Assembly: GCA_964035545.1 (NCBI GenBank)
Contig: OZ037772.1
Span: 930,001-994,000 of the forward strand
Direction: 5' to 3'
Length of the DNA stretch: 64,000 nt
Source of the DNA: Bugula neritina
Lineage: Eukaryota; Animalia; Bryozoa
The notes under the pieces were generated by a model. That model did no database searches, was not told where the DNA came from, and was given only the letters and a program-made list of their open reading frames with translations. The translations under genes were made by a program, and so were the position numbers. Numbering within the stretch: position 1 is the first letter of the stretch; each line of letters begins with the position of its first letter. Of this stretch, positions 1-64,000 are shown one piece after another.

Positions 1-829
1 TAACTTTGTTTGTTTTGATGAGAGCAAGAAATTTCACTGGCATTCCGATTAATTACATAGCATATTATAGGACTAGGCAGATGTATATGCTGTAGAATGA
101 TTTTTGGACCTTTCAATCAGCATATGAAAAACTGTAGTCAAAAAACAAGTGATCATAAAAAATTATTTTATATGAATAAAAAGTGACTAAAATGCAAACA
201 ATTATTTTGAAATAATACTTGCATAGACTTGCGTGCTATACTAATTACAAGTATAAGCTAAATAACAAAAGAAAATTACATATATACTAACAGTTTATAA
301 AGTAGAATTTGTGACAACGATTTATAAAACGAAATAGTATAAGTTCGACAATCTTGCAGCACCTTGAAACACAAAGTGTAAAGATGCATGCGTCAGTATA
401 CAGAGTTTGTTGATGTAAAGTTGTTATATCAAAGTTTTGCTATACATGGGCTGACAGTTAAGCAGCCACCTACAAATAATTATATATATGTGACCTACCA
501 CTACACAACCAGGCTATCTAGGTAAAAATTACAGATTGATAATAACTATAAAATTATATATATATAAGTGTTAAAATATCATTGAAAAAACTTGGTAAAA
601 CTTCTGTTTGACAAATATGATTCAATTTTTGATGAATGCTTTCGAAAATATATTTAGAAAGTTTAGATTATTAATTATTAATAACATGAACAGTAACGCT
701 TTTAACCTCTTCAAAAAAATCGCAAGAGAGGCAATTGCTAAAACACAAAAAGAAAACAGGAATAATGTTGCTGAAAAATAAGTTTATACAATAGTGTTTA
801 AATTAGGCCATAATAAAGTATAATAATAT

Positions 830-1089
830 GAGAGGTAATAATGGCACAGTTAATAATATAATGCCACAGGAAATAATGGCACATGCAGGTGGTAATATGA
901 GGACACAGGTGATAATGTCACAGGTAAGAAGGGCACACAGCGAAAAGTAGGAAAACATGGCACACTTATCTTCAATTTTTCCAAACACCCATTCTCACCC
1001 TTATACCCTAATACTGAAAATGTGCCATTCTTACCTATTTTTCTACTTGTGCCATAACTACCTGTATGTGCCATTTTAACCATAGACAC
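830..1089. mobile_element. MITE-like element, 'GGCACAGGTAAAAAT' subterminal-repeat family (copy 1)
   Basis: Tandem GGCACA(GGTA) motifs on the left and their reverse complements (TGTGCC...) on the right, ending ...CCATAGACACC. Related copies lie at 1340, 44024, 48255 and 50325. Confidence 0.6.
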
Positions 1090-1339
1090 CACCCACAATG
1101 CATCAATTAGAAAAGATTTCAAATAACCCTTCATTGCTGAATTATTATGAACCAACTCAATACAATCCTCCTGTAATTCTTCTGGAATCTTTTTAACAAA
1201 ACATTGGAATTTTTCACATGTCATGCTAAGAATCTAGCTCCTTCTTTTTGAGAGGTAGCTAAGAGAAATTTCGTTAAAACTCTATCAAGAGTTCATAGAG
1301 ATGCTCAGAAATTTTTTTGAAAACTTATCTGGAACAAGT

Positions 1340-1540
1340 GGTGCCTGGTAAAAGTAGCACAGGTAAAATGGCACAGGTAGTAGTGGCACAAATGGAAAAC
1401 TAGGTAAAAATGGCACATTTTCAATATTGAAGTTGGATATTTAGGGTTTTGAGTTCAGAATGGGGGGGTTTGGAGGTATGGCTTTTGGGAAAATTTTACC
1501 ATCAGTGTGCGATTTTTACTTGTGTCATTTTTACCTAAAA
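1340..1540. mobile_element. MITE-like element, same family (copy 2)
   Basis: Starts GGTGCCTGGTAAAAGTAGCACAGGTAAAATGGCACAGG; inverted motif TGTGTCATTTTTACCT at the right end. Confidence 0.6.
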
Positions 1541-1944
1541 TTGGAACAGGTTCTTCTCCTATAACAGTTCATTGAGTGTGGAGAAAGACACCACAATTTT
1601 GAAAAATACACAACCGCTTTAGTGTAACTTTAGAAACACTGACGCTGCTGTGAAAAGCAATGATATATGATGATTGCACTCCTGCATGTTTAGGTTCAGA
1701 TTATTTAGAGTAGCAAATATATTTACAAGGTATATGTAGTATGCAGTTTATAGAGATTGACTATTGCATGGCTGCTAAAAGGTGGCCTGTTATTTTTAGC
1801 AAACTTTTTGACTTCCATTTGGAAGTAGCACAGAAAGCAGTAAGGGTAAAGTAATTAATAAACGCATTCATGTCGAAGTAAACTGAGATGGCAAAATATA
1901 GTTTGGTTAAATAAGGGAGCTAAGATGAAGGTTTATATAGATAT

Positions 1945-2250
1945 TGTTATGATTTTCAGAATTAGGGTCAATGTGCAACCAAGAGAGTCTAATTACTTGC
2001 TATAGAACTGCACCAGGATAAGTCGAGTTAATACAGTTATATTTTAAGTACAAGGATACATAATAAAAATGATACAGAAACAGTTAGTAATTTACACATC
2101 TATTTAATCTACTGCACTATCCTCAACTGACTAGTAGCGCGAAGCTAACTACTGCTACTAACTGACAGCCTCGCTAATTGGCTGTACATCGTTCCGGGTC
2201 AATACGCGACCCCGCGTATTGTGCTGCAGGTAGCTCCACGAGCCACCACA
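1945..2250. mobile_element. Probable solo LTR (Gypsy-like, 4-bp TSD)
   Basis: TGT...ACA termini flanked by ATAT at 1941-1944 and 2251-2254; CpG-richer than the flanks; its terminal 21 bp recur inverted at 48484. Confidence 0.55.
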
Positions 2251-3904
2251 ATATATACACCTATATAACGTGTAACTTGCAAGAGCCCAAAAGGCCTTCA
2301 TCAAACTTTGTGAATTTTTCAAATTTCAAATTCTTCCTTTAAAATGTCCAAATTTTCCCCTAGGAGGAATTTCCTCCAGGTTGGGAACCACTGAACTAAA
2401 AGAAAACATGTAAACATGAATATTACCAACTGCATGCATCACCAGTTACGAGACTGTTGGGTTACAACTTACAATATTTGTAAGCTGAAGAGCTATTAAT
2501 AGAGATGATGGTATTACAGTATAACTTAGTCAGCTTATTATCATGAGTTAGTCACTGCTAATATGCTATGCTATGGCTAACAGTCACATAGCTACTAACA
2601 AATAATTCTACTATTTATTATGACTATTATGACATCTATGCTGAAGAAGTAAAATGTGCCTTTAAACAATACATCATATTTTATGTAAAAAAGTGTTTAA
2701 ATACAGTACTCAAATTTCGGTGTTCGAAATTTATTTTTTTGTTTCAAACGTTATTAAAATACAAATCAGAAGACTTTTCACCAATTAATAGTAAATTATG
2801 CTAAAGAACTAGTGTTGACTTGTAGAATAAATTAGCAAGAGAAGTAACTCCTGAATAACATGGTTAAACAGTCACAATAATATTTCTCAAAGATTATAGC
2901 CTCAAGTTCATACACTATTGTGATGCAGTTAGGTATTCTATAGAGTTGGTATTGATATCACAGTACAATTAGGTCATGAGCTTTCACCAGGCATTAAGTT
3001 TTTACCTCCACTGATGGATTAATCTTAGGGCTGTTACAGTTTATCGAATAATTGCAAACTATTTTGTATATACAATGAAAATTTCTTACAGAAAAGTGTC
3101 CAATTTTTGTTGAAGAAGTTATAACTAAGACTTTTCTTTGAAATAAATGCTATATAATATGTTTAAAAATAAGATTTTAAAATTATTGTATATGCTTTTA
3201 TTTATAGTGAATGAATTACTCGACGAATGTTTACTTATGGTTTGGATTGGCAATGTTATTACTGCATAAACAATATAATATGCAGTTCTATGTGTATTGT
3301 GAAACGGTTAGCACTCAGGTTACTATTCTATGAGACAAATTTGGGATTTGCTCCCCCAAAAGAATTGAAACTATAATATATATGTTTTGTATAATATGCA
3401 TATCTATTTGATGATAATATTGAAGCAAGCAAAATTATAATAACAAAATATTACAAGACAAAGATTATCCTAGCGATCCTTTGAAATCTTGCTGTGTTTA
3501 TATATTATACTGACAAAAATGATTAACTTACTACGAGGTTTTTAGTCAAATAACAAGAGACTAAATCCAAAACTAATTTATAATTATTCTTAGCATATGA
3601 CAAGTATGAATGTTACAGCTGCTCTTGTACAATGTACTTGTACAGCTCTTACTCATCCTAGTATGTTTAACTGGCATAGCATCCTTGTCTTTCTAGGGAC
3701 TCGGTACATCACTGGAGTGCAGAGGTCATCTCCAACAAAAGACTTTGAATTAGAGTGGATAAATAAAAGTAAGCGCTTGTAATGTTTTTCAACTCTAATT
3801 AAAGTTCCCAAAATGTTATTGTTGGTAAGTTTCAGGCTCAAGAATAATCTTGTATTTTCTTATTAAAGAACAAAAAGAGAAAAAAAGAAAAAAATACGGG
3901 TCCT

Positions 3905-4100
3905 AAGTCGCAAAAACCAAAAGATAGCTATTCCGGAGGTGTGGACATGTTCAAAAGTTTCAAATTTGGGGAAGGAGAATCTAAAGAAGTTCACAAAGAT
4001 GTCTTAGAAAAATTTGACAACTCTTGTAAAAAGACCTTCAAGAAAATAATCAAGAGACATCAACTGCTATCAATAGATGAGTATGTCACCAACTTACATT
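3905..4100 (+). mobile_element. Gypsy-like gag fragment, deleted paralog of 8810-9028
   Basis: Near-identical to the 8.8-9.0 kb gag (GVDMFKSFKFGEGESKEVHKDVLEKFDN...RHQLLS/IDEYVTNLH), with internal deletions. Confidence 0.75.
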
Positions 4101-4178
4101 GTTTATGAGCTTGATAGAGATAAAAATTCACTCAATACCAGAGACATATTTTTAAATATTGTTGTTTTGTGTTTGCAG

Positions 4179-4417
4179 GTGAAAGACCATTTCCATGTGA
4201 TGTCTGTGGCAAGGCTTTCAAGCACAGACACCATCTTGTAGAGCACAGGCAACTACACACCGGAGAGAAACCCTTTCAGTGGTCTGGTAAGAAGTTTACT
4301 CACTCCGGTTCCTATATTCAACATCGAAATCGCACAAACAAATGTGACAAAGTTAAAAGTGTAACATTTGCTGCCAATAGAAGTCTGCCTATAGTAGTAG
4401 ATGCTACTTTATCATAG
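4179..4417 (+). pseudogene. Orphan C2H2 zinc-finger terminal exon, ZEB/zfh1/zag-1-like
   Basis: Splice acceptor tttgcag, then [51 protein letters not shown]. This matches the ZEB-family motifs KAFKHKHHL and RFSHSGSYSQH. The second finger has lost its CxxC, and no upstream exons are evident. Confidence 0.7.
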
Positions 4418-4856
4418 AGTGTTGGCTCACAAGAGTTTCTCATCTTAAGCATTAAAGTAGGCATTATTTGTGTGAATTTTATCCAAGTTATCATGTAGTT
4501 TTCTTATCATACGATACAACTTATTGAGATATGGTAGTAGAAAAATATAAAAAAGATATTTTAGTTTAGGAGGAAAAACTGAAAAGTTACCAAAACCGAA
4601 GATGAGGTCTAGCCGAATAATAAGAAAATTCTCACAACAAAGTAATTCGCAATGAAGGGTCAGAGGTCAAACATACACCAAATCTAGCAAATTTATTATC
4701 TTCAACAGCCTCTCAATGAAACCATGCCATGCCTAGTTCATGTCTTAGCAACATACAACTGAGGGGGAGATGGGGTGGGTGGGGGAGCATGACTAGCAGA
4801 GACTTAGCTATTATAAACTAGGTCAGGAGAACATAACTCTGAAAATATATATATAT

Positions 4857-5175
4857 AATTTTGTATGCTCACATGGAACTATAGAAGGAAATGTCAGCTA
4901 GAAGAGGAAGGAAATGGAGGTCAAGGCCAGCACCGCAATGTCAAGGTCAACTGGAAAAAAGTAGTTTTAGGTCACGACTTGTCATTCTCAATTATGGCTG
5001 CTAGTTTGAGCACACTTTTGGACTAGAAGAGGAAGGAGGCGAGGAGACCACAGAGCTCTCTGGGTAGGGAGGTGAAACACGCGTTAGCTACAAAGCAAGA
5101 GTTGAAAAGAGAAATAATTAGAAAAAGTTGAAATTTTACTCAATTTGATCCAAAATGAACAGATATTAATAAAAA
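4857..5175 (+). repeat. Dispersed ~320-bp repeat, copy 1 (follows (TA)n)
   Basis: High identity to 15149-15465. Confidence 0.85.
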
Positions 5176-5823
5176 CTTTTTGGATGCACATATTTGTCTT
5201 ATATCCAAGTTAAAATAAATGATATGTTCTGTTACCTAATTTATTCATTGTTTGAACAGCATGCATCTAAGTAATGTAGAATAGTCATTTGGTGTAAACA
5301 TTATATATACCTAGAGTTAATTTTTATTAAGCACTCATGTTTTAGGTTTTCATATTATTTTGGTATGCTGCTATAAACTGCAAGATTGATTGTTAAATAA
5401 GTAATATGCTAATAGCTGCAGTAACTAATCTAAACTATCTAAAATAACATTCCAATTTTATTTGATTTGGGACAAAAAACAGTAATAAAATTATTATTAG
5501 AGTTGATACAATAAAAGTTATCTTTCGTTTGTACTCAAATACTGTGCTTATTCTCTCTAACAAAGAGTATGTTCAGACACTAGTTGCATTCATAACCCAC
5601 AGTTTACTACAGTATCATGATTATATTAGCTAAGAATGTACCTGTGGTATTGTTTGGAGTTTACAGCATTGACATCAAAGGGGCTTTACTAATTTAAATT
5701 TGTTTGATCAATGAATCATAGCACTTACTATCATGCAGTCTAAATTTCTGTTCTGCATGCATCTTCAAATGAGATTTAAATGTTCAATTAGAATAACTTA
5801 TTTAATGTTTTGTTTATTTTTAG

Positions 5824-7917
5824 TTAGCAATGTTGAAAATATTGGAGAGGTAACATGCAGCTCAACAAACCATGGAAGGTTTGTGTTGACACTTTGAAAA
5901 TGTTTTATGGTTACAATTGGCATAACATACAATTACTTTAATGTGATAATGATTGTATTAAATTATCAGTATGACAAGACACTTTTATCTACGATATTTT
6001 TCCTGTTTTAAAGTACAAGAAATAGATGAAAATAACAGCTCCAGCGCCGGACCAGCTGATCCTATTGAAACACTCAAGAAAGACATATAGAAGGTGCTTA
6101 GTAATGTACCATAATCAAATTTCTGTATTTATACAAGTTTTCAGCCAAGGAGTTGCAATCACATGTTCTCCTGTAGTTTTCAAAACAAAAGGATGCTTTT
6201 GTTGAGCAGAGTCTTGAGCTTGGTGACTTGACGAAATTGCTTTGGTCTTAGATAAGTCACAAAAGCATTTATTTGTAGTTAATCTAAATACTAATATAAG
6301 ACAGTTATAAACTAGATCTTAGTTTCAGGTCATATATAGTATGAAATTTCACAGACATGAAGAAACAACTAAAGGAGGTGATGGATGGGCAGAAAAAACT
6401 GATGGCTATAATCACTGATAGCCATAGTGGCAAAGACAATATAACTGAGCAGCTGGAGGAGCCGCTAAAAACAATACAAGAGTTTGAATCTCTTGAAGAA
6501 CTTCTCCAATCCTCAAGAGAAAAACGTTCTGCTCTGGTACATAGTATACTACTATATAATATAGATTGCATAGCTAGTTTAAAGACTTTTGGTGTATAAC
6601 ATGCAATATATAACATCCTGGCGTAGTTGATATTAGAATACAATTTCTAGTGAACTGTAGATTTTCAAGCTATAAAGTGTGTTTTTCTTATGGAATGTAA
6701 ATTCATGCTATGAAATATAGGTGCATTAATGTTGTAGACAAAGTTTTTTTCCAACTGGGGGGAAAAAACTGCGCGGATAATATCATATCATATCATATCA
6801 TATTATGGTGAAAAGAGCCATGAGAAGAATTGGCACCAATGGGCTGTGGAGCCATTTCAGTATGAAGGGCAAAGCCCATAAACAACATAAAAAGCTGTCT
6901 CTAAAAAAAACTGCAGCTTATAAATGCATACTCAGTAAGTCATATAAATTAATCTCGTTTATTTACATCATAATTAGTTTCACTTCGCTTGTTTTTCAGA
7001 AATAATTTCAAAGGTTACAGAAGTAAAGTTATAAGCTAAATTTACTTTGATTGAAAAGATATACAGTCAGCATATTTTTTGTTTCATGTAGAAGGTTAAA
7101 GCTCACAGTTGCTAATATAAATTTGTTTTAAAAATGTTTGGCTATTTTATCTTCTAACTTGAACATGCAATACAGTCTGTATTTTGGGAGATAATATAAT
7201 ATTGAAATAAAATCTGTATCAAAACTTATCAAATCTCTGGGGCTGCATCAGCAGTTAAAATAGTTGTTGAGTTGTTGAGTTTAGAATAATTGCTCATCTA
7301 CAAACTTACTGCGTTCACTAAGTTTTACTTTCTAATTATATTTCAGAAGCTCTGCTGAAAAGTAAAAATAATAAAGAAATAGATATAGAGATTGAAGTAT
7401 CGCTATTTTTGCGGGAGTGCCCTGATTAACTGGGAGGAGATAAGTATAAAAAGACAAATTTGCAAGATGAGGTAAAGCTATACGATTATTGCAGTTATAG
7501 GGAGACTTGAACTGCTTGAACTGACTGGTATATAAAAATGGCTATAATTGGCTTCAAATTGGTTTACAAATATTAAACTAAAATTAATAATTTTAGGTTG
7601 TACTGCACATTCAAGTTACTACTTTATTTATGCTTCATTTTGACCATGGCGCTGAAGCTGCAGCAAGGTATATACTATTTTTTGATCAAATGTAAAAACG
7701 TAATCTTTCAAAATTTGTCTAGCTATAGCACCAGAAATGTAATCAATAATGAATATTAACATTTCATAGTGAAAAAACATCTTCAAAGTGTTTTTTTAGC
7801 CCTAAATGTAAATTAAAATTAATTAATAATTAGTGGTTTTACGTGAATGCTTATATTGAATACTTTTTCTTTCATAAATTGATTCCCTTTCATCTTCAGA
7901 AGATGAGGACAGCTGAA
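5824..7917 (+). pseudogene. Spliced DUF4806-like (transposon accessory-type) pseudogene
   Basis: Exons ~6355-6536, 6738-6934 and 7347-7471 give EPLKTIQEFESLEELL...QLGGKNCAD..MVKRAMRRIGTNGLWSHFSMKGK...FLRECPD*LGG. Lesions: a frameshift, an (ATATC)n insertion near 6779-6804 and an in-frame TAA. Confidence 0.6.
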
Positions 7918-8369
7918 CCAATGACTTTTTTATATCATTTTATTATTAAATTAGAAGAGTTGAAGGCTTCTAATGAAGAGCTAAATTTGAGATTTACTTA
8001 TATTTTGTACATATAAAAATAATTTGATTAACTAGTAAATAGAACATACAATTAGTACTGACAGTCTTGATTTTATTGTAAATTATATCTCATGTGAGTT
8101 TGCAAAAAAAGATACTTTTGCACTGTTTTTGTTCTGTTGTTTTTCATTTTTCTTAACAAAATAAAATAGCCATTACAGAGATCAGTGTAGGATCGCCAAC
8201 CTTTCACCAACGTTGTATGAAAACCATTTATGCAACGTTATGCAACACAACGTTTATGGAACGTCAGTGAAAGTTTTGCGATAAACGTTTGTTTTAAAAG
8301 TTGTATATAGTACAAATATGTGTCGACATTTAAACGTTTATTAAACAATTTGTAAATTGTTGGTGGAGT

Positions 8370-8560
8370 GATTGTTAAAGAACTAAGGGGATGTTTTGAT
8401 GGCTCTATAACTGAACCTGAAGAATCAGCTAGTGCTATACTAGACTGACTATACAAAGATATCAAGCAAGGCTATGTCAATTATTGTACTCGCGATAATT
8501 TGCTATATCTCATAACCAGCTGCACAGAACCAAAGCAAGCATGGGGCACTTTACAAAAAC
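8370..8560 (+). mobile_element. Copia-like gag fragment
   Basis: Degenerate translation IVKELRGCFDGSITEPEE...KAMSIIVLAI..LLYLITSCTEPKQAWGTLQ, typical of the Ty1/Copia gag N-terminus. Confidence 0.6.
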
Positions 8561-8694
8561 CCAGAATCAGAAAGCAAGTCAGGAAACTGACAGTGCCTTC
8601 CTCCTATCAAAAAGAGAGACAACCAACTATACTAACAAAAAAAATACTTAAACTAACATAAAATTTGTCAAGATAAAAAATAGTTGTTGTAAAC

Positions 8695-9398
8695 ATGGCA
8701 ACTGCACAAGATGGTGCAGAGTTGTCCACCCAATGGTCCTGCTTCAAGGAAGAGTTCAATTATTATCTAATAGCCTCAGAAAAATCTGATGAAGAGGATA
8801 AAATAAAAATAGCCATTCTAAAGCGGACCATTAGACCGAGAGGTGTGGACATATTCAAAAGTTTCAAGTTTGGGGAAGGAGAATTTAAAGAGGTTTACAA
8901 GGATGTCCTATATAGGAAAATTTGACAACTTTTGTAAAAAGACCTCCAACAAAATAATCAAAAGACATCAACTGCTATCGACAAAACAGGAATGCTTATC
9001 AATAGATGAGTATGTCACCAACTTACATAGGATCGCCAGAAAATGTGACCTTGGTGACATGTATGATGATTTTTTTATGCAGGCCTTTCTTCTTGGCATC
9101 AACGACATGAACAACTTTGGAGAAAATTGTTCGAGGAGTCAGAAAACATAGACCTCAAAAAAGCTATTAAAAGTGCAAAGTGGCTGAGAGCTCTCAGAGT
9201 AATATGAAGACTATTAAAGCGGAAGGAGAATCAATTCATACACTTGGTCTCAAGGCCACTAAAGCAAACAAAAGTGTCAAACTGTACTTACGCACAACTG
9301 ACAAAGAAGCGAATAATCCTGCCAAGTCTAACTGTGGAAACTGTGGTAACTCTCATCATGCAGTCACTGAACACATAGCTAAAACATTAAAGCTTTAA
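8695..9398 (+). mobile_element. Ty3/Gypsy-like gag remnant (frameshifted)
   Basis: Three ORF pieces: QWSCFKEEFNYYLIAS...KIAIL; Q..SIDEYVTNLHRIARKCDLG...LLGIND; and a terminal CGNCGNSH knuckle remnant. Confidence 0.75.
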
Positions 9399-10132
9399 CT
9401 GCAACCGTTTTACCTTTTTTAGGTTAAATGCAATAAAAAGAAGTGCAGTGTCAAATATAGCTTCAAGTAGACTCGCATCATGGCAACTGAAATTCATGGA
9501 CAATAATAGTTCTATACTCAAAGTACGTGCAGATAAGTCAGTAATAAGTCTAAAGTTGTGTTTATACCTCTCCTGAACAAAGTATTTATGTTTCAGTTAA
9601 TAACACTCTTCAGAGTGCACCCTTATATAGTCTTACTGAAACTCGGTGACATTTCAACTTGAATTTAAATGCTGACTAAAAATTTGGAAGGTATAAATGC
9701 AACTTAGCAAATATTACCTAAAAACCCCATCTAATAAAATAGTTGTGAAGTTTTAGCTACATGTAACATTTTAATAGACAAAATTACAATCACCCACCCT
9801 AGTGCTTACAAACTACAAAATCTGGTTTGATAACTGGGGAATTTTAAATAGCAATTCATTTCATCAAGATTAGAATTAAAATAAATTTTTTATGGCATTC
9901 TCACCAAATAAAGATTCGCTGTTATTGTCCAACTTTGCTCTTTTAATCAAATTATTAAAAGCACTTTGAACGATAGAAGCTGAGTCTACAAAAGAAGGAA
10001 GATGCATGTAAATACAATTTTATATCTGAGTGTTATTCCCTGCATTTAATCCAAAAATGTTAATAAGAAAAACTGAAGGCTACTGGGTGTGTGTTACAAA
10101 AATATTATATAAAGCCTGAGATCATGCTTTAA

Positions 10133-10258
10133 AACACTTTAAATATTGCATAATATATAATAAATCAAATAAGTACACTTTAAATATTGCATAATATATA
10201 TTAAATCAAATAAGTATACTTCAAGTATGGCATAATATATAATAAATCAAATAAGTAC
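10133..10258. repeat. ~43-bp tandem repeat x3
   Basis: ACACTTTAAATATTGCATAATATATAATAAATCAAATAAGT repeated. Confidence 0.85.
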
Positions 10259-13200
10259 AAGATCAAAATATATATAGATACTGTAATTTATTATATGTAT
10301 AAATATACATGAAGTGCTAGCATAATGTAGCTAATATTTTATATTATGATAAGCCATAAGAGATCATTATAATTTTAAACGATGTATATGTTTGCAGTCT
10401 AAATACAATAAATAGATAGCTGTTGTCCATATTTTCAATGCAAGCTAATTAAAAATTGCCAGTGCAGAGTGTGACAGCCGATACTGGTTACTGTATCAGC
10501 TGATAATTGTTCCTGCGTCAGCACGTGTGCTGTTTGGTACGGATGCCTATGTATTATGATTCACTTAACAAAGGGTGAATGGATTGAGGACACAGATGCA
10601 GGCCACAACTCTATTTTTCGTTTATTGCCAACAGTATATTTTCTAAGTTAGACTTACACTCGAAATCATACTGATACTCATACTGTAACCTATAACCATG
10701 AAAATTACCAACATCATGTTAACTCAACATTAATTACACAGCTGACAAAACATTTAGTTAATGTAGTTCAAAACAAAAGATAATATAATACTTGATACTC
10801 ACAATTAAGTATAGATTGCCTGCATCTTTAGCAGGAGGAAAATTGAGCTACACTGACTCATTGAATAAAAATAGCCAGCAAATAGCTTTCATTTCACAAT
10901 GGTTTTTGGAAAGCTGCCAAAACTCCTGCAACACAGAGATCTATATATGGCCTTCAAAGCTATTAAAATATATTTTATAGAGTTCCAATCACCATTAAAA
11001 CAAAGTTTGAGTATTTGTAGGCAATATAATTACTGAACAGATATACTTTAAATATATTAACGTAGGAGGTCTAACATTATTCTTAAAAACAAAATAACAA
11101 AAGTAACAAGCTAAAGTTGCTTTCGAAACAAAATAATGATTTACAGGTATACATTATTAAAATGTTTAGTATTAGATTACATCATATAGTTTTTTGGTAA
11201 GCATTATGCATGATTGTCTCCCCAATCAACCAGAAGTCATATTATGCAGTTTGATGATTTTAATTATTTAAAAAAGATAATTGTATTTTTAGTAAATTGT
11301 TACATGAAACAAAATTGCACATTTCCTCATAAATTTAACTACAGTTAAAACAACTTTATTGTTTTTTGGTAAGACTGGAAGAATTTAAAATAATACTCAA
11401 CCTAAGAAAATACATACCTTTTGCTGTCTCCAACTTGCTGCTCAACTTTTTATTTTTGCTTCTGGTAAAAACAGGCATTTTCTTTAAGAAGTTAGTTATA
11501 TAGTGTTTAAAAGTACTATGATTTCCCAGCAAGTTTTACCTTGCTGAAATGTAACTTTCCACTGTCAGAAGGTTTGACAGGTTTGACAAAATTTCTAATT
11601 TATATACTGCTATAATAGTAACAGAGAAAATTATCTGTTCCTGCAATTACTTCTACTAAGGTTTAGAGGGAGAGTGCATCCCTATAATTATGCAAAAGAT
11701 AATAGACCCTTTGTAGTTCTGGACCAAGTTTCTTTTCATCATCATAATAATCAGGAAGCTTAAGTAAGCTTAAAACTTTTTAATTTACTAAAAATGGCTG
11801 CCAAGAGTTGAACTTTAGTTTGAAACTTATAAAAAAATCCTAGAATTTCCTATTTGGCCGCAACTTCAAAAGCACTGTCATAATTATAAATTCTTTTGAA
11901 GAAGTTTACCCTCAAATACTGTACAATAAAGAAAAATCTTCAAGATAGCTGTTCTATTTTTCTTAGTTTTGTGTTATCTCAGTACATGCAAAGTTTATAG
12001 TCTCTATGAGAGACCTTTTTCAACTGGCTGAGCATAATAGCTGAAAATTTTGTCTGCTGTCACTACAACGTGAACTTTTATAATAGTATAGGAGATGTTA
12101 AGAAATGCTTGCAGCTTACTTTTGTGACTATAAATATTAGGCCCTGTAGCATATAAGACACCAAGTTTCGTTCACAATAAACCTAATGGGAATCAAGAGA
12201 TATTAAATTCAAAGTTATTAACACATATTATTGAAAACTATTTATACATGTCTTACTCTTTTTTTGTGTAGGTAGTCAAATTATATGACTAGCATGAAAT
12301 TTAGATTTTGATATTCACCCATTGCGTGAACAATATTTTTTCTAACTGAATTATTTTTCTTGAAAAACTTTCAAAACAGAGAAACCAATTCAGCAACTAG
12401 TTTTAAAGTTTGAAAAAGGCATGTAGCACCAGTGTTACACTGGTCATCTGTCTCTAAGAGTAACAATTCAGTTTAATTCCAATTGGCAACTCCCCTCCAT
12501 ATAAACTCTAAACAATATAATATTCTTTAACACTTGTAACCTATTGATAGTCCAGGGTGCTTTGCTTGCCATACTCTGGCTTACAGACAGAGGATTAAAA
12601 TTGCTTTTTATTACTGGGTACCTGTTATATTTTGCTCTTACAAGGTAAATAAGTTTTTAAATATGCTAAAAGTATAAAAAGTATAAAAACATTTTTAATG
12701 GTAGCACCATACAATGTTGTCCAGTACGTATCTTTATCCTAATATTTTGCATTATTATTATTGTTATCAATTTGTGAAAAGAGGTACTGAAAGAGCTTTT
12801 TATGAAACTTTGAAACATTTACCATATACACAACTTACTGGATTGCTCTGTGTCACGGTAGGCTAGCGGCAAAGCTAGCCAAAATTGCTTATTCTGAAGT
12901 CTAGCTTTTGTGAAAATTGGCAAGCTTTAGTTAATAACCTGTAATTATATAGCCAAGTTGTTTAATTAAAATTTAAAGTAGCATTGTGTTACACACAATA
13001 GTTTCGGAAAACAATTGAAAGAAAAGTTCAATAATATATTACTAAAATACCAGGAAAGTCTTGCTGATGTTTATAAAGCATGCATTAAACATTCTGTATT
13101 TCAATGAAAGATGTTTTAGACATTGTAGAAGAAAAGTTGTCTACTTGCCTTAGTTTACAAGGCTATAGCATAATGATAGTAGTATAGACTGATACTCAAA

Positions 13201-15076
13201 CAAATTAATTAGGAGGAAATAATAATGCTGCTAGAAAAATACTTTATAATTTGCAAGCCACATCTATCCTCACTCAACAGCCGTAATGAGATAATAACAA
13301 CATGCAGGCTTGCTAGAAAGCTCCTCCTAGAGAATGTGACTTGACATTTTAATCTCTTAATTGCTTTTATTCCATCTATTTATGTATTTTAATCCATTGG
13401 CTTTATAGCTTTTACACACATTTCTCATACATATATATAGTATGTTTTTATTCTTGTTACATTACATCTTAACATTTTATCTGATGATTGTGTACATTCT
13501 ATGCACATGAAACTAGTAGTAATAAAGTGTTATAAATCAAATTTTATCGTTCATTACTTTTATTTATTTACTCTGCTCTGCACTGCATTGAGCTCTCTTT
13601 AGTGGTAAACTATACACCATTTTATATATATATATATATGTATGTATATGCACGTACATAAAGAAAATAACATTCATGCGACTAGTAGTAAATACTATTT
13701 AGTATGAGCTTGTACTAATTTCACTATGGCATCATAATAAATAGCGATTCATTATACACTACTAAATAAATTGGTGGAGATCACAAAGCACTTAATAGTC
13801 TTTATGCAGAATTTTTCTTTCAGTTTAATATATGAAAGTTATAAAAATTATTTTAGAGAAAACACACACTTATGGAAAGCCAATTTGTTTTCAATAAAGT
13901 ATATCATATACCTGCATACTTTATTCAGGAAAGAAGAGAGAGCCCCAAAGGAAGAGCCACGCCTACCATGTCCAATGAAAACAGACCTGTCATACTAAGT
14001 AGCTACAGACCTGCTATACCAGATAAAAACAAATCTGCCATATAGCACAAAACTGAACCTGCAGTACTGAACAAAGAGCAACCAATCAAATATTCCAAGC
14101 AAAGAGAAAACAATTCAGCATTGTGGGAAAACCTCCCCAGGGGGGATCAGCAAACTCCGACAGCTGGTCAAAGTTTTAGCTACAGAAAAGGAAGAATTGC
14201 CAAGTATTGTGATGATTCAGTGAGGAAAACTGCATGCTTACCTTGTTCTGGTAACCACTACACAACTGTGAAGAGAAAGGGCTGGAAAGCTGCACAACTT
14301 TGAGAGATTTCTCATACAGACAGCTGTTCTATAGGAAGTGTTACATAAGAGTTGTGACTATTGACTATTATATACAGGGTTGTAAGAATGTGGACACAGT
14401 TTTAGGATTTCTTAATTTAGGAATCCAATATTTTAGTTATGTTATGACAGCATTAACTTAGCAGAAGCTTTGGTGGAATTTGATATAATGCTTAATTACT
14501 ACTCAAAGCAGAATAGTTTAGTATTTTTTAAGAAAGAACATAATATTATATTTGTATTTTCTTATACGGTAAATAAATGTTTATTATGCACACCAATCAT
14601 GAAAGTCAATTCATTATATGGTATACAAAATTATATCTGTAAATAAACATGTGCATGCTGCAGCTGAAGAATAAAAATAAAATGAAAAGGAAACAAAACG
14701 TATTCAACTAGATGAGTCATCAGATGACATTGCTGTATAAAATGACGAATCAGGAAAGAGAAAGCCTGTGGAAACAAAGCAACACTGAACTACAATGTGG
14801 CTAACAAATACTAGGTCAGCAGAAATAATATCAAAACCAATGAATAAAATACCAAGAGGTGTAAAATATCAATATAAGTACACATAGAAAAAATAGGTGA
14901 TATACAGAATAAAAAGTAACAGTTTAATATTGTTAAAGCTTTTCAATTTCACACAAACATAATATCTTTACAAGGCATTATTGTATATATATATTGCGAA
15001 GGTGTGGGCCATGGTACTCTGTTCTGTGCTGATGAGGGGACAAATCCCGAAACAGCTGCTGTCCACAGATTGAGAT

Positions 15077-15078
<2 letters not shown>

Positions 15079-15148
<70 letters not shown>
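15079..15148. repeat. (TA)n microsatellite
   Basis: Direct observation. Confidence 0.95.
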
Positions 15149-15153
<5 letters not shown>

Positions 15154-15465
15154 CGTATGCTCACGTGGAACTATAGAAGGAAATGTCAGCTAGAAGAGGA
15201 AAGAAATGGAGGTCAAGGCCAGCAACGCAATGTCAAAGTCAACTGGAAGAAAGTATTTTAGGTCACGACTTATCATTCTCAATTATGGCGGCTAGTTTGA
15301 GCACACTTTTGGACTAGAAGAGGAAGGATACGAGGAGACCACAGAACTCTCTGGGGAGAGAGGTAAAACACGCTTCAGCTACAAAGCAAGAGTTGAAAAA
15401 AGAAATAATTGGAAAAAGTTGAAAATTTACTAATTTGATTAAAAATGAACAGATATTAATAAAAA
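15149..15465 (+). repeat. Dispersed ~320-bp repeat, copy 2 (follows (TA)n)
   Basis: High identity to 4857-5175. Confidence 0.85.
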
Positions 15466-17883
15466 AAATTCTACAGATTCTAACGCTGCTATGCCAGGAC
15501 AACTATAGCATATTATAATTATATTATCACTTCATTATATAAAAATCATATTACATAATATATTATATTGTTTATATGCCATATTATCCTTATATTATAA
15601 TATTATAATCATACTATATTATAAATATGGTATATTATTATATTATACTATATCAATGTACATGACTTGCACCAAGTAGATGCCAAACGTTACCTTTTCT
15701 GTGTTGGCAACTTGGGGCAGAACTCTTTTGGGTCGAACGTCTGAAATAGATGGGGAAGAGATGATTCACCGCCCCTAGCAGAGGTGTGATGTCAAGAGAA
15801 GAACCCGAAGCTAAGTTACGACAACTTCTTCTCATGGTGTTGGCGGCTTTGAGAAAGAAAGCTCTGTCGTACTCCTTCCCTGAAGACAGGAAACGGTCAT
15901 TGTACTTCCATAAAGGAAATGTACATGAACTGTATCAAAAGCTCAAACTAACGTCTGTTAATGGTAATGGAAGATATAACAATCTTATTGAGAATTAAAG
16001 GCTCTATTAATAGTAATCATTAGATATTTGAATTTGATTTGTGGGAGTCTAACGCACTCACCCTGAGTAAACATCAGTTTGAACAGAGCACTGAGGTTAT
16101 CTCCAATACTGTTGAGACTAGCTATAGCCTGGGAGCACATATCATATTGCAGCCACGGGTCTACCTTGGTAAATTTCATACCTTCCAACTGTAAAAAGAT
16201 GACAGAGCGAATAAAAATAAATTTAACTAAACAGAGAATACATTCAATAACAGGTGGTTGTCAGGTGGGTGATATTCCTTACTGCTTCCCTCTGATCGCG
16301 TGATGTAACAGTCAAATATGACATCACATGTCGACTCACTCTGCACTGCGGGTGGCAGTGACAAGCAGCGCTCCATACTCAGACCACCCACAGTCCAAGC
16401 ACCTGGAGCACTGCCCACACATGGCAACAAGTGACAAGAAAAAGTGCTTGGGATAACTAGCAATACAAAGATAATTAACAGTCAGAGTATGAAGTTGGTA
16501 CTCACCAGTTTGAAGGTGTTCCCAATACCATCTCTATAACTGGTTAGAAAGGATTGCACTTGGTTGAGTACTCTGTTAACAGCACCATAAATATCCTCTT
16601 CAGCGTGGCAGTTGCCGGCACCTGCACAACATGAAATAACTACCACCTGCTATCCGTTGACATATGTGAGACCAGTTGCTAGTGACATCAAATGACAGGT
16701 ACTTGGTTAGCAAATTTATACAAAGATGAGAGTTCTACTGTCACTTGATCAAAGGTTGTGACACTCTTCGCCTAGTGTGACTCATAAATTATATATGACT
16801 TAGGCTAGCAGGTGAGCATGAGCTCATTTTATAAGCTATGTAGCTCAAAACTATGCAAGCATCCTACCATAAAGAGACACCACTACACGGCACCATTGGT
16901 ATGAGAGTCTTCATAAGAACTAAAGCTACACTCAAGCCCCACCAGCATGATAGAATATATCGCAAACACTTACTATTGCACATATAGTCTATGGATGAGA
17001 AGGTTGCAGTTAGCTTCTCTGTAGATGTATGGATATATTGAGCAAGGGCACCTTGGGCACATGCCATGGGCACATCTGTTGACAGCTGTCAAGTACATGA
17101 CAGTACATATTGATGCACTGCCTTGTCTATGTTACCCAGCAGTGCCTGCAAACAAATATGGAGATATTACTTAGGAAATGAGCAGAATTCTTTTTATTTC
17201 AGAGATTTTACATATTCTTAAATTAACAAAGGCACAAATTTCGAACATCTACATAAAATATTGGAGATATCTTAAATTTTTCTGCAAAATCTATAAGTTG
17301 AACACTAAAAAACAAGTTTCTCCCCAACATAAAATGTCAACCATTGGAGAATCTTCTGGCTCTATAAGTTTGTATCATGAGGATATATTTAATACGATGT
17401 TACGTGATTATATGGAGTTGTCATCACAATACAGAATAGTGATAGTTTTGAGTAACAAGTCTTATATTATTATATGAACTTATGGAGAAATAGCATCTTG
17501 GGAACATAGGCTTTACATTACTACATTACAATACATACACACGTATAACAGAAGTTGATTAAAATATTTGTATATTCCTATCCTAAAGATTTCAATATTT
17601 TTCAAGTCAGTTGGGTTTTACCTTTTATATGTACACTGTTCAGTGGAATGCTTCTTTTAAACAAACAAAGTGTTATTCAAACTCATTAATTTTAGTTGCC
17701 AAGGGAGATAAAGTTGCAGATAGTTTCTTTTCCTTTCAGATAAAACGTGTTACATATGCACATGAATATGTTCAACTGATGATAGCAATTAAAATACAAA
17801 TACCTTGCAACATAAAATAACACAACACCTGCAAAATACTGCTTACAATCGAATTTGCAGCTCTAACTGTAATATTGAGTCTA

Positions 17884-17926
17884 CCCTGTGGTGTAATGGT
17901 AGCACGCTAGCGGGTGGAAAAGTATT
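17884..17926 (+). mobile_element. Truncated tRNA-derived SINE-like fragment
   Basis: GTGGTGTAATGGTAGCAC A-box and 3' GTGG..A.TATTT shared with 49303-49380. Confidence 0.5.
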
Positions 17927-18114
17927 TAATTAAGTTCTGGGTTTGAAAAGAAATTAGGACTCACCTGCTGACACTGCCTTGTAGCTCTCCAGAATGCTGC
18001 CAGCGGAGATTCTACACAACTCACACTGTTGAAGTTAAACACCTTCCTGCTCCCTGCATTGGTTGCTATAAACAGTACAGAGCTACACGTATGAGATAAG
18101 AGTGGACTACCAGA

Positions 18115-18610
<496 letters not shown>

Positions 18611-18875
18611 GACGGATCAACAGTTACTGGCATCTCAATTTCCCCACACTTCTCACATGTTCAGTGATCTTCACCTTGATCTCTTCCAACTTGTCATGAC
18701 TTGGTAACCTGCTGTCTCCACTGTTGGAATCTGGTCTTATACCCTCACTCTCATTGGACGAGCCGTTAGCCAATAATGTGTGAGCAAATGGTGTGTTGGT
18801 GTTTAATGCTGAGTTATTACTAGTGTTTACTGCTGACTGAGAGAGATTCGGCCTCAACTACAAAACATAACAGGA

Positions 18876-19202
18876 TAATCTACAGTACAAGGAGAGGATC
18901 TACAGTACAAGGAGAGGATCTACAGTACAAGGAGAGGATCTACAGTACAAGGAGAAGATCTACAGTACAAGGAGAGGATCTACAGTACAAGGAGAGGATC
19001 TACAGTACAAGGAGAGGATCTACAGTACAAGGAGAAGATCTACAGTACAAGGAGAAGATCTACAGTACAAGGAGAGGATCTACATTACAAAGAGAGGATC
19101 TACAGTACAAGGAGGGGATCTACAGTACAAGGAGGGGATCTACAGTACAAGGAGAGGATCTACAGTACAAGGAGAGGATCTACAGTACAAGGAGAGGATC
19201 TA
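18876..19202. repeat. 20-bp minisatellite (TACAGTACAAGGAGAGGATC)n
   Basis: About 16 head-to-tail units, no spacers. Confidence 0.95.
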
Positions 19203-19626
19203 ATGTATTCCTTAGCTACAGTCTCACAAGAGAATGGATACTCTACCAGACGTGTGTATGATATGTGAGTGGTAGATGAGCTCACCTGGTCAGCCATTGA
19301 AAGTCGGATGAGTTCATTAGATATCACTCCGTCTGTGTCACACAGGAAGTGCTTCCTCTGAGAGTTCTGGACCTTTGTCTTCGCTCCTATGGCAACAGCA
19401 GTGAAACTATTAGTTACTATAGCAACAGTAGTGAAATTAGTTACTATAGTAACAGCAGTGGCATTATTAGTTACTATAGCAACAGTAGTGTAACTAGTAG
19501 CTAAACTAATTTGGGCACAGAGCAAATATAAAAATACACAGCTATAGTGTACACAGAGTATATATAAATATACACAGCTATAGTGTACACAGAGTATATA
19601 TAAATATACACAGCTTTAGTGTACAC

Positions 19627-20750
19627 CAGGGTTGGGGTCAATTACATGTAAATGTAATTAATTACAATTACATAAAGATTTGTCAATTACAATTACAATT
19701 ACAGTTAAAAAGTAATGTAATTAATTACAATTACAATTACATGGTAATGTAATTAATTACAATTACAATTACTTTTGTTCTCACAAAGGACAAAATATAG
19801 AAGTTATACAATGCCACTTAGAGGGTCCAACTACCAGGAGCAATGTTGACAGTGGTGAACCTCCTTTGTTCCCAGCAGTGACACTATAGGGTCAATTCAT
19901 GCCAAATCAACCAAATTTTAAGGGGTTCCATGCCTTTGCTTCTCAGATTTTGCTCATATTTACACATGTCCGGAGTACTATTCTGACATGACAGAAACTT
20001 TTGGAGAAATGACTACATTAGTGGTTGGGAAAACTTTTGAGGAAAATTTGTGATTTCTACTTTTAAACCAACTTATAAATGTCTATATCTAAACTATTTT
20101 TTTAGACTGAGCTTTAAAAATTGATGTAGGAAATATTTAAAAAAATTTCAAAATTTACAAAAATTTGCCCATATTCAATGGTTTAGCATATATGCACACA
20201 GAGTATTCTGTAGTATGTGTTGCTACTAGTGCAAATTGATAGGTGTTATCAAATCGCACAGCAAATTTTAAGACTTAGTCTAGAAAAATGTTTGAGATAT
20301 AGATGTTTATAAATTGCTCTAAAAGTAGAAATCACAAATGTTCCTTAAAGTTTTTCCCAACCTTTGTCCACAAATGTAGTCGTTTCTCAAAAAGTTTTCT
20401 GTCAGGTCAAAAATATTTAAGATGAGTACTCAGGACATATGTAGGCCTATTTGGTGTAAATATAAACAAACTCTGAGACACAAAAGCACCGGCCATGTGG
20501 TGAGTTGGCATGGACTTGTTATTTAACAGTAGGCATGGTAGGAAAAGAATGATTTTTTCAAGATTTAAAAGTTTGAAGTAATTGACATGTAATTATAAAG
20601 TAATTGTAAAATTCATTTACATTAGCAATGTAATTAATTACAATTACAATTACATGTTTATACATCAATTACAAATTACATTCAATTACTTGAAAAAATG
20701 CAATTAATTACAACCAATTACAATTACAAATTACAATTACCCAAACCCTG
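19627..20750. mobile_element. Non-autonomous hAT-type element
   Basis: TIRs CAGGGTTGGG...CCCAAACCCTG, perfect 8-bp TSD GTGTACAC (19619-19626 and 20751-20758), and AATTAC subterminal repeats. Confidence 0.9.
19888..20518. mobile_element. Nested long-TIR (foldback-like) element inside the hAT MITE
   Basis: ~19888-20115 is an imperfect inverted copy of ~20270-20518 (e.g. GTGATTTCTACTTTTA / TAAAAGTAGAAATCAC; CATGCCAAATCA / TGAGTTGGCATG). Confidence 0.7.
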
Positions 20751-23639
20751 GTGTACACAGAGTATATATAAATATACACAGTTATACACAGAGTATATAT
20801 AAATAGACACAGCTATACACAGAGTATATATAAATATACACAGTTGTACACAGAGTATATATAAATATACACAGCTATACACAGAGTATATATAAATATA
20901 CACAGCAACAGTAAGGGTTGACACCATAATTTAGAATGAAGGAAGATTCTGTTTTCACCTGAAGAAGGTAGAAGCTGTTGGGTGGTCCTGTGTTCAATAG
21001 ATGAGAGATTATCTCGGTATATGGTGTACGCATCATCAGATATGGGAGTGAGTCCTTGGTGGTCACATTTGAAGAGAGAGAAAGGTTCTGATACTCTGTG
21101 GGATATGTACAGTACATCAATTCAGACATGTACAGATTTGATGGATATAAGGGTTTGTCTACTGTGAGCTATAGTCTATAGCTATAGCCAACTATACTAT
21201 GTATTGTACAGAAAGAAACAATTTCTCTCTCGGATACAATGGCACATATTCAGATATATCTTTATTGTATACTGTGGTGTTAATAACTGGTCAATATTAA
21301 TACAGTCTCTGCCTCCACTACTATAAACCATATATGTAAAACTAGTGCCATTTCTGTCAATATCTATTAATAACATTCTGAGAACAGCATGTATATAAAT
21401 GATAACTTTTTACCAGTAAATATTTCTACTGTAAGAACAGCTCACAGGAAAGCCAGGTTGTCGACTACTGACTCATAATTATCACTAGTTGACTACTAGT
21501 AACCATGGTAACAACTAACATCTTATTACTATCAAATGTTACTTGCTATCACCTGAATAAGTATCAGAATAGAGGGATAGTGTATGAATAATGTTGGCAG
21601 ACAGCAGCCTACCAGTATGTCACTCTTAGTAACTGAGTCAATATACTGAGAAGTTACAGGGAGATGATACAATCCTTATATCTAATCACTTGTACTAAAC
21701 GAGGAATAAGAAAACTTGTGTTCTAGTGTGAACCAAAATCTCTACTTAGCTACAAACATAGCTGATACTCTCCCCTGTTTATATAATAAAATTGTAATCT
21801 AAAGAATACAAACACACCTTTCCTTAGTGGATGTCAGGACTGGACTACTCAAAGCTCTCACCAGTTTCAACTTCTCAGGAGCATTGAGGAACACGGTCTA
21901 CAAAATACACCCACACATATCTAGAACTACCCTCTATATTCACTAAACAGAGTTCCTCAGTCTACTCGGCATGATAGGACAAACCCAGCAGGAAACAAAC
22001 TCAAGGCTAAAACAGTTATCTGACTGTGAATCACACATTTTATGTTTCCACATTGAAGAACACATTTAACCAGCACACACTAGGCTAACTACAATCAGCT
22101 AGTCTCATGGTTCTCTCTCATACTACAGAGAGCTAAGTCTATCTAACTGGTGGCCAGCTATAAAGTTTTGAGTATTTATATAGTGTGCCCATGAATTGTT
22201 AACAGGGTGGACTTAACTTCTTTAACCCCTTCCTCTCCAACTCTCTGTATAATACTTATATTATGGGGCGCAGTTGCTATGTATTTTGTAAATTGAAAAA
22301 AAGTATTTAAATATACTCCAGTTGCAGTTTTATAATAGATTAGGAGACAACTAGCTGATGTTTAAATGAAAACATTTAATGGCCTACTCAAAGCTTGAAA
22401 ATAATTAGATATAAGCCCACCCCTTGTGCTAGTCACATATTCATATTCATAGCTTAAGTGAGCTGAAGCGCACGTCACAGTGGCTGATCATCACCACACA
22501 CATTCTCACACTGTTCTCATAAACTGCAGCGTCGTAAATATGTTCTCCTTCACATTGGTACTTGAACTCGTACTGAAAGTGTTGCTCATAACTGTTCATA
22601 TTGACACTGACATTATGAAGTTAGTAGTGATATTTCATTTTCAATAGTAGGGCTTTTAGATGGTATTGATTCATCCACAATGAGAAATACTTGCAAATGT
22701 TGATAAATTATTTTATGATTGAATTGGTGAGTTATAATGTGTATCATTCAAATGTGAATACTGAACATGATCTGGTCACCTTAATTACCTCATATTGATT
22801 CATCGCAATTGTCAGTATAATTGTGCCATAGAGAATTCTATTAAGTTTGAAAATTGACATTCAGTTTCACATTGCTCATTCAGTGATCCATGCTTAGTGT
22901 CACATTGGCCTTTAGGCTTAAAGCAACGAAATCTAACAGTAACACTATCTATAAGTATATTTATATTATTATCAAGTATTAGCATTATAACATAAAATTA
23001 AACTTAAAGCCTGTCAGTTATAGTGTCTATGAAATTAAACTCCAAAAAAAAATAACAACTTTTATTCACGCTTCAACTTTCAAAACGAAGACTAGGTTCA
23101 ACCCAACGAGGTAAGAGATAATCATTTAATCAGTTAATCAGTTAATCACAATGCCTAGTATGTTATCACATTCACGCAAGCTTTCACTGTGAATCGCAAT
23201 GATTATGAGTATGATTTAATGAGTATGGCAATCCCAACGACAATAAGTATAACTGTGAGTGTGAGTGACTGACTGAGTGTGACTGATAAGAGCCAGGCCA
23301 ATGCCAGGGGCAATCGCAATCACAATCGGTATGACTGAATCACTATCAGTATAAGTATTACAATCACAAAGTCAAATGACAATGCAAATGGCAATAGCAC
23401 TATCAATATCATATTGAATTTTGAATGCGAATATCAAATAGCACCCTCTTAGTTCTTACTATTACTATTACTATTAGTATTACTTACAACTTGCTTATGC
23501 AAGAGAATTAAATCTTTAAAGCGTAGCATCCTTTTCAAGCAAAATAAGGATAATAAGTTTCGTCAAATTGAGTTAAAAACTACAACTTATAAGTCACAAG
23601 TATAAAGCAACTCATGCTCAGTCATCACTAATCCTAGTG

Positions 23640-24010
23640 GGTACGGCAAGCATATAGCATAATTTATTTCACAATGCGACAAGATTATCTAGACGGTGCG
23701 CTTACGCCTCTCATTGTACTTAAGCAATATCCAATTGTACGGTTTTTATGACTTTAAAATCCGTTTTTGAGAAGCAAGGCTAGATAGAAATTAATGATCG
23801 ATATTGACTCGCTAAGAGTTTTCATGTAAACCCGCAAACTACAACTTTTAACTTGACCGCAAAGCTGGAAGTACGATAAGCGTCGCCGTATTGATTTCAG
23901 GCGAATTTTAGTTTATTTCTTTCAAACTGCTGAGAAGTAATATTTCATTATTTGCTTCCATATTTTTATCTCTGTATCACTATCAGCCATCAGGGCTATC
24001 GCGATACAAT
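23640..24010. promoter_or_regulatory. CpG-enriched candidate promoter region
   Basis: Local CpG cluster in otherwise CpG-poor DNA, at the 5' end of the minus-strand pseudogene. Confidence 0.3.
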
Positions 24011-25203
24011 TATGAATGTTCTTAATTCAATCAATATTATGAAATAATTAATGTAAGAAATTCAATTTTGACTATATAGAATAATCTCAATCTGAATAAG
24101 TATTATTTATTTATAATTATTGTAACACTTGCACTTCGTCTTACTCTTACTCTTACTCTTACTCTTACTCTTAGTCTTAGTCAGATAACATACTGATACT
24201 CATACTCAATGTCATGCTCAATCTCATACTGAGTCTGATACTCATAGTCATAGTGATAGTCTTTGCCAGATTATTGCTAGATAACTTAAGCTAATACTAG
24301 TACTACTACTAGTAGTACTACTACTAGTACTAATAATCACAGTACTAATAGTAATAGTAATAGTATTAGAGTAATACTTATACTACCACTAGTAGTAGTA
24401 GCAGTAGTGCTAGTAGTAGTAAGGTACATGATAATGATCATTATGATTATGATTATGAAGATGGTTATTACTATAACTATTACGGTATGAGTATAACTAT
24501 AAGTATTAGTATTTGATTTTATTTTGCATTGCTAATTGAAGACCATGCGTTAAAATTAACTGTTTCTCTTTTTTCTAAGTTACATTTAAAGTTGCACACT
24601 AATAGACATATATGCTTTCAATTTTTTTGGTCTATCTTTAAGTTGTGAAACTTGACCAGTATGACTATGACTAACTGTAACTAGAATAAAATATTGGATG
24701 ATAGAGAAGTTCCATACAGTTACACCTCCTTTGACTTGTGCTACCGTCGGTAGTGCTAAAAGAGTGGAGCCAAAAAAGAGCATAATCACAGAATTCACAG
24801 CCTGCTGGTTTGAGCTTTTTGTGGTCTAGAAATTGTACTGGGTTACAGGGATCTTTTTCCCGTCTGTGAATTTTTGATCCCTGCGGTTGTTTCTGACTGT
24901 GGGTAGTTGGAGGTGTTGAGGGAGTGGGCTCATTCGGTAGGCTATATCATTGTAATCATATTAACCAACTTGACAGTTTACTAATTCATTGTCTAACTCT
25001 GTCTGTCTCCGACTAGTAACACTATTTATTTATTTATTTACTTATTAATTTATTTATTTGACTAAATCTTGTCTGTCGTTGTCTAGTAACACTATTTATT
25101 TATTTATTTACTTCCTACTCCTTAGAGTTAATATTTACTAAAATTATCTGATAAAAAATTAAAACCTGAACCTGTCTTTGAATATTTTCGAAAAAAAATA
25201 ATA

Positions 25204-26475
25204 ATGACGAAACCTAAAAGGTCGGACTCAACCTCAAGTACTAACTCATCAACAGCTAAATGCACCCAGAGGCAGAGTGCTATACTTGATTCTACCCCAG
25301 GACCTACCGTGCCTCAGGCAGTGTGTGAAAAGTGTACTAAAAAATAGATAATGAAGATAAAGGTACCCTGTCAATTGAGTGTGAAACTTGTCTCATTTGG
25401 TTTCATTTAGACTGTGCTGATCTTATAAACACTATTACGAAGAAGGGCACTCATTGGTTTTGTGACCAATGTAAAGCTGTGGCATTCCCAAATTTCATAA
25501 CCAGACTTCAAGCTGTTGAATCCCACATTGAAAAAAGTTATGTTCAAGTAATGGATTCATTTAATAATCGCATGACTGCTGTGGAATCTCAACTAACTAG
25601 CTTATTTGAGAATCATGTTTCCAGAAGTGAGAAAACATTTGCTTCGGTAGTTGCAAAACTGGAAGACTCCACTACAACAATAAATAGGCAACTAAAAAAC
25701 CAAGAAGTTCAAATTAAATCTACCAAAACAAAGACTTCTAGTGAAAGCAGAGCTAAAAATATCATAGTTTTTAGAATTTCCGAGGAACACGACTATAGTG
25801 AACTAGGCTTTGAGTTGAGCATTAACTCTTCACGGATGTTCTTTATTATGTTTTATTATACTTCTATTGACATCCTATTGACATCGTCAAGACTACCATT
25901 ATTGCAATTCAAACTTACATGATCAGGATAAACATAAATAAACAATAAACAAAAAAGGAAACAATATAATTAATGTAAATAACTTACTTATTTTGCTCTC
26001 TTAAAATTACACCAGTTCACTAGCACCAACTATTGCCAAGTGCCAGAGTTAGCACTGGCTGTGCTGTAGAAAGCTTTTCTTAGCGTAGCTAAAATAGCTT
26101 AGCAAACTAGCGCTAATTTCACTACAACGACACTACTTTAGATGAATCCATAGGTAAACTCTCAGAAGTTTTAGATTCATGTAGTCTCAGATTTCACACA
26201 TCAAGAGACAATGCCGCAAGATTAGGACAAGAAAAGTTGACAAGATTAGACCCACGAGACTAACATTAGCTTCAGAAGTTCAAAAATGGGAATTTCTAAA
26301 ACGAATCAACGATCAGAAAATAGAAGGAGTCTTTGCGCGTCTTGACTGGAATGAAAAGGAACAAGAAAAATATTTTCAACTGAGAAGCGAGCTTAGGGAA
26401 TTGAGGCAGAAAAATCCAGAAAACAAGTATAAGATAACAAACGGGAAGATAATAATCGAAGAATATTATCTGTAA
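25204..26475 (+). pseudogene. LINE ORF1 with PHD finger, interrupted by a solo LTR
   Basis: CEKC...IECETCLIWFHLDC...WFCDQC, a coiled coil, RAKNIIVFRISE, and C-terminal ...RLDWNEKEQEKYFQLRSELRELR; frameshifts present. Confidence 0.8.
25794..26126. mobile_element. 333-bp solo LTR with 5-bp TSD
   Basis: TATAGTGAA...TTCACTACA termini and ACGAC duplicated at 25789-25793 and 26127-26131; removing it restores the ORF1 frame. Confidence 0.85.
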
Positions 26476-29207
26476 ATGCAAGATCAGTAAGGGGGAAAAT
26501 ATCGGAGACTCAAACCCTATCCGTTGAATACAATATCATTTGTATTACTGAAACACACCTAGATAATGCATTTTTGAATTCTCAACTGTTTTCTCCCAAG
26601 GATAAAGTAGTATATAGAAAAAACCGTGACTCACACGGAGGTGGTGTATTGATTGCCATAAATGTAGGAATTCCCCATAAGCTAATCAGGTGTGAAACAG
26701 AAGCAGAAGTAATCACAGTATGTTTTAGATGGGATAGCAAGGAATATTGCAATCTTACTTGCTATTATAGACCCCCTTCTTCACGTGTTATGAACTTATT
26801 CTTTGAGTACATGGAAAATATTCACACTAAATACTCATAACTGGTGAATTTAACCTTCCAGGAATCAATTAAGGAAAATACTGGTCTTTCAACTTGTTGG
26901 AGGATATACTATACTGACTTTTGTGATTTTCTAACTGATAATCATTTTGAACAACTTGTTCATAAATATACGCACGTAGCAGGCAATATATTAGATCTCA
27001 TCTGTACTGACTTGTCATATAAAGTTTAAAGCACAAATATAATAACACCGGGTATTAGCGACCATTCCATGATAGAAACGGTCTTGACTGGTAAAGTTGA
27101 ACAGAAGAAGAAACCACCTATCCCCCCCCCCCATCAAGCTATTTCACAAAATCGAGTTTCGAACTCGGCGGGTTTACAGCTGGTCTAGACGAGTTGCTTT
27201 ATACTATTAAAAACAAAGTGATGCTGAAATATGATATTAATGTTATATGGAATACATTTCAGACTGAATTACATATACTTGTTGATTCATATGTCCCAAT
27301 TAAACAACGTAAGCCTATAAATCTACATGAGCCTTTCTGGTTTAAAGATGAAGCCAGACGGGCATGTTAGAAACAGCGAAAGTTCTACAACCGCTTTCAC
27401 AAGTCTGGTGATACTGATCACTTGGCTAAATATAAAGAGTTACGTCGCCATAATGAAAAATTATTTAGGAAGCTAAAAGCATCTTTTCTGGTGAATCGTC
27501 TATACCAACCTCTTTCCAGTGGCTACACAAAACTGTTTTACAAATATGTTAAAGACCTAAAAGGGAATGATAATGAGATTACTTCCATAGAAAATAACGA
27601 TGCTATTTTGATGCACAATAAAACTAAGATATCTAACACTCTGAATGGGTTTTTCTACAGTGTGATTACCACCTTTACCAGAATTACCATCAGTCACTGA
27701 GAAGGATAATATAGTGGTAACTAAAGAAGGAGCTTTAAACCTGCTGAGACAACTTGTGCAAGGTAAAGCTCCTGGAGTAGATGAATTCACAAAGAACTAT
27801 CTCACAGTAGACTTGGATCGAACAGCAGAAATACTGGTGTGTATTTTCAATCATTCACTCAGTACAGGAATAGTGCCGGATGACTGGAAGACTGCAAATG
27901 TAACACCTGTGTTTAAACAGGGTAACCGCACTCTAGCTTCCAACTATTGACCAGTATCACTAACGTGCATTTGTTGTAAAATTCTTGAACATGTGGTTCT
28001 GCATCATTTAAACATACAATTGGAAAATTTCATACATGAAAGCCAACATGGTTTTCGCCGCAACTTTTTATGTGTAACTCAGCTTGCTACTGTCAACCAT
28101 GATATATTAAGGCATATAGATAAAGGACATTTTGTAGATGCAGTTGTGCTGGATTTTTCTAAAGCCTTTGATGTAATTGACCATCATATTCTTGTAAGCA
28201 AAATGATATTGTTAAAAAAATAAACCCCTGTATTATCTGATAAGTTTCATCATTTTTAACTGGACGCTCACAATGAGTGGTCATTGATGGGGTATCTTCG
28301 GATTTAACACCAGTGACTTCCGGGGTTCCACAAGGAAGTGTGCTGGGTCCAACATTATTCGTTTTGTTTATTAATGACATTGTAAACTGCGTTACACACA
28401 GTACAATCAGACTTTTTGCTCATGACACTTTTGTCTATCTGCCCATTACTGATGCAAATGACCATCATAAACTACAGGGAGATCTCTAGACTTTATAGGT
28501 GGGCAAAAGAAAACAATATGAAGTTTAACTCAAAGAAAAGTAATGTCATCACCTTTGGTAAGAAAACAGAAAATATGGAAAATGTCTTCACTTATAAATT
28601 AGGAAAAGATCCCCTGAATAGAGTTGGAGTTGTAAAATACCTTGGGATATTGCTATCAGCAGACTTGAAATGGAATAAGCATGTCGAAAACGCCATATCA
28701 AAGGCATACAGAGTATTAGGATTAATCAAACTCACACTAGGAAATGCCCTAGAAAATGTAATAAGTCTTGCATAAAATTTATAAGTCTTGCATAAAAAAA
28801 CTTTTGGTAGACCTCTCCTGGAATATGTTGCGGAAGTATAGGACCCGACCAATTAACATCTAATAACAAAATTAGAAGTTACTCAAAATAGGGCTATACG
28901 GTTAATTAAAAATTTAAAGGGTAGAGAAGTATTGATAACAGCTGCCAAATTTGACCAAGGCCTGGAAACATTAAGAAATCGCAGACAATCACAAAGAATT
29001 TCTTTGTTTTGTCGCATTACTGCTAATGATGATTTATTTCCAACCTTAAATAACACACTTAAATCAATGAAATCCTCAACCCATGACATGAATACCCGTA
29101 TTAAGACTTTCAATGCTATAGCCTGCGATTGGAGCCTGTACCTGCAGGGTTTCCTGGTGCGCACTGTCCGGGAGCTCCATACGGGGGAGATAGTAGCGGA
29201 TTTCTGA
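26458..29207 (+). pseudogene. LINE ORF2 (APE endonuclease + reverse transcriptase), disrupted
   Basis: SVNARS, ICITETHL, GGGVLI, YRPP, GNILDL, SDH, KAPGVD, WKTANVTPVFKQG, QHGFR, LDFSKAFD, SGVPQGSVLGP, LFAHD, KYLGI; many stops and frameshifts. Confidence 0.92.
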
Positions 29208-30019
29208 GCCTGGATAGATCCGAGAATCCCACAATTACTTTCTCCGAGAGGTCTTGGGACTTAACCCAATCAAGATCAAGATAACATTAACTAAAAGTTC
29301 ACTGTGATTGTGTAGATATCTTGATGTGTTTATCATGATTATCAATATCACTCGTTATTCATTATCATTGTGATTATCATTTAAGTTTAAGTGATTTACT
29401 TTTAGTTTTAGTTCAACACTTACAGTGAATGGGACTCAGACTGCAAATCAAATTTAAATTATTCATATTGACGTTGCAGTTTAATTTTATTTTGAAACTT
29501 GAAAATTAAAATTAATTTTAGTTTGTTCAAACAATTAAAATTATATTAATTATTGTAATGATCATAATCATAGTCATAACGTTAACTCATATTGCAATAG
29601 ACATTGATAGTAATACTAAACTTTGGTCTTTTGCTTTTCAAACTTGCAGGTAGAAACAATTTTAAATGAGTATTAGTATGTTGAATACTGGTGATCATAT
29701 GGGCAAAATGATGATAGTTCTTACTTGCAATTCATTTGTTTGTTTGATTATGAATTTGTATGTTCAGTAAATTTTATGTATTTCTAGGTATTGCATACTC
29801 TAGCAATAATAACTTTTATTCTGTAAATGGATGTATAATAATGTTAAGGTGACTATAGTTTTATATGATTGTCTATAAAATACTCTTTTAGCATTAGTAT
29901 TCTTGATGTATCATTAGTGTTACTAAAAACAATGTTTAGGCTTAAAATCAATACTATTGTCATAATTCAAATTTATTTGTTGTGTTTGTTTTTCGAAATT
30001 TTGTTAGTTCTGAAACCAG

Positions 30020-30435
30020 GACCAACCACTACTACTACTACTACTACCACCACTACTACTACTACTACTGCTACTACTACTACTACTACTACTACTACTC
30101 CCACTACTACTACTACTACTACCACTACTACAACCACTACTACTACCACTACTACTACTACTCCCACTACTACTACTACTACTACCACTACTACAACCAC
30201 TACTACTACCGCTACTACTACTACTACCACTACTACTACCACTACTACTACTACTACTACCACTACTACTACTACCACTACTACTACTCCTTCAACTACT
30301 ACTACTACAGCTGCTACTACTACTAATACTACTACTACTACTACTATGGCTGCTACTACTACTACTACTACCACTACCACCGCCCCCACCACCACCCGCT
30401 GCTACTCCAACTGCCGAACCAACAACAACTAAAAT
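30020..30435 (+). repeat. (ACT/ACC)n tract, probably a Thr-rich mucin-like exon
   Basis: Begins after ccag (G-P-T-T...). Interruptions are Pro/Ala/Ser/Asn codons in the Thr frame. Confidence 0.6.
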
Positions 30436-30869
30436 GTTTGTCAATTCCAGAACCCTCGACTTCAGTATGAAATTCCCATAACTTGGTGGCCATGTTGCAA
30501 TTTAGAGTAACTATAACTTTGAGATTGTAAGCTAAAATCTACACAATATGTTCTTTAAAATTGTACTCTGCTTGTCACCAATTTCAATATTAACTAATTA
30601 TTTGTTTTCTTAACTTAACTTCCAGAATTTTCTTCTAACCTATCCAATCTATAGTATAACACTAAATCCTCACTTCCTTTCTATATAACCCTAGATTATA
30701 TTAGCTCAGTATAAATTTGTAGGCTCAGTTCCTTGGAATATAGTGTTTTATGGTTAATTCAACTTAGCATGTAATGCACCGTCTGCTAATTTTTAGATAT
30801 GCGAGACATTTTTAGAGGTGTGAGCTATGATCAAAAAGTCAATCTTTTTTTACTTTGTTCTCTGCTATT

Positions 30870-31080
30870 CTTTCACCATATTCTACACTATTTTACCTTA
30901 TTCTTGCACACCATTTTTTACATTACATTACATTCTTATTTGTTACACCACATTCTACCTTATTCTACATTATTCTTGCACCATATTCTACCTTATCTTC
31001 ACACCATATTCTACCTTATTCTTACACCATATTCTACCTTATTCTTACACCATATTCTACATTATTCTTACACCATATTT
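30870..31080. repeat. ~23-bp tandem repeat (CACCATATTCTACCTTATTCTTA)
   Basis: Direct observation. Confidence 0.85.
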
Positions 31081-31286
31081 TATTCAAGTGTTGGATGCTT
31101 GGGGAAAGCCACCGACCGGATTTTATGGGTTTTTAGTGTATAAGTGCTTTCTGACTCTCATAAGTTTGTATAATACAAGAACCCAGGAGAATCACTGAAT
31201 TGGTATAACATAGAGATATGTTCATCAGAAATGTACATGGTGTAGCAGTGCAGCCCAATGAAGTCATTCTAGAAAATTAAATGATG

Positions 31287-31452
31287 TTCTTTTAGACATT
31301 GCTCTGTAGAACTCAGACTGAGCATGTGACATCCAGGTTCCGAGTGTATTACCATAAGTGGTGGAGAGGAAGGAGGTTGTTGGTGTACAGGGGGTACTCA
31401 CTACTACAACCGAGCTTGTGTACCTGACATGACTAGTAAGTGTGTATCTACA
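31287..31452 (+). repeat. Internally deleted tandem duplicate of 31590-31950
   Basis: Joins a copy of 31592-31640 directly to a copy of 31830-31950, including the splice donor. Confidence 0.85.
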
Positions 31453-31936
31453 GACAAGCAGAGTGACAGATGAACTGACTGACTGACTGACTGACTGACT
31501 GACTGACTGACTCACTGACTCACTGACTGGCTGACTCACTGACTGACTGACAGATAAACAGATAAGCAGATAAACAGATAGGTAAATAATGCTCCTTTAG
31601 ACATTGCTCTGCAGAAGTCAGAGTGAGCATGTGACATCCATTCTAATAATAGACAGGATGTTCAGGGGCAGACAACTTTCACATTATCATTGCAGGGTCC
31701 TCGGGTCTGTGTCTGTACGGGAAGTGCCGGGTGATCTACGATAATAATGGTGATCTCAAGGTCATGCCCAAACCACACAGGTGTTCTGTGTCAAATGGGG
31801 CGTCGGACTGCGCCGGCAACTCCGGCATACCAGGTTCCCAGTGTGTTACCATCAGTGGTGGAGAGGAAGGAGGTTGTTGGTGTACAGGGGGTACTCACTA
31901 CTACAACCGAGCTTGTGTACCTGACATGACTAGTAA

Positions 31937-32400
31937 GTGTGTATCTACAGTGTGTATCTGCAGTGTGTATCTACAGTGTATATCTACAGTGTGTATCTAG
32001 TGTGTGTCTACAGTGTATGTCTACAGTGTATATCTACAGTATATATCTACACTGTATATCTACAATGTGTATCTGCAGTGTATATCTACAGTGTATATCT
32101 ACAGTGTATATCTACAGTGTGTATCTACAGTGTATATCCATAGTGTGTATCTACAGTGTATATCTACAGTGTGTATATACAGTATATATCTACAGTGTAT
32201 ATCTACAGTGTGTATCTACAGTGCATATCTACAGGGTATATCTACAGTGTATATCTACAGTGTATATCTACAGTGTGTATCTACAGTGTGTATCTACAGT
32301 GTGTATCTACAGTGTGTATCTACAGTGTGTATCTACAGTGTATATCTACAGTGTGTATCTATAGTGTGTATCTACAGTGTGTATCTACAGTGTATATCAG
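31937..32400. repeat. 14-bp minisatellite (TGTGTATCTACAG-type units)
   Basis: Intronic; starts at the donor of the Cys-rich exon. Confidence 0.95.
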
Positions 32401-33949
32401 TGTGTCTCCTCTGAAATATTTGGAAGTATCGCTTGAGTTTCACGTTTTCTTGTATTACCGGGTAACTACTTGTATTATCGGTTGGCAATGCCTACTTGTA
32501 TTATACTTTAATCTTGTTTTGCAGAGGACAGAAAGGGAGACTCGGTCCCAAAGGACATCCAGGATCTTACCGAACTTATGGAGAGGAAGGGTTCACCCGG
32601 TGTTGATGGCCTGCCTGGTATATCCGGCAATCCCGGAGGTGCAGGAGAAAGGAGACCACCTGGTTTCCCAGGAGATACCGGACTTTTTGGACAACCAGGT
32701 AATGTTTATGCTCAATTGAGTTTAATCTGTCAAGTTATGTTTGGATATTTTTCATTTTCGTTATTTTCTATTTCATGTTTGTTACGTGGAAAGGGAGAAA
32801 ACTCTGTCTCGGAGCATTTTTGTTTCTTCAGAAAACTTTGGATTATTTTATTCTGGTCTACACAGGGGTGTAGACAGAATAAAAACACAGGGGTGTAGAC
32901 AGAACAAACTACACAGGGGTGTAGACAGACTAAACTACACAGGGCTGTAGACAGACTAGACTAACCAGTAGTGTAGATAAACTAAACCTACTACGAACGT
33001 ATAACTACCCTGCGTCATGCTGACATGACATCTCTATTCTCTCCTATAATTTGACTTTTATTTAGCGAGCAGATTTCAAGTGGGCTTTTCTATAGTGGCC
33101 AGCCACACTGTTTATTGTAGCAACATAGAAATCAAGTTAAAAACTAGTTGCACCTGTTGTGATGCTATCAATGGGTGCTTACAGGTAGAGACGGAGCACT
33201 TGGACCACAGGGTTCATGAGGTGTTGAAGGACAAGATGGCTCTGACGTTGCGCCTGGTGCCCTTGGAACTCAAGGAGAACCCGGGCCTGTTGGTAAATAC
33301 TAAATGCTACTCTTTGTATAACACAGGCTGTATTTGACATGAGTTTCCCATCTTAGCAACTCATCACTTCGCGTTTAACATTTCTACTCTCAGATACAAT
33401 CTTGTTGTACAGGTAAACCTGGCGAAGATGGATTCGGCGGAGAACCCTGACCTAAAGGCGCTGCTGGAGCTGCTGGTGAACCTGGTCCAGCTGGACCTCC
33501 AGGTCCTACTGGATTCCCTGGTCCACGAGGAAACACTGGCCCAGTTGGTCAACCAGGAGATGTTGGCCCTGTCAGCTTGAAGGGTGCTCGTGGAGAGGCT
33601 GGACCTAAAGGCCCAAGAGGTCCGTTCAGCTTATGTATACAAAGTTCATATACATGACTCTTCTATTAACTGCTATTAACTCAGTAGGTTTTCATTCCAA
33701 ACATTATAAACTGAGAATGTGACAAAAAGTGACCAACTATTACAGGACCAGCTGGTACTGACGGCTTTAGCGGAGAACGTGGACCTAAAGGAGAACCGGT
33801 GCAACTGGAGTTACTGGACCACCTGGTCTGCCCGGACCTGCTGTCTTGATGGAAAGCCTGGTTCACCAATTGTTGATGGAAAACCAGGACCAATGGGTAT
33901 TCTAATCATTTGTTGTTATTGATCTGTATATTGCTGAATTACCTTACCT

Positions 33950-34818
33950 ACTGCTACCACCTTACCTTCTGCTACCATCTTATCTTCTGCTACCATCTTA
34001 TCTTCTGCTACCATCTTATCCTCTGCTACCATCTTATCTTCTGCTACCATCTCATCTTCTGCTACCATCTTACCTTCTGCTACCATCTTACCTTCTGCTA
34101 CCACCTTATTTTCTGCTACCATCTTATCTTCTGCTACCATCTTATCTTCTGCTACCACCTTACCTTCTGCTACCATCTTATCTTCTGCTACCATCTTTTC
34201 TTCTTCTACCACCTTATCTTCTGCTACCATCTTATCTTCTGCTACCATCTTATCTTCTGCTACCATCTTACCTTCTGCTACCATCTTATCTTCTGCTACC
34301 ATCTTATCTTCTGCTACCATCTTATCCTCTGCTACCACCTTATCTTCTGCTACCACCTTACCTTCTGCTACCATCTTATCTTCTGCTACCACCTTACCTT
34401 CTGCTACCATCTTATCTTCTGCTACCATCTTTTCTTCTTCTACCACCTTATCTTCTGCTACCATCTTATCTTCTGCTACCATCTTATCTTCTGCTACCAT
34501 CTTACCTTCTGCTACCATCTTATCTTCTGCTACCATCTTATCTTCTGCTACCATCTTATCCTCTGCTACCACCTTATCTTCTGCTACCACCTTACCTTCT
34601 GCTACCATCTTATCTTCTGCTACCATCTTATCTTCTGCTACCATCTTATCCTCTGCTACCACCTTATCTTCTGCTACCACCTTATCTTCTGCTACCATCT
34701 TACCTTCTGCTACCATCTTACCTTCTGCTACCATCTTATCTTCTGCTACCATCTTATCCTCTGCTACCACCTTATCTTCTGCTACCACCTTACCTTCTGC
34801 TACCATCTTACCTTCTGC
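33950..34818. repeat. 18-bp minisatellite (CTTATCTTCTGCTACCAT)n
   Basis: About 48 units in a collagen intron. Confidence 0.95.
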
Positions 34819-35635
34819 AGCGTCCTGTGTTAAATTAGTAACATCTAACATTTTTATTGCAAGTAAGTCACAAAAAATACATTCAAATTATTAATTTACA
34901 TTCATCGTGTAAACGCTTTGAATAAACTTCCGTCAGTTTATAATCACTGTCCCTGTGAGAACCCCTGATTGAAAGGTGGTTAAAGTCGGCTGGGGACTAT
35001 TTTGTAATGTGCCACAGGAGCAGTTATGACTGGGTGCTCTTCCCAACATCTTTGCTGGTGTTTTGACTCAACCTACTGCCCTCATGTTTCTTCCGTCAGC
35101 ACTCTAGCTACTACACCATGCCTGATTCCTGGAAACTCTGAATATGACTTAAATTTTGAGTTGGAAAATATTGCTAATTTGATTTAAAATGTTTATTATT
35201 GTTATTGTAGTCTTACAATCGGCCATTTTGTAGATTCACTCACTCCCATGTAGTCCTGTCACTCTATCCTCCATTTACAATTTCTCTATTCACTCTTTCA
35301 GATGTTTTATAAGAATATTTGTTGTACATTTAATATGTTGTGTTGCATTTGATTACCTTTTATAAATGATCTCTGAACATAGTTAATATTGTTGAGCTAC
35401 TATCCTCGCAGGTGCCATCGGTTTGGACGGACCTCAGGTAAACAGGGTGAGCGCGGGCGTTAGAGGGGAAATGGGCTTAGAAGGCAGAGTGGGACCTGAA
35501 GGCAAGCAGGTAGTGACCTCTGGGGACCTCTAGTCATGACCTCTATAACTTTTGGCCATGGACCTTTTTTAGTGTAACTCCACTAGCAAAATATATTCTC
35601 TAGAAGAGCGTAGAACATTTGTTCACAATATAATA

Positions 35636-35975
35636 TAAATATATCTATATAGATATTATCATATATCTATTTAGATATATGATAATATCTATATAGATAT
35701 TATCATATATCTATATAGATATTATCATATATCTATATAGATGTTATCATATATCTATATAGATATAGATATATGATAATATCTGTATAAATATTAACAT
35801 ATATCTATGTAGATATATGGCGTTTCCCAATTATCTAACTTCTCTTCTAGTCCACATTCACTTAACCATAATATGCTGTAAGCAATACCCTTCCTGATAA
35901 CATAGAAAATACCCTCTGATAACATAGAAAGTACCCCCTAATAACATAGAAAGTACCCTCTGATAACATAGAAAC
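35636..35975. repeat. Palindromic ATATCTATATAGATAT units followed by a 22-bp repeat (ATAACATAGAAAGTACCCTCTG)
   Basis: Direct observation. Confidence 0.8.
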
Positions 35976-38900
35976 TTTAAATTTTCTGAATTTTGTAATT
36001 ATTTTTCTATTTTCTCATTTCCTATTGCGCAACATAAAGTTGTGTGCCCTCTTTATTCCATGTTAAAAGACTTCATAAAATCACCACATGCAATATTTGA
36101 GTTGAAGTTTTACTTTTACAGGGAGAGCGTGGACCAGATGGAGACCAAGGTCCTGTTGGCCCACCTGGACCCACTGGACCAAATGGTGCTCCTAGTAAGA
36201 TCGGATTCCAGGGTAAACAAGGAGAGCAAGGTCCTGCAGGTATAAGAATGAGGAGTTTCTCACTCTTGTTTGTGTATTTTGTTCCTTTCAGGTATTCTGT
36301 AATATGCTGGGGCTTCCCTCACATCTATGATATTTTTTAAGGTTTCCCTCACAGCTAAGCTATATGTTGGGGTTTCCCTCCCACAAACGCTATATGCTGG
36401 GATTTCCCTCACAGATATTCTATATGCTGGGGTTCTCCTCACAGCTAGTCTGCACTAAGGCAGTGAGTAGGCTAAGTAATCATACTGAATCCTAGCAGTG
36501 ATTGTTACTTCAACTGACAGGATTACTATGTATGATAGTTACTCTGACTGGTTTTCATGGATAATTTTTGCCATACTGTTTGCCACATGATGCATTGTCT
36601 AAGTAAAAACAAGGAAACAAAGAAATATACCAAAAATGTTGAGAAAATTTGTGTTATGAAACCATTAAATGATCACTTGTAATGCATACTGGTGTTGCTT
36701 GGTTCATATAGGACCTGTCGGACAAGCTGGAGAACCCGATCGGCATGGCAGAAATAGAAAGACAGAAAAAACTGGACCAGCTGGTATGCCTGGTCCAACT
36801 GGCTCAAGGGGATTCACAGGAGAACCCGGATCTGATGGAAGGTATTTTTTGTGCTTTACTTCGCCCTATTCAGCTTCTTGGAACTTTTTATTTGATTTAG
36901 TTTTTATAATTTGTTGTCAATTTTTTCAGAGACGGTTTACCTGGAGTACTGGGTGCTGATGGTAGACCTGGGGAGCAGGGTGATCAAGGACCTCCTGGCC
37001 CCATGGGTCCAGTGGGAATCTCCGGTAACCAGGGACCTGAAGGTGCTCAAGGAGACAAGGGTGATAAGGCAGGAACATTCTTTATTCAGTTTTCTATTTA
37101 TTTCAGTTATCTGGTTTTCCACTAGTCAATCCTGTAGTTGTTTATTTGTTTTAGTTTATTTATGTTAATACTAGAGTTGCTTCAGTGACACCACATCATG
37201 TAATATATTACATAACAGTACAGTATAATACACCATAATATAATATGTTATACAATACAATAATATTACAGAAAATATAATTCACTAATATCTCACAGCT
37301 AAGTTGTGTCTCCTAAATATATTCATTACTATAGGGGCCAGCTGGGCCACATGGTGCTTCTGGACCAACTGGATTGTCTGGACCAGCGAGTCCACGTGGG
37401 CCAACTGGTCCTCAGGAACCCCAGGGAGCTGAGGGAGTTGCTGGCGAAATGGAACTAAAGGTATGGATTAAGTTGAACCAATCTTTGTCCTTAGTTATTG
37501 GCCATCAACAGAAGTATGGCTCTAAGAGTTTTCCTACCTGGTAAGAAGATAAGGCAACTCCTAACTCATTATAATATGAATGGTGCTGCTGTTGTAGGAC
37601 CCACTGGTTTCCAGGGACCTCAGGGATTTCCCAGATCTCCCGGTATTTATGATGCAAGGGGAGATGTCGGATCATTTGGTATTGCTGGATCACCCGGGCT
37701 ACTGGGTGCTGACGGCAAACAAGGAATAACTGGTTCTCCTGGTGTTATTGTTATTCATCTTGTTAGTTTAGTTGTAATAAACCAATAGTCTGTATTTCTA
37801 GGGTGAACAAGGGAGAGATGGGGAAATGGGTAGTCCTGGCAGTCCTGGACCTCCTGGTGAAGCCCCAGTATTTGGTTAGTTATTAGCAAAACCAAGTTAT
37901 TGTCCATTACTTGTATCTTTTTTATTTTCTTTCAACTGTGTATTGATGATCTTTTGGGAAATTCATCCATAGCTTGTGATTGAAGCTTTATTTTATTCTA
38001 CCATGGGTTATGTTAGGTGCGCCCCCTATGATGATGAGTGCAATGATGTCCAACGGTAAAGGTGTACAAGCAGATGATGCAGGCGCCAACAATGAGCTCT
38101 ATAATATGTACCTCAGTGAGTAATAGTCATGATGTGCTTTGATGTTGCCTGCTTTGTAGCAGAAAGGCTCTTTTAAATAGTGTTTTGGAACTCAAATGAA
38201 AGACTCGTTTCAAATTGTGTGTATGTTTAATTTGCAGACAAACAATGTTATAATTAACTGCTAGAAACTATTGTAATAAAAATAAAGACAGCTGTTATAA
38301 TGTGTTTCTCCTCCTAGCATTGATGATTGACATTCTTGTTTGATGAGTCACCTATTTAGTTCGTTTCTCCAGTTGAATGTTTCTACATTCTGACATATTA
38401 TATATTGTTGGTTTCATTGCTGTTAGCTTACATCACTACTTCCACCTTATTTCTCTAGAAACAAAAGTAAGGGGCAGGTCCAAAGACAGCCCTGTTAGAG
38501 ACTGTAGAGAACTCTTCACTGAGAACCCAGAGTTTAAGAGTGGAACTTATTGGGTGAGAGAAGATGCTGATATGTTTCTATTTTCTCTGCTCAGAGGAAA
38601 TCTGTATCCAAGTCTGATGACTGAAATTCTGTGAACATGTTTTATATTCTACAATTACTACTCCTGAGGTGTCAATATCATGTCATGTGAAGTTTCCACA
38701 GATATTTAATGTTTAAGAATAAGAGTTTTCCCATGAGTTGCCTGTATTATATAATTCTGTATATTTAACAGCTGAACAGGTTTTAGAAGTTTTATGTGAT
38801 GTTTGTATTGTGTTAGTGTGAAATGGAGAAGTTGTATTCTCTATTGTTTGTTGTCAGGTGGATCCAGATGGTGGCTCCATAGCTAATGCTATCCAGGCTT

Positions 38901-40227
38901 ACTGTCGCAAGGAAATGAAGAGCACTTGTATCAATGTCAAGACCTCTGAGTTCGCCACCAAATCGTACGTCACCCAGCAGCTAGATAATCAGCCATTTGT
39001 TGCTTTAAACACATGGGAACAGCACTCGTAAGTGTTTATCTTGTATCAACCATGACTTTCTCAGTATTATTTTAGAATATCCAAAAGTTTTTTTGTTGAG
39101 AATTGTCGCTATAGTAACATATTGGTTTCCTGTATGGATGTTGATAAGTGTTGCTATAGTAACATGTTGGTTTCCTGTATGGATTGTAGTTTGAGTATCT
39201 GGCAGAGTTTTCCTAACTCAACTTTCTTCAAATTCACTCTGAGAGAGCAAACCCAGACTGACAGGCAATAGTCACTGCCAACAGTTTATCAAATAGTCAC
39301 TAGTTGCTAGTCACCAGATACTAGTCCTCTACTATGTTGCTAGTCACTTGATAATCTGAACAATCACAGGCCTTTTTAAAGCTGAGCAAGTTGTTGGTAT
39401 GACTATTCCATTTGCTGATTGTAGATGTATAAACTCAGTGGCAGTAGAAGACGCATATGGTAGGAAGAATAAGTCAGTCATTTTATATACAGCTGGTGAT
39501 AAAGAATACACAGCAACAGATAGCAGGTTCCAATATTCTGTGCTGCAGGATGATTGCAAGGTATGTAAATCTGACCTATATACTGCAAATCTGACCTATA
39601 AAGTGTAAATTTAATTTATATGGTGTAATTTCGATCTGCACTTGAACATGATTGCGATAGTTGCATCTTTTTTCTGTTAATATGCAATATAGCTTGCCTT
39701 TGAGTCTTTTTAATAACTACTTATGACTTCAACCCAAAAGCCACTTTTAGTGCTGTACGAGTTTAGAGTTTTGAGTTTGCCTTCTGCCATTTTGTAGTAT
39801 GCCAAACAGAGATTGACACCAAGACCGCCACCCACTTGCCTATTATTGACATTGCTCCTGGTGACATCGGGACCACCCACAAAGAGTTTGGGGTTCAGCT
39901 AGGGAGGGTGTTATGCCTCTCCCTGTGACTTTATATATTTAGAAACTGTTGTTAATTTAGTAATTCTGTTGGTGCATTTAACAGACGCTAGTTAGACATT
40001 CCAGCATAGCAATACATAAATAATGTAAATTTCATAACAAAATCACTCAGCCATACGCAACTATCTGATGCGCGTAGCTTGCACTACGTGAAACAATATT
40101 GTAGTCAATAAAATGAATATATAAGTTTATTATTATATCCGAAATTGTATCAGTACCAAATATAAATACTCTACTTTTCAAAATATTGAGTCCTTTTGAT
40201 TAATTTTTTAATCGTAGAAACTAAACA

Positions 40228-40248
40228 TATATATATAATAAATATATA

Positions 40249-40305
<57 letters not shown>
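40228..40305. repeat. (TA)n microsatellite
   Basis: Direct observation. Confidence 0.95.
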
Positions 40306-40309
<4 letters not shown>

Positions 40310-40589
40310 TTATCCTTATGCAGCCCAGAGAGAAACTCAGTCATCATGAACTTCAATGTAAATAATTTTAATATAAAATAATACATATTATGATATAATA
40401 TAATATTATATTACTCTTTCGGGATAATTATTCTATTTATACTAACACCTGTTTATTTGAAGTAATTTAATAAGTTTTACTTTAAATTTATTTCTCAAAC
40501 CAGCATGTCAGTTAAATATAAAAGTACAATCACACATACAACATGTAGACATGTAGTGATATACATTATAATGCATATCATGTTGGTGA

Positions 40590-41810
40590 AACGTTATACA
40601 GTATATTATGCTATACAGTATATTATGCTATACAGTATAGTATGTTATACAGTATATACTATGTTATACAGTATACTATGTTATACAGTATACTATGTTA
40701 TACAGTATATTATGTTAAACAGTATATTGTGTTATACAGTATATTATGTCATACAGTATATGCTATGTTATACGGTATATTATGTTATACAGTATATTAT
40801 GTTATACAGTATACTATATTATACAGTATACTATGTTATACAGTATATTATGTTATACAGCATACTATGTTATACAGTATATTATGTTATACAGTATATT
40901 GTGTTATACAGTATATTATGTTATACAGCATATTATGTTATACAGTATACTATGTTATACAGTATATTATGTTATACAGTATATTGTGTTATACAGTATA
41001 TTGTGTTATACAGTATATTATGTTATACAGTATATTATGTTATACAGTATATTATGTCATACAGTATATTATGTTATGCAGTATATTATGTTATACAGTA
41101 TACTATGTTATACAGTATACTATGTTATACAGTATACTATGTTATACAGTATATTATGTTATGCAGTATATTATGTTATACAGTATATTATGTTATACAG
41201 TATACTATGTTATACAGTATATTATGTCATACAGTATATTATGTTATACAGTATATTATGTTATACAGTATACTATGTTATACAGTATACTATGTTATAC
41301 AGTATACTATGTTATACAGTATATTATGTCATACAGTATATTATGTTATACAGTATATTATGTTATACAGTATACTATGTTATACAGCATATGCTATGTT
41401 ATACAGTATATGCTATGTTATGCAGTATATTATGTTATACAGTATATTATGTTATACAGTATATTATGTTATACATTATATTATGTTATACAGTATACTA
41501 TGTTATACAGTATATGCTATGTTATACAGTATATGCTATGTTATGCAGTATATTATGTTATACAGTATATTATGTTATACAGTATATTATGTTATACAGT
41601 ATATTATGTTATACAGTATACTATGTTATACAGTATATTATGTTATACAGTATACTATGTTATACAGTATATTATGTCATACAGTATATTATGTTATAAA
41701 GTATACTATGTTATACAGTATATTATGTTATACAGTATACTATGTTATACAGTATATGCTATGTTATACAGTATACTATGTTTTACAGTATATTTTGTCA
41801 TACAGTATAC
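40590..41810. repeat. 17-bp minisatellite (TACAGTATATTATGTTA)n
   Basis: About 70 units, with occasional 18-bp variants. Confidence 0.95.
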
Positions 41811-42546
41811 AATCATTCACCACCATGTCAGTCAAATAATATAATATAAAGTATATTATGTAGCAACAGCTGGGCTGTGGTGAAACTCTACCAGTCTAAA
41901 TTCTGACATGCAGATATGCATATTTAATTAATTCAAACATTTTAAAAATGAACTTAAAATTCAAGAATTTAAAATATGAAACAAAATAATGTGTCCTATA
42001 AAAATAGCACAGCTTCTTAGAAGCAAGTATTTTACACTTGAACACGCAGAATTTGTACAGCTTATAATGATGACATTGTTGAATTGATACACACCTCTGA
42101 TTGGATGAGTTTTACATAATAAAACAATTGTTCATCACTTTTATTATTAGTCTAAGGTTGACAATAATTTACACTGTTATAGTTCTTGGTTGTAAACTGA
42201 TTAATTCATCATTAAGTACTTGTTTGCTGCTGCCTGGTTTATCACTGCTCATCATGATTTTAATAACAAGGAAATTATCTTCTCTTGTTGTCTCCAGGTG
42301 CTACTGTATTTGACAGGTTTCCCTGTTAATAAAGTAATTTTATACTGTTACTGATGACATCCACAAATACTTGTGTAGGGGAACAATTGACCTTTTTCTA
42401 CAACAGGAAAAGAATTGGTAAGACACGTACTAATAATATTACATACTTTATTTCATCAATTCACTTATCCTTAATCTAATTGATTAAAAGCTATTTGCAT
42501 GTAGGCTATTTTATAAATTGTTCTTAAAACTAATTTGGGTGTACCT

Positions 42547-44018
42547 ATACAATACTAGGTTTATATGACTGTAGTATATTGCTGAGTGCACATGGGCAGT
42601 GCCAATAATTATAGTTACTGTAGACTTTGCTCTTAGTGATCTGGTTGGAATAATTTACAGTCCAGTTCTTCGTGATGGAAAATTTTTATCTGCGGAGCAA
42701 CTCTAACTGAAAAACTGTTATCTAAAGTTTGTTACTTAAAGTACTATATAAATATTATTAGCAGCTTGACATTTGTTATCATTAAGGAGTGTTTAATATA
42801 AATATAATACTTGAGATAAACATTCTCATGTGATATAAATAATGTAACCTGAAGTTATATCATATGACTTGACTATCTCTACTAGAGTTAGGGTGGGTCA
42901 CCTGACAGCCCACACATATCCATACGCTACAACACATACTGTAGGAACACTGGCACAGCTGAGGCTATAGGCTGGCTAATAAGTATATGGAGTAGTTGAC
43001 CCTGCAGTTAGATACTTTGTTATAGAGACTCTAACTTTCTAGTAGTAGAAATAAAAGCAAGAGTGTCCAACCTTTTCAGAGCGAGGGCCACTGCATGAAA
43101 GCAATTAATACTTCATGACGAAGGCCATATTGGACACGTTAGCTTGCTCTGATGGCCACAGCATCAGTATTTTTAAATTTACTTTATTCCAAATTCCTAT
43201 AAATCACTACACAATAAAGTTCCAATAGTTACTGTTTTATAGCATGTGTATAAGTAAGACATTAGAAAGATAGCTTCTCACTCTAATCCATGTATACATG
43301 TGAAATATTGTTTTAGTTTTTTGCCTTTGAGGGCCACATATAAATGTAGGCTGGGGGCCACTTAAATGTAGGCTGGGAGCCACATAAATGTGGGCTGGGG
43401 GCCACATAAATGTAGGCTGGGGGCCACATAAATGTAGGCTGGGGACCACATCCGGCCTGGGCCGCCTGTTGAAAAGCCCTGCTTTAAATAGTTGATATAT
43501 TAGTATGCCAGTGACCTAAAATTTAATGGTCACTCTAGTGTTATTTTACACTTAACACAATTCAAATATTGTATATGAGAAGAATGATGGCTGATCAGAT
43601 GTATAATAACATAGTTTATCAGTTCACTTGAAGTCTTAAATTATTTTTGTTGAAAGTTAGTTGCTTGCATTTTAAAACTTGTTAATAAAACTATTATAAC
43701 TATACAATATTAGGTTTATATGTGACTGCAATGGAATATTTACAATGAAATTTACAGTCCAGTTCTTCGTGATGGAAATTTTTTATCTGCAAAAGAGCTC
43801 TAACTGAAAAACTGTTATCTAAAGTTTGTTACTTAAAGTACTATACAAATATTATTAGCAGCTTGACATTTGTTATCATTAAGGGGTGTTTAACATAAAT
43901 ATAATACTTGAGATAAACATTCTCCTGTGATATAAATAATGTAACCTGAAGTTATATCATATGACTTGACTATCTCTACTAGAGTTAGGGTGGGTCACCT
44001 GACAGCCCACACATATCT
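42547..44018 (+). repeat. Local direct duplication (42547-42920 vs 43700-44018)
   Basis: About 270 bp nearly identical (TTTACAGTCCAGTTCTTCGTGATGG...CTGACAGCCCACACATATC). Confidence 0.9.
43058..43481. mobile_element. hAT(Charlie)-like MITE with internal 23-bp repeats
   Basis: CAAGAGTGTCCAACC...TGTTGAAAAGCCCTG termini and GGGCCAC motifs; TSD not conserved. Confidence 0.7.
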
Positions 44019-45877
44019 ACACTGGTGTCAGGTGATAATGGTACAATTGGCAAAATAGGTAAAACTCAGTATATCTATTATCCTATACCACTATAGAAGT
44101 CGTAGAGAACTTCGGGTCAATCAGTGGTAATGGGATTTGTATTATATTATATAGATTTCGTCAACGACCCTCGCCTAACGAGGCGCAATTGAAATAAGTC
44201 ATTGATTGGCTGAAGGTACAACCAGTTCAACTTCATTGGTTAAGTAACGATCGTAACAACTATTACAAGTGGTGGATACAGTTAGGGTTGACATTAACAT
44301 GGCAATTTCTAGCAGTATTTTACATTCTAAATTAATTTTTTTATGCGAAAGGTTTTAGGAGCTAGGAGTTATGAGAAAAAATAATATAATGTAATAGTTT
44401 TGATTGAAAAGTTTTAACAAATGCAGGTCTAAATTTTTATTTAAATCCGCTCCTTTTAGACTTTGTTTCAAACAAAGGATATTAATTACTGTAGCTATTG
44501 GATAAGAATTTAGTCTTGTAAGTATTTTGAAAGCATAATTGTCTTCTCACTCAATTTCAGCTCATATTATAAATTTATCAATCTTCATTATAAAAACATA
44601 ATTGTCTTCTCATTAAATAATTGTCTATTACAATTTTATTGCCACCATAATATAATACCATCTTGTAAAATTTTAATATTTTTCAGCATTTTTTGCTAAG
44701 TATTATAAAATTTTATGCTGCGTTGTATAATATACATATGCATATAATGAGCTGCATGTAGTAGACGAAAAAAGATATCGCGTTTAGAAAATATGTAGAA
44801 ATTATTTGTAGAATATAAACAATGTGAAATAATTTAACAAACATATAACTTTACGAACCTCAGCATTTAAATTTAGTTTGCAGCAATAATAATTTTTTGC
44901 TTGTAAAAAGTTAAGTAGAAGAGACGAACAATTTTGTTTCTTGTTTTTAATGTTATATTTGTTAACATTGTAGATGTGCCTGTATTACACTATAAAGTTC
45001 TGATTCTTTTGGTTTAACATTGTATATAACATATTTTGCAGTATATACAAAATGAGCACATATATAAAACATATACTCATAGTAAAAGTATATAAAGTTC
45101 TAATTTTTTGCTTTGTTGATAAATATCTCCTAACTTAATGAAACACAACTTTGGTATAGTTTAAGTTACATTTTTTTTGCAAATTCATGCATACTATTTA
45201 AAATATATGCATACAACTTGGTGTTTCTGATTTGTACATGAACAATTTTATTGCTAAATGCTAAGTAATTATTTAAATTTCTCCACAACAAATTCGTCAG
45301 CATGTTTTACATACCATCTTTTAGCAAACACTTGCAACACTCCTATGCAATTACATATAACTGTAGCTATTGTAAGCTGTTCAGAAAATAACAACTATTA
45401 TGAGTGCTGCATTTTTACACACACTCACACGCACACACACATGAAGAAAAAGAAGCATATAGTTTACTGTCATGAGTTACTTGCAAAAATAAGTTGAAAT
45501 ATATGTTGAAGACTTCATACATTAATACAAATGGTATACTTGCCGACAGAGGAGCGACATAATGCAACATGCTTTTAGGAGTTGCATTACCACCATCTTT
45601 CTTAGTGTGATCAAAAATATGGCATTGAAAGAAGACAATCACTGTTTTGTGGTTTACATGTTTGTATTCCGTTTAAAACATAGTTGAAAAAAACATATAC
45701 ATATTTTCTAACTTGTGTGCGTGTGTGCGTGTGTGTGGTTTTAAATGGTGGTTTGGAAAAATTAACATTAATTTAACTCAAAGTCCAAACTCAAGCCACC
45801 AGCCCTTAAACCCCTCAACCTAAACCCGGCATTCTAAATCTCTAATCCCCCCCCAGGGGGCTTTGATTTATTTACAG

Positions 45878-46030
45878 CAGGGGTGTCCAACCTTTTCAGA
45901 CCGAGGGCCAGTCTGCAAGTTTTAGCTTGAGCTGGGGCCCACAACATTTTTTTTTGTTTTTAAAATAAATTTTCAAGATTCATTAAACATCCGCAGGCCA
46001 TATGTATTGTAATTATAAGCGAGGGCTAGG
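45878..46030. mobile_element. hAT-like MITE 5' fragment related to 43058
   Basis: CAGGGGTGTCCAACCTTTTCAGACCGAGGGCCA. Confidence 0.6.
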
Positions 46031-48254
46031 CTTTGCATGTTTATTAAAATCATAACGTATTTGAATAGATATATATTATTTATGTGTGTATGTGTGTATA
46101 ATATATGCATTTAATTAAAATAGGTAAACAAGAAACATTTCATTTTTATTACTTTAATAATCAATAATTATATATGCATTTATGTTTGTGCATAAAAAAA
46201 TTATACATATATATTCATACAAAGTATAATATATTCATGATTGTACATGCAAATTTAAACAAGATGCGCCAGTGATAAGAGTCTGTACTCATACCAGTAT
46301 AGTTATATTTTACAACCATCAGTGAAACACTTGTGAGTACACAGTGAGTACTGTTTGCCTTGAACAATTCTGTTAATATCTGGTTTCGTATTAGAACATA
46401 TATAACCCTTAGTTGCTGCACTAAGTGCTGACTAGTGAGTGAAGTGTAGTATTTATTTTGTGTATTTCATTTGACTGAAAATTGAAAGTTCAAACCTTCA
46501 AGCCATCTCTGTGCAGTGCAGCATCTAACAAGCATTCAAAGGTCAAAGGTCAAGGCGATTACAAATCCCAAATCATTTCAGTACATACTCGCACAAAATT
46601 CATTATAAAACAAAATTGTTTAGACATCTAACCTTAAAACAGTATGTAAATGAAAACTAACATACATAGTAATATTTCAGTACTGCATAAGTAAAGTGTG
46701 TCAGGGATTCTTCAACTACTTATCTTTCACAATACAGTCAATAAAAATGAGATCTCAGTTACACTTTCAAAAAAATCTTGTCTCTATATGGCCAGTCCTG
46801 ATTAAATGTCTTTGAAATACCTGTCTGCACAGGATAGTTACAGGTAACTTTTTAGCTGCAACTGCCCTGCAGAGGTTTGCATTGTAACTGTGTAAAAATT
46901 CAGTACCAGTAAAAACAATCTTATTTAATTGAAGGCTACTAGAATCAAAATTTAAAAACTATGGTGTGAATCTTATTTTTTCTCAGTGCAGCTTTTTTGG
47001 TATTTTTTCATTCTTTTGCAAAGTTATAGAAAAAACTGCACATTTTTGGCTAATTTTGCCTCAAAAATTGATTTTTGGGGTACCAGTAAAATATCTTAGC
47101 AGGAAAACATGATATCTGAATAAAAAAGCAATGACTTTTAGATTTTATATAAATTGTGGATTTATACACTAGAAATGGTATACTTCTTTTTAAGTAGTGA
47201 ACACTGTGCATCACTTCACACTTCAGTGATGAGCACATAATATAGGGGTCTACATTACTATAAGTCACAGGCTTGCTAGCTAACAGACTATCTGGCAGGA
47301 GGATACACTTGCATTTATAGATATAGTGATTGCAATTAAAGATTGAACACTTTTCCCACCATGATGAGTTATGCTATAATTACAGCTGTAAATACTTTTT
47401 CCAGACACTAATTTGATTCAAATAGCCACACACTTTAATTAGAAACAGGTGCTAATGCCGTTCTAAGTTTACTATGGAGCTTTTTAAAGATCATTTTATT
47501 TGTAGATCTTTTTAGATTGGATATAATGTGGTAAAATGCAGTAGTTTTATGGTCTTTTTATTGTTGACCTCAAATTTAGTTTGTTTGGTAGACTAAATTC
47601 TACATTTTGCATCTATATGTCTGCATGGTTATATGATTCCTTACTTTCTTCTGTCATATTATTATTATATTAGTATTGATGTAAACACTCTATGAATCAT
47701 GAAGGTCAAGAACCTTCAACATTGTGTGCATGCATTGTTATAGTTTCTTACAACTTTAGGTAAAATTGGCAGCGTCATCCCAGTTAGATGCTAATTATTA
47801 ATTAATTTCAGTGCAACATATATTTTATGCACAATTCGTTTGAATATTAATGAAATAAATCTATATTCAAATAAACTTGGATCAATTGTTTGCTATTTGA
47901 AACATAAATTTTTTTTGATCTGCATCAACTTATTAATTTTGAAATTCTCTACATCTTGTTGTTTTTTTTATAAATATTCATCAAAAATAATGTCTAATAA
48001 TAATGTAATACGGTTTTTTGCCTCACACAAATCCTTGAAAAGTAGGCTATTATTCCAAATAATTTATTAGCTAATATAGCTATAATTATAGCTATATTAT
48101 AGGCATATTAGCTATTTAGCAATCGATACGCCAGTTGATGTGCAGAGTCTAACTTTGGAAGCCTTTAGGTGAGAAGAATCCAAGTGGGAAATTTAGTCTA
48201 GCTTCAACCATAGGATAAGCCTCTTATATCTGCAATATAGGATGAAACCAAAAT

Positions 48255-48447
48255 TGCCCATGCAGGTAAAAATGGAAGAGGTAAAAATGATAAAGGTAAA
48301 AATGGCACAGCTAAACATGACACAGGCAATAATGGCACAGGTAATAATGGTTTTGTATATGTATTTTGTATTGTATATATTATATCAGTTATATACGATG
48401 CAGGTGGTTCTTATTACATGTGCCACTTTTACTGGAGCCATTTTTAC
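48255..48447. mobile_element. GGCACAGGTA-family MITE remnant
   Basis: GGTAAAAATGGCACAG repeats and inverted TGTGCCACTTTTAC. Confidence 0.55.
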
Positions 48448-49302
48448 AAATGAAAAAAAAAATGGATTGTAACCGAGAGCTTTTGTGGTGGCTCGTGGAG
48501 CTACTGTCATAACGAAGAAGGGGGAAATATTAATTCCCTTCCAAGTGCAGGACGGGGTCACTAAGTGTGTTAAGAAGATGATTCGAGACAGAAACCCGCC
48601 AATATGAATCATGAACTATAATTAGCAACAGTGACTTCCCGCGTAACAGTTATGATCAAGTAGACATGCAAACTTTAATCACTGTGCTGGGTAGTTGTTA
48701 ATGTGTTTGAATAGATGTAGTTTTTAGATTGTGTATTGTTGTATAAATATATTGTAATCTGAACTACGCTTGCGAAGTTGATTTAGAATACGCGTTGTGA
48801 AATCACTTGATCGCACACTCAAACCCACAATACTGAAAAAGATAACACTTTGACCATCATGTGCTAAAACAAATTACGTTTTTCACTTTGTTCTTTGCAC
48901 TCGAAAACAGGTCCATCACTTAATTAAATTGGATGAGTAACTTATAGGCTTGCTAATGTTTACTGATATCGTGGTTCTGTGCTAATAAGAATTGTTATAA
49001 AACCAGGTGTAGCACAAGTAGAAATGCAGTAAATAAGAAAGTAGGCACGAATGGCAGATATATATGGACACTTGATACTTTCTTCCCATTTCTTCAAATT
49101 TTGTTGAAAAGTATTTTGTTTTGCTTTCAATTTAAAGTTGGCTTTTTTTTCTTGCATCCATTATGTTTGTTTGAAACATTTTTAAAGAGTTTAATTTGAT
49201 TTTGCTGACTTTACAACTTTTCCAAAATTATTGTTATAGTTAATTTTCTAGACCTGTAACAACTTTAATTGTTATAAGTTGTAGTGTTGTGTTAACCCAG
49301 TA

Positions 49303-49373
49303 GCCTCCGTGGTGTAATGGTAGCACACTTGCTTGCAAGCCTGAGGACCCGGGTTCGATTCCCAGTAGTGGCA
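49303..49373 (+). pseudogene. tRNA pseudogene or tRNA-derived SINE head
   Basis: A-box GTGGTGTAATGG and B-box GGTTCGATTCCC; acceptor and anticodon stems mispaired; isotype unclear. Confidence 0.7.
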
Positions 49374-50090
49374 AATATTTCACATAAGTCTTGTTATTAT
49401 ATACCCGCAAACAATTTATTCTCTTTTTGTTTGTTATAGCTAATAGAAAGCTAAACCACTGCTGTATGCTTGAACCAATGAGATGGCTCAATGTTGCGTT
49501 AGGCTAAATTTGCCAGATCAGCAGCAACGGAATAGCTTATACGTAATTGATTAGAAACACTTGAAGCATTCAATACTGAGGTACTAAGAATTTATCAGGA
49601 AATTATTTAATTTTTTGAAGTATATTCTTTATTTTAAATATTTTGAATCAATCATAACTAGTCACGATATTTAAATAATTTATCATCAATTTATTATGTT
49701 TTTGTTTACCATATTACTATTAGTTATTAGTATGACCGCGCGTGAGGTTTTATAGAAATTAAAAATAACTCTTTATTTTGATACATCATGCATGGTTACA
49801 TTATGTAATAATATATTACTGTTGTATGTTTTTGTATGATTTTGCACATAATTACCAGTTTTAAAGCATCATGGTTCTTTTTATCTATTCATAATCAGTA
49901 TGATTATTCTTATATTATATAAGTATTATTTAGTTTTTCTATTCCAAATTATGCCAGTCTGTATTCCTGCAACCTTTATATAACGCTATGTTCATTGCAA
50001 ATTTATATTGTTTTAGATTTCACAGTAAAACGCATGGATAGCTCAACAAAAATTAAAATTGCACATTGCAATTTGTGTGCAGAAGCTTTT

Positions 50091-53000
50091 ATGCAACCAC
50101 CCAGCGTTAGGCCTCCTGCAAAATGCAGCAAATGCAGTAAGTATAATAAAATAAAGGATATTTTATAACTTGATTATTATATATTATGATTGATTAATTT
50201 AAATTAATTTATGCTAGACAAGCCAAGTATATATGTATGCTGCTTATATCATAATAATTATTTTCAAGTGTAGTAAATTCTTTTTGAGCTTCAATCAACA
50301 AATACCTACTATTTACAGTTTGCAGTAAAAATGACACAGGTAAAAATGGCACAGGTAATGATAATACTGATAATAAAGGCACAAATGGCAAAGTAGGTAC
50401 AAATAATGGCACATTTTCAATGTTATGGTTTGGGGTGGGATGGGGTTTAGGTTTGGAAATGAAGGTTTGAGTTTGGGGTTTAACAAGTTTGACATCAGTG
50501 TGCATTCTTTCTCACTTTTCTATTTGTGCCCTTAAATTACCATAGTGCCATTATTATACTTGTGCCATGTTATACCAGACGCGCAGGCAAACTGCAAGTG
50601 CAAGCGAATCGGCTCGTACTTATATAAGTAATTTGAGTTCTCATAATTTAATTAGGTAATCAATGCTATTTTATCCAGCATACTTTAAAACTTGGCTATA
50701 TAGCTTTTATTTTTGTAGCTAATTTTTTCATTTATTTTTCCAATTTATTTAAAGTAGCAAAAAATTCTCAATAAAACATAATTTAAGCTAAGACAATATT
50801 TTATATACAAAAAACATATATATAGTAGACCAAGTATCATCTATTGAAATAGTTGTATAGTTGCATGATTACAACAACATGCATATGGAATATAATATAA
50901 TAGTTATGGGCTGAGGCTTTTTCTTTGTTTGCATATAGTTTTCCAGATCATAGGTCTTGAGTTGTTTGTGGTCAATTATATATACTATTCTGTAAGTAAA
51001 CAGGATTGCTATACATAATTAGTTTAGCAATCTTTCGTTTTATGTGAGCACAGGCATCATAATCTAGATTGTATAGAATGTCTACAATTTGTTATGCTAA
51101 AACAAATTACTTTAGCATTAACCACAAAACCAGTACAGTTTCTTGTTTTACGTGTCATATGAGTTTAATTTCATCTATGGCTCTAAATTTAAAAATAATT
51201 ATGAGATAGTAGATTTACTTATATAAAATAGTTGGGCATTCTTATATAAATCCTCAAGAATGAAATATAATTCATATACACTTCCTTGCTGTTTCTTGTT
51301 AATTGCAATAGAAATTAAAAACATAATTTTGAAATAGCCTAAGTATTTTTGTGCTCTCAAATCCTCACTGACAATTATGGTATAGCACTTTAACTTTTCA
51401 ATGTGCTATATAATGAAAAGAAATGCTATAATAGCTATTATGCAAGCGTTTATTATAGATAAATGATCTCTTTAAATAAACGATGTTTCTTGCATGCAAT
51501 TAAACTTTTTTGCAATATTATACTTAAAATTATAACTCTAGCTATTAATAGACATGAAATTTTCAAGTAAAACCATCTTATATCATAATCCTATAGTCAT
51601 TTATAGGTCTTTAAAAAGGATTTAGTATAATTTATCATCTGGTAAGTTATTATATATAGTTAGCACCAATTTCACCAGAAATTTCATGAGGCCATACTGC
51701 AGTTAAAACTTGTTTATTGTTATCTTGGTTTTTTAGTTACCAAAAGGGAATGCCCCAGCTGCAAACACGTTATACCAATAAATGCAGTCAATTGCTCCAA
51801 CTGTGGTGAGTACATTATTACTTATGGTAATAGAGCTTCCAATTGTTCTACTTTGCTTTCATTGGTGTCACACACACACACGCACTCACTCACTCACTCA
51901 CACACTCACTCACACACGAAATATTTTACTATAAAAGTTGTGACTTCAAAGATTTTACTGCAGCGTTCACAGGTCAAATGAAAAGTATATGCATTTAGAT
52001 AAGTCATTTTGTCTGGTATACAATTATACCCAGGTTCTTTTTACATATGAAGCTATATCTGCATACATGTCTTAAAAAGTTTAATTTAAAGCATCTTAAG
52101 TAATGTATAATTGGATATATATGTGTATATATTTAGGGAGCTCTATGAGATCATTAACACTACAAACTAAACAGGAGACATTGGCTAGACAGTTTGAGTA
52201 TGGTGCTCAACATAAAAAAGGTAACGGCTACACAAGGCAGAGGATGTGTAACATGGTAAGCGATTTTGTTCTCTAGAATGCTATAATAATAGCAAATTAT
52301 AGGAAAATGAAAACAAAGTTGATCTGCATACATGTGTGACGCCATCAAATAAAATCTTTTAACTTCTGCAATATTGTAATGCTTAAATATAATATCAGTT
52401 TAAGCAAAAAATGAGAAAGGTATTTTACTATGCATGCATAACTAAAACGCTGTGCCAGTAGCTTATTTACCATTTTTGGTAAAAATTGCTTTCTGTAAAC
52501 AATAATTTGATGCGGTATAAGTTATTTTACTTATAATAATAACAAATAGAATTAATTACTAAGTGCATAGCTGTTCTTTTGTCCATATTATTGTTGAAAT
52601 AATTTAAACTATTTTATATTTTAGTCATCATTCGCTCTTGGAGCTGGCTTTGGTACAGTTACTTTTATGATAAAGCCTAACTCAAATAAGAAGGTCACAG
52701 TGATAAGCAGTGGAGTGTCATCTGAATTCTTAGGACAACTTACTAAAGCTATGACAGCAGTGCTTTTAAGTTCAAGTAAGATGCATAAATGCTTTTAGAG
52801 CTAGATGTAATATAGAGCACTTTGTATGTTTATTTATTATTTATTGACGGTGGCAACTCAAGCTTTCTACTCGTATTTTTCACTAAACCTATGGCCAATA
52901 AATACATTTTACATAAGATATTTACATTTCTTTATGTAGTTTCAGATATAAAACATGCAAATATTTGATTATCATATATAGACCATAAAAGTTGTAAAAC

Positions 53001-54939
53001 TACTTTTCTATTACTTTTTAAAAAAAATTTGTGCAGAGTTTGAATGTAATTTTACTTTATTGTATTTAGTAAAGGAAGTTTACGATCCAAACAAGATGAC
53101 AGTCATGGAAAGCTATAATAAACTAGACAAAGATGATAAACCAGTTACCATAGTTCCCTCAACCAGTGTTTCCTCAGACAGGGTTCCCTCAACCAGTGCT
53201 CCCTCAACCAGTGCTCCCTCAACCAGTGCTCCCTCAACCAGTGTGCCCTCAACCATAGGTCTCTCAACCAGTGTGCCCTCAACCATAGGTCTCTCAACCA
53301 GTGTGCCCTCAACCATAGGTCTCTCAACCAGTGTGCCCTCAACCATAGGTCTCTCAACCAGTGTGCCCTCAACCATAGGTCTCTCAACCAGTGTGCCCTC
53401 AACCATAGGTCTCTCAACCAGTGTGCCCTCAACCATAGATCTCTCAACCAGTGTGCCCTCAACCATAGGTCTCTCAACCAGTGTGCCCTCAACCATAGGT
53501 CTCTCAACCAGTGTGCCCTCAACCATAGATCTCTCAACCAGTGTGCCCTCAACCAGCTTTGTCTCCACCAGTGTGCTTTCAACCTGTCTTCCTTCAGCCA
53601 GTGTTTCCTCGGTCAGTGATCCTTCAACCAGTGTGCCCTCAGCCACTACTAGAAAGAAGAGTTCACAAAAAACAAAACGTACGTCTTTGATAATTATCCT
53701 CAAACTTTATTTAAAATCAAAATAATTATTGTCTCACAAATTGTAACCAAATTAGACAAAGCTTATTACATACTTGCATATATTTATATTGTAGTTATAA
53801 TACTTTACAATTTGTGGTTGATGCATCAGTTTTATATTTATTGTAATATTAGCTCAATGCTATATAATACAAGGTTTTGTAAATCAAGAAAATTAAAGTT
53901 TGAAGTAATTGTTTGCACAGCTTTTTGAGTATATGCATGACACGTATAAAAGATTTCATGAATTAATTTGTCTAACAAAATGTTCAGAAACTCTTTGCAA
54001 ACGTCACATATTTATAAATCGCATTATTTACCCATGTTTAAAAAGCTGTTATAAAATCATCATATAAATATAATGTTTTATGTGTTTCTTGTTGAAGGAG
54101 GTACCAAAAAACTTTGGGTGATTGAAAAGATTACTAACGTTAAAGGAAGGGAAGCACTTGTTAAATGGAAGGGGTACAGGTAAGTTGAATTGAGACCAGC
54201 AAGAATGATCATGGAGTATGAATAATTCTGCATTGAACTTTCATAATGATCCACTAGCAAAGTATAACACATGCATGCATACACAGACGATAGAGCTCGG
54301 TATAAAAATGTAAAATAGCTTACCCAATTTATTTGAGTATGCCATTTGTTATCGTAAGATTGAAAATTAGTGGTTAAATTCATTTGACTAGAAGACTGTT
54401 TATTTGGAAGCATTGTGTAATTAGGTCATGTTTTTTTATAAACTGCATTTTTTTTTACTTTTTGCTAGAAATTAGAACTTGCATGTAAGCAATGTCATAA
54501 CATAAAATGTTAGACAAAAATTTAAATTACAGAGGGAGGTACAATGGAATGTCTTTGTAACTTGTCACAGATCTAGACCGATTTTTTTTTTCTTTAACTT
54601 CAGAAGTTTGGTGGGTGCTTTTGGTCTTCCAGTTTGAAAAAGTTGTTGTTTATATTCTAGGACTCCAACCTGGGAGCCAATTACAAATGTGCGTCACACA
54701 GTGTTTTACAAACAGTTTATGGTAAGTGTACTACTTCAGCTGTTCACATTATCAATTAGTTGACTAGACACTTTTAAAATTAAAGTAGCATTTAGTTATA
54801 CTATGCTGCAGCTTAACTAAGTAAACCGGTAACTGTTCATTTGTGATTTAAAGATATCAACTGGTTGAAGTTGCATATTCCTTGTTGATTATTATTATTT
54901 CTTGTATTTTAGGGACAAGGATGCAGCAAAAGAACCTGA
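50091..54939 (+). CDS. 387-aa zinc-ribbon / Ser-Thr-rich repeat / C-terminal chromodomain protein
   Basis: Exons 50091-50136, 51737-51805, 52137-52255, 52625-52775, 53070-53678, 54098-54179, 54661-54721 and 54913-54939. All introns are GT-AG and phase-compatible; 1164 nt with no internal stop. Motifs: KRECPSCKHVIPINAVNCSNCG and LWVIEKITNVKGREALVKWKGYRTPTWEPITNV. Confidence 0.75.
50325..50583. mobile_element. GGCACAGGTA-family MITE in intron 1 of the chromodomain gene
   Basis: Same subterminal motifs; ends TGTGCCATGTTATACCAGACGC. Confidence 0.6.
53150..53645 (+). repeat. Coding 15/30-bp tandem repeat (PSTSA / PSTIGLSTSV)n
   Basis: Inside exon 53070-53678; frame preserved. Confidence 0.9.
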
Positions 54940-55601
54940 ACCTAAATATTTCATATTATATATATATATTGTAAATAAACAAATAATTGTATGCCAAACA
55001 GTTTGATATTCTTTCAAGACAAAGGTGAAAGTTACCTTGCAAATCAATTCTAGCCAACATAGGATGTGTTAAACATTACTTCAAATGTTGAATTAGAGCA
55101 TATTATGGTTACAAAAATATTATAAGAGTAAAAAGTTCTTTTTTAGATTACAAAATTATTACAGGGCAGAACAAATTAGAAAACTGTATGCAATTTCTCA
55201 TCTTTGGAATCGCTAATAACATTTAATACATGTTTGATAACAGATTATGTGTATTCTGCCAGTCACACACACACACATTAGTAAAAACTAGCTTTACAAC
55301 TTTCAAAACTATTTTAATATAAAAACAACTACTAAAATGCAGCAATAAGTATTGTGGAAAAAGGATAATTGGTTACTCATAAGCAAGTTTCATTAGCAAC
55401 GACAGTACATCATGTGACTAAAAACAACCTGGAAGAAACTCGAACATATACAGTGTGCAAGCAAGCACAATCATAGGTATTTTTAAGCTAGACATAAAAT
55501 TATTATTGAAGAGAGCTAGTTAAAATATATCCTCACTCAGATAGATAGTGGCTTGAAAAATATATCCAAAAACTATCAAAAAAGGTTTCAAGAAAAAAGC
55601 T

Positions 55602-55911
55602 TTAGTCTTCGTCAGATGAGTCAGAATAAATCGGCTGCAAGTCATCATCATCTATAATTTCTTCACACTGGAAAACAAAATGAAGTATTTTTTAATCACC
55701 CCACGTTAGCCACTATACAAGTTTTGAAATAGATTATGGTACCAAAAATATTATAGTTATATTTCTACTGAAGATTAAAAAACACACACAACAGTTTCAA
55801 ATAGTGCAATGTGTTATTAGTTTATCTTTTAAAGGATCCCTGGAATGCGGTACTTATGCACTATTAAATATATATATGTATAAACATATACATATATATA
55901 CATATATATAC

Positions 55912-55989
<78 letters not shown>

Positions 55990-58900
55990 ATCAATTCAGC
56001 ACATATACACATAAAATTTGTTGTAAAACAAAATTTAAATATTCTTATATATTATATTAACTTTCATTTACATTTAGTCAGAGATCCTTCAACATACACA
56101 AATATAAAAAAAACTTTACAATCTAAGCTAAAGATTTGCCAACATTTAGATACAACCTCTTGATCAGCACCAGAGAAGTTGGCATAACAAGACTTGAGAA
56201 AGGCTTGTTTAAATTGGGTGGAGATGGTGTCATCATTATGGTTACCATCACTTAAGGATGCTGCCATGCGTGCTACAAGAAATATATGGTGGCAACATTG
56301 ACAGAAAACTGACATAGTGATGACATAAAAAGACAGTTTTGCCACAAGAATAGATAGAATAGTAAATTGAGTTACACATGAAATTACAGACTGCAAAAAA
56401 TTAAAACAACTGATTTTGGAAAATAGAAATATACAACTACTATACCTGCATATTCAAGCAATTTTACGCGCTCTTCACCTAATATATCCAATTCTTCCAC
56501 TGTTCTATTGTAGAGATGGTATGCATCGAACAGCTTCAGTAAATTGGGGGATACAGAGAGCTTGATTTCCGAGCCTGTCCATGGAAAGATCATGGAGGTG
56601 GCTTGGTCAAAGTCTGTACGAGACAGGTACGGGTGATTTTGCACATACTCATCAACAGCCTTTTGAAGCTTCAAATATGTCGCACGTCGTTTGCTCCGCA
56701 ACCTGTCACGCCCCTTTGATGAGTCTAAATTATGAAACATATGAATGATAGTTGCCACTAAACATTTAAAGTTTTGAGCAACCGCAAAAAAAGCAAATTT
56801 GACTAAAAATAGGTACAGTAATGTGACGGACAACATTTCTCGCTACAGAAAATAGGATGGGTCTCAGATGAAAACTTCCCAGTTAGATGCTATTTTTTAT
56901 TTTGGTAAAAAAAATAAAATGAGATATATACACATGTTGCCTCCATAACAAATTATCACAACACCGAACTAAAAATTAGAAAAGTTACAAGTTTGCCAAC
57001 CTGCTAACTTGAGAATGTTTGCATCAAACCGCTGTATAGTGCAAGCTAAATCTTCCAATTTTCTTTGATCTGCAGTCAAATCTAATAATAGAAATATACA
57101 GTTTAGCGTTTATTCTGCTATGTATTGAACTAGCCTTATCATTACACCACATAGACATCTTATGACATACCACGTTTTACATACTGGGTTAACTCTTATT
57201 CTGATGTCTATTTGCCTAAACTCATTATATACAGTTTTTTGCCATACTAATATTCTGTAATTTTTCATCTACATTTATTTTTAATGTCAGTTACCTGTTA
57301 GCTCCAATACGTTACAGTCATACATTCTACAATCTTAATTATATGTATATTTAATCTTACTTGTCTAACAATATGGCAGGAGCACAACACATTCCACAAC
57401 ACAACACATTTAATTTAAAATTTGATCTCAAATTCCAAACAATTGATTTTTCGAAAAAATTGTGGATTACAAAACCGCAATCAATCTCTGGAAAAAATTT
57501 AAGTTTTCAGGCTGTATCTTAAGCAGAGGTATTCTTGAAATATAACTGAATTTGATAAAGCAAACATTTATGAAGCTAAACAAATTAGGTCTGCTTAAAC
57601 ATCCCTATAGTAGCTATTATAAATATAAACAAAGAAGATTTGTTGATTTTCATAACGTATGATGGAGAAAATCTGATCCACTTGATAGAACAGTATAGAT
57701 AAACATATATTCTATTAGATACGCAATCTAAAGGGTTTTAATCTGTCAAATTTGTGTGCAAATTAGATTACCTAACAATTTGCTGACTAACAACTAACCA
57801 ACTCTATAAGAAAGCTTTACCTGGCGAGGAGGAGCAAATCCTCTCCATCACCTCTTCTATGCTGCTGGCCTCTGGAATTTCAGATTTCTTCAGCTCTACC
57901 ATAGTGGCATGCCGTTTCGGCAGTTCCATTTCAATCTAATAATAATTAGTCATTTAAGAAACATAAATATCATCACATTTAAATATTCAACTCGATAATT
58001 CAATTTGTTTCAATAACTACTACTAAGCATGCATTATGCCAATGTACTTTTCTTCAATGTTAATGCATAGAACGAAACCATAATAATAAGTTAATGCATA
58101 CATTCTGCAGGCTTTAGCTACTTATGGATTTTCAGACGGTTTTTCATGATCATCCGAAAATCCAAATTAGGTAAAAAAACATTATCCACGAAAATTGAAA
58201 AGGATTAAAAAGAAACTTGATTATTTATTGACAATTTTTTAGTTTTGGTCAAAATCAACAGCTGCAGTCTGAAAAATAGCTAAAAAATGAAGAATACTAA
58301 ATAAATTACCATAATCGATTTAGCAACCACTGCAGTAAAATAAAAATAATATAATGCAACTAAATGGAAGAATGATGCTAAGCTATTATTTACTCCAATA
58401 TTACAATGAAATTCCGAATGAAAAACCCTTTAAATATATAAATAAGACACTTTTAAATGTTTGATTGCATAAATAATAATATATACAAGCTATAATACTT
58501 CAGAAATGTTAGTTTTAGATGTTGACTAAACTTAATTGAACACAAGGTTTTTTTTAATAAAATAAGTTTTCCATAACTGTATACAACACCTGCTTTATCT
58601 TTTTTGCCAACATTTCCGGCATCTTCTTTATTTTTCTGAAATTCCAGAAGCCAGCAGCATGCTCGAGCTGCTGACGACGACCTAGAAAAACCAATACAAT
58701 ACTTTAAAGCATTAAAAAGGCATAATGGTACTTGTACACCTTAAACAATGCATTTTGAAACAGTTTCAATAGGTTATATATCAAATGAACTTAATATACA
58801 TTCAAACAGCACGTAGTTAACAAGTATATGTTTCAAAGAGAATATAAATTGGGTACCATTAGCAGTCATATGTCTCGTTATCAAACCACACCGAGACATG

Positions 58901-61900
58901 TAGCTGTTTGTTTGCTCCGTGGTCTCGCCAGTGCTCAGTCCTACTCCCTTTTTCACCCTGCCACTCCACCTAGTCTTTAAATAGAAACAACATTGCAGCT
59001 GCGGCCTGGGGATGTTTCAATTTAAGCCTAAACAACTTGAAACCAATCATGTAAAAAATAGTTAACATGAAAAGTTTGCTTCTATATTTTAAACCAAAAT
59101 TTGCATGGAGGCAGCTAAAGGCAAAATACTCATCAGATTCAAAGGCTAAAAAATTTGGCATTTACATGTAAATGCATTGCTTCTACTTATGCTACTGAAA
59201 ACTAAAAGATTTACTGAAGCATAGTACCTGACATGTCCAAGTGTGGGCTTTAGCGTGCATCACACTCAAAAAATATTTTTGAGAGGATGCACGCTGCGCG
59301 TCCATTTTGGACAGCCAGGGGTAGTACTGGCACATGACGTCAGTAGCTATGAACTTCGCGCCAGAAAACTGTTTCTAAAATTGTTCAAACATATAATTAA
59401 AAAAATGAAGCTTTGACGTGTAAAATTTTTAAATGTACTTTGATCAGAGTTAAATTTTACAAAAAGTCACAACACATTTTGAAAACACATGAATAAAGGT
59501 TAGGAGAGCACTAATTAACTCACCTGCATTATATATGGGTAAGCGAAAACTTCCCCCCTATCCATGTCCAGTGCCTTGAGCACTAGAGCATGACGGCAAG
59601 TGGCCATCATACAGCCAGTCACACTTTTTTTTGAGAAACTGCCGGAAGACGTCTTTGCTGCTTTCCACGCAGTCTCTCCACAGTGGCCATCAACTGAGTA
59701 CTTCTAAAAATCAGATAACATAATAGCTCACTTATTTACTTAGATTAAAAAGGTACAAATAAAAAAGGTAGAATAAGTGCTATGGTAAATTTCACCAAAT
59801 AGTAAAACCAGCATATTTGAAAGCGTATCCATATTAGTATACTATTTTGAAACTTTATCTGACATTTTTCGAAACACAAATCTTTTCAACTGCATTTTTC
59901 ACTTCACCGTCATCTAAGAAAAGATGCGACGGCACTGCCTCTTCAACTGTTACTCTAAAAATAAAACAATCATAATAATAATAAGTAAAGCACACAACTA
60001 CCTATTCAATATTACATGCACATAAATGAGACAGAACAAAAACTGTGCTACCCAAGAGAAACTTACCTTCCAGCTGCTTTATATTTATAAAGCTTCATGT
60101 TGCCATCAATATGAACTGCGTGTGGTGAAGCTCCGCAGCAGGGACAATTAAAGGTTTGAGCAACATGATGGAAGAAAAAAGATTCCGCCTTTTTCCATTC
60201 CAGGAAACAGCAGTTGAAGGTGTCCTGGGACATAGAGAACTTTTGCTGTAAGAATAAACAAAAATTGCTATTATAGGCTACCTACTTAATTTTCAGCCAG
60301 AAACTAAATTTGGCCAAATTGAAAATTTACTAAGTTGCAATACATTGTTAAAGCTATTCGTCAAATTCTTGACCCTTAGATAACTTAACCAGCCAATTTA
60401 AAAATAAAAAGCAAAGAAAATGATAACCATCTGTAGATAATGATATTCAATTATAACTTTAGCAACTAAATAACTAACCTAAGATTAAATGACTATTACA
60501 AAGCATTGAAAAAAGATTCACAAAATTATGTATAACAGCTGCCTTTCCCAGTTATTGATTTTATGCTGTCAACATAACTATTAAATTTTGAAAGAGCATC
60601 AAATAGCTAGTCAATTTTCACTATTAGAAGGGAGGCTTCTGCATCAATAAGATTTTCAGTAAAACTATATAAGGGTAATCAGAACAGTGATATTAACTGA
60701 AACTCAGTATTCATTTTAGCAGAGGTAAACATTCAGCATAAGTGTATAAATGAATACTAGATTTTAAAGTTGGACAAATAATAAATGAAGAAATTTGAAT
60801 AAAAGCAGCAAAAAATTAGGAATATTGACCTTGCCATCCAATGCTGATATAAATTTTAGACTAGAAAGCATGCTTTTCATGCTTAGAGAGGGGGAATGGT
60901 GCTGCAAGATGCTATTATGCAACAAGTAACTGAATTCCACAAATACTTTTCCCTCAGGAGTTAGTGGCCACAGCCCGATTTTAGGAAAATCTTCACACAG
61001 CTGAACAGGTGCCCACGAGCACAGCTCACAATAAGGTACATTTATCGCTGTTTCAGAGAGCCCTAAAACCGAAAGATTATAGTAAAATGTTGAAAGCTAA
61101 ATATAAAGAGTCTGAAAAATGAAAACATGCATGCATTTTAAAGTTTACTTTAGAATAACAGGAAGTAAAGCAAAAAATAGATGTGTGGTCAAAATGTGAA
61201 TTAGCAAAAAACCCGAAAATTCCACATCACCTAAAGTGGTGGAGAATGCAACAATGACCTGAATGAATGAAAATATTTTTAAATTAGAGTTTAGAACTTG
61301 TAAAATTTACCATCATTAGTGATGACCTTGAGGGTATAAGTAGCTCTCTCAATGATTGGCTGGTTGCAGACTTGGCAAGTTGATGGAAGCAGAGTAATCC
61401 GATCACCTAAAATTAAATCAAAAATCAGTTCTTGGCTAGAAATGCTAACCTTTTACATTCAGCAATATAGAAAATATAGTTATAACATGGCAATCATGAC
61501 GGTTAAGACTGTTAATTGAAATCGACGCTATAGAAAGCACATACTAAGAGAGAGTTTTCGAGCTTCCATGCCAGTAATTGTATTCTTATGAAGAATTGAT
61601 CGAATTTTGTCCCATTTAACTAAGCTAGCCTCTATATATGTAGGTGTTCTTTGTGGCTGGGAAGAACAGTACTGTCCAACAAGGTCCAGCAATCTTTCAA
61701 CATCTGAGAAAATTAAATAAAAACATATACTGCTCAAAAGCTAGCAAAATGAAATGTTATAATTTGTCAACAATTTTATCTATTTGGAAATTCAAATGAA
61801 AATGGTTTGTTTATACTAGCAGCACATTGAAGCTAAAATCAATAAGTTATATGTACCAAACAAGGGTTGAACTGCAAATATTATTACTTGATTCGTGTTC

Positions 61901-62909
61901 ATATAAATAGCTATATTGGCAACTACAAATTACAAATACTTTCTGTGTTGAGTTGATGGCAAAGAAACATGAAACATATTTTCAAGTTTAAAAACAAACC
62001 ACATCTAACTATTCTATTTTACCTTAAGTGTGCATACTTACACGCACTCAATTGGTTTTCATTTTCCACATCTACTGTATTGGAACTGGTAGCATTATTG
62101 TCTAATGAGTGTACTTGCTGATTCGCAAAATCTAAAATAAACGTTACAAAAAGGTGCTTCAAACATCCAGCTAATAAAGTAAACCAACTGCATGCATTCA
62201 GCAAACAAGTTTCACTGTACATAAAAGGTGAAAAATTAACCTGTTAGGTGCTTAGAGACAACCCTTGTTAGCTTATCACTGTATTCTTTTGACGTTGTGT
62301 TACCAGCTTGTGATAATTCTAATAAAAAAAAAACGCAATATCTACATATAATGTTGAATGAATCAAATACAGCAAAATTTTAAGAAACTCTTGCTGCACT
62401 TTATTTATAAAGTATTAACAGAAATAAATATACCTTAGCTTTCATTTCAGTTCAAACTTTTTCAGCTCAGTTATTACAATGTAGGCAGCTAAAATAGCTG
62501 TTTCAAAATGCCACGGACTTCAGAGCCCAATGAAAGCATAGTCAAGCAACCAGAAATTCCAAATCAATTTAGGACATATTTGTATAAAAAGATATTATAA
62601 AACACGATAATTGTTTGAACATGCAACCCACAAACAGATGGGAGCTTATATATATATATATATATATATATATAGCTGCAAGAGACTCTTTAGCATAGAC
62701 AAAGATTGATGCTAAATAAAGCTAACAAACTCATAGAATTTTATCAAATAGTGTAAGATACACCTACTTTTTTCATGGTATTTTTCTCTTCGTTCTTCAA
62801 GTTTCAATCTTTTTGCAGCATCATGTTTAACTTTATCCTCTGCGATACTTTTTTTAAGTGATGACTGGAGTAGTGATAAGGCCGTAGAATAGGTATTTTC
62901 ACTAGCCAT
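55602..62909 (-). CDS. KDZ (Kyakuja-Dileera-Zisupton) superfamily transposase with CxC-type Cys cluster; spliced, apparently intact
   Basis: Exons approx. 62909-62768, 62318-62240, 62131-62042, 61703-61544, 61407-61311, 61062-60830, 60246-60067, 59954-59864, 59703-59524, 59374-59228, 58974-58857, 58681-58590, 57936-57821, 57081-57000, 56724-56446, 56272-56157, 55667-55602. Motifs: CELC..IGLWPLTP; CPCCG..AVHIDGNMKLYKY; CGETAWKAA..GCMMATCRHA..MDRGEVFAYP; FIATDVMCQYYPWL; LSVMHAKAHTWTCQ; WSGR..GVGLSTGETTEQTNSYMSR; FPW..RTVEELDIL; acidic tail. Confidence 0.88.
55870..55978. repeat. (TA)n microsatellite in the last KDZ intron
   Basis: Direct observation. Confidence 0.95.
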
Positions 62910-64000
62910 ATTCTATAATATTTCAAACAGATATCTTTTAGTTATAGTTAGTAGTTGTGTACAGACTCATTGCGGTAAACAAGCAAAAAAACTTTGTGGT
63001 ATGGATAAGAAAGGTTTTAAAACAAAAGCCATAATTTTCAAAAAGTCTGCACCCCACTTAAAATCAACACGATCCTAGATGCTACACCAGTGCAACGAAT
63101 AATTAAAACAGTGTATCTTATAGAGTTAATAACTGATATTGCATGGTTAAAATGAACAAGAAATAAAGAGAAGAAACAAACTGGCAAAAAATGCTTTCCA
63201 GAATATTTCTTAAATATATTGACATTAGAAAAATCAAAATACAAACACGAGAGGTATTACTATGCAAAAAATTCTTCCCCATATAACAAGCAAATATTAT
63301 TAGTTATTTATCAGCTAAGCATAGACGCACAACGTTTCATAGTTGATTGTAAGAAAAAGGTCGGCAAAGGTTTTTGGATGTTGCAATAAAGATAAAACTC
63401 AAACCTTAGTGTGTTAGGGTAAATGAGCAAAAAACTCTATACCTATGTTACCAGAAGCAGCAACTGGTCCCAAAAAGTGCAGTAAAACTTTACACTTTTA
63501 ATGATGATGTTTTATGATCATTATTATTAATAAAATGTATATCATACTAATAAAACTGTAACTGTAAATGTGAAACATATAATTCATATCAATATTCACA
63601 CGTATAAGAGTATTTACTTAAAATAGCTTATTCATTTGGAATTGTAACTAATACTCACAAGTAACAGAACACGTACCAATAAAATAACAATCACTGTAAG
63701 AAAATGAGTATTTAACACCATAAAAACCTAAAGCATTGATACTTGTGGTACATCTAGTACTAAAGCACTTACAGACTTACAGTGGTAGTTTGTTATCACT
63801 AATGATTTTCACAGTTCTCAATCAAAAGTGTACTTTGCAGTTATTATAATTGACGTAACTAGTAATGAAGATTGCAATATTATTACCAATGTAAATAATG
63901 ATGGTAATGAAAATAATTAAAACCATGATGATCTTAATTATGATCTAAATCAATTCATCATTATTAAAAATGTGAGTCTTTGATGTCTTGGCTATAGTAA

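Follow-up and report, generated by a model that had tools for sequence, protein, structure and literature searches.

A giant two-gene KDZ transposon of Bugula neritina carrying a putative zinc-ribbon/chromodomain gene

Results

Two converging genes within a single transposon

The window, that is, the whole stretch of 64,000 nucleotides of Bugula neritina DNA analyzed here (contig OZ037772.1), is numbered from its first letter, and its features are collected in Table 1. The initial annotation had described two spliced genes converging at this locus, and Pfam and homolog-profile matches bear this out, with a KDZ transposase gene on the minus strand and a zinc-ribbon/chromodomain gene, hereafter called the partner, on the plus strand. 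Both are part of a single DNA transposon of 26,098 bp (44067-70164), which runs 6,164 bp beyond the end of the window. Only these two genes could be recognised in the transposon, and each is transcribed from its arm towards the interior. A search for a third gene covered the arms, the A-specific DNA and one element of subfamily B; it gave no Pfam match, and Rfam returned only the tRNA-like insert. The stop codons of the two genes had been placed about 660 bp apart. Their convergence holds, and the figure itself hangs on a presumed KDZ stop near 55602, the last profile-supported exon ending at 56447.

Table 1. Features of the transposon and of its target site, in window coordinates.
Feature	Position	Strand	Remarks
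Target-site duplication (TSD), left copy	44059-44066		GTAAAACT, 8 bp; right copy at 70165-70172, beyond the window (L021:6165-6172)
Left terminus and left arm	44067-45715	+	Common to the non-autonomous subfamilies; 92-93% identical to subfamily B
Subfamily A-specific internal DNA	45716-50033		5' of the partner gene; without recognisable gene; no similarity to subfamily B; no Pfam matches on open frames
tRNA-like insert	49303-49373		Within the A-specific DNA; Rfam tRNA 35.7 bits; ARAGORN makes no call
Partner exon 1	50034-50136	+	ATG and first zinc ribbon (CNLC...CSKC); 59% aa identity to the paralog
Partner exon 2	51737-51805	+	Second zinc ribbon (CPSC-x10-CSNC); 69 nt, phase as in the paralog
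Partner exon 3	52137-52255	+	Conserved with the paralog, including donor GTAAGC
Partner exon 4	52625-52775	+	Conserved 50-aa block, no known domain; 151 nt here and in the paralog; 62% aa identity; AG and GTAAGA conserved
Partner exon 5	53070-53678	+	Ser/Thr/Pro-rich tandem repeats (STSVPSTIGL units), then basic RKKSSQKTKR
Partner exon 6	54098-54179	+	N-terminal half of the chromodomain (LWVIEK...VKWKGY); 98-100% identical in five copies
Partner exon 7	54661-54721	+	C-terminal half of the chromodomain (TPTWEPITNV...)
Partner exon 8 and stop	54913-54939	+	Least certain exon; paralog without conserved counterpart
Gap between the converging genes	54940-55594
KDZ (Zisupton-type) transposase gene	55595-62909	-	Intron-rich; ATG at 62909; 3' end tentative
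Profile-supported KDZ gene exons	61303-61386, 60830-61030, 60066-60236, 59521-59694	-	CxC3 in 60830-61030; CPCC...DGN in 60066-60236
Profile-supported KDZ gene exons, continued	59222-59362, 58852-58974, 58587-58679, 56447-56743	-
Right arm (7.2 kb), start	62963-64000	+	In all subfamilies; continues to 70164 (L021:6164), ending ...GATGCACTG

The KDZ transposase gene

The transposase exons were delimited with a profile made from 19 animal homologs, which yielded collinear, stop-free exons from 61386 to 56447. This profile replaced an ab initio exon chain maximising KDZ coding length, which we rejected for its junk exons and for skipping the CxC3 exon. The Pfam KDZ family (PF18758) matches the exons at 58777-59703, a single exon reaching 30.5 bits where the cut-off is 26.6. 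Positions 119-205 of the same profile are covered by two further exons, and a genome-wide scan for the family agrees with these assignments. The CxC3 family (PF18804) is matched at 60767-61096 by a single exon, with a score of 24.6 bits (E 2.3e-5) for a slightly higher cut-off of 26.6, and this exon aligns with the corresponding part of a profile made from CxC3-annotated homologs. The transposase keeps 51 of the 72 strongly conserved columns (>=90%) and retains the motifs DGN, CRH, GE and HxxxHxxxC. Its closest full-length relatives are CxC3/KDZ proteins of fish, jellyfish, starfish and the sea anemone Nematostella, with 38-51% identity over the core exon, and the exons are collinear with these animal relatives. 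At the other end of the gene, the block 55595-55699 is conserved in a sister subfamily, in keeping with a 3' end of the KDZ gene at this block.

The partner gene

The partner gene is predicted to encode a protein of 406 residues in eight GT-AG exons, from the ATG at 50034 to the TGA at 54937-54939. Its start, previously set at 50091, had to be moved: the residues upstream of that position, including the first CxxC, are conserved in a paralog (see below), and the true start is the ATG at 50034. Exons 3 and 4 (52137-52255 and 52625-52775) were revealed only by their conservation with the paralog, and an earlier model of six exons (316 aa), which had missed two exons, was superseded after this comparison. 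The predicted protein has two zinc ribbons followed by a linker of Ser/Thr/Pro repeats, a basic stretch and, at the C terminus, a chromodomain-like domain. Exon 5, with the repeats and the basic stretch, measures 429 to 879 nt among the five copies of the element, in frame every time.

The zinc ribbon of exon 2 scores 25 bits with Pfam DZR and 22.9 bits with Zn_ribbon_3, each slightly below its cut-off. In the same way, the chromodomain family (PF00385) is matched with 23.0 bits (E 7.6e-5), below the cut-off of 25.1. A phmmer search retrieved 51 solved chromodomain chains at E values up to 1, the best being CDYL2 (E 4e-4), followed by HP1, Rhino and CBX. We read the W of LWVIEK and the W and Y of VKWKGY as the positions of a methyl-lysine cage; the alignment with CDYL2 begins after the first W and spans VIEK and WKGY. 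As for the 50-aa block of exon 4, it has no Pfam match, and the ESM Atlas gave only sub-threshold, unrelated matches. A word search with a 50-residue part of the partner's only long stop-free frame produced no candidates within the length window.

Boundaries and target-site duplications

An element of more than 13 kb with both genes had been proposed, for which neither terminal inverted repeats nor a TSD could be located by eye. The two genes do lie in one mobile element; its size is 26.1 kb, and its ends, at 44067 and 70164, fall outside 50091-62909, the right one being beyond the window. Both termini are sharp, with 5'-CAGTATATC on the left and GATGCACTG-3' on the right. The terminal inverted repeat is short and imperfect (CAGTATATC versus CAGTGCATC, 7/9 nt), and a search for subterminal repeats at both ends gave nothing convincing. 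Homology with the C5 copy of the element shows a sharp border at 44067, and borders and TSDs were seen in the window copy as well as in the C5 copy. Empty-site paralogs of the target repeat pass from GGTAAAACT to ATATAGCAC with a single GTAAAACT, and this single GTAAAACT across the empty sites of other target-repeat copies fixes the boundaries of the element.

Ten copies were checked for 8-bp TSDs, whose sequence differs from copy to copy. The duplication is perfect in eight of them, is conserved at 7/8 positions in a ninth and is missing in the last one, the C7 copy of subfamily A. Recombination with the neighbouring C7 element was considered for this loss and rejected, because the neighbour has its own perfect TSD.

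A contig of run X1 joins 44066 to 70173. Its reading as an allelic empty site, which would have made the insertion polymorphic, was dropped because the left flank is a repeat concentrated on C8 and the same junction occurs in other copies in the assembly; the contig is possibly paralogous. The junction still supports the boundaries and the TSD.

Copies in the genome

The first comparison showed a single other copy (C5, 97-99.6%), and such a locus could be seen as a segmental duplication or an uncollapsed haplotype in which the two genes are chance neighbours. The genome, however, contains five full copies of 26-32 kb with less than 1% variable sites, located on four contigs with flanks that are all different, as well as about 30 shorter relatives of 17-20 kb, which have the same termini but contain neither the partner nor the core of the transposase. 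In total, about 40 left ends and 36 right ends could be paired as 5, about 18 and about 10 elements. Direct duplications of 8 bp with varying sequence at nearly all copies, together with the paralogous empty sites, refute the duplication or haplotype explanation, to which we give practically no credit.

The other copies were examined by exon searches and in short sequence segments. Both genes are present in all five full copies with constant order and orientation, in line with the co-occurrence expected of a two-gene element, and partner exons and an intact KDZ core exon are found only in these five copies. The initial annotation had named two findings that would speak against such an element, namely a partner confined to loci unlinked to KDZ and KDZ copies ending in the intergenic gap. 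The partner resides in five KDZ copies, and no element end lies in the gap; the only fragment starting there is an isolated 2.3-kb piece with 92% identity and without terminus (C4:21061364-21063691).

The core KDZ exon is 100% identical across the five copies, all the exons listed in Table 1 for the transposase are intact in the C5 copy, and two copies that were compared show 22 mismatches in 7.8 kb. Recent activity follows from the identity of the core exon in the five copies, from the near-identity of the copies and from their intact TSDs. Altogether, the sequence data show that 44067-70164 is an apparently autonomous and recently active cut-and-paste KDZ element, probably of the Zisupton type. 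The shorter elements presumably depend on the five full copies for their mobilisation in trans. The insertion contexts are mixed: the window copy lies in a C8-specific repeat and the flank of the C5 copy is unique DNA.

KDZ-free paralogs of the partner

Diverged paralogs of the partner exist on C3 (at 18.36 Mb and 18.51 Mb, with a decayed one at 21.05 Mb) and on C4. The C3 paralog at 18.36 Mb is identical to the partner in exon sizes (69, 151, 82 and 61 nt), phases and intron positions, and across the 190 codons compared between the two genes dN/dS is 0.20 and dS about 1.45. No KDZ Pfam match was found anywhere on C3 or C298, and no element terminus lies near the C3 paralogs. The shared intron positions and the low dN/dS relative to these KDZ-free paralogs thus point to a long-constrained gene common to host and element, and the partner gene has very probably been under purifying selection through nearly all of its history. 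Moreover, its nearest paralog in the genome has only 52-68% amino-acid identity, so that a capture would be ancient, or else the source gene has since been lost.

Since the diverged paralogs have no KDZ gene nearby, capture of a host gene is favoured over an ancestral component of KDZ elements, and we consider such a host-to-element transfer probable. The partner would have entered the element lineage as genomic DNA of a host gene family, with its introns retained. One could also imagine the reverse direction, in which the partner is an old component of the transposon lineage, from which the KDZ-free copies on C3 and C4 would have been domesticated or left stranded. The C3 copies indeed form a small duplicated family whose homology extends over 3.75 kb of gene body only and stops sharply on the left, an arrangement unusual for ordinary host genes, and decayed copies with stops are present in the genome. 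On the other hand, neither KDZ remnant nor element terminus was detected near the C3 and C4 copies. In addition, the neighbourhoods of the Zisupton-like genes of Patiria (starfish) and Dissostichus (fish) contain no such partner, which is thus not conserved across the superfamily; the closest transposase fragments lie on contigs of 1.4-2.6 kb, with their neighbours out of reach. We therefore hold the reverse direction to be improbable.

Discussion

The best overall explanation of these data, to which we would give a probability of roughly 0.6, is a two-gene KDZ element with a captured and constrained partner, for which an accessory role in trans is the likeliest function. A different view is that the partner is a neutral passenger, picked up in the manner of Pack-MULE or CACTA transduplication and intact merely through the youth of the copies. 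Variation among the five copies would fit this view: with 4/600 variable sites in exons and 28/3680 in introns, exon variation is as high as intron variation, so that the recent burst shows no sign of selection, and 3/5 exon substitutions change the protein. The partner is intact in four of the five copies, the C5 copy having lost its start ATG. The same view would also accommodate the non-autonomous relatives that thrive without the partner, the Zisupton-like genes of other animals devoid of such a neighbour and the non-uniform insertion contexts. However, a neutral gene of 406 codons and 7 introns would, at a dS of about 1.45, have lost its reading frame, its GT-AG sites and the low dN/dS given above, and the unconstrained share of the path since divergence is estimated at no more than about 10-20%. 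The lack of any closer paralog, which makes the capture ancient or its source lost, also weighs against a passenger, and on balance we find this view rather unlikely.

Coming back to the captured and constrained partner, we tentatively propose, by analogy with other elements, that it could act as a trans accessory factor that steers integration or blunts silencing. The chromodomain would dock onto methylated histone tails, with the zinc ribbons and the conserved middle block making contact with the transposase or the element DNA. The outcome would be directed integration or weakened chromatin silencing, as envisaged for the TET/JBP cargo of fungal elements or the Myb-like protein of PIF/Harbinger. 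A more specific and rather doubtful version is that of a putative stand-alone histone-mark reader serving in trans the five full and about 30 non-autonomous copies, either as a tether for the transposase or as a shield against silencing.

Giant KDZ elements carrying genes are known in fungi and algae, where the benefit of the cargo for the element is mostly a matter of conjecture. The Bugula family is young and apparently autonomous; its ends are known exactly, it comprises five full copies and about 30 dependants, and its sole cargo is a putative histone-mark reader gene whose KDZ-free paralogs in the same genome offer a built-in comparison. It thus makes testable the question of whether a cut-and-paste transposon could use a separately encoded chromatin reader for targeting or for evading silencing. 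If the capture that we infer is correct, it would also be a clean case of a whole gene, introns included, taken up by a DNA transposon in an animal genome.

The closest parallel can be drawn with the Zisupton/KDZ elements themselves, such as Zisupton of fish and the giant KDZ elements of Ectocarpus and Chlamydomonas. Zisupton TSDs are 8 bp long (PMC12730594), giant KDZ elements with accessory genes reach 30-32 kb, and those of Ectocarpus have many non-autonomous derivatives together with decayed transposases (PMC12477816). The Bugula element resembles them in its KDZ transposase with a CxC3-like cluster, its 8-bp TSDs, its giant size and its non-autonomous derivatives. It differs by the addition of a stand-alone zinc-ribbon/chromodomain gene and by an imperfect inverted repeat of only about 9 nt. 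Kyakuja TSDs, for their part, are 7 bp long, against 8 bp in the Bugula family. In our search of the literature, no paper came up that connects KDZ, Kyakuja or Zisupton elements with a chromodomain gene.

Among solved structures, the best matches of the partner are the CDY/CDYL and HP1-family proteins, and its aromatic residues align, by our reading, with their cage positions. The match is nevertheless weak (23 bits), the partner has neither chromoshadow domain nor CoA pocket, and the double zinc ribbon at its N terminus and its repeat linker set it apart from these proteins. Chromoviruses also combine a mobile element with a chromodomain, and the integrase-fused chromodomain of LTR elements directs integration to heterochromatin, according to Gao et al. 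2008 as cited in PMC12477816. In Bugula, by contrast, the chromodomain has a gene of its own, on the strand opposite to the transposase gene, and is not fused to the transposase, and the two insertion contexts show no common theme.

In two-gene cut-and-paste elements such as PIF/Harbinger, with its Myb-like ORF, and Nuwa, a separate small protein is encoded beside the transposase (PMC12730594). The arrangement is alike: the Bugula transposase also has a second, separately encoded small protein beside it, which could in principle act in trans, including on non-autonomous copies. Their transposase superfamily is nevertheless unrelated, and the putative accessory of the Bugula element has zinc ribbons and a chromodomain rather than Myb/SANT. 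Finally, fungal KDZ elements carry TET/JBP genes, presumed to be an aid against silencing (PMC12730594), and like the Bugula element they co-mobilise a second gene related to chromatin or epigenetics. The Bugula cargo differs in being a putative histone-mark reader and not an enzyme modifying DNA bases, and in its animal host. If the role that we doubtfully attribute to it were true, this gene would be for an animal, as a reader, what the TET/JBP genes are for fungal KDZ elements.

A single mobile element carries both genes

The window (C8:930001-994000 of the 216-Mb assembly) consists of AT-rich eukaryotic DNA (GC ~32%). The two converging genes of the initial annotation are real: stop-free pieces on the minus strand match the Pfam KDZ profile and a CxC3 cysteine cluster, and the plus-strand gene, hereafter the partner, encodes a zinc ribbon and a chromodomain-like sequence spelled jointly by two pieces. 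A search of the animal's own genome retrieved a second copy on contig C5 (97-99.6% identity), and alignment of the C8 and C5 loci showed that homology breaks sharply at window 44067 and 70164, the latter 6,164 bp beyond the window. Both genes do belong to one mobile unit, as had been proposed, but it measures 26,098 bp and not about 13 kb. An 8-bp direct duplication flanks both copies, GTAAAACT in ours and CTCCAGTC in that on C5, so that aligning copies did define the ends and target site duplications (TSDs) that could not be located by eye. The element starts with CAGTATATC and ends with GATGCACTG, an imperfect 9-nt inverted repeat (7/9 positions match). Among 10 copies checked, eight have perfect TSDs, one a 7/8 match and one, the full-length copy on contig C7 (excerpts L028 and L029), none (GAAGTGCT versus GCCGTGTA). 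To the right of the latter lies gccgtgtaacgtatgcag, similar to the terminal GCCGTGTGATGCACTG of the element itself, and this copy may abut an older, decayed terminus.

Our copy lies in a repeat family (90-98% identity; window 42867-44066 and ~7190-7540 of L021, the excerpt starting just past the window end). Nearly all of its scored copies, at least 40, are on C8 at 0.13-4.7 Mb, and the family looks chromosome-specific; the second C8 transposon copy falls within the same zone. Four other copies of the repeat hold a single GTAAAACT at the uninterrupted insertion point, and these paralogous empty sites confirm the element boundaries and the duplication. One contig of public run X1 joins 44066 directly to 70173. 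It does not prove that an allele without the insertion exists, because repeat paralogs carry the same junction, and we claim no polymorphism. A minisatellite 2.3 kb from the insertion (71 copies of the 17-nt unit GTTATACAGTATATTAT) includes CAGTATAT, identical to the 8 nt with which the transposon begins at its 5' end; this may be a coincidence.

Features of the element, its copies and its subfamilies (positions without a contig are window positions)
Feature	Location	Strand	Remarks
Minisatellite	40593-41809		
tRNA-like sequence	49303-49373	+	
Partner exon 1	50034-50136	+	
Partner exon 2	51737-51805	+	
Partner exon 3	52137-52255	+	
Partner exon 4	52625-52775	+	
Partner exon 5	53070-53678	+	
Partner exon 6	54098-54179	+	
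Partner exon 7	54661-54721	+	
Partner exon 8	54913-54939	+	
Zinc ribbon	within 51664-51978	+	
Chromodomain-like pieces	54055-54180, 54638-54760	+	
KDZ match	58777-59703	-	
CxC3 match	60767-61096	-	
A copy 1 (ours)	C8:974067-1000164		
A copy 2	C8:3598894-3625026		
A copy 3	C7:12121255-12147360		
A copy 4	C2:21304383-21332982		
A copy 5	C5:3307951-3340418		
Subfamily A			5 copies, 26.1-32.5 kb; identity to our ends 99-100%, both sides
Subfamily B			~18 copies, 17-20 kb; left 93-96%, right 97-98%
Subfamily C			~10 copies, 17-20 kb; left 77-79%, right 98-100%

Related subfamilies in the genome

Searching the genome with both terminal 600 bp of the element gave ~40 left and 36 right ends, which paired into three groups; A comprises the full two-gene copies. 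The anticipated co-occurrence at multiple loci was found, the partner accompanying an intact KDZ core exon in all five A copies. When A (window 44067-45715 and 62963-64000) is compared with B (C112:601154-618179; L025, L007, L032), the left 1.65 kb is common at 92-93% and the right 7.2 kb at 94-95%, with transposase regions just ~67% alike. In C, the right end is identical to that of A and the left end only 77-79% so. The subfamilies are mosaics, which suggests exchange between elements. A lone 2.3-kb fragment at C4:21061364-21063691 (L024), 92% identical to window 55100-57391, spans the intergenic gap and the 3' portion of the transposase gene; the rest of the element is absent nearby, and 43 bp of right-terminus sequence recur at a distance of 13 kb (C4:21047968-21048010).

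The transposase gene

A single KDZ exon scores 30.5 bits (cut-off 26.6). Against 1.84 billion representative proteins, the 62-aa core exon gave 144 matches, the nearest of which (58-67% identity) are exon-sized fragments from short contigs. The nearest full-length relatives are CxC3/KDZ proteins of the fish Dissostichus, Merluccius, Coilia and Astyanax, the jellyfish Sanderia, the starfish Patiria and Nematostella; Zisupton was originally described from this branch of animals. A profile made from 19 animal homologs matches eight collinear stop-free exons, from 61386 to 56447, and 51 of the 72 strongly conserved columns (>=90%) are kept, including DGN, CRH, GE and HxxxHxxxC; the remainder are mostly conservative changes or lie in exons absent from the model. 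Across the five A copies the core exon is 100% identical, with no intact one elsewhere in the genome. Every profile-supported KDZ exon is intact in the C5 copy (22 mismatches to ours over 7.8 kb). The B core is a decayed remnant (~67% nucleotide identity) and, since neither B nor C has an intact core, A is the sole candidate transposase source for the family. The loci C4:11721561, C4:11728328, C5:10985459 and C8:6196648 belong to another KDZ family, unrelated to this one, whose open frame of ~451 aa lacks introns; it has no link to any partner-like gene.

The partner gene and its origin

The partner was modelled by reading splice sites and then by comparison with a diverged paralog, which exposed two further exons whose splice acceptors and donors are conserved. 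The final prediction has eight GT-AG exons encoding 406 aa: from the N-terminus, a pair of zinc ribbons (CxxC...CxxC), a conserved block without assigned fold, a repeat region of ~200 aa (STSVP/STIGL), a basic patch and a putative C-terminal chromodomain. The latter scores 23.0 bits (E 7.6e-5), slightly below the Pfam cut-off of 25.1; phmmer against solved structures retrieved 51 chromodomain chains, with CDYL2 best (4e-4) and HP1, Rhino and CBX proteins next. By our reading, a W, a W and a Y would occupy the aromatic-cage positions. The gene is intact in four of five A copies; in the C5 copy, a 28-bp deletion has removed the ATG and the last intron contains a 4.8-kb insertion. Among the copies the repeat exon measures 429-879 nt, in frame throughout, as expected from 15-nt repeat units. 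The element yielded no third gene. A tRNA-like sequence ~660 bp upstream of the partner ATG (35.7 bits to Rfam tRNA; not called by ARAGORN) is probably the head of a nested tRNA-derived SINE; at roughly the same position, near 49258, the C5 copy has a further insertion of 1.16 kb.

Exon searches of the genome placed the partner only in the five A copies, in diverged copies on C3 (18.36 and 18.51 Mb) and C298 (near-identical to C3:18.51 Mb, flanking DNA included), and in decayed copies at C3:21.05 Mb and C4:20.73 Mb. The partner is hence not restricted to loci unlinked to KDZ. Terminus and KDZ scans of the genome placed no paralog within B or C elements or near a KDZ Pfam match. The C3:18.36 Mb paralog, which has a Thr/Pro-rich linker, shares exon sizes (69, 151, 82 and 61 nt) and phases with the partner; the relationship therefore runs through genomic DNA and not through a retrocopy. 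The KDZ-free paralogs (L039, C3:18355001-18365000; L047-L050) have in common only a 3.75-kb gene-body unit, with a sharp left border 85 bp upstream of the ATG and a right border inside a (ATATACTATATTGGATATTGT)n minisatellite. No partner homolog lies within 10 kb of the Zisupton-like genes of Patiria and Dissostichus. We propose that the partner was most likely captured from a host family in this lineage; transfer in the reverse direction, from element to host paralogs, would be less likely.

Over 190 alignable codons, partner and paralog differ with a dN/dS of 0.20 and a dS of ~1.45. We estimate that at most 10-20% of the divergence path could have been unconstrained, and even this would be expected to break a 406-codon gene with seven introns. 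High synonymous divergence, low dN/dS and an intact gene together argue that selection has acted on the partner through almost its entire history, irrespective of where it was located. The recent A burst is uninformative on selection (4/600 variable exon sites versus 28/3,680 intron sites). With so few variable exon sites, the Val25 codon (window 50106-50108) is a striking concentration, having three states (Val, Leu, Ile) across the five copies.

Possible function and comparison with known KDZ elements

The best-supported reading, tentative at about 35-40%, is that the partner would serve the element as an accessory chromatin-docking factor. Slightly less likely, it is a passenger that contributes nothing to the element. 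Elements of B and C spread although they do not encode it; if it matters, it would act in trans. The two insertion contexts examined differ, our copy lying in a C8-specific repeat and the flank of the C5 copy being unique.

TSDs of 8 bp, as in this family, are reported as a hallmark of Zisupton, whereas those of Kyakuja are 7 bp (PMC12730594). Ectocarpus and Chlamydomonas are known to contain giant KDZ elements, up to 30-32 kb long, that include nested insertions, accessory genes and pseudogenised transposases (PMC12477816), and fungal KDZ elements bear TET/JBP genes with a presumed role against silencing (PMC12730594). Full-text searches of the literature returned no paper that connects a chromodomain gene with KDZ, Kyakuja or Zisupton elements.
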